The notes under the pieces: model-generated | Seen by the model: only the letters and a program-made list of their open reading frames with translations | Databases searched by the model: none | What the model was told of the DNA's origin: nothing | Translations under genes and position numbers: made by a program | Part shown: one piece after another, positions 1 to 17,058 of the stretch | How positions within the stretch are numbered: the first letter of the stretch is position 1 | Layout: each line of letters starts with the position of its first letter | Virus record (IMG/VR): IMGVR_UViG_2609460221_000007 | Coordinates: 1 to 17,058 of that record | Length of the DNA: 17,058 nucleotides | Origin: a virus | Lineage: Duplodnaviria > Heunggongvirae > Uroviricota > Caudoviricetes | Reading direction: 5' to 3' (one strand)

Positions 1-303
1 GATGGTAAGGCCTTTCCTCAGCCAGCAGGTGCTGCGTTACCAGTCCGGGAAGCCGCAACACAGGAAGAAATTAAAACAGAAACTGTGGCGGACATTGTGC
101 AGCCGTTGCCATCGTTTACCGAAACGCAAGCAGATGAGCTGATTTTTCCGTCCCTTCGCAGGGCAAACCTGGCGCTGCGCAGGGCGAAAAGTGATGTTCA
201 GAAGTGGGAGCGAGTCTGCGCCGCGCTGCGGGAGCTGAACAAGCACCGGGATATTGTTCGACAGATTAGTGATTCTTCCCGCCGTGTTGTATCGGAAAAG
301 TGA
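1..303 (+). CDS. 3' end of an upstream gene (5' end outside window); hypothetical protein
   Basis: Frame 1 is open from base 1 to TGA at 301-303, co-directional with the downstream operon, and the stop is followed directly by the RBS of the next gene. No recognisable motif. Confidence 0.4.
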   Translation, partial: DGKAFPQPAGAALPVREAATQEEIKTETVADIVQPLPSFTETQADELIFPSLRRANLALRRAKSDVQKWERVCAALRELNKHRDIVRQISDSSRRVVSEK

Positions 304-318
304 TTGCCGGAGGCGCTT

Positions 319-711
319 ATGGCAAAAGTATTTACACCAGAAGAGCGGGAAGAAGTGAAGGCGCGCATTGTGGAATTCGTGCGCCTGAGCGGACGAGAAA
401 CTTTTCGACAACTGGCAGATAAAACGGGTGTCAGTAAGACCGCTATTCGTCGTTTATCTGGTGCGCTTGCGGCCAGTGGTGATGTCTGGCTCTCTGGTTG
501 CGGGGTATTTCCATCAGAGCAGGCGTATCGCGTATGGCGTAAGACACCGGAGAAGGCTGCTGACCCGACACTGATTCGAAAGTTACCTGACGGAGAAATA
601 CGTCGTTACAACAGACGGCAGAACATAATTTGTCGTGAGTGCCGCCAGAGCGAAGTCATGCAGCGTGTGCTGGCGTTCTATCGGGGAAACTTTCAGGAGG
701 TGATGGAGTGA
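319..711 (+). CDS. hypothetical protein with possible helix-turn-helix (…FRQLADKTGVSKTAIRRL…)
   Basis: ATG at 319 preceded by GGAGG (309-313). The ORF track extends to a TTG at 304, which is less likely. Stop TGA 709-711 overlaps the next start. Confidence 0.55.
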   Translation: MAKVFTPEEREEVKARIVEFVRLSGRETFRQLADKTGVSKTAIRRLSGALAASGDVWLSGCGVFPSEQAYRVWRKTPEKAADPTLIRKLPDGEIRRYNRRQNIICRECRQSEVMQRVLAFYRGNFQEVME

Positions 712-1004
712 GGGTGAGAGTTTATATTGCCGGTCCAATGACGGGATATGAAAATTTCAACCGTGAGGCGTTTCACAAGGCGGAAGAGGAACTGAAACGG
801 GAAGGGCATACCGTCTTAAACCCGGCAGTACTTCCGGACGGGCTGACACAGCCGCACTACATGGATATTTGCATGGCAATGATTCGTTGTGTGGATGCGA
901 TTTACATGCTGAATGGCTGGCAGCGGTCAGCGGGCGCTAAGGCAGAGCTGGCACTGGCGGAGAAACTGGGGCATGCGGTGATTTATCAGGAGGTGGCTCA
1001 ATGA
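708..1004 (+). CDS. DUF4406-like protein (nucleoside 2-deoxyribosyltransferase-like fold)
   Basis: GTG start at 708, 7 nt after AGGAGG (695-700), overlapping the upstream stop. N-terminal 'VYIAGPMTG' motif followed by 'NPA' and a conserved acidic C-terminal half, as recalled for DUF4406/NDT-like proteins. Confidence 0.5.
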   Translation: MRVRVYIAGPMTGYENFNREAFHKAEEELKREGHTVLNPAVLPDGLTQPHYMDICMAMIRCVDAIYMLNGWQRSAGAKAELALAEKLGHAVIYQEVAQ

Positions 1005-1462
1005 GAGAGGTTAACTATGAGGCGCTTCGTGAGGCAGCACAAAACTATCAGTCGACGCTGGCGTGGTATCAGGCTATCCCGGACAGNCCAAATGCTGAAC
1101 GGGATTGTGATGCGGCTCTTGCTGCGTTTAAGCGTCACATCCGTCATCGGGAAGCGGATATTATCGCTGATTTGCTGGATGGACTGGAAGAAGCAAAATC
1201 ACAACTCAACGAGCAGCGTGAGTATTACGAAGGCGTTATCTCTGATGGGAGTAAGCGTATTGCTGAACTGGAAGCGCGGGAAGTTCAATTACCGACTCGC
1301 TACGACCTTCGATATGGACACCCGATAAATGCAGATGAGCGACATGTCATGATACCTAAAGAAAATGGCAGTTGGCTTTACCTGATTGACCTAGAACACG
1401 CATTACGCGTCGCTGGCATTCGCATCAAAGGAGAGGAGCATGGAAATAAAACCAGAGGATGA
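1001..1462 (+). CDS. hypothetical protein (153 aa)
   Basis: ATG 1001 overlaps the upstream stop (ATGA); RBS AGGAGGTGG at 987-996. One ambiguous codon (n at 1087). Confidence 0.6.
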   Translation: MREVNYEALREAAQNYQSTLAWYQAIPDXPNAERDCDAALAAFKRHIRHREADIIADLLDGLEEAKSQLNEQREYYEGVISDGSKRIAELEAREVQLPTRYDLRYGHPINADERHVMIPKENGSWLYLIDLEHALRVAGIRIKGEEHGNKTRG

Positions 1463-1796
1463 GTTAAGCAATATCGTTTTATTTCCGGTAAAAGAGGATG
1501 ACCCTCGTAATCAGGTTAATTTTCTTTATGAGTCATCGGAAAGACCATATTGTCATCACGCCTCTGTTCGGGTTGACGAAAAAGAGCGTCAGGTCCGCTG
1601 TAAAATCTGCGGTGCAGTTGTGGAGCCGTTTGACTGGATGCTCTCTGTGGCGAAAAGAGAAACCAGACTGGCAGATGATGTAAGGCTATTGCGCCAGGAG
1701 GAACAGGAAAGGCGGAAAAATATAGAAAAGTTAATTCAGATTGAGCGTAACGCGAAAGCGCGGATATGCAGGGCGACAAAATCCAGAACTGAATAA
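1440..1796 (+). CDS. hypothetical protein with putative zinc-ribbon (C-HH…C-x2-C)
   Basis: ATG 1440 with RBS AAGGAGAGGAG (1428-1438); overlaps the 3' end of the upstream ORF by 23 nt; Cys/His cluster YCHH…CKICG. Confidence 0.55.
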   Translation: MEIKPEDELSNIVLFPVKEDDPRNQVNFLYESSERPYCHHASVRVDEKERQVRCKICGAVVEPFDWMLSVAKRETRLADDVRLLRQEEQERRKNIEKLIQIERNAKARICRATKSRTE

Positions 1797-1891
1797 TTAA
1801 ATTTAGCACTGTTAAAAATTTTATCCTTAACCGGAGGGATTTCTGCACCCTCAGAACATCAGGAGGCCGCCCGAAAGGGCGGTAATGAAAA

Positions 1892-2299
1892 ATGACTGAA
1901 TTAACAAAAGAGCAATTAATCGAAGAAGCCAAATTAAAAATAGCGATTGCGAAATGCCACACGAATTCAGGGATGGCACGGGTAGAGGGTGAGTTATTCA
2001 AAATTGCACTGGCATCGCTAGAAGCGGAACCGATAGCGTGGAAATGCGGCGAAAACATAATCCTGTTTAATCCTGACACAGTTGAAGCATACGCAAAACG
2101 TGCGGAGATATCACCTAAACCACTATTCGCAGCTCCACCTGTGCCGGTTGTGTCTGAAGGACTGGTTAAAGCCGTGCGCTTCTATGAAAAGGTTAAGCGT
2201 GAAAATCCGCCAGTCGAAACCGGAGCATGGAAAGACGCTGTTGACTGGGTGCTCAAAGAGGCCTGCCAGGTTGTAAACACTGGCATCAAAGGAGACTGA
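1892..2299 (+). CDS. hypothetical protein (135 aa); shares an 'EP(I/V)A(W/Y)…AAPPVPVVSE' region with the 328-aa protein at 2663-3649
   Basis: ATG 1892. An AGGAGG (1861-1866) is separated from the start by a GC hairpin (1867-1882). Stop 2297-2299 lies 1 nt before the next ATG. Confidence 0.6.
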   Translation: MTELTKEQLIEEAKLKIAIAKCHTNSGMARVEGELFKIALASLEAEPIAWKCGENIILFNPDTVEAYAKRAEISPKPLFAAPPVPVVSEGLVKAVRFYEKVKRENPPVETGAWKDAVDWVLKEACQVVNTGIKGD

Positions 2300-2300
2300 T

Positions 2301-2666
2301 ATGGCACTGACGAAAAAACAACGTGCAGAATTGCGCATGAAGTTTGGCGGTCGCTGTGCTTATTGCGGCTGTGAACTTGGCGAAAAGTGGCATGCAGACC
2401 ATGTAAAACCGGTCATTCGTTTTAATGGAAATATGCTTCACCAGGAACGTGACGATATATCCAACATGGTTCCGGCATGCCACCCATGCAATCTGCACAA
2501 GCATTGCAGTAGCCTGGAAGACTATCGGCGAATTATCAGTGATGGTCGTCGTGAATTCCTTGCGTCCGGGAAAGGCAAAGCGCTGGTTCGTATGGGATTG
2601 GTTGAAATGAAATCTGACCCGGTTGTGTTCTGGTTTGAAAAATATCAAGAAGGGGCTACAGCATGA
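2301..2666 (+). CDS. HNH endonuclease
   Basis: Canonical HNH motif directly visible in translation: C-A-Y-C-G…H-A-D-H-V-K-P…N-M-V-P-A-C-H-P-C-N-L-H-K. RBS AAAGGAGA (2288-2295). Confidence 0.8.
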   Translation: MALTKKQRAELRMKFGGRCAYCGCELGEKWHADHVKPVIRFNGNMLHQERDDISNMVPACHPCNLHKHCSSLEDYRRIISDGRREFLASGKGKALVRMGLVEMKSDPVVFWFEKYQEGATA

Positions 2667-3649
2667 CCACTATTACCAATAAGAAACAGTATCCCAGCGA
2701 GCAATATCTTAATGAGCTTATCACCAACATAGAGTTTGCTGCAAGGGCACCAGTTGAAGTCGTGAGCGCAATGGCAGCAGAGCTACAGAAGCGGCGCGAA
2801 GCTGATAGCGCAGAACCAGTTGCTTATATTTTCAAACATCCGGCCGGGAAATTATTCTGGGCTTTAACGGATGAAAGCAATAAAGAGCAAGCGGACGTTA
2901 TTCCTGTTTATGCCGCCCCTCCAGTGCCAGTAGTATCTGAAGAAAAACCAATGCCTAACCCTCTTAAAATGTACGCGGTCGATGATGTTGCCGCTATTGC
3001 AGAGGTGAGAGGCTGGAATGCCTACCGCGCCGCCATGCTTCAGAGTCAGGGGGAAGGCAACCCTCATGTAACCCCGGCTCGCCTGCCTGGTGGTTTCACC
3101 ATTGAGGATGCGAAGGTGTTACATGAAGACCTTGTACGTAGCCACATAAGCCAGGCTTTAAGTGGCGAAAAGATGAAAAAGAAAGATCGCGATGCTGATT
3201 TGCGCTGGATTCATGGCGTAATAGTTCAGGCCGCGTGGTTTGTAAAGGCATCACTGGAGCAGAATGCACTATCGGGCAACTCTCCGGTAATTCCTGGTGA
3301 GGTGTTGTCCGCAATCCGGGAGGTTGCCAGGATTCGCGCCGATTTCGATGATTTTGACGGTGACAGGCGAGGTATCGGTGATTGTCTGGATGAGGCCGAG
3401 CAAGAGCTTATCGTTACCATTAACAAATATGCCAGTCAGTTGGCAGTAGAGCCGGTAGTACCTGATGACGTTCTGGAACAGACAGTAGCGTCGCCAGCGC
3501 TAGGTAACCAGGTTAGCGAATTAACAATGTGGGTTAAACGACTGGTCAGTCAACTGAAAAAAGCTCAGCCGGACTGCAAATTACCGGAGAAGGCGATGGA
3601 TTACCTGAAACGAAATGGACTGATAAGCGTGGAGGATGTTTTACGATGA
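2663..3649 (+). CDS. hypothetical protein (328 aa); N-terminal region paralogous to the 1892-2299 product
   Basis: ATG 2663 overlaps the HNH stop (ATGA-type coupling). Long ORF with phage-like codon usage; contains the 'YAAPPVPVVSE' motif. Confidence 0.65.
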   Translation: MTTITNKKQYPSEQYLNELITNIEFAARAPVEVVSAMAAELQKRREADSAEPVAYIFKHPAGKLFWALTDESNKEQADVIPVYAAPPVPVVSEEKPMPNPLKMYAVDDVAAIAEVRGWNAYRAAMLQSQGEGNPHVTPARLPGGFTIEDAKVLHEDLVRSHISQALSGEKMKKKDRDADLRWIHGVIVQAAWFVKASLEQNALSGNSPVIPGEVLSAIREVARIRADFDDFDGDRRGIGDCLDEAEQELIVTINKYASQLAVEPVVPDDVLEQTVASPALGNQVSELTMWVKRLVSQLKKAQPDCKLPEKAMDYLKRNGLISVEDVLR

Positions 3650-3769
3650 ATATTTAGACTAAAGAGTTTGTAACGCTATGTAAGTGATTTTTTCTGGTTT
3701 AGATATTTATATGTCCGGCCAAATTGAGGTGTGTTTAAATGTTATTGCACATTGATTGTAGGGGGAATA

Positions 3770-3949
3770 ATGAAAAACGCATTGCAGTTTTTGTTTGTTG
3801 CGTTCTGGTTGTTCGCATCATGTATGCCCATCATCTTCACAGCAAGGTATATGGAAAAAATTGATGTTTTGATATTAATGTTTGGACATATAAATGCCCT
3901 TTTTTTAGGGGTGTTCATGGCGGTCATGTGCATTGAATACTGGCGGTAA
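3770..3949 (+). CDS. possible small two-helix membrane protein (59 aa)
   Basis: ATG 3770 preceded by GGGGGA (3761-3766); strongly hydrophobic translation (…LQFLFVAFWLFASCMPIIF… / …NALFLGVFMAVMCIEYW); AT-rich. Could be spurious. Confidence 0.3.
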   Translation: MKNALQFLFVAFWLFASCMPIIFTARYMEKIDVLILMFGHINALFLGVFMAVMCIEYWR

Positions 3950-4004
3950 ATACAGCGAACGCCATTGGTTTAGTTGGATATTTACTGTGCCGGACAAAAA
4001 CGGT

Positions 4005-4032
4005 TTGCGGGGAAATCTTAGTTAAGTAGAAT
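4005..4032 (+). promoter_or_regulatory. candidate sigma70 promoter for the hok transcript (TTGCGG -35, 16-nt spacer, TAGAAT -10)
   Basis: Hexamers read directly at 4005-4010 and 4027-4032; position is appropriate for a long hok leader. Not verified. Confidence 0.25.
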
Positions 4033-4151
4033 AACTGCGGGTGCTTGAGGCTATCTGTCTCAGGCATGAACACCAAAAGGCAGATAGAGAAAAGCCCCAG
4101 TTAACATTACGCGTCCTGCAAGACGCTTAACATTAATCTGAGGCCATATCT

Positions 4152-4211
4152 ATGCGACACATAGAGATTAGCCTCTTACGGACCGAAAGGTCAAGGAGAA
4201 GCAGGCTATGA
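4152..4211 (+). CDS. mok-like leader ORF translationally coupled to hok
   Basis: ATG 4152; 19 codons; stop TGA 4209-4211 overlaps the hok ATG (4208-4210). This is the arrangement expected for hok/mok loci. Confidence 0.3.
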   Translation: MRHIEISLLRTERSRRSRL

Positions 4212-4333
4212 AGCAGCAAAAGGCGATGTTAATCGNCCTGATCGTCATCTGTTTAACCGTCATAGTGACGGCACTGGTAACGAGGAAAGACCTCTGCGAG
4301 GTACGAATCCGAACTGGCAGACGGAGGCTCTGA
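4208..4333 (+). CDS. hok: Hok/Gef-family type I toxin (HokD/RelF-like)
   Basis: RBS AGGAGA (4193-4198); translation MKQQKAMLI(x)LIVICLTVIVTALVTRKDLCEVRIRTG… matches the Hok/Gef transmembrane core as recalled. The C-terminal tail as written (…RRRL*) differs from recalled homologues and may reflect a 1-nt indel or sequence error. Confidence 0.75.
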   Translation: MKQQKAMLIXLIVICLTVIVTALVTRKDLCEVRIRTGRRRL

Positions 4334-4415
4334 TTCGTAGACTACTAATCTGAGTAAAAGACCCAGCGGGGAAAGAACCACGCCGGGACTAGTTAATAAG
4401 ATATTTATAGCGTGG

Positions 4416-4757
4416 CTATTCTTTTTTTGCGGTATAGACTTTTTCGCCTGAGAAGTCTGGAGCTACCCAAAAGTTAATATTAAACTGAGCATCATCGCTT
4501 AGTTCAACACGGTGCCAGTATTGTGGTGGGCTTGTTGCAAAAGCGCCAGCATTAATGACTACTTTTATCTCCGGTTCAGTAGCATTCTCATCAGCAAAAC
4601 CATAATATGTTACAGTACCTTCCATCACGCATAACTGTCCAAAAACACCTGCTGCTGTATTATGATGTGTTAATAACGCTGAAGGTACGTTCTCTTTTGT
4701 GAAGAACGGAGTTGAGCGTTTGATTACCCAGTCTTTAGGAATTCTCTTGTGTGTCAT
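4416..4757 (-). CDS. YeaR-like / DUF1971 family protein (TehB-associated cupin-like domain)
   Basis: Start ATG (MTHKR…) preceded on the minus strand by GGGAGGTG. Translation shows RSTPFF…VMEGTVTYYGFADENATEPE…FNINFWVAP, closely paralleling the recalled E. coli YeaR pattern. Convergent with hok. Confidence 0.6.
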   Translation of the reverse strand: MTHKRIPKDWVIKRSTPFFTKENVPSALLTHHNTAAGVFGQLCVMEGTVTYYGFADENATEPEIKVVINAGAFATSPPQYWHRVELSDDAQFNINFWVAPDFSGEKVYTAKKE

Positions 4758-5124
4758 AACCACCTCCCATAAAACATGCATTATAAATGCACCTTTTTGA
4801 GGGTTATGTCAAGCTGTTATGAAACACATAATTGATATGTTGATTAGAGGAGAAGATAGAATCAATATGGTTGTTTTTCGTATAACTATTTGTTTTACTT
4901 TTAGTTTGTGCATTCTGTGTGTTAGGAATAACTTATTAAAGTTTAACTAAAAAATCTCGATATAGTCCGCATAGATTACTGTTACTGAATCTTATTGTGT
5001 GCATTAGTTGTGTTCTGAAATTTCAATTTAATTACTTATGATATATTTTTAACGATAAATGTTTTCCGGGTGAAAGACAGTGGGGGATGAGATAAGCAAT
5101 ATATCATTAATCTTGATTATTTCC

Positions 5125-5186
5125 AGGATGCCTTTACTGTGCATATAAATAAATCATATACGCATCAAATAATGTAAAGGCATCCT
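5125..5186. repeat. perfect 13-bp inverted repeat (AGGATGCCTTTAC … GTAAAGGCATCCT) with 36-nt AT-rich spacer
   Basis: Arms at 5125-5137 and 5174-5186 are exact reverse complements, read directly; lies in an ORF-free AT-rich region. Confidence 0.6.
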
Positions 5187-5625
5187 TTTAGATATATCTT
5201 ATCAAATGTTAATGATTTGAGTGGGAAACATGATTCCAGAAACTAATCATGCGGCTACTTTATAAAAATAATGCCCATATAAAACAGCCAGCGAAAAGGA
5301 TTACGGATAAAAAAGGAGCGAGATGTGCATAGTTGTTATTTTCCATGTTTAACCACCTTAAATAATTGATGATGACGGGATGTGCATCTGTAATGCTTTT
5401 GTTGAAATGTTATGATNAAAAAAGAACTTTTTCATAACATTAAAATGTAATTTATCTAATCGTTTTTAATAATAAGTGTTGTATTTCTATCCTTGTATCA
5501 GCTATTTGATATGTAGTGTTTGTTCATGTTATGTGGAGCTTTACACCATAGCCAGTTTATTTATACTTTATTCGTCAGCCTGAACAACTGGCATCTGCTG
5601 CACTGCGCCATCGAGAGATTGAGAA

Positions 5626-6225
5626 ATGGCGCATATACAACTGGTCAAACAAACCTCTTCTGGACTACTTCTCCCGGCGACGCCGGAGAGTTGCGATTTT
5701 TTGCATCAAATCAAAATAGGCGAGTGGATACACGCAGACTTTAAGCGTGTGCGTAACTACGCATTCCACAAGCGTTTTTTCAAACTCCTGCAACTGGGAT
5801 TCGATTACTGGACTCCGGTCGGTGGGGCGATCACGCCTCGCGAACGAAAGCTGGTTTCAGGATTCGTTGATTACCTATGTGAATCAGTAGGCCGGGAACA
5901 TACGCCAGCTCTGAGCGAAGCCGCAGAGCAATATCTGAATACAGTTGCGACACGCAGAACCCGGGATACGGCATTGCTAAAGTCGTTTGAGGCTTTCCGC
6001 GAGTGGGTAACCATTCAGGCCGGATTTTACACCGAGCATCTTTATCCTGATGGTAGCCATGGGCGTCGGGCGAAATCCATCGCTTTTGCGAATATGGACG
6101 AAACCGAGTTTCAGCAGGTTTATAAATCTGTTCTGAATGTGCTGTGGAACTGGATTCTGTTCCGTAAATTTTCCTCTCCGGAACAAGTCGAAAATGTGAC
6201 CGCGCAGCTGCTGGAGTTTGCGTAA
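5626..6225 (+). CDS. lambdoid nin-region protein (possibly DUF1367 family)
   Basis: 199-aa ORF immediately upstream of and abutting the ybcO-like gene; GC content returns to the phage-core level. Family assignment is from memory of the gene order in lambdoid prophages. Confidence 0.55.
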   Translation: MAHIQLVKQTSSGLLLPATPESCDFLHQIKIGEWIHADFKRVRNYAFHKRFFKLLQLGFDYWTPVGGAITPRERKLVSGFVDYLCESVGREHTPALSEAAEQYLNTVATRRTRDTALLKSFEAFREWVTIQAGFYTEHLYPDGSHGRRAKSIAFANMDETEFQQVYKSVLNVLWNWILFRKFSSPEQVENVTAQLLEFA

Positions 6226-6515
6226 TGGTGGATTTACGTAAAGCGGCGCGGGGGCAGATGTGCACCGTCAGAATTCCTGGCTACTGCAATCACGATCCGG
6301 AAACGTCTGTGCTGGCGCATTACCGACTGGCGGGAACGTGCGGAACAGCGACAAAACCACACGATATGCAGGCGGCGATTGCCTGTAGCTCATGCCACGA
6401 TCTAATCGACGGGCGGGTAAAAACCAGCGATTACACCAAAGAAGAATTACGCCTGATGCATGCAGAAGGTGTTTTTCGCACACAAGAAATCTGGAGAAAG
6501 GAGGGATATTTGTGA
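6225..6515 (+). CDS. YbcO-like (DUF1364) Cys-rich nin-region protein, putative nuclease
   Basis: 96 aa; Cys cluster (C-x…CNHDPETSVLAHYRL…C…CSSCHDLID) resembles the YbcO family as recalled; stop overlaps the Q start (GTGA). Confidence 0.6.
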   Translation: MVDLRKAARGQMCTVRIPGYCNHDPETSVLAHYRLAGTCGTATKPHDMQAAIACSSCHDLIDGRVKTSDYTKEELRLMHAEGVFRTQEIWRKEGYL

Positions 6516-7054
6516 TTTACCCAACGAATACAGGAAAAAGCGGAGAACACCTTCGTCTCGCCACGCTGGAAAGTGTCTGGATTCAGGGCAAACTGCGTAT
6601 GTGGGGGCGCTGGTCGTATATTGGCGGTGGCAGGTCAGGAAATATGTTCAATCAGTTGTTGGCATCCAAAAAATTGACGAAAACAGCCATCAATGAAGCC
6701 CTGCGCAGAATGAAAAAAGCGGGAATAGAGAAAGCTGAGCTGGAAGCGTTTTTGCGAGAGATGATCAACGGCAAGCAAAAGAGCTGGCTGGCGCATTGTA
6801 CTGATGCAGAGGCGTTATGTATTGATCGAGTCATAAGTGAGGTGCTGGCAGAGCATCCTGGATTGATTAGTGTCCTCCGGCAACGGTATGAAGGACGGGG
6901 GATGACTAAGCGCAAAATGGCTGAATTGCTAAATGATGCACATCCTGAGTGGTGTTTTAGCACATGCGAAAAGCGAATTGCTAATTGGTTGGCTGTTGCT
7001 GAGTATGCCCTATATATTCCCATGCGAGAATCATTTGCTCAAAAAATAGCTTGA
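6512..7054 (+). CDS. late-gene antiterminator Q-like protein
   Basis: GTG start 6512 preceded by GGAGGG; position immediately upstream of a promoter/terminator region and the lysis cassette; basic, Cys-containing protein. The call is mainly positional. Confidence 0.55.
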   Translation: MIYPTNTGKSGEHLRLATLESVWIQGKLRMWGRWSYIGGGRSGNMFNQLLASKKLTKTAINEALRRMKKAGIEKAELEAFLREMINGKQKSWLAHCTDAEALCIDRVISEVLAEHPGLISVLRQRYEGRGMTKRKMAELLNDAHPEWCFSTCEKRIANWLAVAEYALYIPMRESFAQKIA

Positions 7055-7138
7055 TTTTTTACGCATAAACTGCTTCAATTCCGGTATGCTTCGCAAAGCT
7101 GTATCGCGAGGCGAACCAAGCGCATGAACTTTACCAGA

Positions 7139-7166
7139 ACCCGCCATTGAGCGGGTTTTGTTGTTT
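7139..7166 (+). terminator. tR'-like intrinsic terminator downstream of Q
   Basis: Stem AACCCGC/GCGGGTT with 6-nt loop (cattga), followed by TTTTGTTGTTT, about 85 nt after the Q stop. This is the arrangement expected for the pR'/tR' late regulatory region. Confidence 0.55.
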
Positions 7167-7275
7167 CTGGTACTGGTGAACCTGATGTTTCATTTCTGGA
7201 GCGCGATTCCTGGCGGAATACCTAGAATCGAGACATTCTGGTAAAATTGTTTTCAGTACAGGATGTGGAGGTGAG

Positions 7276-7845
7276 ATGAGAGAACTACCTAAAGATTATT
7301 TTTTAGGAGTAGATGATGAGCTCGTCGATTATCTTGAAAAACAAGGGGAAGAGACGATACGAGAGATTCATCTTTCTAACAAAACCAATGTTGAGAATGG
7401 ATACAAACTTCTGAACATTCAGATTGTTGGAATTGGTTCATCTTTTTTATTGCTGACACAGAAAACTAATTTCGATTTTCTCACCGCCGGAATTACCACA
7501 TTTACATTACTATGGACATGGTGCGCCATTTACTTGGTATGTACTGGTTTATCTGTGAAGGTTAGGGGCCTGATCAATGCCCCTCCTGATCATCTATATC
7601 ATGAAAAATATAAGGATATGGAGCCCTCGAGCTTTAAAATATTCGCTGATGCAGGATATTTAGGACCTGATAAGTTATTGCCGCTTATACGAAGGTATCG
7701 CCTTGTTGACTTGAGTGATACAGCAAGAGAGTTACTGTTGGAAAATGAGAAAATCCGCACGAGTCTCGATAAAGCAAGGATGTATACCATCCTTGCTCCG
7801 GTAGCGGCGATGTTTATCTCGGCTGTTTTTTTATATGTTCAATGA
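7276..7845 (+). CDS. uncharacterised 189-aa membrane protein (three predicted TM helices); cargo gene in the Q-S position
   Basis: ATG 7276 with GGAGG upstream; AT-rich relative to flanking phage genes; hydrophobic segments IVGIGSSFLLL, AGITTFTLLWTWCAIYLVCTGL and C-terminal ILAPVAAMFISAVFLYV. No recognisable family. Confidence 0.6.
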   Translation: MRELPKDYFLGVDDELVDYLEKQGEETIREIHLSNKTNVENGYKLLNIQIVGIGSSFLLLTQKTNFDFLTAGITTFTLLWTWCAIYLVCTGLSVKVRGLINAPPDHLYHEKYKDMEPSSFKIFADAGYLGPDKLLPLIRRYRLVDLSDTARELLLENEKIRTSLDKARMYTILAPVAAMFISAVFLYVQ

Positions 7846-8068
7846 CTGAGTCGGCAGAATCTCCAACAAAAACACGACGTGTAGCAAAGTCTGTAGTACT
7901 TTGTGTTGGAGTTGGTTTTGGTGCCACGGGTTGCTGAGGTTTATTTTCACCTTGTGGTTTGTTTTTTCAGANCATAAAAATCCTCTTTGTTTGAATTGTT
8001 ACTTTTGGCGATTTAACGATATCAAACACGAGTATATACCGCCAGAAGCTTAATCTGGCACTCCATCT

Positions 8069-8094
8069 GGCCCCGGCATGTCCCGGGGCTTTTT
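8069..8094 (+). terminator. intrinsic terminator between the cargo gene and the holin
   Basis: GC stem GCCCCGG/CCGGGGC with 6-nt loop followed by TTTTT (8090-8094); read directly. Confidence 0.65.
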
Positions 8095-8192
8095 CGTTGT
8101 TAGGCTCTGGAAACATCCTCGACTTCTTGTTAGCAAGCCTGAGAGCCTGAATCTTACACTTAGCACCATCCGAACTCTCGGAGGTGAGGCTT

Positions 8193-8534
8193 ATGAAAAT
8201 GCACAATGCCCCTCATTCCTGGCCTGACTTACTGGAACTCTTACAAAGTTGGTGGCGTGGAGATACGCCGCTGGGTGCAGTGGTTATGTCAATTATTATG
8301 GCTGGTTTGCGCATTGCCTATTTTGGCGGTGGCGGCGGCTGGAAACGAAAAACGCTTGAGATTCTGCTTTGTGGTGCTCTGACGCTGACCTTTGCATCCG
8401 CGCTTGAGTATGTCGGATGGCCTAAATCACTTTCTGTTGCCATTGGTGGTGGGGTGGGGCTGATTGGTGTTGATGCTATTCGTGGTGCGGCAATGAGGGT
8501 CATCGGTAACAAGTTCGGTGCCCATAAGGAGTAA
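8193..8534 (+). CDS. S: holin, lambda S family, with Met-Lys-Met dual-start motif
   Basis: GGAGG (8180-8184) then ATG-AAA-ATG (8193/8199); translation has the three hydrophobic segments and charged C-terminus of lambda S; directly upstream of the R endolysin. Confidence 0.85.
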   Translation: MKMHNAPHSWPDLLELLQSWWRGDTPLGAVVMSIIMAGLRIAYFGGGGGWKRKTLEILLCGALTLTFASALEYVGWPKSLSVAIGGGVGLIGVDAIRGAAMRVIGNKFGAHKE

Positions 8535-8537
8535 TTA

Positions 8538-9014
8538 ATGCAGACACTTAATTCCCAGCGTAAAGCTTTCCTTGATATGGTGGCATGGTCAGAAGGAACA
8601 GATAACGGACGGCAGAAAACCAGAAATCACGGTTATGATGTTATTGTCGGTGGCGAACTGTTCACTGATTACTCCGATCACCCCCGCAAACTTGTCACGC
8701 TAAATCCGAAACTCAAATCAACAGCCGCTGGACGTTACCAGCTTCTTTCACGCTGGTGGGATGCCTACCGCAAGCAACTTGGCCTGAAAGATTTTTCTCC
8801 AGAAAGTCAGGATGCTGTAGCGCTGCAGCAGATTAAAGAGCGTGGCGCTTTGCCGATGATTGATCGCGGTGATATCCGTCAGACTATCGACCGTTGCAGC
8901 AATATATGGGCTTCACTGCCGGGCGCTGGTTATGGTCAGTTCGAGCATAAGGCTGACAGTCTGATTGCAAAATTCAAAGAAGCTGGCGGAACGGTCAGAG
9001 AGATTGAGGTATGA
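8538..9014 (+). CDS. R: endolysin, lambda R-type lytic transglycosylase
   Basis: Translation (…[47 protein letters not shown]…) is near-identical to lambda R as recalled; RBS AAGGAG. Confidence 0.9.
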
Positions 9015-9484
9015 GCAGAGTAACCGCGATTATCTCCGCTCTGGTTATCTGCATCGTCGTCTGCCTGTCATGGGGTGTTAATCATTACCGTGATAACGCC
9101 ATCGCCTACAAAGAACAGCGCGACAAAAATGCCAGAGAACTGAAGCTGGCGAACGCGGCAATTACTGACATGCAGATGCGTCAGCGTGATGTTGCTGCGC
9201 TCGATGCAAAATACACGAAGGAGTTAGCTGATGCGAAAGCTGAAAATGATGCTCTGCGTGATGATGTTGCCGCTGGTCGTCGTCGGTTGCACATCAAAGC
9301 AGTCTGTCAGTCAGTGCGTGAAGCCACCACCGCCTCCGGCGTGGATAATGCAGCCTCCCCCCGACTGGCAGACACCGCTGAACGGGATTATTTCACCCTC
9401 CGGGAACGACTGGTAATGATGCAGGCCCAACTTGAAGGTGCTCAGCAATACATAACCGAGCAGTGTTTNAAAGTAAAATCTTAA
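9011..9484 (+). CDS. Rz: i-spanin Rz
   Basis: N-terminal TM segment then coiled-coil periplasmic domain, near-identical to lambda Rz as recalled; an ambiguous base at 9468 makes the exact stop uncertain. Confidence 0.85.
9231..9416 (+). CDS. Rz1: o-spanin Rz1 lipoprotein, embedded in the +1 frame of Rz
   Basis: Lipobox LVVVGC followed by a proline-rich segment ([15 protein letters not shown]), near-identical to lambda Rz1 as recalled; lies entirely inside Rz. Confidence 0.85.
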
Positions 9485-9613
9485 CTACAATATGATTCAT
9501 TTTGATGATTGTTTCATAAGGAACAGTGAAGTAAGATCTAAGAGGAGTTAAATTTTATACAGTATAATCATAATATTGCAGCAAGGTGGTTATAATTGAA
9601 AGAATATTTAGAT

Positions 9614-11074
9614 ATGAATACATCTCATGTAAGAGTTGTTACTCATATGTGTGGGTTCCTGGTTTGGCTCTATAGTCTTTCAATGTTGCCACCAATGGTT
9701 GTAGCATTGTTTTATAAAGNAAAAAAGCCTGTTCGTTTTCTTTATAACTTTCGTTATATTTTTTTGCATTGGTGGCGGAGCGTGGTATACAACTAAGAAA
9801 TCTGGCATTCAATTACGTANCCGTGATGGGTTTATTATAATTGTAATGTTTTGGATTTTGTTTTCTGTTATTAGTGCATTCCCTTTATGGATTGACTCAG
9901 AACTTAATTTAACGTTCATTGATGCTCTGTTTGAAGGGGTTTCTGGAATAACAACAACAGGAGCAACTGTAATTGATGATGTTAGTTCATTACCTCGGGC
10001 ATATTTGTACTATCGGTCACAGTTAAATTTTATAGGTGGTTTAGGAGTTATTGTTCTGGCGGTTGCTGTATTGCCATTATTGGGTATTGGTGGTGCAAAG
10101 CTTTATCAGTCAGAAATGCCGGGGCCATTTAAGGATGACAAACTCACTCCCCGCCTGGCCGATACGTCACGGACACTGTGGATAACTTATTCTTTATTAG
10201 GTATTGCTTGTATTGTCTGTTATAGACTTGCAGGAATGCCTTTGTTTGATGCTATTTGTCACGGGATTTCCACAGTTTCGCTTGGTGGTTTCTCAACTCA
10301 TAGCGAGAGTATCGGATATTTTAATAACTATTTGGTTGAGCTGGTGGCTGGTTCTTTTTCCCTGCTATCGGCTTTCAACTTCACTCTTTGGTATATTGTT
10401 ATTAGCAGGAAAACGATAAAACCTTTAATCAGAGATATTGAACTTCGTTTCTTTCTGTTAATAGCCTTAGGGGTGATCATTGTTACCTCTTTCCAGGTCT
10501 GGCATATAGGTATGTATGACTTGCATGGAAGTTTTATTCATTCGTTTTTTCTTGCCAGCTCCATGCTCACTGATAATGGTTTAGCTACGCAGGATTATGC
10601 AAGTTGGCCCACGCACACGATAGTGTTTTTGCTGTTGTCAAGTTTCTTTGGGGGATGTATAGGTTCAACTTGTGGTGGAATTAAGTCACTTCGATTTCTT
10701 ATACTTTTCAAACAAAGCAAACACGAGATAAATCAGCTTTCTCATCCCAGAGCGTTGTTGAGTGTAAATGTAGGAGGGAAGATAGTTACAGATCGTGTAA
10801 TGAGGTCTGTATGGAGTTTCNTTTTTTCTTTATACTCTCTTCACGGTGTTTTTTATACTGGTGTTAAATGGTATGGGATATGATTTTCTTACATCATTTG
10901 CAACAGTGGCTGCATGTATTAATAATATGGGATTAGGTTTTGGGGCTACTGCATCGTCATTCGGAGTGCTTAATGACATTGCAAAATGTTTAATGTGCAT
11001 AGCTATGATTCTTGGTCGCCTTGAAATTTATCCTGTTATTATATTGTTTTCAGGNTTTTTTTTGGCGCTCCTAA
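9614..11074 (+). CDS. trkG: potassium uptake protein TrkG (Trk system membrane component); reading frame interrupted only at ambiguous bases
   Basis: Three consecutive ORF fragments (frames shift at n 9720, n 10821, n 11055, each in a homopolymer run) together translate to a TrkH/TrkG-type polytopic transporter starting MNTSHVRVV… and ending …FFWRS* when the frame is corrected. AT-rich. Known cargo of Rac-type prophages. Confidence 0.8.
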
Positions 11075-11160
11075 TATATGGCTGATTTATAATTGTGAGT
11101 TTAATATTATGTTGACTCACTCATTGATCCAATACCTAACTTTACCAGCAACACCTCCGT

Positions 11161-11195
11161 CCCCAGTAGCACTGGCTGCTGGGGTGCGTTTTATT
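11161..11195 (+). terminator. putative terminator after trkG
   Basis: 10-bp stem CCCCAGTAGC/GCTGCTGGGG (one G-U) with ACTG loop, followed by TGCGTTTTATT; the U-tract is offset by 4 nt, so strength is uncertain. Confidence 0.4.
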
Positions 11196-11211
11196 CATAA
11201 AGCAAGGCTGT

Positions 11212-12003
11212 ATGAGCGAGAAATTAAAGATAGTCTATCGCCCATTACAAGAATTGTCACCGTATGCGCACAACGCCAGGACGCACAGTACTGAGCAGGT
11301 GGCACAACTGGTAGAAAGTATTAAGCAATTCGGCTGGACTAATCCGGTGCTGATTGACGAAAAGGGCGAAATTATTGCGGGTCACGGTCGTGTTATGGCG
11401 GCTGAAATGCTCAAAATGGATTCTGTTCCGGTCATTGTTCTGTCTGGCCTGACGGATGAGCAGAAAAAGGCGTACCGCCTGGCAGATAATCGCCTGCCGA
11501 TGAATGCTGGCTGGGATGAAGATCTGTTGCGGATGGAGCTGTCGGACCTAATCAATGCTGATTTTGATGTCTCCCTGACAGGCTTCATCCCGACAGAAAT
11601 TGATGAACTGTTGACGGATGTTTTGCCCGGTACAGGAAATGAGGAGGAGCCGTATACGACGAAAATTGATACGCCTGTTTATGAGCCGTCGGGCGGTAAA
11701 CCGGATATCAGTGAACTGTACGACGATACGAAAACTCAGGAGCTGATCAGCCGGATACGTTCGGCGTCCCTTGAGCCTGATATTGAGAAATTCCTCCTGT
11801 GTGCGGCAGAACGTCACACGGTGTTTAATTTCAGCAGAATTGCGGACTATTACGCTCACGCCCCCTCTGAAATTCAGTGTTTTTTCGAGGAGTCGGCGCT
11901 GGTGATCATTGATTATCAGCAGGCTATTGAAAATGGATTTGTCCGGATGACGCAGCGCATGGTGGAGATCATGCATGGTGGTGAGGAGGAGGAATATGCG
12001 TGA
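11212..12003 (+). CDS. ParB-like nuclease domain (ParB/Srx N-terminal domain) protein
   Basis: N-terminal region with the characteristic …PVLIDEKGEIIAGHGRVMAA… ParB-N motif; acidic C-terminus; stop overlaps the next start. Confidence 0.75.
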   Translation: MSEKLKIVYRPLQELSPYAHNARTHSTEQVAQLVESIKQFGWTNPVLIDEKGEIIAGHGRVMAAEMLKMDSVPVIVLSGLTDEQKKAYRLADNRLPMNAGWDEDLLRMELSDLINADFDVSLTGFIPTEIDELLTDVLPGTGNEEEPYTTKIDTPVYEPSGGKPDISELYDDTKTQELISRIRSASLEPDIEKFLLCAAERHTVFNFSRIADYYAHAPSEIQCFFEESALVIIDYQQAIENGFVRMTQRMVEIMHGGEEEEYA

Positions 12004-12928
12004 TGATTTTTGCGCCTTTATTCTGACTCACGGGCGACCGGACAAAGTTCTGACTTACCGGACGTTGCGTCGTGCTGGCTATACCGGGAAAATTTTTATC
12101 GTTGTTGATGATGAAGATAAGACACGGCATCAGTACATGGCTGAATTTGGGGAACAGGTGCTGGTGTTTTCCAAAGCCGATATCGCCAGTCGTTTTGACG
12201 AAGCCGATAATTTCTGTGACCGCCGCTCAATTTTTTACGCCCGTAATGCCTGTTTCGACCTGGCAAAACTGGTCGGGTGTAAATACTTCATTCAGCTCGA
12301 TGATGATTATCACGAGTTCCAGTTTCGGGTGGATCGCAACTATGACCAGGCCTATTTTCCGATAAGGAAACTGGATGCGATCCTTTCTGAAATGCTGGCG
12401 TACTACGAATCAATACCTGCTCTTTCCATCGCTATGTCGCAGGGCGGGGATTTTCTTGGTGACAATGGCGGCCATGCTTCGTGGGTGAAACGCAAGGCAA
12501 TGAACAGCTTTATCTGTTCGGTTGAACGACCGTTCTCATTCATGGGGCGCATTAACGAGGATGTGAATACGTACACGAATCTCGGTCGCTGTGGTGAATT
12601 GTTTATGACGATCGGTGCTGTCCAGTTAGGGCAGAAACAGACGCAGAAAAACAGCGGCGGAATGACCGAGCTGTATCTGGATTCCGGAACCTACGTTAAA
12701 AGTTTTTACTCCGTCATGTATGCGCCGTCGTGCGTAAAAATCTCACTGATGGGTGCCAGCCATAAACGCATTCACCATCAGGTCACCTGGAACAACGCTG
12801 CAGTAAAAATCCTTCACGAAAAATACAGGAAGAAGACACCCTGCATATCAATGGGGGTGACAAATGATTCCGTATTCGAAAGTCGAGTCTCTGGCAGCGT
12901 GCCGGATGACTGCACAACAAATCGCTGA
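11996..12928 (+). CDS. GT-A-fold glycosyltransferase-like protein (nucleotide-sugar transferase-like, DxD motif)
   Basis: ATG 11996 preceded by GGAGGAGG, overlapping the ParB-like stop (ATGCGTGA). Translation shows AFILTHGRP…IFIVVDDED…FIQLDDDY, the beta-strand/DxD pattern of GT-A enzymes; no TM segments. Function inferred from motif only. Confidence 0.55.
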   Translation: MRDDFCAFILTHGRPDKVLTYRTLRRAGYTGKIFIVVDDEDKTRHQYMAEFGEQVLVFSKADIASRFDEADNFCDRRSIFYARNACFDLAKLVGCKYFIQLDDDYHEFQFRVDRNYDQAYFPIRKLDAILSEMLAYYESIPALSIAMSQGGDFLGDNGGHASWVKRKAMNSFICSVERPFSFMGRINEDVNTYTNLGRCGELFMTIGAVQLGQKQTQKNSGGMTELYLDSGTYVKSFYSVMYAPSCVKISLMGASHKRIHHQVTWNNAAVKILHEKYRKKTPCISMGVTNDSVFESRVSGSVPDDCTTNR

Positions 12929-13115
12929 CGTTCTGGATGTTGATCTGAACCGACTGAAAGAAAATCGGGAAGCAATGACAGATTTTTATGCGGCCATCCG
13001 TAAGGGCAGAGCGAAAGGTGAAGCCGAGTTACGAGCGGCATTGTTTAAGCTTGCCAGAAAAGGGGATGCCTTTGCTCTGCGCGAACTACTCAGGGTGGAT
13101 AAAAATCAGGACTAA
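12864..13115 (+). CDS. small hypothetical protein, possible HTH (…MTAQQIADVLDVD…)
   Basis: ATG 12864 preceded by GGGGGTG; overlaps the 3' end of the upstream gene by 65 nt (an alternative start ATG at 12906 would reduce this); stop abuts the TerS start. Confidence 0.45.
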   Translation: MIPYSKVESLAACRMTAQQIADVLDVDLNRLKENREAMTDFYAAIRKGRAKGEAELRAALFKLARKGDAFALRELLRVDKNQD

Positions 13116-13118
13116 CTG

Positions 13119-14213
13119 ATGAGCAGACCGGACTGGGGGGCGTTGCAGCAGGAGTATATTGCTGAATACACCCGCTCCGGTATATCTCCGGTGGCATGGT
13201 GTGAAGCAAGGGGACTGAATTACGCAACAGCCCGTCGTTACATCAAAAAAACTCCGAAAAATGCGCAGACAGAAATGTGCAAAACTGCGCAAAAAAGTGC
13301 GCAGAAAAAATCTGCGCAGACTGCACAAAAGCGGAACGAAAAATCTCAGGAAAAAAAGCCAGTATTCGATGCGGGCCTGAATGAGGGCGACGCGGAGGAA
13401 TTTTCGTTCTGTCCCGATGAATTCGGCATTTCTGACCAGCAGGCTAAGTTTGCGATGCTTGTTGCTCAGGGTAAAAAGCCGACAGAGGCGTACCGACTAG
13501 CCGGTTATGAGGGGCAAGGTGCGACAGCTAATAGCAACGCCAGTCGTATGCTTAGAAATGCCAGGGTTTTTCGCGCTATCAGCTACTTCCGCAATCAGTA
13601 CCAGAAACGCTATACCGCAGACCTGGATTTACTAGTGAGTCAGTTGATGGCCATTGTCCTGGCCGACCCCAATCAGCTTGCACAATTTCGCCGTGTTAAC
13701 TGCCGTTATTGCTGGGGCGAGAATCATCTCTACCAGTGGCGCGATATAGCAGAATTCGACAAGGCAGCGGCGCAGGCTTCCAGAGATGGCAAACCCGAAC
13801 CGGAATATGGANGCCTCGGCTTTGTTGATAACGCCATACCCAATCCGGACTGCCCGAAGTGCTGCGGTGAGGGAACGGGACAGCTTTATATGGCTGATAC
13901 CACTCTGCTTGATGGGGATGCGCGGCAATTATATGCAGGGGCAAAATTCGGAAAATTCGGCGTTGAGATCCTGCTGGAGGATAAGGCTGCCGCCCGGCGT
14001 GAATTGTTGCGTTTGCTTTCTGCTGGCGGGGCTTTATGTGCAGATAAGCGGCTACAGGAACTGGAAATTGAACGGCGCAGAATGGAAAACCAGAAGCTGC
14101 GCAAAGAGATCGAAACGGTGGAAGATAATGAACATCCCCAGCCTGTGGCGATCAATATTAATGTGGTTGATGCCAGAGTAAGGAGTGATGAAGATGATCT
14201 CTCCGACGCTTAA
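13119..14213 (+). CDS. terminase small subunit (Terminase_2-like core with N-terminal HTH and C-terminal CxxC…CxxC zinc-ribbon/coiled coil)
   Basis: Core …AKFAMLVAQGKKPTEAYRLAGYEGQGATANSNASRMLRNARVFRAISYF… is typical of phage TerS; immediately upstream of the large terminase; one ambiguous codon (n 13811). Confidence 0.7.
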   Translation: MSRPDWGALQQEYIAEYTRSGISPVAWCEARGLNYATARRYIKKTPKNAQTEMCKTAQKSAQKKSAQTAQKRNEKSQEKKPVFDAGLNEGDAEEFSFCPDEFGISDQQAKFAMLVAQGKKPTEAYRLAGYEGQGATANSNASRMLRNARVFRAISYFRNQYQKRYTADLDLLVSQLMAIVLADPNQLAQFRRVNCRYCWGENHLYQWRDIAEFDKAAAQASRDGKPEPEYGXLGFVDNAIPNPDCPKCCGEGTGQLYMADTTLLDGDARQLYAGAKFGKFGVEILLEDKAAARRELLRLLSAGGALCADKRLQELEIERRRMENQKLRKEIETVEDNEHPQPVAININVVDARVRSDEDDLSDA

Positions 14214-15495
14214 TGTGCCTCAGGCGCGATTTCTTTCAATGCCCCATAAATTTAAAGCCTATATTGCTGGTTTTGGCTCGGGCAAAACATGGGTTGGGTG
14301 TGGCGGCATATGCAAGGGGATTTGGGAGCATCCAGGTATAAATCAGGGATATTTTGCGCCAACGTATCCCCAAATTCGCGATATTTTTTACCCTACAGTG
14401 GAAGAAGTTGCTGCTGACTGGGGATTGAACGTAAAAATTAATGAGGGAAATAAAGAGGTTCACTTTTATTACGGACGCCAGTATCGGGGAACCACTATCT
14501 GCAGATCGATGGAGAAGCCACAAACGATCGTCGGTTTCAAAATTGGTAATGCGTTGGTGGATGAACTGGACATTTTGCCGAAGGAAAAAGCCAGAACGGC
14601 GTGGCGCAAGATAATTGCACGTATGCGTTATAAGATTGATGGACTTCGCAACGGTATTGACGTTACAACCACGCCGGAAGGATTCAAATTTGTCTACGAG
14701 CAGTTTGTTAAAGCCGTGCGTGAAAAAACAGAGCTGGCCTCACTGTATGGTCTGGTGCAGGCATCTACTTTCGATAATGAAAAGAACCTGCCAGCAGATT
14801 ACATTCCTTCGCTTCTTGAATCATACCCTCCAGAGCTGATTAAAGCCTATCTTCGAGGACAGTTTACTAACCTGACAAGTGGTACTGTTTACCATCAGTT
14901 TGACCGGAAACTGAATAATTGCGAAGAAGTGGAGCAGCCAGGGGAGCCGATTTATATTGGGATGGATTTTAACGTTGGAAAGATGGCGGGAATCGTCCAT
15001 GTGCTGCGTTTGGGGCTTCCATGTGCGGTAACTGAAATCATCAATGCCTACGATACGCCGGATATGATCCGCATCATTAAAGAACGCTTCTGGCTGTATG
15101 ATGGGAATGATTACCGGAAAGTGAGGGAAATTTATATTTATCCAGATGCTTCCGGGGATTCCAGAAAATCAAGTAACGCAAGTACGACGGATATAGCCCA
15201 GCTTAAGCAGGCTGGTTTTAACGTTGTGGTGAACAGCTCGAACCCGCCAGTAAAAGATCGCGTTAACTCAATGAATGCAATGTTCTGCAATGCCAATGGT
15301 GAGCGTCGCTATAAAGTTAATGTGAAGCGTTGCCCGTTATATGCCGAATCTCTGGAGCAACAGGTCTGGGATGAGAAGGGGGAGCCTGATAAAAAATCTG
15401 GCAATGATCACCCGAATGATGCCGGAGGTTATTTCATCGTTAAGCAATTCCCTATTGTCAAACCGACCGGAAGAGTCACATCACTTCGGATTTAA
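14194..15495 (+). CDS. terminase large subunit
   Basis: Walker A-like AGFGSGKTW near the N-terminus, acidic nuclease-like C-terminal half; start chosen at ATG 14194 (8 nt after AGGAG); in-frame alternatives at 14185 or 14188. Confidence 0.85.
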   Translation: MISPTLNVPQARFLSMPHKFKAYIAGFGSGKTWVGCGGICKGIWEHPGINQGYFAPTYPQIRDIFYPTVEEVAADWGLNVKINEGNKEVHFYYGRQYRGTTICRSMEKPQTIVGFKIGNALVDELDILPKEKARTAWRKIIARMRYKIDGLRNGIDVTTTPEGFKFVYEQFVKAVREKTELASLYGLVQASTFDNEKNLPADYIPSLLESYPPELIKAYLRGQFTNLTSGTVYHQFDRKLNNCEEVEQPGEPIYIGMDFNVGKMAGIVHVLRLGLPCAVTEIINAYDTPDMIRIIKERFWLYDGNDYRKVREIYIYPDASGDSRKSSNASTTDIAQLKQAGFNVVVNSSNPPVKDRVNSMNAMFCNANGERRYKVNVKRCPLYAESLEQQVWDEKGEPDKKSGNDHPNDAGGYFIVKQFPIVKPTGRVTSLRI

Positions 15496-15497
15496 TT

Positions 15498-17058
<1,561 letters not shown>

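Follow-up and report, generated by a model that had tools for sequence, protein, structure and literature searches.

Related arrays and the position of the block

In phage lambda the string P-ren-ninB...ninI-Q occupies the rightward delayed-early operon behind the replication genes. The ea or exo-xis regions of lambda, P22 and Stx phages carry Ea22 and Ead. Ea22 is described as a modular protein with variable C-termini and a pro-lysogenic role (PMC7093339, PMC10834534). For the mosaicism of lambdoid phages PMC3233612 summarises a boundary-sequence model (Susskind and Botstein 1978, Clark et al. 2001) and, as the alternative, illegitimate recombination followed by selection for intact genes. 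Free-standing HNH homing endonuclease genes are known from phage T4 (mobE; PMC2790892). Finally, nucleoside deoxyribosyltransferase (NDT)-like proteins and the HNH protein PtuB occur as effectors of retrons and of Septu, respectively.

The window, which is the whole stretch of 17,058 nucleotides that was analysed, carries seven genes (g1 to g7) at 319-3649. This block very probably is a variable cargo slot which a lambdoid prophage of the Rac type carries in its rightward delayed-early operon, and which consists of seven independently exchanged single-gene cassettes. The direct observations behind this reading are the gene families, the fold, the junction anatomy, the position, the independent assortment and the sharp cassette borders. 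The slot is bounded by the replication genes and DUF1627/YdaW on one side and by hok/sok and nin-like/Q genes on the other.

1..303, + strand: DUF1627 gene, 3' part, upstream context outside the seven (PF07789, E 6e-57)
319..711, + strand: g1, DUF977, Ren-like winged-helix protein, 130 aa (PF06163, E 2e-41)
708..1004, + strand: g2, DUF4406 protein with NDT-like fold, 98 aa (PF14359)
1001..1462, + strand: g3, Ead/Ea22-family protein, lambda Ea22 homologue, 153 aa (PF13935, 46.5 bits, cut-off 27)
1440..1796, + strand: g4, C-x-H...C-x2-C knuckle followed by a long basic helix, 118 aa (phrog_1621, E 3e-55)
1892..2299, + strand: g5, Ea22-array type, 135 aa (phrog_660 positions 3-143 of 193, E 1e-50)
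2289..2678, + strand: g6 cassette, HNH endonuclease gene with 12 nt of conserved boundary on each side (homology borders)
2663..3649, + strand: g7, composite Ea22-array type, 328 aa (PHROG matches)

Annotated prophages in E. coli chromosomes matched the DNA with 100% identity over 4.2 kb. In the identical copy of strain 7/2 the block is preceded by cro, YdaT, a DnaT-like gene, P and DUF1627, and it is followed by hokD, rem, DUF968, RusA and Q. The full-length DUF1627 copy of this strain showed 60% identity to YdaW of K-12 Rac. The rest of the window exhibited a K-12 Rac-like backbone (Rz, trkG, a ParB-like gene, terminase). The block is an ordinary, widely shared and previously annotated accessory stretch of E. 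coli lambda-like prophage. This agrees with the earlier note, which had considered that the genes could be accessory rather than core replication functions; the DUF4406 and HNH calls passed the profile searches, and the block stands after the replication genes.

Like the ren-nin genes of lambda, the block follows the replication genes in the rightward delayed-early operon and possesses the same overlapping stop/start chain. Furthermore, g1 is a Ren homologue, and g6 resembles NinG/Rap over the catalytic core. In contrast to lambda, NinB, C, D, E, F, H and I are all absent from the block, and the nin-like genes of the window (DUF1367, YbcO, DUF1133/Q-like) are found further downstream at 5626-7054, after hok/sok. 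Thus, the content differs from the lambda NinB-NinI set and is indeed not a textbook nin region, as had been stated. On the other hand, two of the seven genes correspond to lambda genes that carry a name (Ren and Ea22), which speaks against the module proposed in the note.

Junctions and translational coupling

All seven + strand ORFs were present in the ORF list at the positions given before. Each of them matched a PHROG family (7/7, E 1e-41 to 1e-57) and, consequently, is a real gene rather than a chance ORF. The best start of g1 is the ATG at 319, which is preceded by GGAGG at 310-314. The following junctions were observed.

708 (start)/711 (stop), + strand: g1/g2 junction, GTGA overlap (sequence)
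1001/1004, + strand: g2/g3 junction, ATGA overlap (sequence)
1440/1462, + strand: g3/g4 junction, 23-nt overlap (sequence)
1797..1891, + strand: g4/g5 spacer, the sole intergenic spacer in the block (sequence)
2299/2301, + strand: g5/g6 junction, 1-nt spacer (sequence)
2663/2666, + strand: g6/g7 junction, ATGA overlap (sequence)

Coupling through the whole block had been proposed. Five of the six junctions overlap or abut, but the chain is not unbroken, since 95 nt separate the end of g4 (1796) from the start of g5 (1892). At the five coupled junctions a Shine-Dalgarno sequence (AGGAGG, AAAGGAGA or GGAGAGGAG) lies within the final codons of the upstream gene. Together with the stop/start overlaps, this arrangement would allow ribosomes to be handed from gene to gene on one early transcript that presumably carries all seven genes. 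The spacer itself contains a Shine-Dalgarno sequence (AGGAGG, 1861-1866) and a hairpin, GCCGCCC-GAAA-GGGCGGT (1866-1883), with a 7-bp GC stem and a GAAA loop directly 5' of the ATG at 1892. The RNA fold of 1790-1910 had a z-score of -2.4. No terminator-like sites were detected on the + strand within the block.

Such coupling on a single transcript, together with the presence of both an enzyme of the NDT fold and a nuclease of the HNH type, would suit one co-functional nucleotide- or DNA-targeting module of the seven genes, in which these enzymes act with helper proteins. However, the functionally unrelated nin genes of lambda are coupled likewise. The computed spacings of the lambda P-ren-nin-Q string are -4, 73, -4, -4, -34, -4, -11, -4, -23 and -4, and the coupling of the block is unremarkable beside them.

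Protein families and predicted folds

Besides PF06163, g1 gave weak helix-turn-helix matches in Pfam. It matched phrog_142, the 'Ren-like exclusion protein' (E 1e-43), and lambda Ren in BLASTP (E 4e-9), with which it has the C-terminal motif ECRQS..M.RVLA.Y in common. As judged from these similarities, g1 may bind DNA or play a Ren-like role in escape from exclusion. The third gene encodes a genuine Ea22 homologue, which is nearly identical to lambda Ea22 in the stretch LNEQREYYEGVISDGSKRIA (BLASTP, E 2e-17) and may have an Ea22-like pro-lysogenic role. Lambda Ea22 ends in AGIRIKGE at its C-terminus. The g3 sequence contains one N base at position 1087.

The family of g4 was seen in Enterobacterales only. 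For this protein a zinc ribbon had been suggested. The C-x-H...C-x2-C pattern is near-invariant, but the Zn_Ribbon_TF match (21.6 bits) remained below the 29-bit cut-off. Conservation peaks at LRxEExxRRxNIEKLIQIERNAKARIRR. The AF2 model (pLDDT 73) consists of a small beta-hairpin (strands 43-46 and 51-54) and a 55-residue helix (63-117), and its top fold match, the TFIIB ribbon, was non-significant (E 0.17).

The assignment of g2 to DUF4406 passed the profile search clearly (PF14359, E 5.7e-38, 129.7 bits versus a cut-off of 22), and g2 also matched phrog_355 NDT (E 3e-48). The AF2 model of g2 (pLDDT 91, pTM 0.85) bears out the proposed NDT-like fold. The top Foldseek matches in the PDB were nucleoside 2-deoxyribosyltransferases (2a0k and 8pqr), MilB, BcmB, DNPH1 (Rcl) and TIR domains, with query-normalised TM values of ~0.75-0.79. 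Y6, D53, S74, G76 and E80 are invariant in DUF4406. The invariant Tyr and Asp and the S-x-G-x-x-x-E motif resemble the catalytic Tyr/Asp/Glu set of NDT and DNPH1, and we take these residues to be equivalent to the active sites of both enzymes. Unlike the members of that superfamily (130-160 aa), g2 has only 98 aa and belongs to a separate Pfam family; no PDB chain was matched at the sequence level. From its sequence and modelled fold g2 is a putative N-glycosidase or transferase which may cleave or transfer the base of a nucleoside or nucleotide.

The HNH call for g6 (2301-2666, 121 aa) likewise held (PF01844, 31.7 bits versus a cut-off of 21.4; phrog_2118, E 1e-56). C19, C22, H31, D33, H34, N55, C60, C63, N64 and K67 are invariant in the family. 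In BLASTP g6 matched lambda NinG/Rap (E 5e-5), a resemblance which suggests that it may cut branched or specific DNA during recombination.

A slot of this kind could also be a hot spot for defence or counter-defence, where single cassettes exclude other phages or neutralise host immunity; the candidates would be DUF4406 as an N-glycosidase acting on nucleotides or signals, the Ren-like protein and the HNH protein. We consider this unlikely. It would agree with the early expression of the slot and its variable cargo in prophages that are identical elsewhere, with the homology of g1 to Ren, an annotated exclusion protein, and with the match of the DUF4406 fold to enzymes that cut N-glycosidic bonds, TIR domains included. 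Actinophage relatives of DUF4406 are annotated with, or adjoin, a MazG-like pyrophosphatase or dCMP deaminase, and in an overexpression screen ydaW/DUF1627, a neighbouring family, was recorded as blocking the retron-Sen2 toxin. However, the defence search with PADLOC that had been proposed revealed no system in the block. Neither g1-g5 nor g7 matched a PADLOC model (the mad1 match of g1, E 0.008, is at chance level), and g6 matched generic HNH models only, with a weak similarity to PtuB (E 3e-8) and no partner ATPase. Although g2 shares the NDT-type fold with retron effectors and g6 the HNH core with PtuB, the effector models are much longer than either protein. The annotation of the surroundings of the identical copy lists neither a reverse transcriptase nor a PtuA ATPase gene, and Rfam detected no retron RNA in the window. 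A full-text literature search yielded no functional paper on DUF4406. Moreover, the block is transcribed with the lytic early genes, and its expression from a repressed prophage is not obvious.

Assortment of the genes and cassette borders

Among 5426 complete genomes the whole block was found in 128, DUF4406 in 1202 and HNH in 385. The exact combination at 100% identity in 128 genomes would suit a joint function of the seven genes; in contrast, DUF4406 and HNH are far commoner than the combination. Gene order was tallied in 159 IMG/VR loci. Of the 80 loci whose DUF4406 gene showed 96% identity or more, only 4 had the full order from g1 to g7, some of the 80 being cut by contig ends. No phage record contained at least 80% of the block. 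In a Rac-type prophage that is otherwise 99.2% identical this slot is occupied by other genes.

In other genera DUF4406 and HNH occur apart and in different operons. An Edwardsiella prophage carries DUF4406 in its leftward ea region, and a Yersinia prophage carries it behind Q. HNH stands directly 3' of NinB in Yersinia nin regions and near int in Comamonas. Taken together, the separate sites of the two genes in other prophages are ea regions of leftward operons, genuine nin regions and positions behind Q. The leftward operon of Stx2a phage ArgO145 contains, next to int, an Ea22-type gene with g4 in the same 23-nt overlap and also HNH with its neighbours. These copies of g4, the g5 3' end and HNH, which lie between the recombination genes and int, show ~95% nucleotide identity and the same junctions, whereas the array described here stands in the rightward operon. 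Consequently, the seven genes are not co-inherited. The accessory nucleotide- or DNA-targeting module of the earlier note is not sustained, since the genes assort independently and PADLOC found no system. The distribution already largely refutes one co-functional module, which we regard as highly improbable.

The left part of the block was less variable. Positions 1-1890 (the DUF1627 gene to g4 plus spacer) formed one unit of 96-99% identity in most loci anchored on near-identical DUF4406. This co-travel could reflect a shared function; since near-identity was the basis on which the loci had been selected, recent common descent is an equally good explanation.

The g6 cassette (~390 bp) has the layout AAAGGAGACTGAT-ATG ... 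GC-ATGA-CCACTATTACC. Its left homology border was at 2288/2289 in 62 of 78 loci and its right border at 2678/2679 in 58 of 79. At least 16 upstream and at least 13 downstream flank types were found, which also argues against a fixed module. The upstream neighbours are unrelated in sequence and all terminate in ...KGE*, ...KGD* or ...KES*; the downstream neighbours all begin with MTT(I/F)T or MTTN. A discrete cassette whose borders lie 12 nt outside the ORF at either end and which has many flank combinations, at a junction that holds other genes in related loci (e.g. L019), recalls the small intergenic genes of the MobE type with their presence and absence. The HNH gene might then be a selfish free-standing homing endonuclease that cuts HNH-less junctions, inserts a copy of itself and so drives part of the mosaicism. 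To us this appears rather improbable, even more so than a defence hot spot. Unlike MobE-type genes, g6 shows no gradual co-conversion tract, for homology ends abruptly at the conserved junctions, and its 121 aa contain no recognisable DNA-recognition domain or extension outside the HNH core. Its length and all catalytic residues are kept down to ~50% identity in several genera, as expected of an ordinary gene selected for phage function. The resemblance to Rap/NinG and the position after NinB in Yersinia point in the same direction, and none of the loci examined combined the same two flanks without an HNH gene between them.

Of 693 homology breakpoints 60% were located at most 30 nt from a junction, while such zones make up 16% of the region; since the loci are not independent samples, this enrichment describes the data and does not amount to a statistical test. 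The commonest breakpoint, 1889/1890, falls in the spacer (60 HSP ends, also seen in individual loci). The short conserved junctions (...AAAGGAGAnTGAnATG..., ...GCATGACCACnATTACC...) are the points where homology between prophages starts and stops, and therefore, in the variable cargo slot that we favour, they would act as boundary sequences for cassette swapping. Cassettes would pass from one phage to another and also from the leftward (ea/exo-xis) operon to the rightward (nin) one or back, probably by recombination at the junctions, and each product may act separately in the early interplay of phage and host. Sharp borders at junctions are also expected under illegitimate recombination with selection for intact genes.

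Modularity extends into g5 and g7, the two proteins for which paralogous domains had been claimed. They indeed have a 49-residue segment in common (43% identity, E 4e-5) and share the families phrog_660, phrog_5117 and phrog_60. Like Ea22, the Ea22-type proteins of the block are modular with variable C-termini; unlike Ea22, g5 and g7 fall short of the Pfam Ead_Ea22 model. No Pfam match was obtained for g5, and neither a Pfam nor a PDB match for g7. The latter matched phrog_6847 (aa 1-97, E 2e-55), phrog_14306 (202-294) and phrog_660 (281-328). It is composed of an N-terminal module (MTTIT...AEPVAY...AAPPVPVVSE), a middle module and a C-terminal module of 48 aa common to phrog_660 proteins; the MTT(I/F)T start is conserved 3' of HNH in many contexts. 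While g5 covers the first three quarters of phrog_660, locus L014 encodes an undivided version of 171 aa, in which a variant N-terminus is joined to the C-terminal part of g5 and the final 48 aa of g7.

Position and organization of the seven genes

Many E. coli strains have chromosomal prophage DNA with 100% identity to the initial 4.2 kb of the window. E. coli strain 7/2 carries an identical copy of the block (window 319-3649), where the genes are annotated in the order integrase ... cro, YdaT, DnaT-like, P and DUF1627, then the block, followed by hokD, rem, DUF968, RusA, Q, lysis and terminase. RefSeq names the block genes (g1 to g7) DUF977, DUF4406, ead/Ea22-like, hypothetical, hypothetical, HNH endonuclease and hypothetical. 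The upstream DUF1627 gene is a homologue of Rac ydaW with 60% identity to K-12 YdaW, and the remaining window has a K-12 Rac-like build (hok/sok, DUF1367, YbcO, Q-like DUF1133, holin, lysozyme, Rz, trkG, ParB-like gene, terminase). Of the complete genomes, the one that best matched the entire window was 99.2% identical on both sides of the slot; from DUF977 to hok it contained only a hypothetical gene of 167 aa and a gene for a KilA-N protein. Thus, the Rac-type prophage has a variable cargo slot in its rightward early operon, and the block fills it. In K-12 Rac (L167 5753-6313) ydaW diverges past approximately residue 150 and is directly followed by rzpR. Therefore, the block occupies the position of an internal deletion of K-12 Rac. 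The block is an ordinary accessory region of a lambdoid prophage, mosaic in nature and annotated before; lambdoid phages classically have such mosaic regions, with conserved boundaries between the genes.

The ORF list gave seven + strand open reading frames at 319-3649. Since all of them matched phage protein families (E 1e-41 to 1e-57), they were accepted as real genes. The observation of seven packed genes was thereby confirmed, and their junctions were read from the sequence.

Junctions between the block genes
g1/g2: start 708, stop 711, + strand, GTGA overlap
g2/g3: start 1001, stop 1004, + strand, ATGA overlap
g3/g4: start 1440, stop 1462, + strand, 23-nt overlap
g4/g5: start 1892, stop 1796, + strand, 95-nt gap
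g5/g6: start 2301, stop 2299, + strand, 1-nt spacer
g6/g7: start 2663, stop 2666, + strand, ATGA overlap

The earlier note had described start/stop coupling through the whole block. This was correct for five junctions, but the 95-nt gap between g4 and g5 had been missed. A Shine-Dalgarno sequence was present within the final codons of the preceding gene at every coupled start; junction sequences include AAAGGAGACTGATATG and GCATGACCACTATTACC. The g4/g5 gap contains AGGAGG at 1861-1866, 25 nt 5' of the g5 start, and between the two a stable 7-bp GC hairpin with a GAAA (GNRA) loop at 1866-1883, directly before the start. Folding of this hairpin would shorten the distance from AGGAGG to the g5 start, as in phage T4 gene 38, where folding draws the Shine-Dalgarno sequence and the start closer. 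The sole Rfam match, sok, falls outside the block; therefore, the 1797-1891 spacer fits no known RNA family. No terminator-like site was found on the + strand within the block, and the P-ren-nin-Q string of phage lambda has the same spacings. Upon induction or infection the block would be transcribed within the rightward early transcript and ribosomes would be handed on from gene to gene, while each product probably acts alone.

RefSeq places the g7 start at window position 3035 (204 aa), which leaves 370 nt unannotated (window 2663-3034; 17667-18034 of the comparison locus L001). The 328-aa ORF starting at 2663 is better supported, because phrog_6847 covers its residues 1-97 (E 2e-55) and because the MTTIT start and the ATGA overlap are kept in many contexts. 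Some database proteins (P0121, P0160, P0163) join g4 in frame to Ea22 or DUF977 sequence. They suggest that frame changes at overlapping junctions may occasionally fuse neighbouring cassettes, or that annotation makes them look fused.

Distribution of the genes and exchange of cassettes

A joint nucleotide- or DNA-targeting module, which had been suggested before as a possible reading of the seven genes, is contradicted by their distribution. At least 80% of the 4.2-kb query was present in 128 of 5426 complete E. coli genomes, whereas the DUF4406 gene occurred in 1202 and the HNH gene (coverage at least 80%) in 385. INPHARED held no phage record with 80% of the block; pieces of it were found in 360 records. 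All eight proteins and the window DNA were also mapped onto two sets of 80 viral contigs, the first anchored on near-identical DUF4406 genes and the second on the HNH gene. The full order from g1 to g7 was found in 4 of the 80 DUF4406 loci (contig ends cut some loci), and the HNH loci contained some thirty combinations of other block genes, or none. Consequently, the seven genes do not form a module.

Individual genes were found in other places as well. The Stx2a phage ArgO145 carries an Ea22-type gene and g4, with the same 23-nt overlap, in the part of its leftward operon that separates int from the recombination genes, and the HNH gene with its neighbours is likewise located there. The DUF4406 gene lies in a P22-like ea region adjoining int in Edwardsiella (63% identity) and after Q in a Yersinia prophage, in which the HNH gene (74% identity) directly follows NinB in the nin region. 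In Comamonas the HNH gene is near int.

The left part of the window (1-1890) usually moves as one piece with 96-99% identity and ends in a sharp break at 1889/1890, the commonest mosaic breakpoint, which adjoins the g5 start. The HNH gene has its own borders. Homology to the window began at 2288/2289 in 62 of 78 usable HNH-anchored loci and ended at 2678/2679 in 58 of 79, i.e. 12 nt beyond the ORF on both sides. The 300 nt outside these borders comprised at least 16 upstream and at least 13 downstream sequence types in many pairings. The genes upstream, although mutually unrelated, all end with KGE, KGD or KES, the translation of AAAGGAGAnTGA, which is the ribosome-binding site of the next gene; the C-terminus of lambda Ea22 is AGIRIKGE. 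All genes downstream start with MTT(I/F)T or MTTN. Different small genes occupy the HNH position in related prophages (e.g. L019 7893-8800).

This cassette behaviour would agree with a selfish homing gene. Such a reading does not fit the remaining evidence: the borders are abrupt, the flanks differ between contexts, and neither presence and absence between the same flanks nor co-conversion was seen. Moreover, a recognition domain is absent, the gene is conserved across genera, and none of 159 loci had an empty site between the flanks seen in the window.

Over all loci, 60% of 693 homology breakpoints lay within 30 nt of a gene junction, zones which make up 16% of the region; this figure is descriptive only, since the loci are related to one another. 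Cassette borders at junctions are the boundary-sequence picture of lambdoid mosaicism put forward by Susskind and Botstein and by Clark and colleagues, to which illegitimate recombination filtered by selection is the alternative (both in PMC3233612). Under either model coupling is a built-in property of the junctions.

Exchange also reaches into genes. The undivided 171-aa gene at L014 7531-8046 has the C-terminal part of g5 joined to the last 48 residues of g7, and one 56-aa ORF of the related prophages terminates in the last 14 residues of the HNH protein (VFWFEKYQEGATA). Therefore, modules are exchanged intragenically too, at short common motifs such as ALASLEAEPV. Insertion of the HNH gene into a formerly continuous g5 gene was considered, as phrog_660 extends over g5 plus the end of g7 and the 171-aa gene is undivided. 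It was rejected: the short ending ...KEACQVVNTGIKGD* recurs in other contexts before other genes and is therefore treated as an alternative C-terminal module, not a disruption.

As it stands, the result is of little weight, because the DNA is annotated in many E. coli genomes, all genes belong to existing families and mosaicism is classic for lambdoid phages. The block cleanly illustrates that gene junctions containing Shine-Dalgarno sequences can double as recombination boundaries, and it shows 'ea' genes moving between leftward and rightward early operons.

Predicted functions of the block proteins

The functions given here for g1, g2, g3 and g6 are likely ones that derive from homology. The protein g1 belongs to DUF977 (Pfam, E 2e-41), with additional weak helix-turn-helix matches, and to phrog_142 'Ren-like exclusion protein' (E 1e-43). 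It matched lambda Ren via a common C-terminal motif (BLASTP E 4e-9) and, like Ren, is encoded after the replication genes, where the nin region begins, DUF1627 alone intervening between P and g1. It is likely a Ren-type DNA-binding protein. Assignment of g1 to the YdaW family, which bioRxiv 10.1101/2020.06.22.160242 lists as blocking the retron-Sen2 toxin RcaT, was rejected; YdaW corresponds to the upstream DUF1627 gene, which is unrelated to g1. The block does not have the NinB-NinI set of the lambda nin region. None of these families exceeded its threshold in g1-g7, NinG reaching 18.9 bits on g6 (Pfam cut-off 25.4), so that the earlier view of the block as not a textbook nin region was borne out.

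For g2 the DUF4406 assignment with a nucleoside 2-deoxyribosyltransferase (NDT)-like fold was upheld. Pfam DUF4406 (PF14359) was matched with 129.7 bits (cut-off 22, E 5.7e-38), residues 4-93 aligning to profile positions 2-91 of 91. An AF2 model built on 31 homologues (pLDDT 91) has a flavodoxin-like NDT fold. Its best Foldseek matches in the PDB were nucleoside 2-deoxyribosyltransferases, the CMP N-glycosidases MilB and BcmB and DNPH1, followed by TIR domains (top matches: probability 1.00, TM 0.73-0.79 normalised to the query). Tyr6, Asp53 and the motif S74-x-G76-x-x-x-E80 are invariant in the 31 homologues, and helix 75-87, which follows strand 64-67, has E80 at its beginning. The Tyr/Asp/Glu active site of the superfamily would be expected to give such a pattern, the residue equivalence being putative. 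PDB sequence searches with the single sequence or a profile gave no relative; the only profile match, O-succinylhomoserine sulfhydrylase, was spurious. In actinophages, a MazG-like pyrophosphatase and a dCMP deaminase are annotated next to relatives or fused to them. This 98-residue enzyme, found in phages of many hosts, likely removes or exchanges the base on a nucleoside or nucleotide. The literature mentions of DUF4406 that were found contained nothing functional.

The protein g3 matched Ead/Ea22 (PF13935) with 46.5 bits (cut-off 27) and lambda Ea22 with a BLASTP E-value of 2e-17, including a near-identical 20-residue stretch. By these matches it is a real Ea22 homologue and likely favours lysogeny in the manner of Ea22 (PMC7093339, PMC10834534). 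In g4 a nearly invariant C-x-H...C-x2-C pattern precedes a very conserved basic helix, and the AF2 model of the protein has a small beta-hairpin (pLDDT 54-78) and a 55-residue helix. The earlier zinc-ribbon call is tentative: Pfam Zn_Ribbon_TF remained below its 29-bit cut-off (21.6 bits), Foldseek yielded nothing significant (best match TFIIB ribbon, E 0.17), and a PDB sequence search gave chance-level matches only. The proteins g5 and g7 have a 49-residue segment and several PHROGs in common, in agreement with their earlier description as paralogous-domain proteins. Neither matched a Pfam family; they are linked to the Ea22 type solely via common PHROGs and modules. The similarity of g7 to lambda Ea22 was not significant, and a PDB sequence search with g7 retrieved nothing. 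An NCBIfam search gave matches far below threshold only.

The HNH assignment of g6 was upheld. It scored 31.7 bits against HNH (PF01844; cut-off 21.4) and shows the beta-beta-alpha-Me features, namely a D-H general base, an Asn and two CxxC zinc pairs. Residues C19, C22, H31, D33, H34, N55, C60, C63, N64 and K67 are invariant in 27 homologues, and all catalytic and zinc residues are kept in homologues down to 50% identity. It aligned to the HNH core of lambda NinG/Rap (BLASTP E 5e-5), and the best PDB sequence match was the small HNH protein 4h9d (E 0.047). The likely role of g6 is that of a recombination nuclease similar to Rap.

With low probability the slot is a hot spot for defence or counter-defence, with effectors that are single genes: it is variable, Ren is related to exclusion, and the fold of g2 is common to TIR and NDT-type immune effectors. 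Neither a PADLOC model nor a paper supports it so far. With PADLOC-DB v2 no defence system was matched; g2, g3, g4, g5 and g7 gave no matches, g1 a single one at chance level (E 0.008), and g6 matched only HNH-containing models (PtuB, PDC-M01B), the partner genes of which are absent. We consider it improbable that a single cassette has an undescribed role in phage-host conflict, foremost DUF4406 and second the small HNH nuclease. If true, DUF4406 would be a minimal NDT/TIR-like N-glycosidase that destroys a host nucleotide-derived immune signal, or edits the nucleotide pool, early in infection. The HNH nuclease would cut conserved gene-junction sequences and thereby be an active driver of the exchange of cassettes in Ea22-type arrays. 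DUF4406, the small Rap-like HNH and the g4 knuckle-helix protein represent abundant phage families and are cheap targets for functional screens.

Further genes of the prophage

Several features outside the block were identified in the window.

Features downstream of the block
4039-4333: hok/sok type I toxin-antitoxin locus directly after the block (sok RF01794, 106.7 bits; Hok/Gef ORF from 4208)
7276-7845, + strand: 189-aa ORF between the Q-like gene and holin (phrog_11870, annotated 'unknown function', E 6e-108)
9596-11085: trkG-like potassium transporter gene (TrkH family, E 1e-106), placed as in Rac, with the lysis genes before it and the ParB-like gene after it
11212-12003, + strand: ParB_N-domain protein (PF02195, phrog_620)
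11975-12928, + strand: TET-associated glycosyltransferase (PF20691, E 1e-34)
16348-17052, - strand: IS3-family transposase gene (rve domains), interrupting a DUF4055 portal-like gene that starts at 15498

Because of this interruption the prophage is probably defective. The window contains 10 ambiguous (N) bases overall, some of which split the trkG-like gene into several ORFs and one of which disturbs the reading of the Hok/Gef ORF. The 189-aa ORF, which had no Pfam or PADLOC match, lies in the slot between Q-like gene and holin, a classic moron position. The ParB_N protein also matched the N-terminal part of a PADLOC Type II methyltransferase (E 1.5e-38), and the glycosyltransferase matched phrog_842 'beta-glucosyl-HMC-alpha-glucosyltransferase' (E 2e-103). 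The 3' end of the former gene overlaps the start of the latter, immediately 5' of the small terminase gene, and the two are a candidate DNA-modification pair. In the equivalent position of K-12 Rac, ynaK appears to be a truncated vestige of the ParB-like gene.

Follow-up and report, generated by a model that had tools for sequence, protein, structure and literature searches.

A portable Shine-Dalgarno–hairpin–spacer cassette at mosaic junctions of lambdoid phages is a candidate split ribosome binding site

How could a ribosome find the start codon of a gene whose Shine-Dalgarno (SD) sequence is separated from it by a stable hairpin? The question is raised by the open reading frame 1892-2299 in the window, the 17,058-nucleotide stretch of viral DNA that was analysed here. 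This window derives from a lambdoid (Qin/Rac-like) prophage of E. coli. Its early genes, all on the + strand, comprise DUF977, DUF4406, an Ead/Ea22-like gene, a zinc-ribbon ORF, ORF 1892-2299, an HNH endonuclease and a 328-aa ORF, and are followed by a hok/sok module and then by late genes. E. coli 7/2 contains a near-identical annotated arrangement, with replication genes on its upstream side and hokD and rem on its downstream side. The hok/sok module is a type I toxin-antitoxin system with an Rfam sok match of 106.7 bits at 4039-4210 and a Hok-like ORF at 4208-4333 (MKQQKAMLI...). Ambiguous bases at about 1090, in ORF 1001-1462, and at about 4238, in ORF 4208-4333, give X in the translations. 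ORF 1892-2299 and ORF 2663-3649 have a common AAPPVPVVSE segment and matches to PHROGs 660, 60 and 5117, a sign that these adjacent genes share domains in mosaic fashion.

Direct reading of the + strand places the SD sequence AGGAGG at 1861-1866, flush with the 5' foot of a hairpin at 1867-1882. The stem of the hairpin is formed by CCGCCC (1867-1872) and GGGCGG (1877-1882) and is closed by a GAAA tetraloop of the GNRA type (1873-1876). The 9-nt A/U-rich spacer UAAUGAAAA (1883-1891) connects the hairpin to the ATG at 1892-1894. The linear distance from G1866 to A1892 is 25 nt, which exceeds the functional limit of about 13-15 nt, and it becomes 9 nt, within the 5-11 nt range, if the 16-nt hairpin is looped out. 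This arrangement of motifs and the shortening of the spacing from about 25 to about 9 nt had been proposed in the original prediction, and both were borne out by the measured positions. It had also named a different start codon with its own ribosome binding site as grounds for abandoning the idea, and a search for one was negative. The TGA at 1886-1888 closes the upstream frame, so ATG 1892 is the first and only possible in-frame start, and the spacer contains neither an SD-like motif nor an alternative SD at a canonical distance from ATG 1892. The PGAP/RefSeq start is identical in the E. coli 7/2 homologue WP_000137948.1, and the N-terminus MTELTKEQLIE is kept among homologues, including those with an ordinary SD. 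The gene encodes 135 residues and matches PHROG 660 with an E-value of 9.5e-51.

Close to the start, the 3' arm of the stem (GGGCGG) is the one remaining SD-like sequence. Its use as an SD was considered and rejected, since the duplex would yield -7.8 kcal/mol but melting of the stem costs 12.4 kcal/mol. The duplex of AGGAGG with the 16S tail ACCUCCUUA has a predicted energy of -10.3 kcal/mol, about as strong as the best SD duplex of the neighbouring genes (-11.6 kcal/mol) and stronger than the others (-8.7 and -7.1 kcal/mol). Elsewhere in the operon, neighbouring genes start 7-8 nt from ordinary strong SDs, which makes gene 1892-2299 the exception. An out-of-frame mini-ORF (ATG AAA AAT GAC TGA, 1885-1899) starts 2 nt past the hairpin and ends just beyond ATG 1892. 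In the class of loci represented by L177, one A fewer puts the ATG of this mini-ORF in frame (MKMTELT...). Conservation of the mini-ORF does not extend to the other gene families that follow the same element.

Folding of the segment 1850-1900 yielded the 6-bp stem together with an optional closing pair G1866·U1883 below the hairpin, with an energy of -18.9 kcal/mol and a z-score of -4.4; none of 200 shuffled sequences was as stable as the native one. The isolated hairpin has a predicted energy of -12.4 kcal/mol as a 16-nt element, or -14.4 kcal/mol as an 18-nt element that includes G1866·U1883. In partition-function folding of 1790-1950, the pair probability of the stem does not fall below 0.99 between 20 and 60 °C, and 90 °C lowers it only to 0.87-0.94. 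The SD and the AUG are located outside the helix, which only G1866 can join through the G·U closing pair. Their predicted accessibilities, about 0.5 for the SD and about 0.6 for the AUG, hardly change between 30 and 42 °C. Folding thus produced the hairpin that had been predicted for 1850-1900, whereas the accompanying idea that translation might depend on temperature finds no support, given the predicted uniformly paired stem, the position of the SD outside it and the flat predicted accessibility. The predicted behaviour is opposite to that of a thermometer: like the hairpin of T4 gene 38, this one would be closed at all times.

The hairpin is not confined to the gene at 1892-2299. When the region was compared by BLAST with phage genomes, many matches ended at query position 111, which is window position 1890, two bases before the ATG, and the matching loci carried TCAGGAGG-CCGCCC-GAAA-GGGCGG-UA ahead of different genes. 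The exact 22-mer is present in at least 119 viral contigs in a scan of IMG/VR, and a 36-nt query matches 2149 of 5426 complete E. coli genomes (about 40%). A single genome can contain the cassette at as many as five sites, and both early operons (the nin-like and ea regions) harbour copies. E. coli 7/2 and an O157:H7 strain are among the carriers; the cassette is absent from the Rac and Qin prophages of E. coli K-12, both of which were fetched. In the window, its long form is the conserved intergenic linker between the stop of ORF 1440-1796 and ATG 1892 (1797-1891, + strand). Most copies among the fetched loci share this linker of about 95 nt, whose neighbours include at least five different genes upstream and at least six unrelated families downstream; as a rule, homology ends at the start codon or just before it. 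A short conserved intergenic sequence with non-homologous genes on both sides is what characterizes a lambdoid mosaic linker, and such a sequence was found here. The distribution is clearly non-random, and sequence comparison identifies the cassette as a portable intergenic linker at lambdoid mosaic junctions and not a one-gene feature, an aspect that the original prediction had overlooked.

The distance between the 3' foot of the hairpin and the start codon varies little among the downstream families. It is 7 nt in DUF7167 (MRKFKIIIETG, 60 aa), 6 nt in DUF4014 (MTTLFRKEYPR and variants beginning MTTL, MVTL or MKHY, 72 aa), 8-9 nt in the family of the window's gene (MTELTKEQ or MAELTK, of various sizes and with some GTG-start alleles), 9 nt in the MQEIKENIRQ family (158-196 aa) and 8 nt in the MLTLKHF family (43 aa). 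The gap of these five families, out of six, is A/U-rich and has no SD-like motif, so they have no SD besides the AGGAGG across the hairpin. In the sixth family (MEIT/MGITKERLLE, about 173 aa), the gap is 11 nt and includes a separate GGAG at 6 nt from the ATG, which implies that the cassette can be retained by genes that do not require it as an SD. A short form of the cassette, GATTAATGTC-AGGAGG-hairpin, begins only 4 nt after a stop codon and is the only candidate ribosome binding site of three gene families. The existence of the short form reduces the minimal shared unit to the SD, the hairpin and UA. When the short form was cofolded with the 16S tail, the SD:anti-SD duplex directly adjoined the intact hairpin.

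A pattern scan of 1.87 Mb of fetched lambdoid DNA (SD, stem with a 4-nt loop, 3-10 nt, ORF with ATG) returned the cassette family and one unrelated match, and a protein-anchored contig scan yielded four loci only and added no cross-genus diversity. One exact match to the 22-mer (L043) was discarded because it is located inside the coding sequence of a P2-like terminase (gpM) and is unrelated. Three loci with the cassette at 90-100% identity are labelled as an Actinobacillus phage (L004, PP818812.1), a Segatella copri MAG (L132) and a Collinsella MAG (L133); these labels probably reflect host mislabelling or mis-binning. In other genomes, the ends of IS1 are inserted at three different points in or beside the hairpin, with the junctions ...GGCAGCATTACC/AGGGCGG and ...CATTACC/GCCGCCTGAAAGGGCGG. 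The loci are L130, L198 and L201 (near locus positions 1501, 566 and 801, respectively) and L010 (1089-1854), and Rac-SA53 has an annotated IS1 28 nt downstream. The hairpin region may be a local hot spot of IS1 insertion.

Alleles that lack the hairpin indicate what the cassette may stand in for. In homologues of the window's gene without it (L150, L162, L176, L179, L192, L207 and L212), the same ATG is preceded at 6-8 nt by a canonical SD, as in L162 (TAAGGAAAACTGAA-ATGACTGAATTAACC) and L192 (AAAGGAGAGTGAT-ATG), and hairpin-less DUF4014 alleles have AAAGGAGAGTGAT followed by ATG or GTG. In both families the hairpin-less alleles therefore have an ordinary SD, in the 5-8 nt range, and the same start, which suggests that these families normally rely on a strong SD and that the cassette replaces it. 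A second recurrent linker, CATCAAAGGAGAG(G/T)GA(T/GC)-ATG, precedes several genes of the window (1427-1439 and 2288-2300), and elsewhere the CATCAAAGGAGAG linker is the alternative, hairpin-less ribosome binding site of DUF4014 and PHROG 660 alleles (L192, L383 and L390).

The upstream part of the long cassette contains two further elements that could affect initiation. The bases UCCU at 1824-1827, invariant across the compared copies, pair with AGGA at 1861-1864 in both the RNAalifold consensus and the minimum free energy structure; according to these models, UCCU may be a weak partial anti-SD that could partly mask the SD. The SD-like GGAGGG at 1833-1838 pairs with CCCUC at 1848-1852 to form a small hairpin (1833-1852, + strand), in which it is half-buried, and its bases are also invariant. 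Its duplex with the 16S 3' tail has an energy of -10.0 to -12.3 kcal/mol, and when the full-length form is cofolded, the 16S tail favours GGAGGGAUU, further upstream, over AGGAGG 1861-1866. GGAGGG is located 54 nt from ATG 1892 and therefore cannot place that start codon; it may serve as a standby site or a decoy, or be a relic. At another locus (L005, 990-1110, phage Ro157c2YLVW), the GGAGG of the linker is the functional-looking SD of a different gene, AACCGGAGGTATATCTATG. This suggests that the long cassette originated when about 50 nt were inserted after an older SD, separating it from its start. A change in the small upstream hairpin that had appeared compensatory (GAGTG/CTCTC, L063) is actually a mismatch.

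The variation of the stem was evaluated in 93 distinct contexts, which were not selected for the presence of the hairpin and are not phylogenetically independent. The hairpin has an energy of -7 kcal/mol or lower in 85 of the contexts. The remaining eight have weakened stems (for example -2.6 kcal/mol in L138 and -4.6 kcal/mol in L145), and the ORFs downstream are apparently intact. The loop is GAAA in 85 contexts, and the other loops are GAGA and GGAA, which are still of the GNRA type, and GGCA, AAAA and UAAA. C-to-U changes that keep the pair as G·U occur 37 times, as opposed to ten occurrences of pair-breaking G-to-A changes; transversions number seven. This one-sided excess fits selection on pairing in the + strand RNA, and the excess of C-to-T over G-to-A could also be a strand-specific mutation bias. 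Among 40 distinct variants of low divergence, 93.8% of the cells are paired, compared with 93.9% in shuffles, with a single compensatory cell, and the covariation term of RNAalifold is about zero. The sole double change from G-C to A-U is CCACCC/GGGTGG in L231. The stem is conserved and not covarying, and recent recombination alone could account for its conservation.

[quoted passage not shown] We infer in vivo folding of the hairpin, use of AGGAGG as the actual SD, and a ribosome able to accommodate the folded element. The CCGCCC-GAAA-GGGCGG hairpin would be essentially always formed in the polycistronic early mRNA, with the strong SD AGGAGG at its 5' foot and the A/U spacer and AUG at its 3' foot. 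The 30S subunit would pair with the SD, leaving the hairpin looped out and possibly stacked on the SD:anti-SD helix. The start codon, now separated from the SD by an effective distance of 9 nt (in relatives, 6-9 nt), could then reach the P site. The SD, the hairpin and UA would be common to many unrelated genes because the unit sits at mosaic junctions, where the cassette would supply every newly arriving gene with a functional initiation site and, through its conserved sequence, a place for homologous exchange. On balance, sequence and predicted structure point to a T4 gene 38-type split ribosome binding site, borne on a portable lambdoid cassette, as the most probable identity of the region. 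The split SD of the original prediction thus retains the support of the anatomy, the T4 analogy, the spacing rule, the energetics and the SDs of hairpin-less alleles, and loses its proposed dependence on temperature.

The cassette could instead be a mere mosaic linker kept by recombination, in which the hairpin is a passenger and the gene is translated weakly, or independently of an SD, on an A/U-rich leader. Homology that breaks at or beside the start codon, the many different flanking genes on both sides, the lack of significant covariation, the copies with broken stems and the own SD of the MEIT/MGIT family are all consistent with this explanation, as is the concept of boundary sequences in lambdoid phages, as far as it is set out in PMC3029335. 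However, it leaves unexplained why five unrelated families start 6-9 nt from the foot of the hairpin without an SD of their own, and why their hairpin-less alleles, like the neighbouring genes, invariably start 5-8 nt from a strong SD. We consider a linker function without a role in initiation unlikely; serving as a linker and as a split ribosome binding site are not mutually exclusive. A role in mRNA stability or processing, either as a barrier to 3'-5' exonucleases that protects the upstream cistron or as a 5' stem of the downstream cistron after cleavage, is more doubtful still. A GC-rich hairpin with an extra-stable tetraloop, in an intergenic position of a long operon and without a U-tract, would suit such a role, and its presence before MEIT/MGIT genes with their own SD fits a function that does not depend on SD spacing. 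Nevertheless, a stability element would not have to adjoin an SD directly and lie 6-9 nt ahead of a start in one family after another, and no Rfam or REP-like match was found. It could also coexist with a split ribosome binding site.

In outline, the GNRA hairpin is similar to lambda boxB, with a small GC stem, a GNRA-type loop and a position in early lambdoid transcripts. Recognition by a protein would make it either a boxB-like RNA, bound by an N-type arginine-rich peptide or a translational repressor, or a DNA palindrome for a recombinase or for the nearby HNH endonuclease (2301-2666). An HNH endonuclease gene follows cassette-led genes both in the window and in phage ArgO145, and the cassette is located at recombination junctions. 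However, most copies of the cassette have no HNH gene nearby, and a role as a DNA palindrome is disfavoured because the common C-to-T changes hit only one arm, which destroys the DNA palindrome and leaves the RNA pairing in place. The loop has four nucleotides, in contrast to five in boxB, and the hairpin also departs from boxB in its position, adjoining an SD and a start codon, and in its multiple copies, up to five per genome and in both early operons. A complete nut site, boxA with boxB, was rejected on account of the tetraloop and of the upstream AT-rich segment, which varies between copies and contains no conserved boxA-like element at a nut-like distance. A protein-binding site is therefore very unlikely. 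An RNA thermometer or another conformational switch is even less probable. In ROSE and fourU thermometers, the SD or the AUG is hidden within weak and imperfect helices whose melting range is 30-42 °C. The structure has in common with them, and with SD-sequestering hairpins, only its location within the translation initiation region; its SD and AUG are outside a helix that is predicted to be stable to above 80 °C and is paired throughout 20-60 °C, and there is no Rfam thermometer match. The least credible function, which we regard as close to negligible, is that of an intrinsic transcription terminator or attenuator. The hairpin is GC-rich, as a terminator would be, but UAAUGAAAA follows the stem and no run of T or U is present after it on either strand. 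A scan of 1400-2400 for promoters and terminators found none, on either strand for terminators, and Rfam searches at gathering and permissive thresholds gave no match at the site.

The mechanism of a hairpin-split SD is already known from T4, and the lambdoid cassette adds a new example. If the split ribosome binding site works, it would be a second, independent and far more widespread natural case of a hairpin-bridged SD outside the T-even phages. It would bear on the expression of newly shuffled phage accessory genes and could serve as a compact, insulated natural ribosome binding site part. Gene finders and models of ribosome binding sites penalise spacings of 25 nt. We speculate, tentatively, that the SD, the GNRA hairpin and the spacer might together constitute a plug-and-play ribosome binding site, self-folding and insulated from its context, which doubles as a recombination linker for gene swaps. 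Any gene placed behind such a cassette would be expressed without an SD of its own, the mosaic evolution of these genomes would be tied directly to a structured initiation element, and the presence of the cassette in about 40% of complete E. coli genomes would be explained. If the split site fails, the cassette would simply be a conserved recombination linker of limited interest.

Short conserved 'boundary sequences' or linkers at the mosaic junctions of lambdoid phages were described by Susskind and Botstein (1978) and by Clark et al. (2001) for HK620, as cited in PMC3029335. The cassette resembles them as a short conserved intergenic sequence in early operons that is flanked by non-homologous genes. 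The papers found by our search, which did not extend to the original boundary-sequence papers, make no mention of a hairpin-split ribosome binding site within a linker, and the exact sequence string had no match in the papers searched. Searches that combined DUF4014, DUF7167 or Ea22 with a hairpin returned nothing on this element.

The closest known counterparts of the proposed split ribosome binding site are in phage T4. The split SD of gene 38 is credited to Gold and co-workers and to Nivinskas et al. (1999) in the account of a later review (PMC3014915). Hairpins shorten the spacing from 22 to 5 nt in gene 38 and from 27 to 11 nt in gene 25; they are needed for translation, and destabilising mutations cut initiation (PMC3014915). 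The gene 38 site, which we read from NC_000866 as UAAGGAG-AGGGGC-UUCG-GCCCUU-CUAAAU-AUG, folds at -16.7 kcal/mol. In both gene 38 and the lambdoid cassette, the SD is flush with a GC-rich stem that is capped by an extra-stable tetraloop and followed by a short A/U spacer. The linear distance is 22 nt in gene 38 and 25 nt here, the effective distance 5 and 9 nt, and the length of the hairpin about 17 and 16 nt, respectively, whereas the loop is UUCG in T4 and GAAA, a GNRA loop, here. The hairpin between the SD and the AUG of gene 25 is kept in close relatives and absent in distant ones, which parallels the hairpin-less alleles with ordinary SDs described here, but gene 25 differs in its stem and effective spacing and is not part of a mobile cassette. 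This site, at the junction of genes 26 and 25, is said to have been termed 'accommodated', reportedly in the work of Nivinskas in 1999 and of Malys and Nivinskas in 2009. The split SD of gene 38 was proven by mutation, whereas that of the cassette is predicted from sequence and folding. The gene 38 element belongs to one gene, in contrast to the lambdoid cassette, which precedes at least six unrelated genes and is present in up to five copies per genome.

Follow-up and report, generated by a model that had tools for sequence, protein, structure and literature searches.

The closest described counterparts of the proteins considered here are accessory proteins of temperate phages. The Ea22 proteins of lambda and Stx phages are mosaic early proteins, in which a conserved N-terminal helical part is combined with exchanged C-terminal domains, DUF551 being one such portable domain (PMC10834534, PMC7093339). 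YfdS, a DUF551 protein of the cryptic prophage CPS-53, has been linked to H2O2 tolerance and, together with YfdQR, to inhibition of replication initiation (PMC4776307). P22 EaA carries ARIALASLDAET...PLYAAPPVPE followed by QPESVVPEE and then NSPVIPGGWISCSERMP, and HK022 gp36 carries ...LEADPVAY, a segment that we term cassette 'b', and VYAAPPVPVVPE...GWNACRAAMLKGDKS. A full-text literature search for 'APPVPVV' returned no papers, and a search on Eaa/P22 mosaicism returned only a gene table.

We analysed a 17,058-nt stretch of viral DNA (the window), which is the early region of an E. coli lambdoid prophage and is 100% identical to strain 7/2. Two of its genes, ORF1 and ORF3, flank a small HNH endonuclease gene in a nin-like region, with the replication gene P on one side and hokD on the other (Table 1). 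ORF1 encodes a helical hairpin, anchor 1, cassette 'a', anchor 2 and a C-terminal helical hairpin; ORF3 encodes helices, anchor 1, cassette 'b', anchor 2, a slot-3 module, anchor 3 and three more modules with PV(V/I)P connectors between them. The ORF3 protein, identical over all 328 residues, is already recorded as P0121, and the RefSeq CDS start for this gene (nt 3035) falls inside anchor 3, so that 124 residues are lost from the annotation.

Table 1. Genes, anchors, cassettes and connectors at the locus, numbered from the first nucleotide of the window.
Feature	Position	Strand	Details
Ead/Ea22-like gene	1001–1462		Two genes upstream; PF13935 match, 7.2e-12
ORF1	1892–2299	+	135 aa; small EaA-N-type protein; from the open reading frame list
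Anchor 1, ORF1	2003–2041	+	IALASLEAEPIAW, residues 38–50
Slot-2 cassette 'a', ORF1	2042–2122	+	KCGENIILFNPDTVEAYAKRAEISPKP
Anchor 2, ORF1	2123–2158	+	LFAAPPVPVVSE, residues 78–89
AAPPVPVVSE, ORF1	2129–2158	+	DNA GCAGCTCCACCTGTGCCGGTTGTGTCTGAA
Anchor-3 equivalent, ORF1	2246–2266	+	WVLKEAC, residues 119–125
Gene-end junction	2278–2295	+	CACTGGCATCAAAGGAGA; encodes ..GIKGD; holds the Shine-Dalgarno sequence AAAGGAG of the next gene
HNH endonuclease gene	2301–2666	+	121 aa; between ORF1 and ORF3
ORF3	2663–3649	+	328 aa; extended EaA-N-type protein; from the open reading frame list
Anchor 1, ORF3	2807–2827	+	SAEPVAY, residues 49–55
Slot-2 cassette 'b', ORF3	2828–2905	+	IFKHPAGKLFWALTDESNKEQADVIP
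Anchor 2, ORF3	2906–2941	+	VYAAPPVPVVSE, residues 82–93
AAPPVPVVSE, ORF3	2912–2941	+	DNA GCCGCCCCTCCAGTGCCAGTAGTATCTGAA
Anchor 3, ORF3	3011–3043	+	GWNAYRAAMLQ, residues 117–127
Second connector, ORF3	3278–3301	+	NSPVIPGE, residues 206–213
Third connector, ORF3	3446–3469	+	VEPVVPDD, residues 262–269
C-terminal tail module, ORF3	3503–3646	+	GNQVSELTMWVKRLVSQLKK...LISVEDVLR; matches phrog_660 positions 146–193

By their sequences, the two ORFs fall into a mosaic family, the P22 EaA type ('Eaa'), which comprises early accessory proteins encoded by enterobacterial lambdoid phages, and the peptide AAPPVPVVSE that they share is the core of the second conserved anchor (anchor 2) of that family. Members follow a common plan, in which N-terminal helices lead to anchor 1, IALASLEAEP(V/I)A(W/Y), followed by a swappable cassette of 24–45 residues (at least 23 types), anchor 2, (L/V)(Y/F)AAPPVPVVPE, a variable module, anchor 3, GWNACRAAML, and, in some members, additional modules (frequently DUF551), with a similar PV(V/T/I)P(D/E/G) connector in front of each. 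A profile search seeded with the shared region had been proposed as a check in the earlier note on this locus; anchor-only profiles recovered 279 'Eaa' or 'DUF551' proteins from Escherichia, Salmonella, Citrobacter, Enterobacter and Klebsiella, and an anchor-only search put the size of the family at no fewer than 5,370 representatives of 50%-identity clusters. Homologues of ORF1 number 1,645, many of them with fused DUF551, Ead_Ea22 or other tails, those of ORF3 number more than 7,900, and a DUF551 C-terminal end is present in 83 of the 121 aligned ORF3 members.

The family has no Pfam model and corresponds to PHROGs 660, 6847, 5117 and 60. ORF1 matched phrog_660 (9.5e-51), phrog_5117 (2.7e-28) and also phrog_60; ORF3 matched phrog_6847 (2.3e-55), phrog_660 (2.3e-29), phrog_5117 (3.6e-9) and also phrog_60, with its successive parts covered by phrog_6847, phrog_14306 and phrog_660. 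Scans of ORF1 and ORF3 against Pfam (E<=0.1) and NCBIfam assigned no family, and neither DUF551 (PF04448, at the same Pfam threshold) nor Ead_Ea22 (PF13935) was matched in either protein. PADLOC-DB defence and anti-defence profiles gave no family for ORF1 or ORF3 and only generic HNH similarity for the middle gene, and a PDB sequence search returned nothing at E<=1.

Position by position, the two window proteins fit this plan in different ways. The near-invariant anchor-1 columns in ORF1 are I38, A39, S42, L43, E44, A45, P47, A49 and W50 (alignment A1), and cassette 'a' of this protein is one among the unrelated cassettes, at least 23 in all, that the two anchors can enclose. The ORF1 segment WVLKEAC aligns with GWNACRAAML, the consensus at which short Eaa proteins end, with W119 and C125 invariant (alignment A4). 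Anchor 1 of ORF3 is reduced to SAEPVAY, located after predicted helices 12–28 and 31–47, and its cassette 'b' also occurs in virulent phi92-like phages at 74–76% identity, where gp206 contains the cassette and ends after IPVYA without the PP connector. Both anchor-2 copies have the family form (L/V/I)(Y/F)AAPP(V/A)PVV(P/S)E, 24–45 residues past anchor 1. Of the later ORF3 junctions, the NSPVIPGE type recurs in relatives as SGNSPVIPGEVLS and, before DUF551, as NSPVTPDGWISC, and the VEPVVPDD type as LAVEPVVPDDVLE or LAAEPIAPNDVRE. Such recurrent connectors sit directly before DUF551 and other modules, and 120 relatives contained 291 of them compared to 41 in shuffles.

The earlier note had reported the shared peptide, an EP(I/V)A(W/Y) element upstream of it in both proteins, and differing nucleotide sequences underneath. 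These observations were reproduced: AAPPVPVVSE occupies residues 80–89 of ORF1 and 84–93 of ORF3, the upstream element reads AEPIAW (ORF1 45–50) and AEPVAY (ORF3 50–55), and the DNA strings quoted in the note are right, with seven of the ten codons unlike, each time at the third position and always synonymously. A repeat search of the window does not report the motif pair, in line with the note's statement that no recent DNA repeat is involved, and the longest exact nucleotide word common to the two module regions is 9 nt, out of register. Across the aligned residues that are identical between ORF1 and ORF3, 14 of 21 use different codons, and third-position identity (7/21) is close to saturation. 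Among IMG/VR prophages, this peptide is written in at least 11 ways at the DNA level, with additional motif spellings occurring with a further cassette, 'c'. Synonymous change this close to saturation, with no replacement at all, demands selection on the protein, and the note's proposal of selection at this level is further supported by the number of spellings and by the standing of the motif as the top conserved island of the family.

The proposal of an old duplication was not borne out as stated. A pairwise BLASTP alignment of ORF1 and ORF3, which the note had recommended, spans 49 residues with 21 identities (E=4e-5), and the similarity is essentially limited to two short anchors, AEP.A(W/Y) and (L/V)(Y/F)AAPPVPVVSE. 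The 26–27 residues between the anchors contain only 7 identities and represent different cassette types, 7 identities over about 26 residues being too short and weak for a remote-homology test of the cassettes. Furthermore, the ORF1 type and the ORF3 type occur together in only 3 of 93 IMG/VR loci, each being usually found without the other. Given this anchor-limited similarity and rare co-occurrence, the pair is better described as two independently assembled, shuffled family members around an occasional HNH cassette, and not as a local duplication.

Such confined similarity is what the earlier note had expected of a chance low-complexity match. The confinement is real, but the conclusion of chance does not follow, because the anchors characterise a very large mosaic family. 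P, V and A abound in the motif, and the interior between the anchors lacks significant similarity, both of which would suit a coincidence of proline-rich sequence; however, none of 20,000 composition-preserving shuffles of both proteins produced a shared 10-mer, the back-translated degenerate pattern matched twice in the window against an expectation of 0.00, and all 96 matches of this pattern in IMG/VR were in frame and in the same family context. We consider chance refuted by these results, with a probability that is practically nil.

Over 168 non-redundant family windows, no island is more conserved than anchor 2. Positions −2 to +10 (PLYAAPPVPVVPE) hold 2.5–4.2 bits per position compared to 1–2 bits in the flanks, with P at +3 in 89% and the second Pro (+4) in 98% of windows, where the apparent conservation is inflated by the collection of the protein sets through homology to the queries. 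The anchor is kept in 143 mutually diverged representatives with at least 23 cassette types. The family displays 54 slot 1 × slot 2 and 80 slot 2 × slot 3 combinations, with 121 and 42 four-gamete quartets, respectively. Homology in the DNA of different alleles ends precisely at the anchors, and whatever lies between or past these is swapped in cassette form. Compared to the L096 allele, for example, homology of the window stops at nt 2032 (codon P47) and resumes at nt 2135 (codon P82), with cassette 'a' wholly replaced. Chimeric DNA spellings of the motif exist, spellings are shared among different upstream cassettes, and hybrid connectors are seen as AAPPVPVTPDGWISC in P0300 and AASPVSVTPDGWISC in P0090 and P0348. 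Modules on both sides of the connector recombine freely, and in the phi92-like gp206, cassette 'b' lacks the downstream modules altogether. Breakpoints in conserved segments are expected in any mosaic family because homology permits crossover, and their coincidence with the connector does not on its own show that the connector was selected for recombination.

The HNH gene (PF01844, 1.8e-7; phrog_2118, 1e-56), whose stop overlaps the ORF3 start (ATGA), was considered as a regular partner of the motif and rejected, since it adjoins the motif in only 7 of 93 IMG/VR loci. In phage ArgO145, the same HNH gene has a different upstream neighbour, and a 114-aa gene downstream of it ends with an ORF3-type tail module. 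An HNH-less allele of 187 residues (P0018; L099/L101) consists of an ORF1-type body, a 14-residue junction segment and an ORF3-type tail module, with DNA homology to the window ending at nt 2266 and resuming at nt 3504. Although P0018 joins an ORF1 body to an ORF3 tail, a gene split by HNH insertion was also rejected: the 1,237-nt difference includes 280 ORF3 codons with their own family history, indicating module replacement and not simple insertion. Like free-standing phage HNH cassettes, the small HNH gene here behaves as an indel between family genes, and the gene is not needed to explain the motif. The gene-end junction in front of it is a DNA-level direct repeat (D2) of positions 1417–1434, matching at 16 of 18 nt.

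The AF2 model of ORF1 (pLDDT 69) contains helices 6–22, 27–44, 89–104 and 111–131 around a low-confidence segment, 45–88. Anchor 2 is predicted as coil running straight into helix 89–104 (regional pLDDT 44–60), and cassette 'a' has a pLDDT of 44–52. The ORF3 model was unusable with the mosaic alignment (mean pLDDT 42); in its predicted outline, cassette 'b' has low-confidence strands at 54–58, 64–66 and 79–82, anchor 2 lies in low-confidence coil (83–107) ahead of helix 108–127, and the second and third connectors lie in coil 204–211 and 261–279, followed by helices 212–229 and 280–301. All four connectors of the two proteins are thus in predicted coil and three lead directly into a helix, with the pLDDT at the motif at about 40–60, so that 'coil' in this region may mean merely 'not predictable'. 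Foldseek searches with the ORF1 model found nothing significant in the PDB (best E=1.3) or in BFVD (best 7.5e-3, an Enterobacter phage protein, rmsd 14 Å), and a resemblance to Aqs1 was dismissed as a trivial helical hairpin of 44 columns.

Concerning the role of the motif, we lean slightly towards a connector that is a structurally constrained hinge between modules and doubles as an in-frame crossover joint. The proline/valine-rich, extended connector would close the variable cassette begun at anchor 1 and lead into the next helical module; as a hinge, it may adopt an extended, polyproline-like conformation that is closed by a P-(D/E) helix cap, allowing its neighbours to fold independently, and a crossover inside it would yield recombinants that are in frame and functional. 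The connector would mark mosaic joints because it is conserved and lies between modules, so that crossovers there stay functional. Passive linkers are normally poorly conserved, and the near-invariant AAPP core thus suggests a more specific constraint than that on a spacer, imposed by packing, a partner or translation. A partner would be central if the invariant (L/V)(Y/F)AAPPVPVVPE were a short linear motif docking onto one common putative host or phage factor, to which cassettes and tails would deliver different activities or specificities. Conservation far above that of usual linkers, over 13 positions in all and culminating in the second Pro, is consistent with docking, as are the constancy of anchor 2 irrespective of cassette type (at least 23) and downstream group (43), the lack of a confident AF2 fold, which would suit a motif that takes up its fold on binding, and the published view that Ea22-type neighbours act via host partners yet to be named (PMC10834534). 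However, weaker copies of the connector, two to four per protein, stand at every module boundary, which fits punctuation better; hybrid and shortened versions are tolerated (AASPVSVTPD; AAPPVPE in P22 EaA); and the phi92-like relative loses the motif along with its downstream modules. On balance, docking seems unlikely to us.

We rate lower still, as decidedly improbable, a DNA-level origin, in which the anchors would persist mainly because prophages residing in one cell recombine homologously, or undergo gene conversion, with the anchors as substrate and product, and peptide conservation would be a by-product. The breakpoints in the anchors and the chimeric spellings common to different upstream cassettes would agree with this, and another junction in the window, ..ATCAAAGGAGA at 1417–1434 and 2278–2295, is truly conserved as DNA. 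The two motif copies, in contrast, differ at 7 of 10 codons and share no word longer than 9 nt, and therefore cannot homogenise each other; an identical peptide with 11 or more spellings, and more with cassette 'c', and synonymous change at saturation without any replacement likewise argue against conservation of DNA. A hidden Chi site in the connector DNA, conceivable since PPA can be spelt as CCACCAGC, was rejected because no spelling contains one. At XPPX motifs, APP among them, E. coli ribosomes stall when EF-P is missing, and the A-P-P of the connector might accordingly be an EF-P-dependent pause at the module boundary that lets the upstream cassette fold first. APP is indeed kept in most members, judging from the prolines at +3 and +4, and lies exactly at the boundary; but the sister connectors NSPVIPGE, VEPVVPDD and NSPVTPDGW have no Pro-Pro, and conservation extends well past the PP pair, making a pause of this kind equally improbable in our estimate. 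The constrained hinge and crossover joint remains our preferred reading.

By analogy with Ea22 and YfdS, characterised neighbours from the same genome regions, the proteins probably modulate host physiology or the lysis–lysogeny decision, with the variable cassettes bearing the specificity. A bolder proposal, which we regard as rather unlikely, is that anchors and connectors are more than tolerated joints and form an evolved 'plug-and-socket' grammar of peptides that stay invariant despite saturated synonymous drift, within which any internal crossover gives an in-frame, foldable chimera. If this were true, lambdoid phages of Enterobacteriaceae would hold a combinatorial library of small early proteins, with dozens of cassettes per slot and thousands of combinations, whose cassettes would target fast-evolving factors of the host or of rival phages, the protein-level counterpart of exon shuffling, in a gene family engaged in an arms race.

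As it stands, the locus neatly illustrates phage mosaicism as already known and does not represent a new kind of system, and the practical gains are modest. The family is ubiquitous in prophages of E. coli, Shigella and Salmonella, Stx phages among them, and the three anchors with their connectors provide a simple sequence grammar by which prophage proteins annotated as 'hypothetical', 'Eaa' or 'DUF551' can be divided into modules in their thousands. This should improve annotation, such as that of the RefSeq start of ORF3, and it defines cassettes of 24–45 residues as units for functional tests; the family also offers a clean natural data set on how conserved linkers channel recombination in phage mosaicism.

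Compared to known systems, the locus is closest to P22 EaA, HK022 gp36 and the Eaa proteins, with which it shares the MTTIT.. helices, the ..IALASLEAEP.. anchor, a small variable cassette, the PLYAAPPVP.. anchor, PV(V/I/T)P connectors before later modules and a place in the early accessory regions of lambdoid phages. HK022 gp36 and the Eaa proteins additionally share the GWNACRAAML anchor with ORF3, and cassette 'b' and slot 3 of ORF3 (residues 50–127) recur in gp36 at 90% identity. Unlike the window proteins, P22 EaA continues into DUF550 and DUF551, and in HK022 the DUF551 part is split off as a separate gene (gp36 + gp35); ORF1 finishes in a helical tail of its own with the end IKGD, ORF3 carries three other modules, none of them DUF551, and the genes here lie between P and hokD, not between exo and xis. 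Ea22 and the family have a K/R-G-E C-terminus in common, while the published accounts of Ea22, in describing mosaic blocks, mention neither the AAPPVPVVPE connector nor a plan with three anchors (PMC10834534, PMC7093339). A natural fusion, P0039, joins an Ead_Ea22 N-terminus to an ORF1 body, yet Ea22 differs in its long coiled coil and its tetramers, and ORF1 and ORF3 have no PF13935 match. In the ORF3 alignment, DUF551 is always joined via an NSPVTPDGW-type connector; the phenotypes of the DUF551 protein YfdS concern the DUF551 part, absent from both window ORFs, and not the motif. Finally, the OmpA hinge, TonB and the lipoyl-domain linkers of pyruvate dehydrogenase E2 are Pro/Ala/Val-rich, extended or unstructured segments between independently folding units. 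The connector resembles these E. coli hinges in composition, predicted extended state and position between units, but whereas they vary in length and sequence, here 13 residues are near-fixed across thousands of proteins.

As the earlier note had reported, the peptide AAPPVPVVSE is present in both ORF1 and ORF3, encoded by different DNA, and a related element lies upstream of it in both proteins (AEPIAW in ORF1, AEPVAY in ORF3). Seven of the ten codons differ, all at the third position and all synonymously. BLASTP of ORF1 against ORF3 found 21 identities over 49 aligned residues (E=4e-5, for a single comparison), and no 10-mer was shared in any of 20,000 shuffles of this protein pair. Within the window, the back-translated degenerate pattern GCNGCNCCNCCNGTNCCNGTNGTNNCNGAR was matched twice, against 0.00 matches expected. 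The motif pair was not among the DNA repeats in a repeat search of the window, and the longest exact nucleotide word common to the two module regions is 9 nt, bearing out the view that this is not a recent DNA repeat. A chance origin of the match, with a probability that we consider negligible on these counts, is excluded.

Neither ORF had a match in Pfam, NCBIfam, PADLOC or PDB sequences, and both matched phrog_660, phrog_60 and phrog_5117, PHROG families of unknown function. Searches found 1,645 homologues of ORF1 and over 7,900 of ORF3, most of them annotated as hypothetical, as 'Eaa protein' or as 'DUF551 domain-containing', and DUF551 forms the C-terminal end of 83 of the 121 members of the ORF3 alignment. 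Reading the sequences revealed a fixed family plan, in which conserved islands (anchors 1 to 3) alternate with variable slots in the order slot 1, anchor 1, slot 2, anchor 2, slot 3, anchor 3. ORF1 and ORF3 are members of this EaA-type family, and AAPPVPVVSE is its anchor 2. The slot 3 and anchor 3 variant of ORF1 reads GLVKAVRFYEKVKRENPPVETGAWKDAVDWVLKEAC..., where W119 and C125 align with the Trp and Cys of GWNACRAAML and do not vary in A4, a profile of 26 whole small family members that is informative mainly at anchors. ORF3 runs from cassette b through anchor 2, slot 3 (EKPMPNPLKMYAVDDVAAIAEVR) and anchor 3 (GWNAYRAAMLQ, residues 117-127) into three more modules. Across the 26 diverse small members, the anchor 3 Trp and Cys are invariant (GWNACRAAML / WVLKEAC; window 3011-3043 and 2246-2266); for a phage protein that is short and cytoplasmic, a conserved Cys may be a pointer to a functional site.

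Features of the ORF1-ORF3 region and elements of the family plan
Feature	Window (nt)	Residues	Sequence or remark
ORF1	1892-2299	135 aa	ORF call
HNH endonuclease gene	2301-2666	121 aa	between ORF1 and ORF3
ORF3	2663-3649	328 aa	ORF call
Motif in ORF1	2129-2158	80-89	AAPPVPVVSE
Motif in ORF3	2912-2941	84-93	AAPPVPVVSE; first ORF3 connector
Second ORF3 connector		206-213	NSPVIPGE
Third ORF3 connector		262-269	VEPVVPDD
sok RNA	4039-4210		Rfam RF01794, 106.7 bits
HokD-like ORF	4208-4333		contains ambiguous base
Slot 1			N-terminal helices, several versions, often MTTIT/MTELT start
Anchor 1			(R/K/E)IALASLEAEP(V/I)A(W/Y)
Slot 2		24-45 residues long	cassette
Anchor 2			(P)(L/V/I)(Y/F)AAPP(V/A)PVV(P/S)E
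Slot 3			variable module, mostly helical
Anchor 3			GWNACRAAML, then stop (~117-aa 'Eaa' proteins) or more modules

A conservation profile from 168 non-redundant windows, each with anchor 2 at its centre, gives 2.5-4.2 bits per position from -2 to +10 (PLYAAPPVPVVPE), compared to 1-2 bits on either side, and the second proline is found in 98% of the windows. Searched against 1.84 billion proteins, the A4 profile matched, at E<=1e-3, 5,370 sequences that each represent a cluster at 50% identity, and 1,603 of them at E<=1e-10; in the best 143 of these, anchor 2 is virtually constant and the slot 2 sequences form 23 or more groups unrelated to one another. A smaller anchor-plus-cassette profile (A3) found family members in Escherichia, Salmonella, Citrobacter, Enterobacter and Klebsiella. 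Different codons are used at 14 of the 21 identical residues aligned between ORF1 and ORF3, and third positions agree at 7 of the 21; synonymous change is at saturation, yet the 10-mer has no replacement. The degenerate pattern occurs at 96 sites in 93 IMG/VR loci, all in frame, in the same family context and in 11 spellings, with further spellings accompanying cassette c; Chi is absent from every spelling examined. Saturated synonymous divergence, a 10-mer without replacement and many in-frame spellings mean that selection on the protein keeps the peptide, as the earlier note proposed, and this selection is purifying.

Module exchange is evident among 317 proteins, which hold 54 slot 1 by slot 2 and 80 slot 2 by slot 3 combinations, with 121 and 42 'four-gamete' quartets, respectively, that can arise only via repeated recombination between slots. 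Compared to locus L096, whose protein P0054 has another cassette, the window is 94% identical up to nt 2032 (codon P47, AEP anchor), unalignable in the cassette, and 87% identical from nt 2135 (codon P82, within AAPPVPVV). Compared to an HNH-less allele encoding a 187-aa protein (P0018; loci L099 and L101), homology covers 1890-2266, to the C of WVLKEAC, the anchor-3 equivalent, and returns at 3504, the start of the ORF3 tail module, with 1,237 nt in the window (2267-3503) against 43 nt in L099/L101 (3376-3418). Motif spellings in IMG/VR go in part with the upstream cassette and in part with the module downstream, and chimeric spellings are among them. Hybrid connectors (AAPPVPVTPDGWISC in P0300; AASPVSVTPDGWISC in P0090 and P0348) testify to crossing over between connectors that are not allelic. 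The modules that are exchanged are bounded by the anchors and connectors, which are also where the DNA breakpoints fall. Within the 1,237 nt of the window lie the last part of ORF1, the HNH gene and 280 ORF3 codons; in P0018, the ORF1 body is joined to the ORF3 tail.

An old duplication, also put forward in the earlier note, is unsupported in the local sense: the interior cassettes of ORF1 and ORF3 are of different types, and each ORF type is mostly found without the other, both occurring together in only 3 of the 93 IMG/VR loci. In HK022 the ORF3 type stands alone, as does the ORF1 type in L096 and L099. The HNH gene, an occasional indel adjacent in 7 of the 93 loci, may be a mobile (homing) cassette, around which ORF1 and ORF3 are joined here. 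The same gene (97% identity) is found in the Stx-type phage ArgO145 behind a different upstream gene (72-aa DUF4014), and the gene downstream of it there carries a tail module as in ORF3.

In 120 relatives of ORF3, the connector pattern [PSAE][VLIAS][VTIA][PS][DEGN] was counted 291 times, compared to 41 times in shuffles, with 2 to 4 copies per protein in most relatives. Connectors at module boundaries read APPVPVVPEEKPM, SGNSPVIPGEVLS and LAVEPVVPDDVLE / LAAEPIAPNDVRE, and NSPVTPDGWISC stands directly ahead of DUF551 in almost all 93 cases. An AF2 model of ORF1 (pLDDT 69) has helices at 6-22, 27-44, 89-104 and 111-131; residues 45-88 are of low confidence (pLDDT 44-60), and the motif leads straight into helix 89-104. 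The ORF3 model, unreliable at a mean pLDDT of 42, places strands at 54-58, 64-66 and 79-82, in cassette b and flanking anchor residues, and coil at 83-107, 204-211 and 261-279, so that all three ORF3 connectors lie in predicted coil, with low-confidence helices immediately after the second and third. Fold searches gave no significant match.

On balance, we lean towards the connector being a structurally constrained extended hinge, ending in a helix cap, that would insulate modules and, given its position and conservation, would also be a place where in-frame crossovers survive. The unusually strong conservation of the motif speaks for a docking peptide for one common partner; however, weaker connector copies recur at every module boundary, and we consider docking unlikely. 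Conservation via recombination at the DNA level is contradicted by the saturated synonymous divergence and appears quite improbable, and we give similarly little weight to a putative EF-P-dependent A-P-P pause, which is compatible with the other readings. What is added is a simple anchor/connector grammar for the EaA-type family.

Positions 1400-3900 of the window are 100% identical to many E. coli chromosomes, such as that of strain 7/2, where they form part of a lambdoid prophage, flanked by replication genes (DnaT-like, P) on one side and by hokD, RusA and Q on the other, among DUF1627, DUF977, DUF4406, ead/Ea22-like, Zn-ribbon protein, ORF1, HNH and ORF3 genes. RefSeq/PGAP starts ORF3 at an internal Met (MLQSQ..., nt 3035), within the conserved anchor GWNAYRAAMLQ (3011-3043), leaving 124 N-terminal codons (2663-3034), motif included, unannotated in RefSeq. 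This N-terminus matches phrog_6847 over its first 97 residues (2.3e-55) as well as HK022 gp36, its ATG start (2663) and the stop codon of the HNH gene overlap (ATGA), and the full-length 328-aa protein is already on record elsewhere (P0121); the RefSeq start is probably a misannotation propagated across many E. coli genomes. Downstream of ORF3 lies a complete hok/sok type I toxin-antitoxin locus (4039-4333). The window contains 10 N bases. Judged by translations only, a TrkG-like potassium-uptake gene (9596-11085) is seemingly broken into several ORFs, some of which carry ambiguous bases that translate as X, and a portal-like ORF (15498-16466) loses frame near a minus-strand ORF (16348-17052) that resembles an IS3-family transposase.

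A near-identical 18-nt DNA repeat, CAYTSGCATCAAAGGAGA, at 1417-1434 and 2278-2295 encodes the C-termini ..IRIKGEE.. (Ead/Ea22-like ORF) and ..GIKGD (ORF1), and the AAAGGAG within it serves as Shine-Dalgarno for the gene that follows (ATG at 1440 and 2301). Ea22 proteins have a 'common K/R-G-E C-terminal tripeptide', given without a role in the accessible text of PMC7093339; since the C-terminal codons coincide with the Shine-Dalgarno of the next gene, the tripeptide would be simply explained as a translational-coupling signal read as codons.

Of known phage proteins, HK022 gp36 has the same plan (MTTFTDKELIKE...IALASLEADPVAY-IFKHPAGKLFWALTDESNKEQADVIP-VYAAPPVPVVPE-EKTMPNPLSMYAVDAVAAIAEVR-GWNACRAAMLKGDKS), with the DUF551 part as a separate protein, gp35, as has P22 EaA (ARIALASLDAET...PLYAAPPVPE, a region labelled DUF550-like from its resemblance to P0338, QPESVVPEE, then NSPVIPGGWISCSERMP (DUF551)). 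In phi92-like virulent phages, gp206 carries cassette b (...EEPIAY-IFKHPAGKLFWALTDESNKDHHDVIP-VYAKNN..) and then ends, without a proline connector or downstream module, which suggests that EP.A(Y/W)...P(V/L)(Y/F) is part of a small cassette domain and AAPPVPVVPE a link to what follows. Cassette b with EEPIAY...IPVY borders is 74-76% identical in 145-kb virulent phi92-like myoviruses (Justusliebigvirus), and Escherichia phage vB_Eco_PATM (L102, 1384-1665) encodes a Phi92_gp206-like 93-aa protein with a different N-terminus. This is evidence for the small cassette as a unit of its own that passes between temperate and virulent phages.

Literature searches returned nothing on the EaA N-terminal plan or the AAPPVPVVPE connector. 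The neighbouring Ea22 family is described (PMC7093339, PMC10834534) as mosaic in the same way, its N-terminal parts being conserved and its C-terminal domains, DUF551 included, exchanged; pro-lysogenic effects are reported for it, as is a structure of the C-terminal domain of lambda Ea22. YfdS, a DUF551 protein, has been tied to tolerance of oxidative stress and to the inhibition of replication initiation (PMC4776307). The EaA-family finding is not a new kind of system; the earlier observation was correct, and ORF1 and ORF3 are two new members of a known, uncharacterised mosaic family.

Follow-up and report, generated by a model that had tools for sequence, protein, structure and literature searches.

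The type I toxin-antitoxin loci that make up the hok/sok family are well studied, decayed hok loci are a known phenomenon and the protein discussed below is already present in RefSeq, so that these aspects are established knowledge. In the canonical system, pairing of the 5' tac element with the 3' fbi element keeps the full-length hok mRNA inert, slow trimming of the 3' end generates the active mRNA, and the active mRNA is silenced by Sok at the mok initiation region with the aid of RNase III (PMC9841398, PMC8309996). The hok/sok (parB) locus of R1 possesses a functional fbi, 3' processing and post-segregational killing, and mutations in its 3'-UTR stem-loop remove the active mRNA (PMC9841398). 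The R1 mok frame comprises 70 codons and runs out of frame across hok, although its translation is needed only as far as the hok start, that is, for 19 codons (PMC9841398). Chromosomal hok loci are often inactivated, and mutations, insertions or rearrangements have disabled the family members hokA, hokC, hokD and hokE of E. coli K-12 (PMC8309996, citing Pedersen & Gerdes 1999). Among the prophage-borne members, hokW-sokW (mokW) of the Stx phage 933W and the Sakai prophage Sp5 encodes an intact, experimentally toxic HokW of 51 aa with fbi downstream, and in Sp5 it assists lysis and phage release (PMC8621323). An intact prophage hokD in E. coli AR_0013 (WP_000813254.1) likewise encodes 51 aa, followed by a 9-bp 3' stem-loop, fbi, a GC-rich terminator and then the gene rem.

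The locus described here belongs to the same family, with hokW-sokW of 933W/Sp5 and the prophage hokD alleles as its nearest counterparts, and is carried by a 17,058-nt stretch of viral DNA (IMG/VR record IMGVR_UViG_2609460221_000007; hereafter the window). The window comes from a lambdoid prophage of E. coli, the kind of prophage in which the loci of 933W and Sp5 are also found. The gene order comprises early/nin-like genes, a DUF1367-YbcO-Q(DUF1133) block, holin and Rz, trkG, and the small followed by the large terminase gene. About 80% of the window shows 99% identity with prophages of complete E. coli genomes and with induced phages, vB_EcoS-666R9 among them. Its letters include 10 n characters; trkG is read as two ORFs, with an n at 10821 inside the first of them, about 60 nt ahead of its stop. 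The hok ORF (4208..4333, plus strand) is convergent with a gene of the DUF1971/TehB-like (YeaR) family at 4416..4757 on the minus strand, a moron, i.e., a prophage gene acquired from elsewhere. An earlier note based on the letters alone had proposed a YeaR-like gene in this orientation, and the Pfam match to DUF1971 (E=3.5e-26) bears this out. Searches of the truncated Hok, the DUF1971 product and the two upstream ORFs against the PADLOC models gave no match.

The hok ORF encodes 41 aa (MKQQKAMLIXLIVICLTVIVTALVTRKDLCEVRIRTGRRRL; RefSeq WP_001445775.1). Its assignment as a Hok/Gef toxin gene, made earlier from inspection, is supported by the profile search, with Pfam HOK_GEF (PF01848) matching at E=1.3e-15 and 57.1 bits (cutoff 22) over profile positions 1-34 of 42, and PHROG 251 ('MokW-like host killing') at E=3.2e-23 over positions 1-38 of 50. 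The NCBIfam models for the Hok family toxin (NF007279) and HokA (NF007290) score 34.8 and 32.1 bits, under their cutoffs of 73 and 89, respectively; these are curated whole-protein cutoffs that demand a full-length toxin of about 50 aa. Codons 1-37 specify the residues of HokD and HokW, being identical to those of 933W/Sp5, and thus retain the N-terminus, the transmembrane helix and the RKDLCEVRIRTG segment; Cys30, the hok Shine-Dalgarno sequence and the start codon are also present. Thereafter the frame is shifted to RRRL and ends at a TGA, so that the tail reads ...RTGRRRL in place of the ...RTGQTEVAVF(T/V)(A/D)YE.. of intact HokD and HokW, a divergence from HokD-like proteins that the earlier note had pointed out and the alignment confirms. 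Beyond the transmembrane helix, HokW/HokD have a counted net charge of about -1/-2, as against +5 in the 41-aa form. No entry with RTGRRRL was found in the available part of the supplementary text of a Hok catalogue preprint, and no solved structure of Hok was found.

The region upstream of hok has retained the organisation of the described systems. Rfam RF01794 ('sok') matches 4039..4210 on the plus strand with 106.7 bits (gathering score 59; E=8.4e-24) over its entire length (model positions 1-157 of 157), as compared with 113.5 bits in 933W. In 933W the hit falls on the hokW sense strand, opposite the annotated sokW, which indicates that the Rfam 'sok' family describes the sense hok leader; locating Sok from RF01794 therefore requires a strand flip. 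The segment 4039..4210 accordingly represents the 5' leader of the hok mRNA, with the tac 5' end GGGUGCUUGAGG, the Sok target and the mok ORF, up to the hok AUG. A promoter for this mRNA is predicted by homology at 4005..4032 on the plus strand, with a -35 TTGCGG (4005-4010), a 16-nt spacer and a -10 TAGAAT (4027-4032) that is conserved across all the aligned alleles. The predicted transcription start, at about G4039, agrees with where the Rfam hok-leader model begins.

A short mok-like leader ORF of 19 codons is present at 4152..4211 on the plus strand (translation MRHIEISLLRTERSRRSRL), with a candidate Shine-Dalgarno sequence GAGG at 4140-4143 and a TGA that overlaps the hok ATG as ATGA. In 933W these 19 codons continue in frame into hokW under the annotation mokW (70-aa MokW), whereas here a TGA stands at the hok ATG. 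The R1 locus resembles the present one in its tac 5' end, its 19 mok codons before the hok start, its Hok/Gef toxin and a Sok (predicted for the present locus) antisense to the mok translation-initiation region, and differs in the length of mok, which has 70 codons in R1 as against 19 here. As judged from the sequence, the predicted leader ORF corresponds exactly to the required portion of R1 mok, though the canonical mok is of 70 codons, and mok-hok coupling is predicted to be intact in the truncated copy. The earlier description of a coupled 19-codon leader thus stands as regards the ORF and its overlap with hok, but a leader of this length is not the form expected of the canonical hok/mok arrangement.

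A Sok-like antisense RNA of about 70 nt is predicted on the minus strand at 4088..4158 (running from 4158 to ~4088) by carrying over the 933W sokW annotation (L005:1594-1664, minus strand) by alignment; sokW itself is both annotated and Northern-verified. In its computed fold this RNA has a single-stranded 5' tail, which is complementary to the mok start region including the AUG, then a long hairpin and a U tail; the energy is -29.8 kcal/mol (z=-4.41), and none of 200 shuffled sequences was equally stable. Its putative promoter at 4165..4194 on the minus strand consists of a -35 TTGACC (4194-4189), an 18-nt spacer and a -10 TAATCT (4170-4165). The -10 shares its position with that of sokW and aligns with the hexamer TAACCT, which was mutated in the promoter-less sokW construct (primers YO-421/YO-422; Takada et al., PMC8621323). 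The 5' recognition tail is the most variable part between the Sok of the truncated allele and sokW, with several substitutions and a 2-nt indel separating the Sok 5' tail/mok start region from that of 933W. A minus-strand Sok had been expected in the earlier note at around 4100-4200, and homology now places a predicted one close to there. The promoter and terminator sought for it on the minus strand were obtained as a putative promoter and a hairpin with U tail by homology and folding, but a strict consensus scan of 3850-4850 reported neither promoter nor terminator. The scan was empty because it demands closer hexamer matches than the known Sok and hok promoters offer, and both promoter assignments hence rest on homology to 933W and Sp5.

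In contrast to the upstream region, the 3' end of the locus is severely altered. Barring the n, positions 3911-4325 of the window are 100% identical to the intact 51-aa hokD locus of E. coli AR_0013, with which both putative promoters, the leader, the short mok, the predicted sok and codons 1-37 are shared, and the alignment fails beyond this point. The segment 4326..4356 (plus strand) comprises decayed Hok C-terminal codons (FVDY...), for which hokW is the closest match. Relative to hokW, four lesions can be recognised in the alignment, namely a 1-nt deletion in codon 38, a change of GTCGCTGTC to GCTCTGA, which loses a net 2 nt and gives rise to the TGA, a GAA to TAA substitution and a 3-nt deletion ahead of the ancestral TAA. 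The last 14 codons of Hok are thus hit by a frameshift and three in-frame stops. As aligned, the damage is a cluster of four lesions together with the loss of the whole 3' regulatory end, rather than a single truncating indel.

An imperfect hybrid hairpin lies at the junction (4357..4385), as recognised from folds and from comparison with 933W and with phage DUF1971 loci that lack hok. The left arm is similar to the hok 3' stem-loop, the right arm and its flank to the DUF1971 gene's terminator. Homology to hok loci ends inside the hairpin, at ~4383, and from ~4357 the flank shows homology to what lies 3' of the DUF1971 gene, terminator included, in phages without hok. AGACCC.GCGGGG is a short similarity through which the hybrid may plausibly have arisen. 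Read on the minus strand, UCUUUUAC comes after the hairpin, for which reason the hairpin probably terminates the DUF1971 transcript. In intact alleles, a perfect 9-bp stem-loop is followed by fbi (CUCAACGCACCC) and a GC-rich terminator, and the full mRNA of the intact allele folds with the 5' tac paired to the 3' fbi (-167.7 kcal/mol, z=-7.2). In the truncated copy the 3' stem-loop is degraded and the native hok terminator is absent, and no match to fbi with up to three mismatches was found anywhere near hok in the window. With the 3' half lost, the killing mechanism of R1 cannot operate here as described. The K-12 hok loci have mostly been hit by IS elements, and hokD by loss of its 5' region; the present copy differs from them in keeping its 5' region and losing its 3' end to a moron junction.

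A replacement for fbi was considered at 4446-4469. Its duplex with the tac 5' end (-20.9 kcal/mol; the second-best plus-strand site in the whole window) matches the tac-fbi energy of the intact allele (-20.5). However, the same tac complementarity occurs in the DUF1971 genes of hok-less phages and is thus a property of the DUF1971 coding sequence, and the candidate was rejected. The pairing also vanishes from the minimum-energy fold of longer transcripts.

The distribution of the truncated allele was examined in complete genomes, assemblies and viral contigs. Together with DUF1971, it is present at 99% identity or more in 104 of the 5,426 complete E. coli genomes (~2%), and for the exact 41-aa protein the counts are at least 1,000 contigs, 2,444 index blocks and three induced phages. 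PGAP/RefSeq labels WP_001445775.1 as a 'Hok/Gef family protein', an intact CDS rather than a pseudogene. The segment 4127-4440 is identical base for base in two complete E. coli chromosomes, one induced phage and six IMG/VR contigs, and is invariant in 10 sources with three different upstream contexts. The earlier note had left open whether the short tail was a real truncation or an indel in poor sequence. It is a real and widespread allele, and an indel error is contradicted by the identity of independent assemblies; the n at 4236, to which the possible indel had been tied, is a plain substitution, occupied by C in every homologue and giving Ala10.

DUF1971 followed the truncated allele wherever it was read, i.e., in the 104 complete genomes and in 8 of 8 sampled assemblies. 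Conversely, hok did not adjoin DUF1971 in any of 80 other species or 30 other IMG/VR phage contigs, and the exact junction was absent from a set with one genome per species. Neither an intact ancestor of the 3' allele nor an intact hok beside DUF1971 was found in complete E. coli genomes, IMG/VR DUF1971 loci and the 80 species. The constant linkage to DUF1971, together with the hok-less homologues of DUF1971 elsewhere, points to a junction of single origin, and the sequence comparisons indicate one junction event with later spread among lambdoid prophages. The allele is found behind at least three different upstream modules. The window is itself a recombinant, of the AR_0013 intact type to 4126 and of the truncated type from 4127, and this switch implies a crossover within the shared hok leader and coding sequence. 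In one IMG/VR viral contig a further deletion, of 92 bp, has taken away the predicted Sok promoter, mok and the hok start, which suggests that decay is ongoing.

Taken together, these observations make it quite likely that the locus is a 3'-degenerate, non-killing hok remnant, which probably still makes Sok. Sok is most likely still expressed, and would pair with the mok translation-initiation region in the mRNA of its own locus and in identical leaders at other places in the cell, by which mok/hok translation would be blocked and the duplex exposed to RNase III cleavage. Without fbi, the hok mRNA would not be stored as an inert full-length form, so that the delayed-activation step of post-segregational killing would be lost, and with it, most likely, killing itself. 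Any peptide made would be devoid of the acidic periplasmic tail and is most likely non-toxic, the periplasmic C-terminal domain of Gef/HokC having been proposed as the toxic domain (PMC8509063); going by the positive-inside rule, the +5 segment after the transmembrane helix should in addition hinder export of the tail. The remnant probably persists by hitch-hiking beside the DUF1971 gene, and its conserved leader probably doubles as a site of homologous recombination between lambdoid prophages. The frequency of ~2% in complete E. coli genomes and the intact-looking promoters count against a mere remnant and are compatible with retained function; hitch-hiking with the moron accounts for the frequency of the allele equally well.

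The alternative that survives best, though it is unlikely, is that of a functional short Hok, a 41-aa membrane toxin with perhaps an altered or inverted topology, which would form with Sok a type I pair devoid of fbi. Such a pair could hasten lysis at prophage induction in the manner of hokW-sokW, for which the role in lysis and phage release in Sp5 provides a precedent (PMC8621323). The promoters, mok coupling, Shine-Dalgarno sequence, start codon, transmembrane helix and Cys30 all look intact, and the allele is both widespread and, in its annotation, an intact CDS. Numerous type I toxins fall below 41 aa in length (PMC8309996), some having only 19-35 aa, and a helix with a basic tail could still harm membranes. 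Single Ala substitutions at conserved residues, including E41A and E49A, leave R1 Hok toxic according to a bioRxiv survey of Hok. The C-terminus of R1 Hok is nevertheless sensitive to other changes, since M46I and Y48N, C-terminal FLAG tags, a 17-aa extension and 18 of the 20 possible premature stops arising by single substitution abolish toxicity (PMC9841398). The three in-frame stops and the in-frame deletion downstream further indicate that constraint on the tail has long been relaxed; fbi is absent and the 3' stem-loop that stabilises the mRNA is degraded; a further-deleted derivative exists; and the change of charge to about +5 would conflict with export of the tail to the periplasm by the positive-inside rule. 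A broader proposal, that the locus is not junk and has either kept Sok as a trans-acting antidote to the intact hokD-type toxins of rival prophages or plasmids with the identical leader, or turned the 41-aa Hok with its polybasic tail into a neo-functional membrane peptide of altered topology, is considered improbable.

Still less probable is a locus maintained for Sok only, as an anti-addiction or immunity remnant in which Sok would neutralise the hok mRNAs with the same leader from co-resident or incoming prophages and plasmids. The predicted Sok gene and the leader are 100% identical to those of the intact hokD allele in other E. coli prophages, each genome carrying the truncated allele has 2-6 hok-like places, and the 5' recognition tail of Sok is variable, as expected of a specificity determinant. 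The variant with the 92-bp deletion, however, has dispensed with the Sok promoter, and linkage to the DUF1971 moron explains persistence of the locus without any selection on Sok. A sequencing or assembly artefact, in which indel errors near the n at 4236 produced the divergent tail, might be suspected from the 10 n characters of the window and from the split trkG with its n at 10821, but has a negligible probability and is rejected, since the n is a plain substitution and independent projects have yielded the identical sequence of 4127-4440, in complete genomes, induced phages and metagenomic viral contigs.

If the locus is the 3'-degenerate remnant favoured here, WP_001445775.1 is probably a pseudo-toxin, with an mRNA that lacks fbi, the 3' stem-loop and the terminator, and ought to be left out of counts of active toxin-antitoxin or defence modules. 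A role in abortive infection or stabilisation, which the earlier note had raised for hok loci, is accordingly unlikely for a copy that has lost its tail and its 3' control elements. The locus suggests that a type I toxin can be disabled by a moron junction which spares the antitoxin gene, and that lambdoid prophages use the conserved hok leader as a joint for recombining with one another.

The DUF1971 gene on the other side of the junction is called by RefSeq with a length of 342 nt. Its product is of 113 aa from the annotated start, while the longest ORF reaches 4781 (121 aa), and the PHROG 34268 match covers residues 9-121. An AT-rich tract (~29% GC) is present upstream of the gene.

The Rfam model RF01794, labelled 'sok antitoxin', was found to match the sense strand of the hok leader, both in the window (4039-4210) and in the hokW-sokW locus of phage 933W (1544-1718 in L005, the sequence carrying that locus), where the match lies on the strand opposite to the annotated sokW. 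Users of RF01794 must therefore flip the strand in order to locate Sok. A further-deleted form of the truncated hok allele was identified in L008 (IMGVR_UViG_3300007747_000074), which carries an additional 92-bp deletion, equivalent to window 4132-4223, that removes the promoter and the 5' end of Sok, the mok leader ORF and the Shine-Dalgarno sequence and start of hok.

A 13-bp complement to the tac element at the 5' end of the hok mRNA occurs at window 4446-4469 on the plus strand, antisense to the final codons of the convergent DUF1971 gene, and the predicted duplex (-20.9 kcal/mol) equals in strength the genuine pairing of tac with the 3' fold-back element, fbi. It was rejected as a meaningful pairing and judged coincidental, since DUF1971 genes without a neighbouring hok carry the same complement.

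Immediately 5' of the hok promoter lies an ORF on the plus strand encoding a very hydrophobic protein of 72 amino acids (3731-3949); searches of Pfam, NCBIfam, PHROG and PADLOC gave no match for it. Over at least the final ~40 nucleotides, the part covered by the alignment (3911-3949), the ORF is identical in the prophage of E. coli AR_0013, which carries the intact hokD allele and has no annotated feature between the upstream gene and hokD. Most other carriers of the truncated allele possess, ~500 bp upstream of hok and divergently oriented, a gene with KilA-N and BstA_C domains encoding a BstA-like abortive-infection protein (1705-2478 in L128, L130, L131 and L133-L135); an ORF of 328 amino acids and unknown function (2663-3649) occupies its place in the window. 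On the other side, between the DUF1971 and DUF1367 genes, is an AT-rich tract (4800-5550, ~29% GC) that contains few ORFs, as is characteristic of moron DNA gained by horizontal transfer.

The trkG/TrkH potassium transporter moron (9846-11085, plus strand) is divided into two overlapping ORFs, one covering profile positions 41-412 and the other 420-491. The break falls near 10846-10883, and an n at 10821 lies inside the first ORF, ~60 nucleotides ahead of its stop; the split could represent a true frameshift or a problem of sequence quality. Between trkG and the terminase genes are located a ParB_N-domain ORF (11212-12003) and an adjoining plus-strand ORF of 317 amino acids (11975-12928) matching the Pfam domain TAGT, 'TET-Associated Glycosyltransferase' (E=1.2e-34); this may be a phage DNA-modification module.

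What the first reader, a model, noticed from the sequence alone, without database searches (positions are those of the whole stretch)
4790..5625. About 830 bp AT-rich ORF-free divergent intergenic region containing a perfect 13-bp inverted repeat and a second 10-bp palindrome
No credible ORF is present between the YeaR-like gene (minus strand) and the nin-region gene (plus strand); the only overlapping ORF-track entry, 5520-5744, is rejected as spurious. The sequence is very AT-rich and contains AGGATGCCTTTAC…GTAAAGGCATCCT (5125-5137 and 5174-5186, 36-nt spacer) and AATGTTATGA…TCATAACATT (about 5406-5441). Such a long non-coding block in a compact phage genome suggests dense regulation (divergent promoters, a dimeric regulator site, xenogeneic silencing) or an unannotated small RNA.
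Basis: seen in the sequence. Interest (0 to 1): 0.5.

Follow-up and report, generated by a model that had tools for sequence, protein, structure and literature searches.

The report
Prophage gap hides unannotated 28-codon gene
The "empty" AT-rich gap in this Rac-like E. coli prophage joins two gene cassettes and contains a nitric-oxide-repressor (NsrR) type operator for the neighbouring yeaR-like gene, a conserved but never-annotated 28-codon gene for a tiny membrane peptide, and a conserved promoter-like element for the downstream operon; the two palindromes that drew attention are the least conserved parts.

Summary
The two inverted repeats and the low G+C are real and sit at the stated coordinates. 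The region is not ORF-free, and the palindromes are not its main content. The gap is 4758-5625, because the DUF1971 gene starts at 4757. It consists of two mosaic modules joined at 5259/5260.

The left module travels with the YeaR-like DUF1971 gene. It starts with a very strong NsrR-type 11-1-11 operator (4773-4795, 26.7 bits) that contains a perfect TATAAT. The 13-bp hairpin lies in this module. It is unlikely by chance (P about 0.001), but it is perfect only in this lineage.

The right module travels with the nin/Q-type operon in about 22% of complete E. coli genomes. It has three conserved islands separated by diverged, indel-rich spacers:
- A 28-codon minus-strand ORF (5260-5346) with a Shine-Dalgarno sequence. 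It encodes a hydrophobic single-helix peptide, is intact in every copy examined, has dN/dS of about 0.23, and is annotated nowhere.
- A 51-nt block (5431-5481) that includes the right arm of the 10-bp palindrome.
- An invariant promoter-like TTTACA-16-TATACT (5540-5567).

No evidence for a small RNA was found. The function of the peptide is unknown; a prophage membrane micro-protein or a type I toxin are the leading guesses. The finding is of moderate interest.

The parts
4773..4795 (.). NsrR-type operator, an 11-1-11 inverted repeat. On the minus strand it reads AAGGTGCATTTATAATGCATGTT.
   Evidence: It scores 26.7 bits with a matrix built from 18 NsrR sites of E. coli CFT073 (PMC5320621, Table 4). 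The training sites score 13.8-31.7 and the K-12/CFT073 yeaR site 23.6. The next best site in the window scores 13.7, and none of 2000 shuffles reached 26.7. All variants of the module keep it, at 17.9-28.5 bits.
4780..4785 (-). Perfect -10 hexamer TATAAT inside the operator. It is the inferred promoter of the DUF1971 (YeaR-like) gene. The Shine-Dalgarno sequence GGGAGGTGG is at 4760-4768 and the ATG at 4757.
   Evidence: Read directly from the sequence. The gene start follows RefSeq. The protein is 44% identical to K-12 YeaR. The K-12 yeaR upstream region aligns with its NsrR site in register.
4796..5258 (.). Remainder of the left module. It is AT-rich, has no conserved ORF, and travels only with the DUF1971 gene.
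   Evidence: It is present in 467 of 5426 E. coli genomes, always unannotated, at one place per genome. There are three main variants, and the commonest lacks 57 bp (about 5072-5128). Every ORF of at least 20 aa is broken in some variants, or lacks a Shine-Dalgarno sequence.
5125..5186 (+). Hairpin formed by the 13-bp inverted repeat, with TTTTAGAT following on the plus strand. It is a possible plus-strand terminator or transcriptional insulator.
   Evidence: Searches give P of about 0.001. It folds at -24.7 kcal/mol on the plus strand and -28.6 on the minus strand, with z-scores of -5.4 and -6.2. Variants keep 10-13 Watson-Crick pairs, and the changes do not tell the two strands apart.
5229..5251 (-). 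Hairpin with a 7-bp stem (CATGATT/AATCATG), 8 nt after the stop of the small ORF and followed by UUU on the minus strand. It is a weak terminator candidate.
   Evidence: Read directly from the sequence. In other contexts the ORF is followed within about 25 nt by the hok or iteS terminator hairpin instead.
5259..5260 (.). Mosaic junction between the left and right modules. It falls exactly at the stop codon of the small ORF.
   Evidence: All matches in the 60-80% identity band begin at query position 478 or 15, which is window 5259. Three kinds of left neighbour occur: DUF1971, hok/sok and IteAS.
5260..5346 (-). Unannotated 28-codon ORF, MENNNYAHLAPFLSVILFAGCFIWALFL. The N-terminus is polar and residues 10-28 form a hydrophobic helix.
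   Evidence: 201 copies were fetched (some contigs twice), giving 19 unique DNA sequences and 15 peptides. All are exactly 28 codons, with no indels or stops, and this is the only frame open in all of them. Variable sites by codon position are 6/10/13, and mean dN/dS is about 0.23. Mean Kyte-Doolittle hydropathy is +2.3 to +2.6 for residues 10-28 and -1.2 to -1.8 for residues 1-9. No match was found in Pfam, NCBIfam, PHROGs, PADLOC or PDB. The exact sequence is absent from a collection of 15 billion proteins. No listed RefSeq row annotates it.
5353..5359 (-). Shine-Dalgarno sequence AAGGTGG, 6 nt upstream of the ATG of the small ORF.
   Evidence: The variants are AAGGTGG, AAGGTGA, AAAGTGA and AAAGCGA, all at the same spacing.
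5406..5441 (-). The 10-bp inverted repeat. Its 8-bp core, ATGTTATG/CATAAYAT, is kept in both clades.
   Evidence: In the RNAalifold consensus all 8 pairs are kept in 9 sequences. One pair varies G-C to G-U, which is tolerated only on the minus-strand RNA. The left arm and loop are only 52% identical between clades.
5431..5481 (.). Block b, the most conserved non-coding island. It lies 85-135 nt upstream of the small ORF and is inferred to be that ORF's promoter or 5' leader.
   Evidence: It is 89% identical between clades with no gaps, while the flanking spacers are 46-52% identical and have indels. It contains TATTAT on the minus strand (5474 to 5469). That hexamer has a usable -35 only in clade B.
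5534..5604 (+). Block c. It holds the promoter-like TTTACA-16-TATACT (5540-5567), which would put the transcription start near 5574, and a leader core CAGCCTGAACAACTGGCATCTGCTGC.
   Evidence: The element matches the consensus at 10 of 12 positions and is the top-scoring plus-strand site in all five representatives. It is invariant in the alignments. The block is 83% identical between clades. Conservation continues to about 5604 even where the downstream gene is not DUF1367.

Best explanation
The gap is a composite of regulatory DNA and one overlooked gene, formed where two prophage cassettes meet. Its parts are listed from left to right.

(1) 4758-4795 holds a compact promoter for the YeaR-like moron. 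Its perfect -10 hexamer sits inside an NsrR-type 11-1-11 operator. The gene is therefore most likely repressed by host NsrR and switched on by nitric oxide, as chromosomal yeaR is. This step is inferred from sequence.

(2) 4796-5258 is AT-rich spacer that belongs to the same cassette. The 13-bp hairpin in it most plausibly acts as a transcription stop or insulator between the cassettes. This is a weak inference.

(3) 5260-5346, on the minus strand, is a real protein-coding gene for a 28-residue peptide with a single transmembrane helix. It has its own ribosome-binding site. It is transcribed against the lytic direction from within or beyond block b. It is most likely expressed from the prophage and inserts into the inner membrane. 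The coding status is shown by comparative evidence. The role, either a membrane micro-protein that modulates a host membrane function or a type I toxin, is a guess.

(4) 5534-5604 is a conserved sigma-70-type promoter and leader for the DUF1367-DUF1364-Q-like operon. This is inferred from consensus match and invariance.

The 10-bp palindrome lies in the leader or promoter region of the small gene. The mosaic breakpoint at the small gene's stop codon shows that this gene, its upstream region and the operon promoter are inherited as one unit.
For: Two modules with a junction at 5259/5260.

NsrR operator: 26.7 bits, second only to ytfE among known sites. None of 2000 shuffles reached it, and all variants keep it. 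The gene is 44% identical to YeaR, and the K-12 yeaR NsrR site aligns in register.

Small ORF: always 28 codons and the only frame open in all sequences. Third-position bias is 6/10/13 and dN/dS is about 0.23. Substitutions stay within V/L/F/A/I/C. The Shine-Dalgarno sequence is kept at fixed spacing. The ORF has no indels, while the adjacent spacers have many.

Footprint pattern: identity between clades is 80% for the ORF, 89% for block b and 83% for block c, against 46-52% for the spacers.

Promoter element: invariant and top-scoring in every clade.

Distribution: the module is in 1177 of 5426 complete E. coli genomes and in 4 induced-phage records.
Against: There is no expression, translation or binding data of any kind. 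All homologues come from Escherichia or Shigella and form only two main clades, so the substitution statistics rest on few independent events. No convincing, clade-conserved promoter for the small ORF was found. The -35 region of the DUF1971 promoter is poor: a perfect TTGACA lies 21 nt from the -10, which is too far. The hairpin has a 36-nt loop and only four U residues, so the terminator scan did not call it. High conservation of blocks b and c could partly reflect recent recombination rather than selection. The left module is less diverse than part of the adjacent coding sequence.
Confidence: 0.6

Rival explanations
1. The small ORF is the toxin of a new type I toxin-antitoxin pair. The conserved block b and the 10-bp hairpin would belong to a long structured 5' leader. 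A plus-strand transcript from the block b/c region would act as the antisense or divergent antitoxin RNA.
For: The peptide is 28 residues, very hydrophobic, and similar in size to TisB, ShoB, ZorO and DinQ (my own knowledge of those families; hydropathy). A conserved non-coding island lies 85-135 nt upstream, and its hairpin tolerates G-U only on the mRNA strand. RNAalifold proposes a 5-bp pairing of the Shine-Dalgarno sequence with the 5' edge of block b, with G-U/A-U/G-C variation. The module often sits next to hok/sok.
Against: No terminator-bounded small RNA gene was found, and plus-strand transcripts from block b or c would run on into the operon. No extended complementarity to the translation start region was seen beyond that 5-bp helix. 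The Shine-Dalgarno sequence is strong and not clearly sequestered. There is no similarity to any toxin family. Proximity to hok reflects a cargo hotspot, since other neighbours also occur.
Confidence: 0.2
2. The region is purely non-coding: an H-NS-silenced, promoter-rich AT tract. On this view the 28-codon ORF is conserved for DNA- or RNA-level reasons and is not translated.
For: G+C is 29-32%. No annotation pipeline has called any gene here in more than 1000 genomes. Many promoter-like hexamers lie on both strands. A 9-of-10 match to the H-NS nucleation motif TCGATAAATT (recalled from memory) lies in block b at 5449-5458.
Against: Gene callers do not report ORFs under 30 codons, so the lack of annotation says little. 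The ORF shows third-position bias, dN/dS of about 0.23, conservative hydrophobic replacements, a fixed length, a maintained Shine-Dalgarno sequence and start codon, and a recombination breakpoint exactly at its stop codon. No RNA family matches. Matches to the H-NS motif are only mildly enriched: 4 of 29 fall in 5% of the window.
Confidence: 0.15
3. The 13-bp palindrome is the terminator of an unannotated plus-strand small RNA. The RNA would start near 5050, from the promoter-like site CTGAAA-16-TATGAT at 5015-5042, and end near 5192.
For: The promoter-like site matches the consensus at 9 of 12 positions. The hairpin is strong and is followed by UUUUAGAU on the plus strand only. All variants of the left module retain the hairpin.
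Against: Rfam gives no match. The commonest variant deletes 57 nt from the body of the proposed RNA. The loop is 36 nt and the U-tract is short. No covariation tells the two strands apart. The module is found only next to DUF1971 and at one copy per genome.
Confidence: 0.1
4. Both palindromes are operators for a dimeric phage-encoded regulator that controls divergent promoters.
For: Both are exact inverted repeats in this window. The 13-mer is statistically unusual. The hexamer GTTATG/CATAAC is enriched in the gap, with 6 copies against 10 in the other 16 kb.
Against: The 36-nt spacer is too long for a simple dimer site. Most relatives break the symmetry of the 13-mer. Its half-site does not recur near any other promoter in the window beyond chance expectation. 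Only one arm of the 10-mer is conserved between clades, and it is not unusual by chance. Its half-site occurs elsewhere only once, with a mismatch.
Confidence: 0.08

Closest known systems
The yeaR-yoaG promoter of E. coli K-12 and CFT073, which is repressed by NsrR and induced by nitrate and NO
   Same: The downstream gene is a DUF1971/YeaR homologue at 44% identity. An 11-1-11 NsrR-type inverted repeat lies at the promoter. The K-12 site aligns in register with this one and the two score similarly, 23.6 against 26.7 bits. The consensus and the yeaR site come from PMC5320621.
   Different: This gene is carried on a prophage, stands alone without yoaG, and has a much shorter leader: the operator ends 15 nt from the ATG. 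No NarL 7-2-7 site was recognised. Binding has not been tested.
Small inner-membrane proteins of E. coli found by targeted small-ORF searches and ribosome profiling, such as YohP, YoaK and YnfS
   Same: It is 28 residues long with one predicted transmembrane helix and its own Shine-Dalgarno sequence. Automatic annotation misses it because of its size.
   Different: It has no sequence similarity to any of them. It is absent from K-12: the Rac, Qin and DLP12 prophages all lack the module. The K-12 ribosome-profiling studies therefore could not have seen it. There is no evidence of translation.
Type I toxins with divergent or antisense RNA antitoxins: TisB/IstR-1, ShoB/OhsC, ZorO/OrzO, DinQ/AgrB and Hok/Sok
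   Same: Size, hydrophobicity and a conserved non-coding region upstream of the ORF are all shared. It is often located beside hok/sok.
   Different: No antitoxin RNA was identified, no sequence homology exists, the C-terminus carries no charged residues, and toxicity is untested.
Morons of lambdoid phages: independently transcribed AT-rich cargo genes with their own promoter and terminator, such as lambda bor/lom and HK97 gp15
   Same: It is an AT-rich cassette oriented against the lytic transcription direction. It sits at a variable cargo site between the replication genes and the nin/Q region, and its neighbours are swapped by recombination.
   Different: The small gene is inherited together with the promoter region of the nin/Q operon rather than as a free-standing cassette. 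Its promoter and terminator are not defined.

Membership tests
NsrR operator (Rrf2-family repressor site) | [quoted passage not shown] | tested here: met
   AAGGTGCATTT-A-TAATGCATGTT matches the ytfE site at 20 of 22 positions. It scores 26.7 bits, within the 13.8-31.7 range of known sites, and none of 2000 shuffles reached that score.
NsrR operator (Rrf2-family repressor site) | Position overlaps the core promoter of the repressed gene | tested here: met
   The operator contains a perfect TATAAT 22 nt upstream of the DUF1971 ATG. The transcription start has not been mapped.
NsrR operator (Rrf2-family repressor site) | NsrR binding and NO-dependent derepression | not testable with these tools
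   This needs ChIP or EMSA and expression assays.
Protein-coding small ORF | Reading frame, start, stop and ribosome-binding site are conserved across diverged relatives | tested here: met
   There are 19 unique sequences in two clades about 80% identical. All have 28 codons and a Shine-Dalgarno sequence at fixed spacing, and the other five frames are closed in 6-19 of the 19 sequences.
Protein-coding small ORF | Substitution pattern of purifying selection on the protein | tested here: met
   Variable sites by codon position are 6/10/13, and dN/dS is about 0.23 (0.16/1.07 for the most distant pair). The number of independent events is small.
Protein-coding small ORF | Evidence of translation | not testable with these tools
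   No expression data are available. No paper contains the peptide sequence.
Type I toxin-antitoxin system | Small hydrophobic membrane peptide | tested here: met
   Mean hydropathy of residues 10-28 is +2.3 to +2.6.
Type I toxin-antitoxin system | Cis-antisense or divergent small RNA complementary to the toxin mRNA | tested here: inconclusive
   There is no Rfam match and no terminator-bounded RNA. Only promoter-like hexamers were found on the opposite strand.
Type I toxin-antitoxin system | Homology to a known toxin family | tested here: not met
   The Pfam, NCBIfam, PHROGs and PADLOC scans found no toxin family.
Intrinsic terminator (the 13-bp hairpin) | G+C-rich stem, short loop, then a U-tract | tested here: inconclusive
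   The stem is 13 bp with 6 G-C pairs, and TTTTAGAT follows on the plus strand only. The loop is 36 nt, so the terminator scan did not call it.
Known small-RNA or cis-regulatory RNA family | Match to an Rfam covariance model | tested here: not met
   At gathering threshold, sok (4039-4210), outside the region, is the only match in the window. Within 4700-5700 at E<=10 there were only two chance miRNA hits.
Sigma-70 promoter (block c) | -35 and -10 hexamers at 16-18 nt spacing, conserved in relatives | tested here: met
   TTTACA-16-TATACT matches at 10 of 12 positions, is invariant, and is the top-scoring site in all five representatives. Activity has not been tested.

The most novel reading that the evidence does not exclude
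The 28-residue peptide founds a new, prophage-borne family of membrane-active micro-proteins. It would be either a type I toxin or a factor for superinfection exclusion or lysogenic conversion. It is carried by about one in five E. coli genomes, and no annotation or protein database includes it. It is co-inherited with the promoter region that controls entry into the Q/late-gene operon, which could link its expression to the lysis-lysogeny state.
Probability: 0.25. Interest if true: 0.6.

Novelty: new member of a known kind. Interest (0 to 1): 0.4.

Why it matters
A conserved gene present in about 22% of complete E. coli genomes, including clinical lineages, and in inducible phages is missing from every annotation and from a collection of 15 billion proteins. 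This is one more concrete case of how small ORFs in prophage "intergenic" DNA are systematically overlooked. K-12 lacks the module, so the classical small-protein screens could not have found it.

The NsrR-type operator suggests that a phage cargo gene is wired into the host's nitric-oxide response. That is relevant to life in inflamed gut or urinary tract.

The analysis also shows that eye-catching perfect palindromes can be the least conserved features of such a region. Phylogenetic footprinting pointed elsewhere.

Tried and rejected
It is also below the 30-aa minimum stated for the structure-prediction and representative-search tools.
- The exact-sequence look-up of five peptide variants found nothing.
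- A literature search for three peptide prefixes found nothing. The DUF1367 literature is irrelevant to this region.
- Pfam, NCBIfam, PHROGs, PADLOC and PDB gave only sub-threshold hits to lipoprotein signal peptides, namely Lp6.6 and an Rz1-like spanin. I rejected the lipoprotein idea. The lipobox-like LFAGC occurs only in this lineage; other variants read FVLCC or FACCF. The mature part would be only 8 residues long.
- I considered the K-12 small genes ylcH (DLP12) and rem (Qin) as possible equivalents and rejected both. Their position and strand differ, and there is no homology.
- I rejected the 43-aa ORF 4819-4950, which one of three phage records annotates as hypothetical. It has no Shine-Dalgarno sequence, 33 of 42 relatives lose its stop, and its substitutions are about 2 synonymous to 5 non-synonymous.
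- I rejected the antisense ORF 5249-5332, because its start lies outside the conserved module and its stop is lost in relatives.
- I looked for the palindromes as a dispersed repeat or MITE and rejected that: there is one place per genome.
- I looked by eye for NarL, FNR, LexA, IHF and boxA/boxB-like sites in the conserved blocks. None was both convincing and conserved.
- Strand assignment of the 13-bp hairpin from its variants failed. Each strand has one wobble and one mismatch.
- The scan of species-representative genomes found the ORF only in Shigella flexneri and Escherichia ruysiae, so no distant homologues were obtained.
Full report
CONTEXT. The window is a Rac-like lambdoid prophage of E. 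coli. The flagged region matches more than 1000 complete E. coli genomes and four induced-phage records (vB_EcoS-666R9 and relatives), and none of the listed RefSeq matches has an annotated feature under it. RefSeq annotation of an identical copy gives this gene order: cro/cII-like genes, replication genes, KilA-N (minus strand), hok/sok, DUF1971 (minus strand), the gap, DUF1367, DUF1364, DUF1133 (Q-like), lysis genes, trkG.

OBSERVATION.
- G+C falls to 0.29-0.32 in the gap, against 0.40-0.54 in the flanks.
- The 13-nt repeat is the only inverted repeat of that size in the window. One of 1000 dinucleotide-preserving shuffles of the gap matched it.
- The 10-nt repeat is within chance expectation, at 13% of shuffles.
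- RefSeq starts DUF1971 at 4757, which has the Shine-Dalgarno sequence GGGAGGTGG. The true gap is therefore 4758-5625.
- The N at 5418 is an extra base in an A6 run.

THE GAP IS TWO MODULES. Megablast and blastn hits fall into two classes. Hits to 4758-5258 occur in 467 genomes, always next to DUF1971. Hits to 5259-5625 occur in 1177 genomes. The diverged hits, at 72-78% identity, all begin at window 5259. In those genomes the left neighbour is not DUF1971. It is a hok/sok locus, or the IteA/IteS anti-phage system, or a methyltransferase-nuclease pair followed by hok. The breakpoint coincides with the stop codon of a small minus-strand ORF.

THE SMALL ORF. ORF 5260-5346 (minus strand) encodes MENNNYAHLAPFLSVILFAGCFIWALFL, with AAGGTGG 6 nt upstream of the ATG. 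I collected copies in three ways: from E. coli genomes, from two species-representative genomes (Shigella flexneri and Escherichia ruysiae), and from IMG/VR contigs. The IMG/VR contigs were retrieved once by peptide pattern and once independently by a non-coding DNA pattern from the upstream block.
- Of the 80 loci retrieved by the non-coding pattern, 78 carry the ORF intact. The other two are unrelated chance matches.
- Across 201 fetched copies (some contigs were fetched twice) there are 19 unique DNA sequences and 15 peptides. All have exactly 28 codons.
- This is the only one of the six frames that is open in all sequences.
- Variable sites fall 6/10/13 by codon position. Mean pairwise dN is 0.098 and dS 0.43, a ratio of 0.23.
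- Replacements are almost all among V/L/F/A/I/C within residues 10-28. That segment has mean hydropathy of +2.3 to +2.6, behind a polar N-terminus.
- The ORF contains no indels, whereas the adjacent spacers do.
- The Shine-Dalgarno sequence varies (AAGGTGG, AAGGTGA, AAAGTGA, AAAGCGA) but keeps its spacing.

I conclude that this is a genuine protein-coding gene for a peptide with a single transmembrane helix. The caveat is that the family has only two main clades. It matches no Pfam, NCBIfam, PHROGs, PADLOC or PDB entry. The exact sequence is absent from a collection of 15 billion proteins and from the searchable literature. K-12 lacks the module in Rac, Qin and DLP12, which explains why the K-12 small-protein screens did not find it.

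FOOTPRINT OF THE RIGHT MODULE. Identity between the two clades varies along the module:
- ORF: 80%.
- 5363-5405: 49%.
- Left arm and loop of the 10-bp repeat: 52%.
- Block b (5431-5481): 89%, with no gaps.
- 5482-5533: 46%, with indels.
- Block c (5534-5604): 83%.

Block c contains TTTACA-16-TATACT (5540-5567). It matches the consensus at 10 of 12 positions, is invariant, and is the best plus-strand promoter candidate in all five representative sequences scanned. Conservation of block c persists to about 5604 even in a clade where the downstream gene is a 92-aa ORF followed by a larger (277-294 aa) ORF that I take, from memory and untested, to be YdfU-like, rather than DUF1367. In O157-type prophages only the 5577-5625 leader is shared. 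A core sequence, CAGCCTGAACAACTGGCA(T/C)CTGCTGC, is therefore common to all contexts, and its role is unknown.

No clade-conserved promoter for the small ORF could be named. A TATTAT in block b has a usable -35 only in clade B, and a weaker candidate lies on the minus strand of block c.

THE 10-BP PALINDROME. Only its 8-bp core, ATGTTATG/CATAAYAT, is kept. The right arm is part of block b, and the left arm is in diverged sequence. RNAalifold on the minus strand keeps all eight pairs in nine sequences. One pair changes G-C to G-U, which would be an A-C mismatch on the plus strand. That is a weak hint that the repeat acts as a hairpin in the leader of the small ORF. Its half-site does not recur in the window beyond chance.

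THE LEFT MODULE AND THE 13-BP PALINDROME. There are three main variants of the module: 100%, about 92%, and about 82% identical, the last lacking 57 bp. The hairpin is retained in all, but it is perfect only in the window's lineage. The other variants have 10-12 Watson-Crick pairs plus a wobble and a mismatch. The changes are symmetric with respect to strand, so they do not reveal which strand matters. The hairpin folds strongly on both strands. Only the plus strand has a following T-run (TTTTAGAT), and the 36-nt loop keeps it out of the terminator scan. The half-site does not recur beyond chance, and Rfam finds nothing. I regard it as a probable transcription stop or insulator between the cassettes, with low confidence. 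No ORF in this module survives comparison.

THE DUF1971 PROMOTER. The sequence at 4773-4795 reads AAGGTGCATTTATAATGCATGTT on the coding strand. I first recognised it from memory as NsrR-like, then tested it with a matrix built from the 18 distinct 11-1-11 sites listed for CFT073 in PMC5320621.
- It scores 26.7 bits, second only to ytfE among the training sites.
- It exceeds the yeaR site itself, which scores 23.6 bits.
- It lies far above the next window site, at 13.7 bits.
- It exceeds all 2000 shuffles, whose maximum was 21.3 bits.

All module variants keep a site of 17.9-28.5 bits, even though this stretch is locally variable. It encloses a perfect TATAAT 22 nt upstream of the ATG. The protein is 44% identical to K-12 YeaR, and the K-12 yeaR upstream region aligns with its NsrR site in register. 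The phage-borne yeaR homologue therefore appears to have kept NO-responsive control. Binding has not been tested.

VERDICT. The most useful result is the unannotated, widely distributed 28-codon gene, followed by the NsrR-type operator. Both are new members of known kinds and of moderate interest.

Noticed in passing
window 4039-4333: A complete hok/sok type I toxin-antitoxin locus lies just left of the DUF1971 gene. Rfam matches sok at 106.7 bits (4039-4210), and RefSeq annotates a Hok/Gef ORF at 4208-4333.
   Followed up: partly
L003:1-2947, L004:1-2895: In relatives, the slot immediately left of the small ORF holds different cargo. One relative has the IteA/IteS anti-phage ATPase-peptidase pair. 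Another has a cytosine methyltransferase, an ATP-dependent nuclease and hok. The site between the replication genes and the nin/Q region is therefore a cargo and defence hotspot.
   Followed up: partly
window 5418: A single ambiguous base (N) is an extra position in an A6 run relative to all near-identical genomes. It is probably a homopolymer-length sequencing ambiguity.
   Followed up: yes
window 4907, 4998, 5138, 5324, 5381: The heptamer TGTGCAT occurs five times on the plus strand within the gap. None of 5000 shuffles reached five copies, and only four more copies occur in the other 16 kb. GTGCATT resembles the NsrR half-site. The copies in the right module are not kept in the other clade. 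This remains unexplained.
   Followed up: partly
window 4755-4760, 4803-4808, 4816-4821, 5409-5414, 5433-5438, 5528-5533: The hexamer GTTATG/CATAAC occurs six times in about 900 nt, against ten times in the rest of the window. It includes both arms of the 10-bp palindrome and a pair that flanks the DUF1971 start. The pair TGTCATAACC/GGTTATGTCA at 4752-4761 and 4802-4811 could pair across the start codon if the transcript extended that far.
   Followed up: no
window 5577-5604: The core CAGCCTGAACAACTGGCA(T/C)CTGCTGC is shared by every context examined. It occurs upstream of DUF1367 in O157-type prophages and upstream of an unrelated 92-aa gene in prophages whose hok end matches K-12 Qin. It may be a leader element or a module-boundary recombination sequence.
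   Followed up: partly
window 4416-4781: The mechanical ORF list starts the DUF1971 gene at 4781. RefSeq and the Shine-Dalgarno sequence support 4757. The longer version would begin inside the NsrR-type operator.
   Followed up: yes
L002 6038-6169 (window 4819-4950): One of three near-identical phage records annotates a 43-aa hypothetical protein here, and the other two do not. Comparison with relatives does not support it as a gene.
   Followed up: yes
L001 10831-12288 (right part of the window): The potassium transporter gene trkG sits directly after the lysis cassette, as in K-12 Rac. K-12 Rac has lost the whole segment studied here.
   Followed up: no

Follow-up and report, generated by a model that had tools for sequence, protein, structure and literature searches.

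A putative two-gene accessory cassette between the Q-like antiterminator and holin genes of a lambdoid prophage in Escherichia coli

The window, i.e., the whole stretch of 17,058 nucleotides that was analysed, belongs to a Rac/Gifsy-like lambdoid prophage in E. coli. An earlier reading made from the letters alone, hereafter the sequence-only reading, had placed an ORF of 189 aa between a Q antiterminator gene and a holin gene. Both neighbours were confirmed by domain search, and the features of the region are listed in Table 1. The PHROG of the upstream gene is annotated as 'anti-termination protein Q-like', and the gene also gave a weak Phage_antitermQ match (E=5e-6, 26.8 bits vs. a cut-off of 26); it is RefSeq CDS 8458-9000 in locus L001. 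The downstream gene was recognized as a lambda-family holin, and a GH24 endolysin gene and then Rz are found 3' of it. The same prophage carries hok/sok. It also carries trkG, a potassium transporter gene, as cargo just 3' of the lysis genes.

Table 1. Features predicted in and around the Q-to-holin interval (window coordinates).
Feature	Position	Strand	Basis or remark
Q-like late-gene antiterminator, DUF1133 family (context, outside the cassette)	6512..7054	+	Pfam E=1e-106; phrog_753
Q-linked leader with tR'-like intrinsic terminator	7055..7170	+	Left boundary of the cargo
-10-like motif GGTAAAAT (hexamer TAAAAT at 7242-7247)	7240..7247	+	Candidate own promoter of the 189-aa gene
189-aa inner-membrane protein gene, phrog_11870	7276..7845	+	ORF with ATG start, PHROG membership, AlphaFold2 model, pN/pS
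Convergent small ORF, phrog_14506, 53 aa in reference genomes (MSEKNKPQGENKPQQPVAPKPTPTQSTTDFATRRVFVGDSADSVIEHIKKQPR)	7814..7975	-	RefSeq WP_152948782.1
Shine-Dalgarno of the small ORF (GAGGA on the minus strand)	7982..7986	-	CAT and CCTC/CTCC columns conserved in a 10-locus alignment
Nearly invariant non-coding block	8005..8026	-	8024-8016 = TGATATCGT, fits extended -10 TGnTATnGT; candidate small-ORF promoter
Hairpin 1 (GCCAGA/TCTGGC)	8041..8059	+	Fold; structure conserved
Strong intrinsic terminator	8069..8094	+	Right boundary of the cassette; stem 8069-8090 (8 pairs, 7 G-C) and T5 8090-8094
Lambda-family holin (context)	8193..8534	+	TIGR01594 E=5e-41, PF05106; Met-Lys-Met dual start, ATGAAAATG at 8193-8201

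The 189-aa ORF proved to be a genuine, conserved gene, with pN/pS of 0.08-0.14 in close pairs, and GGAGGTGAG is placed directly 5' of its ATG (7267-7275). The AT-richness noticed earlier was also borne out. The GC of the gene was 0.389 (GC3 0.358) and that of the whole cassette was 0.409, whereas the flanking phage genes, i.e., Q, holin, endolysin, and Rz, showed 0.47-0.52. In the AlphaFold2 model of the protein (pLDDT 83), helices were predicted at residues 14-62, 68-92, and 134-188. The model and a Kyte-Doolittle scan (19-residue window, threshold 1.6) agree with the three hydrophobic helices proposed from the sequence, which are placed here at about 45-62, 68-92, and 169-188, with residues 45-61 below the scan threshold. 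The segments at about 68-92 and 169-188 exceeded this threshold, and by hand count residues 45-61 average approximately 1.7 over 17 residues. In homologues this region is more hydrophobic than in the window protein. We infer a topology with the acidic N-terminal helix and residues 93-167, the central region, on the cytoplasmic side.

The statement that the protein matches no family holds in Pfam, NCBIfam, and PADLOC, yet phrog_11870, a group of unknown function, includes the protein over its full length. In sequence searches of the PDB, neither the protein nor the family profile retrieved anything above noise, and fold searches with the model gave generic helical bundles only. Relatives were found across Enterobacterales prophages, and all of them are annotated as hypothetical proteins.

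The second gene of the interval was missed by the sequence-only reading, as were the promoter-like motifs and the second hairpin. This small ORF is convergent to the 189-aa gene and overlaps its 3' end by 32 nt in the window. The 3' overlap of the two genes was 20-35 nt in all 30 distinct IMG/VR modules and in all 11 genome loci. The small ORF also accompanies relatives of the large protein that have 27% and 31% identity, and the phage-database matches to the small protein lie exclusively beside the large gene. Because the convergent, overlapping ORF is always present, the cassette was regarded as two genes and not one. The frame of the small ORF is the sole frame open in 11 of 11 loci, and its pN/pS was 0.10-0.38 in close pairs; as judged from these ratios, both cassette genes are under purifying selection. 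The product, about 53 aa long, is hydrophilic and enriched in Pro, Lys, and Gln.

In the window, the copy of the small ORF is interrupted by T6 in place of T7 at 7962-7967, and an N stands at 7972. The small ORF is frameshifted and the large gene is intact both in the window and in the closest genome (AP022069). An indispensable protein antitoxin is therefore disfavoured, unless the frameshift is a homopolymer sequencing error at the small ORF or the active part is an antisense RNA.

Two intrinsic terminators had been proposed around the 189-aa gene, and both were supported. In the upstream tR'-like terminator, 7139-7144 pairs with 7151-7156 as the core stem, and a T-rich tail extends to 7166; the folding energy was -18 kcal/mol (z = -3.9). 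The downstream terminator showed compensatory changes in 7 of 11 pairs among 11 loci from different genera, and similarity between loci ends after its T-run. A consensus scan of 6500-8700 gave 2 terminator-like sites where 2.1 are expected by chance, and the support for the terminators is considered to come from conservation, covariation, and position, not from the site count. At the position of hairpin 1, other loci have a stem of different sequence, e.g., GCCGCC...GGCGGC, and RNAalifold retained just 3 pairs of it. No Rfam family was detected in 7000-8250, even at E<=10. The conserved block and the two hairpins were also considered as a Pas-like or other known prophage sRNA, and this gained no support, as the megablast rows included no partial match on the 3' side of the interval. 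A 3'-UTR-derived sRNA may be made on the plus strand.

The description of the Q-to-holin interval as a variable cargo slot agreed with the comparison of E. coli prophages. The leader and terminator, i.e., the first 105-116 nt after Q, are common to prophages which carry tRNAs, TerB/DUF3927, or a NanS-p-like esterase in the slot. Among related phages, the cassette is present or absent at the same Q-leader junction. The recurrence of homologues at the Q-S position, which had been suggested as a check, was found in IMG/VR: 70 of 80 loci had a Q homologue upstream and/or lysis genes downstream, and 57 had both. The cassette adjoins three Q families and at least six types of holin, and the endolysins found with it are of several types. 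In every Q-holin locus, the large gene points the same way as late transcription and, for each of the Q families, lies approximately 200-230 nt 3' of Q.

The same gene pair was also found in an immunity region, 3' of a cI-like repressor (the locus of family member P0129), and among tail genes, where other morons lie next to it. The immunity and tail-gene regions are classic sites of exclusion and defence genes expressed in the lysogen. At the level of sequence comparison, these placements demonstrate mobility of the cassette between phage slots. Nearly all family members of the large protein with usable context are phage-borne, and one distant member has ordinary chromosomal genes around it. 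When GTDB representative genomes were scanned with a narrow alignment, only 8 loci were obtained.

Both genes of the cassette have a promoter-like motif. The motif GGTAAAAT is placed 29-34 nt upstream of the ATG of the 189-aa gene, 3' of the upstream terminator. The TAAAAT motif is kept in 8 of 12 aligned loci, and 22 of 30 distinct IMG/VR modules have a TAAAAT-like hexamer at 30-40 nt before the ATG. It is present as well in the immunity-region and tail-region copies, each behind its own terminator. In the four aligned loci without TAAAAT, the gene begins directly after the terminator, as expected of a purely Q-dependent gene. On the minus strand, the invariant columns of the block at 8005-8026 are precisely the T, G, T, A, T, G, and T of TGnTATnGT, and 27 of 30 distinct modules carry this pattern at 38-45 nt before the start codon of the small ORF. 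The transcription start of the small ORF is predicted near 8009. No convincing -35 element was seen for the cassette motifs. We infer promoter activity for both of them.

Because both genes carry conserved promoter-like motifs, the cassette probably forms an autonomous moron whose expression is not gated by Q alone. The earlier claim that expression is gated by Q is incomplete: a conserved -10-like motif follows the terminator, and the cassette also occurs in immunity and tail regions, where Q has no role. A search for the late promoter of the DUF1133-type Q gave no confident candidate; the sole scan hit was inside Q (6989-7018), and TTGATT-17-TTCAAT at 7051-7079 was weak.

Since the insert is present or absent at one junction and has its own downstream terminator and a deviant base composition, the interval 7171-8098 was predicted to be a self-contained two-gene accessory cassette, i.e., a moron, between the Q leader with its terminator and the holin. 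Lambdoid morons (HK97 gp15, lambda bor/lom, stx) share with it the presence or absence at a fixed junction, the deviant composition, the downstream terminator, and an upstream promoter-like motif. The stx genes occupy the same Q-S slot, whereas this cassette is also found in immunity and tail slots. It differs from known morons in consisting of two convergent overlapping genes. No sequence relation of the 189-aa protein to characterised moron products was detected in Pfam, PHROG, NCBIfam, or PADLOC.

Lambda RexB, P22 SieA/SieB, and T4 Imm are likewise small inner-membrane proteins in accessory slots of temperate phages, and the homologue P0129 lies 3' of cI, as rexAB does. The 189-aa protein gave no match to exclusion proteins (SieA, SieB, Imm, HK97 gp15) in Pfam at E<=0.1 or among exclusion-annotated PHROGs; the SieB family is presumably within the Pfam library searched. 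The prophage defences Tai, Tab, and GiPD474, taken from the literature, were compared and set aside as unrelated to the cassette in position or domain content.

By profile comparison, phrog_11870 is a remote relative of the PycTM/2TM membrane effectors of Pycsar and CBASS. The family member P0129 matched the PADLOC PycTM model with E=1.5e-08 (residues 17-182 vs. model positions 7-152 of 160, i.e., 146 of 160 positions) and the CBASS 'Effector 2TM' model with E=4e-05. The window family alignment was aligned to P0129 with an hhalign probability of 99.4% (E=2.5e-21, 171 columns), so the link to PycTM is a transitive one, through an intermediate member, and hydrophobic proteins can inflate such scores. 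Two other members matched PycTM with E=5.5e-4 (P0184) and E=0.011 (P0127), against a background of E ~2e-3 to 2e-2 for family members and unrelated membrane families. A precomputed PF18967 match exists for P0129, and the Pfam scan of this analysis gave E=0.016 only, for one member. The window protein itself gave no match to PycTM in Pfam (E<=0.1) or PADLOC (E<=1); the matches come from distant family members only.

PycTM (PF18967; PADLOC PDLC02364) and the CBASS 2TM effectors resemble the window protein in size (about 160-190 aa) and are all-helical and membrane-embedded. On activation PycTM is reported to disrupt membrane integrity (PMC11224242), and a loss of membrane integrity is the activity expected from the likeness. 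The cassette differs from these systems in that at none of the loci does a pyrimidine cyclase or CD-NTase adjoin it, and a convergent ORF of about 50 aa takes the place of the partner; it is also placed in a phage moron slot and not in a defence island. The RefSeq annotation, covering 19 kb on and around the gene, lists no cyclase, and neither do the Pfam-annotated homologue neighbourhoods; no other sensor is adjacent in them. A Guanylate_cyc-TPR gene was seen 1.2 kb from one distant chromosomal member and is not adjacent to it. The abortive infection or exclusion role guessed from the sequence gains indirect support from this remote homology.

The explanation which we tentatively prefer, and consider possible but well short of probable, is that the large protein is a latent membrane-permeabilising effector for defence or exclusion. 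The small convergent gene would restrain it, and late in the lytic cycle the balance would be shifted by Q read-through. Transcription of both genes in the lysogen would come from their own weak promoters, and the small gene would hold the effector silent or inactive by its protein and/or by antisense RNA. The whole of its transcript would be antisense to the 3' portion of the large-gene mRNA. The terminator at 8069-8094 would end the large-gene transcript and shield the holin and the other lysis genes from the cassette promoter. An infecting phage could upset this balance. Q-modified polymerase could do so as well by reading through both terminators, so that more effector mRNA is made and the convergent small gene is suppressed. 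The effector may then permeabilise or depolarise the inner membrane, which would abort the infection, exclude competitors, or drive the cell towards lysis. The comparisons demonstrate the gene pair itself, with its conservation, its boundaries, its movement between phage slots, and its remote homology, whereas the promoters, the topology, the mutual antagonism, and the phenotype are predictions.

The sequence-only reading had favoured a purely late, Q-gated lytic accessory, and we regard this as unlikely. The protein would be produced solely after Q antitermination and would act in the final minutes of infection, e.g., in superinfection exclusion, membrane energisation, or tuning of the holin trigger, and the small antisense gene would only block leaky expression in the lysogen. 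The constant orientation and distance of the large gene after Q are in line with it, as are the four aligned loci in which the gene follows straight after the terminator. A membrane-depolarising protein is generally expected to trigger holins, and 1 of 54 members weakly matched a holin PHROG (E=0.0028). However, the same pair stands in immunity and tail-gene regions with its own terminator and TAAAAT motif, and it is tied to no holin or endolysin family. A terminator separates the gene from the holin, as is usual for morons that are expressed independently, and the neighbouring holin already has a dual-start antiholin motif. A narrower form of the idea, i.e., a dedicated antiholin or lysis-timing partner, was rejected because the cassette pairs with many unrelated holins and the holin has its own Met-Lys-Met dual start. 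The 189-aa protein matched no holin family in Pfam or NCBIfam.

Two further explanations move away from lysis and defence, and both are considered quite improbable. The pair may be a selfish addiction module of toxin-antitoxin type, in which a membrane toxin, paired with a small antagonist or an antisense RNA, serves mainly to maintain the prophage or the cassette. The type I pairs txpA/RatA and bsrG/SR4 of Bacillus subtilis prophages have convergent transcripts that overlap at their 3' ends, and the present arrangement of a membrane-protein gene and a convergent transcript in a prophage recalls them. The mobility of the cassette, the constant co-occurrence of the two genes in all modules and loci, and the hok/sok of the same prophage would also suit such a module. 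However, the cassette is not known to share sequence similarity with these pairs. The window protein, with 189 aa and conserved cytoplasmic parts, is about three times larger than type I toxins (<60 aa), and the antisense transcript encodes a conserved peptide which is selected at the protein level and not as RNA alone. Variants with a frameshifted small ORF and an intact large gene also exist.

Alternatively, the large gene may encode a lysogenic-conversion membrane protein outside phage conflict, with a role in ion or stress physiology or in envelope modification. The PycTM likeness would then reflect a shared helical scaffold, and the small ORF would be an unrelated regulator. The trkG cargo after the lysis genes, the chromosomal neighbourhood of the one distant member, and a fold that gives no readable function are compatible with this. 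Against it, nearly all members with usable context are carried by phages, the sole annotated relatives are defence effectors, and the strict coupling to the small ORF points to a harmful activity under control.

In a stronger form of the preferred explanation, the cassette would be a new two-gene anti-phage or addiction system in portable form, carried by lambdoid phages. A cyclase-less PycTM-like effector would be controlled by a convergent disordered protein of about 50 aa and an antisense RNA, not by a nucleotide second messenger, and in the Q-holin slot Q read-through would flip the pair. This form is rather doubtful on the present comparisons. If the large protein is a membrane-permeabilising effector, such an effector would here be separated from its cyclase and placed under a small convergent gene, and the known wiring of abortive-infection effectors would be wider. 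A flipped pair would also link a defence-type effector to the late switch of the prophage itself. Apart from its function, the pair is a compact natural case of convergent overlapping genes in an antiterminated operon, which suits the direct study of transcriptional interference. It would also add one more recurrent cargo to the Q-S slot, the slot of Shiga toxin. In complete E. coli genomes, part or more of the query interval was matched in 1445 of 5426, and at least 80% of the region was present in 223 (about 4%).

The window spans the regulatory and late region in a lambdoid, Rac/Gifsy-like E. coli prophage. E. coli 7/2 (NZ_CP023820) has a near-identical, annotated stretch, in which the genes were ordered as ydaT, ydaV, KilA-N, Hok, DUF1971, DUF1367, DUF1364 (YbcO), and DUF1133, then a hypothetical protein and a minus-strand hypothetical protein, and finally lambda-family holin, GH24 lysozyme, Rz, trkG, ParB-like, and terminase. 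The cassette between the Q-like gene and the holin is composed of a large gene and a small convergent gene.

Positions of the cassette features and neighbouring elements in the window
Feature	Position	Strand	Remark
hok/sok type I toxin-antitoxin locus	4039-4334		Rfam sok match at 4039-4210, 106.7 bits; Hok/Gef CDS ~4209-4334, mapped by comparison with the E. coli 7/2 region
AT-rich stretch	5000-5600		GC ~0.30; no annotated gene
Q-like gene	6512-7054		DUF1133; phrog_753 "anti-termination protein Q-like"; borderline Phage_antitermQ match
Segment after DUF1133 stop codon	7055-7115		Probable location of late promoter and Q-loading site
Upstream hairpin	7139-7156		T-rich tail; -18 kcal/mol, z = -3.9
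Cassette	~7171-8098		
Promoter-like motif	7240-7247		GGTAAAAT; between Q-linked terminator and large gene
Large gene	7276-7845	+	189 aa
Small ORF	7814-7975	-	Overlaps 3' end of large gene
T6 tract	7962-7967		T7 in most genomes; N at 7972
Nearly invariant block	8024-8016	-	TGATATCGT; upstream of small ORF
Structure-conserved hairpin	8041-8059		Between invariant block and holin
Downstream hairpin	8069-8090		Followed by T5
Holin, lambda-type	8193-8534		Met-Lys-Met start at 8193-8201
trkG (potassium uptake)	~9596-11085		N bases at 9720, 9820, 10821, and 11055

The large gene is a real ORF with an ATG start and GGAGGTGAG directly before it. Its AT-richness, claimed in the sequence-only reading, was borne out, with a GC of 0.389 (GC3 0.358) vs 0.47-0.52 in the neighbour genes. 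Close pairs had a pN/pS of 0.08-0.14. The protein family comprises ~100 clusters at 50% identity, all annotated as "hypothetical", nearly all of 160-200 aa and mostly from Enterobacterales; all 54 aligned members were assigned to phrog_11870. Conserved positions formed five clusters in the family alignment, i.e., an acidic N-terminal helix (F9, D13, D14, L20, E21, Q23, G24, E25), a collar of polar residues N-terminal to hydrophobic helix 1 (S34, N35, N38, E40, G42, K44), G52-x-G54-S-S in helix 1 with W80 and A84 in helix 2, P104-x-x-L-Y, and R139-R140-x-R142-L with N157 and P175. The AlphaFold2 model (40 sequences, pLDDT 83) had three long helices at residues 14-62, 68-92, and 134-188, and fold searches returned only generic helical bundles. 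Hydrophobic segments 1 and 2 are joined by a 5-residue loop, and this loop and the K/R-rich region 93-167 fit a putative N-in topology with a hairpin, a cytoplasmic domain, and a C-terminal anchor.

PycTM, the membrane effector of Pycsar, is reported to compromise membrane integrity upon activation by cyclic pyrimidines (PMC11224242). When the 54 members were scanned against PADLOC, three matched the PycTM model PDLC02364, i.e., P0129 (E=1.5e-08, residues 17-182 vs positions 7-152 of 160), P0184 (E=5.5e-4), and P0127 (0.011). Family members matched unrelated membrane families at E ~2e-3 to 2e-2, so the P0129 value is well clear of composition noise, the correction for 54 tests included. P0129 also matched the CBASS "Effector 2TM" model of PADLOC (E=4e-05) and has a precomputed Pfam PF18967 (PycTM) match. 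By hhalign, it aligned with the window subfamily at 99.4% probability (E=2.5e-21, 31% identity, 171 columns). The earlier statement that the protein matches no recognised family holds for Pfam, NCBIfam, and PADLOC. The window protein itself was below detection by the PycTM models of Pfam and PADLOC; it belongs to a phrog family and is a remote relative of PycTM. It probably works like PycTM at the membrane under other control. No adjacent cyclase was found in the RefSeq neighbourhood of the gene or in the annotated homologue neighbourhoods. Because of this, and because there is no direct model match, assignment of the window protein as a Pycsar effector was dropped; whereas the Pycsar effector responds to cyclic pyrimidines, the large gene has a convergent small gene as its partner. 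The sole cyclase near any family member was a Guanylate_cyc-TPR gene lying 1.2 kb upstream of P0199 (181 aa, L025 2930-6546), a distant chromosomal member from a GC-rich organism; the two genes are not neighbours, and their proximity may be a coincidence. The literature searched had no mention of the large protein, phrog_11870, phrog_14506, or a cyclase-less PycTM pair.

The small ORF, which the sequence-only reading missed, was called by RefSeq and by metagenome gene callers. Trimmed to the conserved ATG and Shine-Dalgarno sequence, its product is 47-64 aa with the pattern MS(E/Q)xNKP...KPQ..P...DF(S/T)xxR(V/M)xVGDSA(D/E)xxxKKxK, and corresponds to phrog_14506, of which the function is not annotated. 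Its frame was the sole one of six open in all 11 genome loci, and pN/pS in close pairs was 0.10-0.38. The ORF accompanied 30 of 30 distinct large proteins in IMG/VR with a 20-35 nt overlap, a recognisably related peptide lay beside large-protein homologues of only 27% (L014) and 31% (L032) identity, and relatives in the phage database were found only adjoining the large gene. Judged by frame conservation, pN/pS, and co-occurrence, the small ORF is a real gene. A Pro-rich P-x-P-x-P-(I/E)-R-R motif is shared by minus-strand ORFs that abut the large-gene 3' end in distant, GC-rich relatives (L016 1274-1381, L029 6535-6780, L025 6641-6778), and a small convergent partner may be present well outside Enterobacterales.

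In the window, the small ORF is interrupted. It starts beside an A7/T7 homopolymer, and the T6 variant shifts the frame after codon 4 (7962-7975, compared with E. coli 7/2 and AP022069). The closest genome, AP022069 (E. coli WP4-W18-ESBL-09), shares this deletion of one base, and the small ORF is not annotated in it. The interruption is either a homopolymer sequencing artefact or a real loss; the tract could reflect slippage-prone on/off variation or sequencing error. A real loss would mean that the small protein is dispensable.

Both hairpins described earlier exist. Terminator-like sites were not in excess, i.e., two observed vs 2.1 in shuffled sequence, and credence in both terminators comes from position and conservation rather than raw count; the downstream one showed compensatory changes in 7 of 11 pairs. 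The invariant columns of the block upstream of the small ORF were exactly TGnTATnGT, an extended -10 pattern, which lay 38-45 nt from the small-ORF ATG in 27/30 IMG/VR modules. On the other strand, 8 of the 12 loci in the alignment retained the GGTAAAAT motif, and a TAAAAT-like hexamer lay 30-40 nt from the large-gene ATG in 22/30 modules. As motif matches, these are candidate cassette promoters on both strands. From left to right, the cargo is made up of a motif resembling a promoter, the large gene, the small gene in convergent orientation with a second such motif of its own, a hairpin, and the terminator. Similarity between loci stops at the terminator T-run, and with the conserved motifs this makes the cargo a bounded module.

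In other E. coli prophages with the same Q type, the sequence shared after Q is limited to a leader of 105-116 nt that includes the terminator, and other cargo lies beyond it, i.e., tRNA-Thr/Gly and a small hypothetical gene in the inspected prophages, or tRNAs, TerB, DUF3927, and a SASA (NanS-p-like) esterase in O157:H7; the cargo therefore begins at ~7171. Of 5426 complete E. coli genomes, 223 contained at least 80% of the interval; shorter leader pieces match many more, and 1445 match the interval at least in part. The 59-61 nt that directly follow the DUF1133 stop codon showed ~91-95% identity in many further E. coli genomes, including K-12 DH5alpha. The late promoter of this Q type was sought and not placed. 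Homologues of the large protein occupy the same position in Pantoea, Serratia, Morganella, Trabulsiella, Yersinia, Leclercia, and phage vB_Apl-pPE4. Among 80 IMG/VR loci, a Q homologue (DUF1133, PF06530, or PF03589 type) was recognisable upstream in 60 and a holin or endolysin downstream in 67, with both in 57 and at least one in 70; the lysis genes adjoining the cassette comprised six or more holin types and several types of endolysin. In vB_Apl-pPE4 (L030 3501-5057), the cassette is followed by TerB with a small ORF and then holins, and therefore several cargo units can stack in this slot. That record is labelled Actinobacillus phage, yet its leader is 95% identical to the DUF1133 leader of E. 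coli.

The pair was also found outside the slot. Another lambdoid phage (L032) has it in the immunity region, in the order cI (carrying an S24 peptidase domain), Bro-N, and the pair, with Cro and CII divergent, and the pair again lay behind a terminator and a TAAAAT motif. The small-gene candidate promoter there, TTGTTA-17-TATAAT on the minus strand, is flanked by operator-like repeats, i.e., two copies of TTATAAGTTGTGGT(T/A)ACAA (6700-6770), and immediately upstream, on that strand, is a ribbon-helix-helix gene; these suggest repressor control of the small gene in this phage. A third copy adjoined a Rha-like gene and a lipoprotein gene in a tail-gene cluster. Immunity and tail-gene regions are classic positions for accessory genes expressed in lysogens. 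These placements argue for an autonomous unit, with a function independent of any particular holin or Q.

The cassette is probably a moron whose two genes, one of them for a PycTM-like membrane effector, are wired in a new way. We tentatively propose, as the likeliest of several readings, that the small gene restrains this effector, which would serve defence or exclusion. In the lysogen, both convergent promoters would be active at a low level. The large-gene transcript would run to the terminator at 8094 and therefore be fully antisense to the small-gene mRNA, while the small-gene transcript would run antisense into the large gene. Small protein and/or RNA antagonism would keep the effector off, and the strong terminator would protect the cell by keeping transcription from running on into the holin. 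Polymerase modified by Q would pass both terminators, fill the region with sense transcript, and block the minus-strand promoter. A phage that, on infecting, shuts off host transcription or supplies a compatible Q could act likewise. The effector would then damage the inner membrane.

The earlier interpretation of Q-gated expression was in part supported: it was right about the cargo slot, in which homologues recur, but it has to be revised in that the pair appears autonomous and not purely Q-gated. A purely late, Q-gated lytic accessory, against which the immunity and tail-gene copies speak, is less likely. Two further readings have lower probability still, equal for both, i.e., a selfish addiction module and a conversion function unrelated to phage conflict. 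The cassette is cheap to test.

The holin start is the lambda S107/S105 dual-start arrangement, so that an antiholin is already provided within the lysis cassette. With hok/sok, the same prophage has a second membrane-toxin/antisense module. As in Rac, trkG is cargo between Rz and the packaging genes; its frame in the window is broken by N bases. The AT-rich stretch lies between the DUF1971 and DUF1367 genes, and in strain RM10740 an IS1 was found between these two genes.

Follow-up and report, generated by a model that had tools for sequence, protein, structure and literature searches.

Full-length ynaK and the gene that overlaps its end (ORF1 and ORF2 here) form a conserved pair in an intact Rac-like lambdoid prophage of E. 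coli, which is what the window, the whole 17,058-nucleotide stretch analysed (IMG/VR record IMGVR_UViG_2609460221_000007), represents. Profile match and predicted fold identify ORF2 as an intact GT-A sugar-nucleotide transferase in the TAGT (TET-associated glycosyltransferase) family. The pair is a widespread module of a kind already catalogued and known from computational description. We tentatively read it as a ParB-assisted, late-expressed DNA-glycosylation module of a Rac-type lambdoid phage, and give this reading slightly less than an even chance.

The prophage is intact in 889 of 5,426 complete E. coli genomes (about one in six); in K-12, ynaK is reduced to its first 87 codons and the transferase gene is lost. 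The annotation of ynaK as a pseudogene is a misannotation, and ORF2 is annotated as hypothetical. A literature search on ynaK found no paper on its function, and the pair has never been studied, probably because the prophage is deleted in K-12.

Layout of the locus and its junction

The features of the locus and of its two products are collected in Table 1. A first-pass annotation, made from the sequence alone, placed the pair between the lysis and packaging modules. The packaging side of this setting is right, whereas on the lysis side trkG, a potassium transporter gene at about 9616-11073, separates the lysis genes from ORF1; the Rac prophage, ynaK and the intervening trkG had all been missed.

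Table 1 Features of the ynaK–transferase locus (window positions) and of the two encoded proteins (residues)
Feature	Position	Strand	Length	Remarks
Terminator-like hairpin and T tract	11161-11194	+		between trkG and ynaK
ORF1, full-length ynaK	11212-12003	+	263 aa	
Coupling junction	11983-12003	+		Shine-Dalgarno-like stretch, ORF2 ATG, ynaK stop
ORF2, predicted TAGT-family GT-A glycosyltransferase	11996-12928	+	310 aa	
Basic ORF	12906-13115	+	69 aa	23-nt overlap with transferase gene end; pI 9.2
Small terminase subunit	13119-14213	+		both subunits together: Pfam Terminase_2 and phrog_51; NCBI annotation of identical copy
Large terminase subunit	14185/14194-15495	+		see small subunit
ParB/Srx N-domain	YnaK residues 1-95			contains G57-H58-G59-R60
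Acidic helical segment	YnaK residues 100-135			
Predicted disordered linker	YnaK residues 136-167			invariant Y148-T149-x-K151-x3-P155-x-Y157-x-P159
Helical C-terminal module	YnaK residues 170-255			
Conserved motifs	ORF2 R14, D38/D41, D102-D104, N187-E188-D189			D102-D104 is the DxD
Basic, subfamily-specific C-terminal region	ORF2 residues 223-288			

The hairpin downstream of trkG has a stem of 10 pairs, 7 of them G-C, followed by TGCGTTTTAT, and probably serves as terminator for the trkG insert. A scan of the + strand from 10926 to 12183 detected no sigma-70-like site, and none lies between the hairpin and ynaK. The two genes lie in the late operon and lack a promoter-like site of their own; late transcription presumably reads through the hairpin.

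The ORF2 frame ends at 12928 and has two possible starts, ATG 11975 or ATG 11996, the second of which is the choice of the NCBI annotation for an identical E. coli copy, as established by coordinate mapping. The 8-nt overlap reported earlier is confirmed at the nucleotide level: it reads ATGCGTGA and holds both the ATG (11996-11998) and the ORF1 stop TGA (12001-12003). A ribosome-binding (Shine-Dalgarno-like) stretch, GAGGAGGAGGA, lies ahead of this ATG at 11983-11993. To judge from the junction, ynaK and the transferase gene are translationally coupled. In most loci of distant relatives the transferase ORF also starts before the upstream ORF ends, with apparent overlaps of 4-59 nt, lengths that depend on crude ORF calling. 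The small basic ORF that follows is similar to a portion of a small terminase subunit (phrog_309 ‘terminase small subunit’, 8e-23) and is found downstream of the transferase gene in 75 of the 80 close loci at 57-100% identity; in the other five the transferase match is truncated and no downstream genes were found.

The transferase and its ParB-like partner

Profile searches of both proteins, which the first-pass annotation had proposed, returned ParB_N for ORF1 and TAGT for ORF2. The TAGT match (Pfam PF20691) scores 120.6 bits against a cut-off of 27.5 (E 1.1e-34), and ORF2 residues 8-222 cover profile positions 4-205 of 205. TET association is the origin of the family name and no requirement of the Pfam model. 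All the strings from which a GT-A strand/DxD pattern had been read are present (FILTHGRP, IVVDDED and QLDDDY at residues 8-15, 33-40 and 100-105), and the predicted structure has a GT-A (nucleotide-diphospho-sugar transferase) fold with the DxD motif. The catalytic pattern R...DDD...ED is invariant in relatives from bacteria and archaeal viruses, and the same active-site motifs are reported for DNA-glycosylating phage GT-A enzymes (preprint 10.1101/2023.12.21.572611). The best viral structural matches are TAGT proteins, with nucleotidyltransferases of the same fold class also among the fold matches; a sequence search of solved structures returned nothing for ORF2. Residues 218-310 are modelled at low confidence, and the final 22 occur only in the E. 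coli lineage. PHROG gives ORF2 the name of the T2/T6 enzyme, while UniProt and NCBI name its bacterial homologues ‘GREB1-related protein’.

Neither protein contains membrane segments, the highest 19-residue Kyte-Doolittle mean being 1.25 for ORF1 and 1.08 for ORF2. With no hydrophobic segment and no GtrA/GtrB-type neighbours, an O-antigen Gtr identity of ORF2 was rejected; it had been called unlikely at first sight.

The YnaK N-domain passes the PF02195 ParB_N profile threshold and matches the ParB/Srx fold, in agreement with the domain first recognized from its GHGR. That motif (residues 57-60) is the box II GxxR phosphate-binding motif, aligning with GERR of Noc and ParB, and all of 26 relatives keep G57, G59 and R60. 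YnaK aligns over residues 10-144 with the N-terminal part of ParB-methyltransferase fusions (1.5e-38) and with phrog_498 (9e-51), and this ParB-methyltransferase N-terminus is the sole match of the pair among the PADLOC defence-system models. Solved structures searched by sequence yielded ParB N-domains only, and the top fold matches include sulfiredoxin, SerK and SbnI. The word ‘nuclease’ that had been attached to ORF1 is unsupported and goes back to nothing but an old name of the domain; the profile searches matched ORF1 to no nuclease family.

YnaK is strongly acidic (pI 4.5, net charge -25), as is the whole family, and beyond the N-domain it has no helix-turn-helix family or fold match. 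Because of these two properties, DNA binding by YnaK is not evident. A partition ParB (ParABS) was considered and dismissed on the same acidity, the lack of a helix-turn-helix and the lack of ParA: no parA gene is annotated in the prophage, and the match to TIGR00180 reaches 38 bits, below the cut-off of 58. The C-terminal module is predicted with only moderate confidence at residues 170-229 and low confidence at 230-263, and its model gave no fold match. Among 1.84 billion representative proteins searched, it occurs solo or after ParB_N only, with no case of fusion to a transferase; wherever its context was examined here, a TAGT gene adjoins it. The linker motif, YTxK(I/V)xxPxYxP, is exactly where the stand-alone C-module proteins begin.

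Conservation of the pair and comparison with known systems

Both ORF1 and ORF2 have thousands of homologue clusters, the motif residues of both proteins are invariant in relatives down to 33-48% identity, and the overlapping order recurs in unrelated phages, so the pair is not a product of chance. The co-occurrence analysis suggested at the outset found the ParB gene directly upstream of the transferase gene in all 80 close loci, and of the 78 diverse loci with a called transferase ORF, 73 contain the ParB cluster. The pair lies just upstream of the terminase genes in the 80 close viral contigs and in most of 80 diverse ones. A conserved overlapping pair that heads the packaging module in close and diverse loci alike supports the earlier proposal of a single functional unit.

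Lactobacillus phages jlb1 and c5 carry the pair just upstream of their terminase genes, and the haloarchaeal virus HHTV-2 carries it about 3 kb upstream of terminase. In Nocardia phage NTR1 an unannotated 282-aa Orf1 occupies the ParB position and the pair directly precedes the large terminase subunit, no small subunit being annotated. In phages with their own replication genes the C-module stands alone beside a single or duplicated TAGT gene, a family-A DNA polymerase gene precedes them, and in most such loci a sliding-clamp-like gene comes next. In the Pfam and PHROG neighbour tables for the 80 diverse loci (top 25 families listed), the commonest non-structural neighbours are DNA methyltransferases. 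In some relatives tandem transferases and an NDP-sugar epimerase/dehydratase adjoin the pair; tandem transferases and an epimerase mirror the architectures of proven DNA-glycosylation clusters and are among the neighbourhood features that favour a link to DNA.

The prototype of PF20691, the T2/T6 beta-glucosyl-HMC-alpha-glucosyltransferase, shares with ORF2 the Pfam family, the GT-A fold and the DxD, and both are soluble. It adds a second glucose to glucosyl-hydroxymethylcytosine in DNA. Acting on a glucose already carried by 5-hydroxymethylcytosine, the T6 enzyme needs a dCMP hydroxymethylase and an alpha-glucosyltransferase to supply its substrate; the prophage has neither, and the T-even phages, in contrast to ORF2, lack a ParB partner. 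The relationship is remote by sequence, and tblastn searches that started from ORF2, and later from an Aeromonas T4-like homologue, fell short of T2/T6. The base J glucosyltransferase (JGT) and the phage GT-A enzymes associated with 5mYOX (Pyle et al.) have R...DDD...ED(Y/F) motifs as in ORF2, and their clusters hold sequential transferases or a paired sugar epimerase, both of which are seen in relatives of the pair. However, those enzymes use 5-hydroxymethyl-uracil or -cytosine from a neighbouring dioxygenase, a gene that is absent here. GREB1, a 1949-aa cytoplasmic animal protein that O-GlcNAcylates a transcription factor (PMC7968844), belongs to the same glycosyltransferase family but has neither a ParB partner nor a phage context.

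By analogy, the closest functional parallel to ORF1 is the ParB-like activator of a phage DNA-modifying enzyme (PMC13229309). In this 5mYOX176/ParB176 system a phage thymine dioxygenase requires a ParB-like protein on double-stranded DNA; ParB176 has a nucleotide-binding-type N-domain and a C-terminal domain with no obvious DNA-binding domain, and loci of its type are often near glycosyltransferase and terminase genes (PMC13229309). ParB176 is encoded next to this post-replicative DNA-modifying enzyme. By description, YnaK would fit such an architecture, and it too is encoded beside an enzyme, here a putative DNA-modifying one. The enzyme differs, a glycosyltransferase here and an Fe/2OG dioxygenase there, and the prophage has no dioxygenase. 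A ‘ParB-terminase large subunit locus’ was predicted by the Aravind group to modify DNA at packaging (PMC4738411, PMC8256090, both citing Iyer et al. 2013). With that locus and with the ParB-methyltransferase fusions YnaK has the ParB N-terminus and the terminase-side position in common; the enzyme of the fusions is part of the same chain, whereas YnaK is paired with a separate, coupled glycosyltransferase, apparently joined via the C-module. The first-pass annotation had allowed that the pair might match an already characterized module: this turned out to be half the case, as its family and neighbourhood have been described, in the same two papers, by computation only.

What the pair may modify

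The DNA- or protein-modification role suggested at first pass is a reasonable reading. In the DNA-glycosylation module that we tentatively propose, the YnaK C-module and linker motif would dock the transferase, and the ParB domain would serve as a nucleotide-gated adaptor or activator that enables the enzyme on double-stranded phage DNA, a role suggested by the parallel with the ParB-like protein required by the phage thymine dioxygenase. A hexose from a host UDP-sugar would be transferred to replicated phage DNA shortly before or during packaging, and the DNA-borne sugar may shield the genome, once injected, from restriction or from other defences that target DNA, an anti-restriction role that we purely infer. 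In favour of the reading stand the TAGT family and invariant catalytic pattern of ORF2, the ParB module of YnaK, the tight linkage of the two genes, the DNA enzymes and sugar enzymes among their neighbours, the ParB precedents and the late-operon position.

Several observations count against DNA as the target. The prophage has no annotated TET/5mYOX dioxygenase, thymidylate-synthase-like hydroxymethylase or C5-methyltransferase, and no TET/JBP dioxygenase or other hydroxymethyl-base source is annotated in the window. No enzyme making hydroxymethyl bases is annotated in phage c5 (31.8 kb) either, and such enzymes are absent among the top 25 neighbour families listed for the 80 diverse loci. The acidic YnaK without a helix-turn-helix and the protein glycosylation by GREB1 point in the same direction. 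To our knowledge, all characterized DNA glycosyltransferases require a hydroxyl on the modified base or on a sugar. Since the prophage encodes no hydroxymethyl-base-making enzyme, we do not assign an acceptor atom. It is unlikely, in our estimate, that the pair puts sugar on DNA without any hydroxymethylpyrimidine, that is, on a canonical base, the backbone or a host-made mark, with a ParB-fold switch that loads or activates the enzyme through the docking module.

The main rival, which we place on the less likely side, is protein O-glycosylation, with YnaK itself (Y148-T149...Y157) or a packaging, virion or host defence protein as the substrate, and YnaK as either substrate or targeting subunit of the transferase. 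In its favour, the oestrogen receptor receives O-GlcNAc from the TAGT-family domain of GREB1 (PMC7968844), and the prophage has no enzyme that makes a DNA acceptor. Tandem transferases could extend a protein-linked glycan, and the invariant YTxK(I/V)xxPxYxP lies in a predicted disordered segment and at the start of stand-alone C-modules; the conserved linker peptide is, however, explained equally well by a docking motif. Against a protein target, the partner has the ParB module that is elsewhere fused to DNA methyltransferases, which are also the commonest neighbours, and the pair adjoins polymerase/clamp genes or terminase, not capsid or tail genes. Action on a nucleotide or another small molecule is improbable. 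In such a scheme the pair might, for instance, inactivate a defence signalling nucleotide or alter a nucleotide pool, and binding or phosphorylation of the substrate would fall to the ParB/Srx domain, as it does in sulfiredoxin or the serine kinase. The ParB/Srx fold does include ATP-dependent enzymes with non-DNA substrates, as the sulfiredoxin, SerK and SbnI matches recall, ParB-fold proteins can bind a range of NTPs (PMC12704722), nucleotidyltransferases of the same fold class are among the ORF2 matches and YnaK is acidic without a DNA-binding domain. Yet the sequence family of ORF2 is TAGT with a DxD and not nucleotidyltransferase, DNA enzymes make up the neighbourhood, and late expression beside terminase would be badly timed against early defence signalling.

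The constant place beside terminase, most directly in NTR1 with the pair immediately before the large subunit, would also suit a non-catalytic packaging accessory, in which YnaK is a ParB-like pac-site or DNA-organizing factor and the transferase fold is structural only. We regard this as very improbable, given that the catalytic residues are invariant across bacteria and archaeal viruses, that the pair comes with sugar-nucleotide enzymes and additional copies of the transferase, and that replication modules away from terminases also hold it. Hardly credible is glycosylation of the cell envelope, a lysogenic conversion of O-antigen or another envelope polymer as by prophage Gtr or TarP: membrane segments, a flippase and GtrA/B partners are all absent, the virulent phage c5 and a haloarchaeal virus carry the pair, the pair goes together with genes for ParB, polymerase, clamp and terminase, and it has a late-operon position with no promoter-like site.

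Recent surveys point to a large class of orphan phage glycosyltransferases: solitary TAGTs are carried by 288 of 753 TAGT-encoding phages (PMC13216743), and approximately 65% of roughly 25,000 glycosyltransferase contigs have no hydroxymethyl-base pathway nearby (preprint 10.1101/2023.12.21.572611). Activation of a phage DNA-modifying enzyme by ParB-like proteins is itself a very recent finding (PMC13229309). The pair brings the orphan-glycosyltransferase and ParB-activator questions together in an E. coli lambdoid prophage. If it merely glycosylates a protein or adds a minor DNA mark, the outcome is a routine improvement of annotation, for a ynaK called a pseudogene and an ORF2 called hypothetical. 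If it does glycosylate DNA that lacks hydroxymethylpyrimidines, it would be the first post-replicative DNA glycosylation independent of 5hmC or 5hmU, carried by bacterial and archaeal phages and by a prophage intact in about one-sixth of complete E. coli genomes. The pair offers a tractable system for the acceptor of orphan TAGTs and for ParB-fold adaptors beyond dioxygenases and methyltransferases.

The gene pair and its conservation

Read from the ATG at 11996, ORF2 begins within the end of ynaK (ORF1), whose TGA stop occupies 12001-12003, and the resulting 8-nt overlap (ATGCGTGA) is as the first-pass annotation had described it; upstream of this start lies GAGGAGGAGGA at 11983-11993. Every motif quoted there is found in the two proteins, and both lack any hydrophobic segment (highest 19-residue Kyte-Doolittle means 1.25 for ORF1 and 1.08 for ORF2).

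Features in and around the gene pair (window coordinates)
Feature	Position	Strand	Remarks
DUF4406 ORF	639-1004	+	early region
HNH endonuclease ORF	2301-2666	+	Pfam HNH 1.8e-7, phrog_2118 1e-56
328-aa ORF	2663-3649	+	after HNH ORF; mosaic matches to several PHROGs
trkG	9616-11073		potassium-transporter gene; interrupted by N characters
Terminator-like hairpin	11161-11184		3' of trkG
ORF1 (ynaK)	11212-12003	+	263 aa
ORF2	ends 12928	+	in-frame ATG at 11975 and at 11996
69-aa basic ORF	12906-13115	+	23-nt overlap with ORF2 end; matches only internal part of small-terminase PHROG

The proposal that the two genes form one unit is borne out by their neighbourhood. Each of the 80 close viral contigs has the ParB gene directly 5' of the transferase gene. 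A further 80 diverse contigs (43-58% identity to a Lactobacillus homologue) were analysed with crude ORF calling and clustering, and a YnaK-like cluster was present at 73 of the 78 loci having a called transferase ORF, almost always directly upstream, with an ORF overlap in most loci (apparent 4-59 nt, from crude calls). Among the exceptions, two transferase genes begin at a contig end, a third has a second copy of the TET-associated glycosyltransferase (TAGT) gene and <200 bases of sequence upstream, and three others have a radical-SAM gene downstream instead. In contrast to the pair, the large terminase subunit and lysis genes of the close contigs are often unrelated. The 69-aa ORF follows the transferase gene in all 75 close contigs with downstream sequence, and a small terminase was found in 72; identity is 57-100% for the 69-aa ORF across these relatives and goes down to ~40% for the adjoining 364-aa small terminase subunit. 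This ORF may be a split-off terminase DNA-recognition domain, or it may belong to the unit as a third component.

Several unrelated phages also have such an overlapping pair just 5' of the terminase genes: two metagenomic phages (HK97-type and lambda-GpA-type terminases), Lactobacillus gasseri phage jlb1, L. delbrueckii phage c5 (order holin, lysin, HNH, cos, ParB, TAGT, two small ORFs, large terminase) and Nocardia phage NTR1, in which an unannotated 282-aa Orf1 stands ahead of the transferase gene. Haloarchaeal virus HHTV-2 has the pair ~3 kb ahead of its gene for the large terminase subunit. Metagenomic contig L082, with the pair before the terminase, carries two GT2-family glycosyltransferase genes just after its capsid gene (15837-16894), possibly a virion-glycosylation or second sugar-modification cassette.

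Source prophage and annotation

Ten induced-prophage records share at least 99.5% identity with the 2.1 kb surrounding the pair, and this stretch, used as a query, was matched in 1,619 of 5,426 complete E. coli genomes (889 with at least 80% query coverage). The annotated copy in NZ_CP033884, identical to the window over 11212-12928, belongs to an intact Rac-type lambdoid prophage integrated beside ttcA and running from intR to pinQ, in the order holin, lysozyme, Rz, trkG, ynaK, ORF2, 69-aa ORF, small terminase, large terminase, portal. Outside 11212-12928, N characters occur in the window, both within trkG (9720, 9820, 10821 and 11055) and at 4236, 5417, 7972, 9469 and 13812. Compared with an otherwise identical E. 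coli genome, those at 9720, 10821 and 11055 are additional bases, and they split trkG into three apparent ORFs; the broken frame is an assembly or consensus artefact and no real pseudogene. The early region around the HNH ORF is unlike that of the reference Rac-like prophage and looks recombinant. The early region of the otherwise near-identical NZ_CP033884 prophage lacks another nucleotide-related accessory gene, matching DUF4406 (1e-37) and phrog_355 'nucleoside 2-deoxyribosyltransferase', which is therefore no obligatory partner of the pair.

In K-12 MG1655, ynaK is an 87-aa remnant fused to ydaY through a deletion, so that ORF2, two thirds of YnaK (the C-terminal part) and the entire packaging and head region are missing from K-12. 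Apparently because this remnant serves as the reference protein, the NCBI pipeline labels the intact 263-codon ynaK a pseudogene 'missing C-terminus' (window 11212-11469 versus 14212-14469 in locus L001). ORF2 is labelled 'hypothetical protein' despite scoring above the Pfam TAGT threshold.

Transferase, ParB-like partner and variant loci

Residues 8-222 of ORF2 match Pfam PF20691 (TAGT; 1.1e-34), the protein matches phrog_842 (1.6e-103), and TAGT-domain proteins are its top matches among predicted viral structures. R14, D102-D104, N187 and D189 do not vary among relatives with identities as low as 33-48%, the one from a haloarchaeal virus among them, and fit the active-site pattern R...DDD...ED(Y/F) reported for DNA-glycosylating phage GT-A enzymes (preprint 10.1101/2023.12.21.572611). 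Equally invariant is GGMT.LY..GTYVKSFYSVM..R.HH in the basic C-terminal block (residues 223-288, pI 9.6), outside the Pfam model. The family is very large (>8,000 clusters) and is named 'GREB1-related protein' in public databases.

Over residues 10-144, YnaK matches the N-terminal part of ParB-DNA-methyltransferase fusions (1.5e-38); it also matches phrog_498, and the conserved G57-H58-G59-R60 aligns to the GERR box of ParB and Noc. No helix-turn-helix was detected in YnaK, no parA is annotated in the prophage, and a literature search found no publications on YnaK function. The first-pass observation was real and its structural reading right, but nothing favours the 'nuclease' label it gave ORF1. 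With a pI of 4.5 and a net charge of -25, YnaK is strongly acidic, a property shared by 26 of 26 aligned relatives. A predicted disordered linker (136-167) with invariant Y148-T149-x-K151-x3-P155-x-Y157-x-P159 leads to a helical C-terminal module for which neither Pfam nor the fold search gave a match. Among 1.84 billion representative proteins searched, 1,189 clusters contain this module; eight of ten examined carry ParB_N and two are short without a Pfam domain, and the lengths of the remaining matches listed agree with these two forms.

At some diverse loci the transferase gene is present in two tandem copies, at one in four, and an NDP-sugar epimerase/dehydratase lies directly 3' of it in six or seven. 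At eight loci with phage replication genes, a family-A DNA polymerase gene precedes one or two TAGT copies, and in most of them a sliding-clamp-like gene comes after these. Here a 130-aa protein corresponds to YnaK ~145-255 only, starting at the YTxK...PxYxP motif; this stand-alone form beside TAGT marks the C-terminal module of YnaK as the companion of the transferase, and the ParB domain is an add-on. Contigs L170 (5794-about 10000), L099, L130, L146 and L153 from phages with replication genes, combine one to four TAGT genes with the lone module beside a family-A polymerase and/or sliding-clamp-like gene, and the four tandem copies in L170 suggest stepwise oligosaccharide assembly. On the diverse viral contigs L121, L141, L145, L150 and L166 (~8866-9825 in the last), a radical-SAM enzyme is encoded directly 3' of one or two TAGT genes; three lack a ParB-like gene and a fourth ends just upstream. 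This enzyme is not close to any named family (best match 1.5e-11, a tungsten-cofactor maturase model); in that lineage it might generate the acceptor or modify the sugar.

Possible substrates of the pair

We tentatively read the pair as a late-expressed DNA-glycosylation module. The transferase would be the catalyst, docked by the linker motif and C-terminal module of YnaK. Around packaging time, the ParB domain of YnaK would serve phage DNA modification as a nucleotide-gated adaptor or activator. No promoter-like site was found upstream of the pair and a terminator-like hairpin follows trkG, from which we infer that the pair is probably read from an antiterminated late transcript. The T2/T6 enzyme that attaches a second glucose to glucosyl-hydroxymethylcytosine is a member of PF20691 (PMC13216743), a phage thymine dioxygenase needs a ParB-like protein without a DNA-binding domain on double-stranded DNA (PMC13229309), and ParB-fold proteins bind various NTPs, with methyltransferase fusions frequent in prophages (PMC12704722).

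Two things weaken the DNA-glycosylation reading, the missing acceptor and YnaK's acidity. Neither annotation nor searches of the window and the whole prophage turned up a TET/5mYOX dioxygenase, a thymidylate-synthase-like hydroxymethylase or a C5-methyltransferase, and the same holds for phage c5, whose genome (31.8 kb) is complete. Of the non-structural families listed for 73 distinct flanking protein clusters at the diverse loci, DNA N6/N4-methyltransferases are the most frequent; TET_JBP and thymidylate synthase are absent from the top families listed, which leaves room for rare cases. In one study 288 of 753 TAGT-encoding phages carried a solitary TAGT without an assigned role (PMC13216743), and of ~25,000 phage glycosyltransferase contigs ~65% lack a 5mYOX or ThyS neighbour, with ParB, terminase, clamp and epimerase genes as recurrent neighbours (preprint 10.1101/2023.12.21.572611). 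The main rival, which we consider unlikely, is that the pair glycosylates a protein, with the invariant Tyr/Thr of the YnaK linker itself as a possible site; GREB1, an animal TAGT-family protein, glycosylates a protein (PMC7968844). Less likely are a small-molecule target, modification of the envelope by two proteins free of hydrophobic segments, and a non-catalytic packaging role for a pair that sits beside the terminase genes and keeps its GT-A residues invariant.

The Aravind group defined 'ParB-terminase large subunit loci' of phages, with predicted DNA modification during packaging (PMC4738411; restated in PMC8256090); the pair belongs to this catalogued class and is thus not categorically new. 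It offers a tractable entry point in E. coli to what orphan TAGTs glycosylate and to whether glycosyltransferases are served by ParB-fold adaptors.
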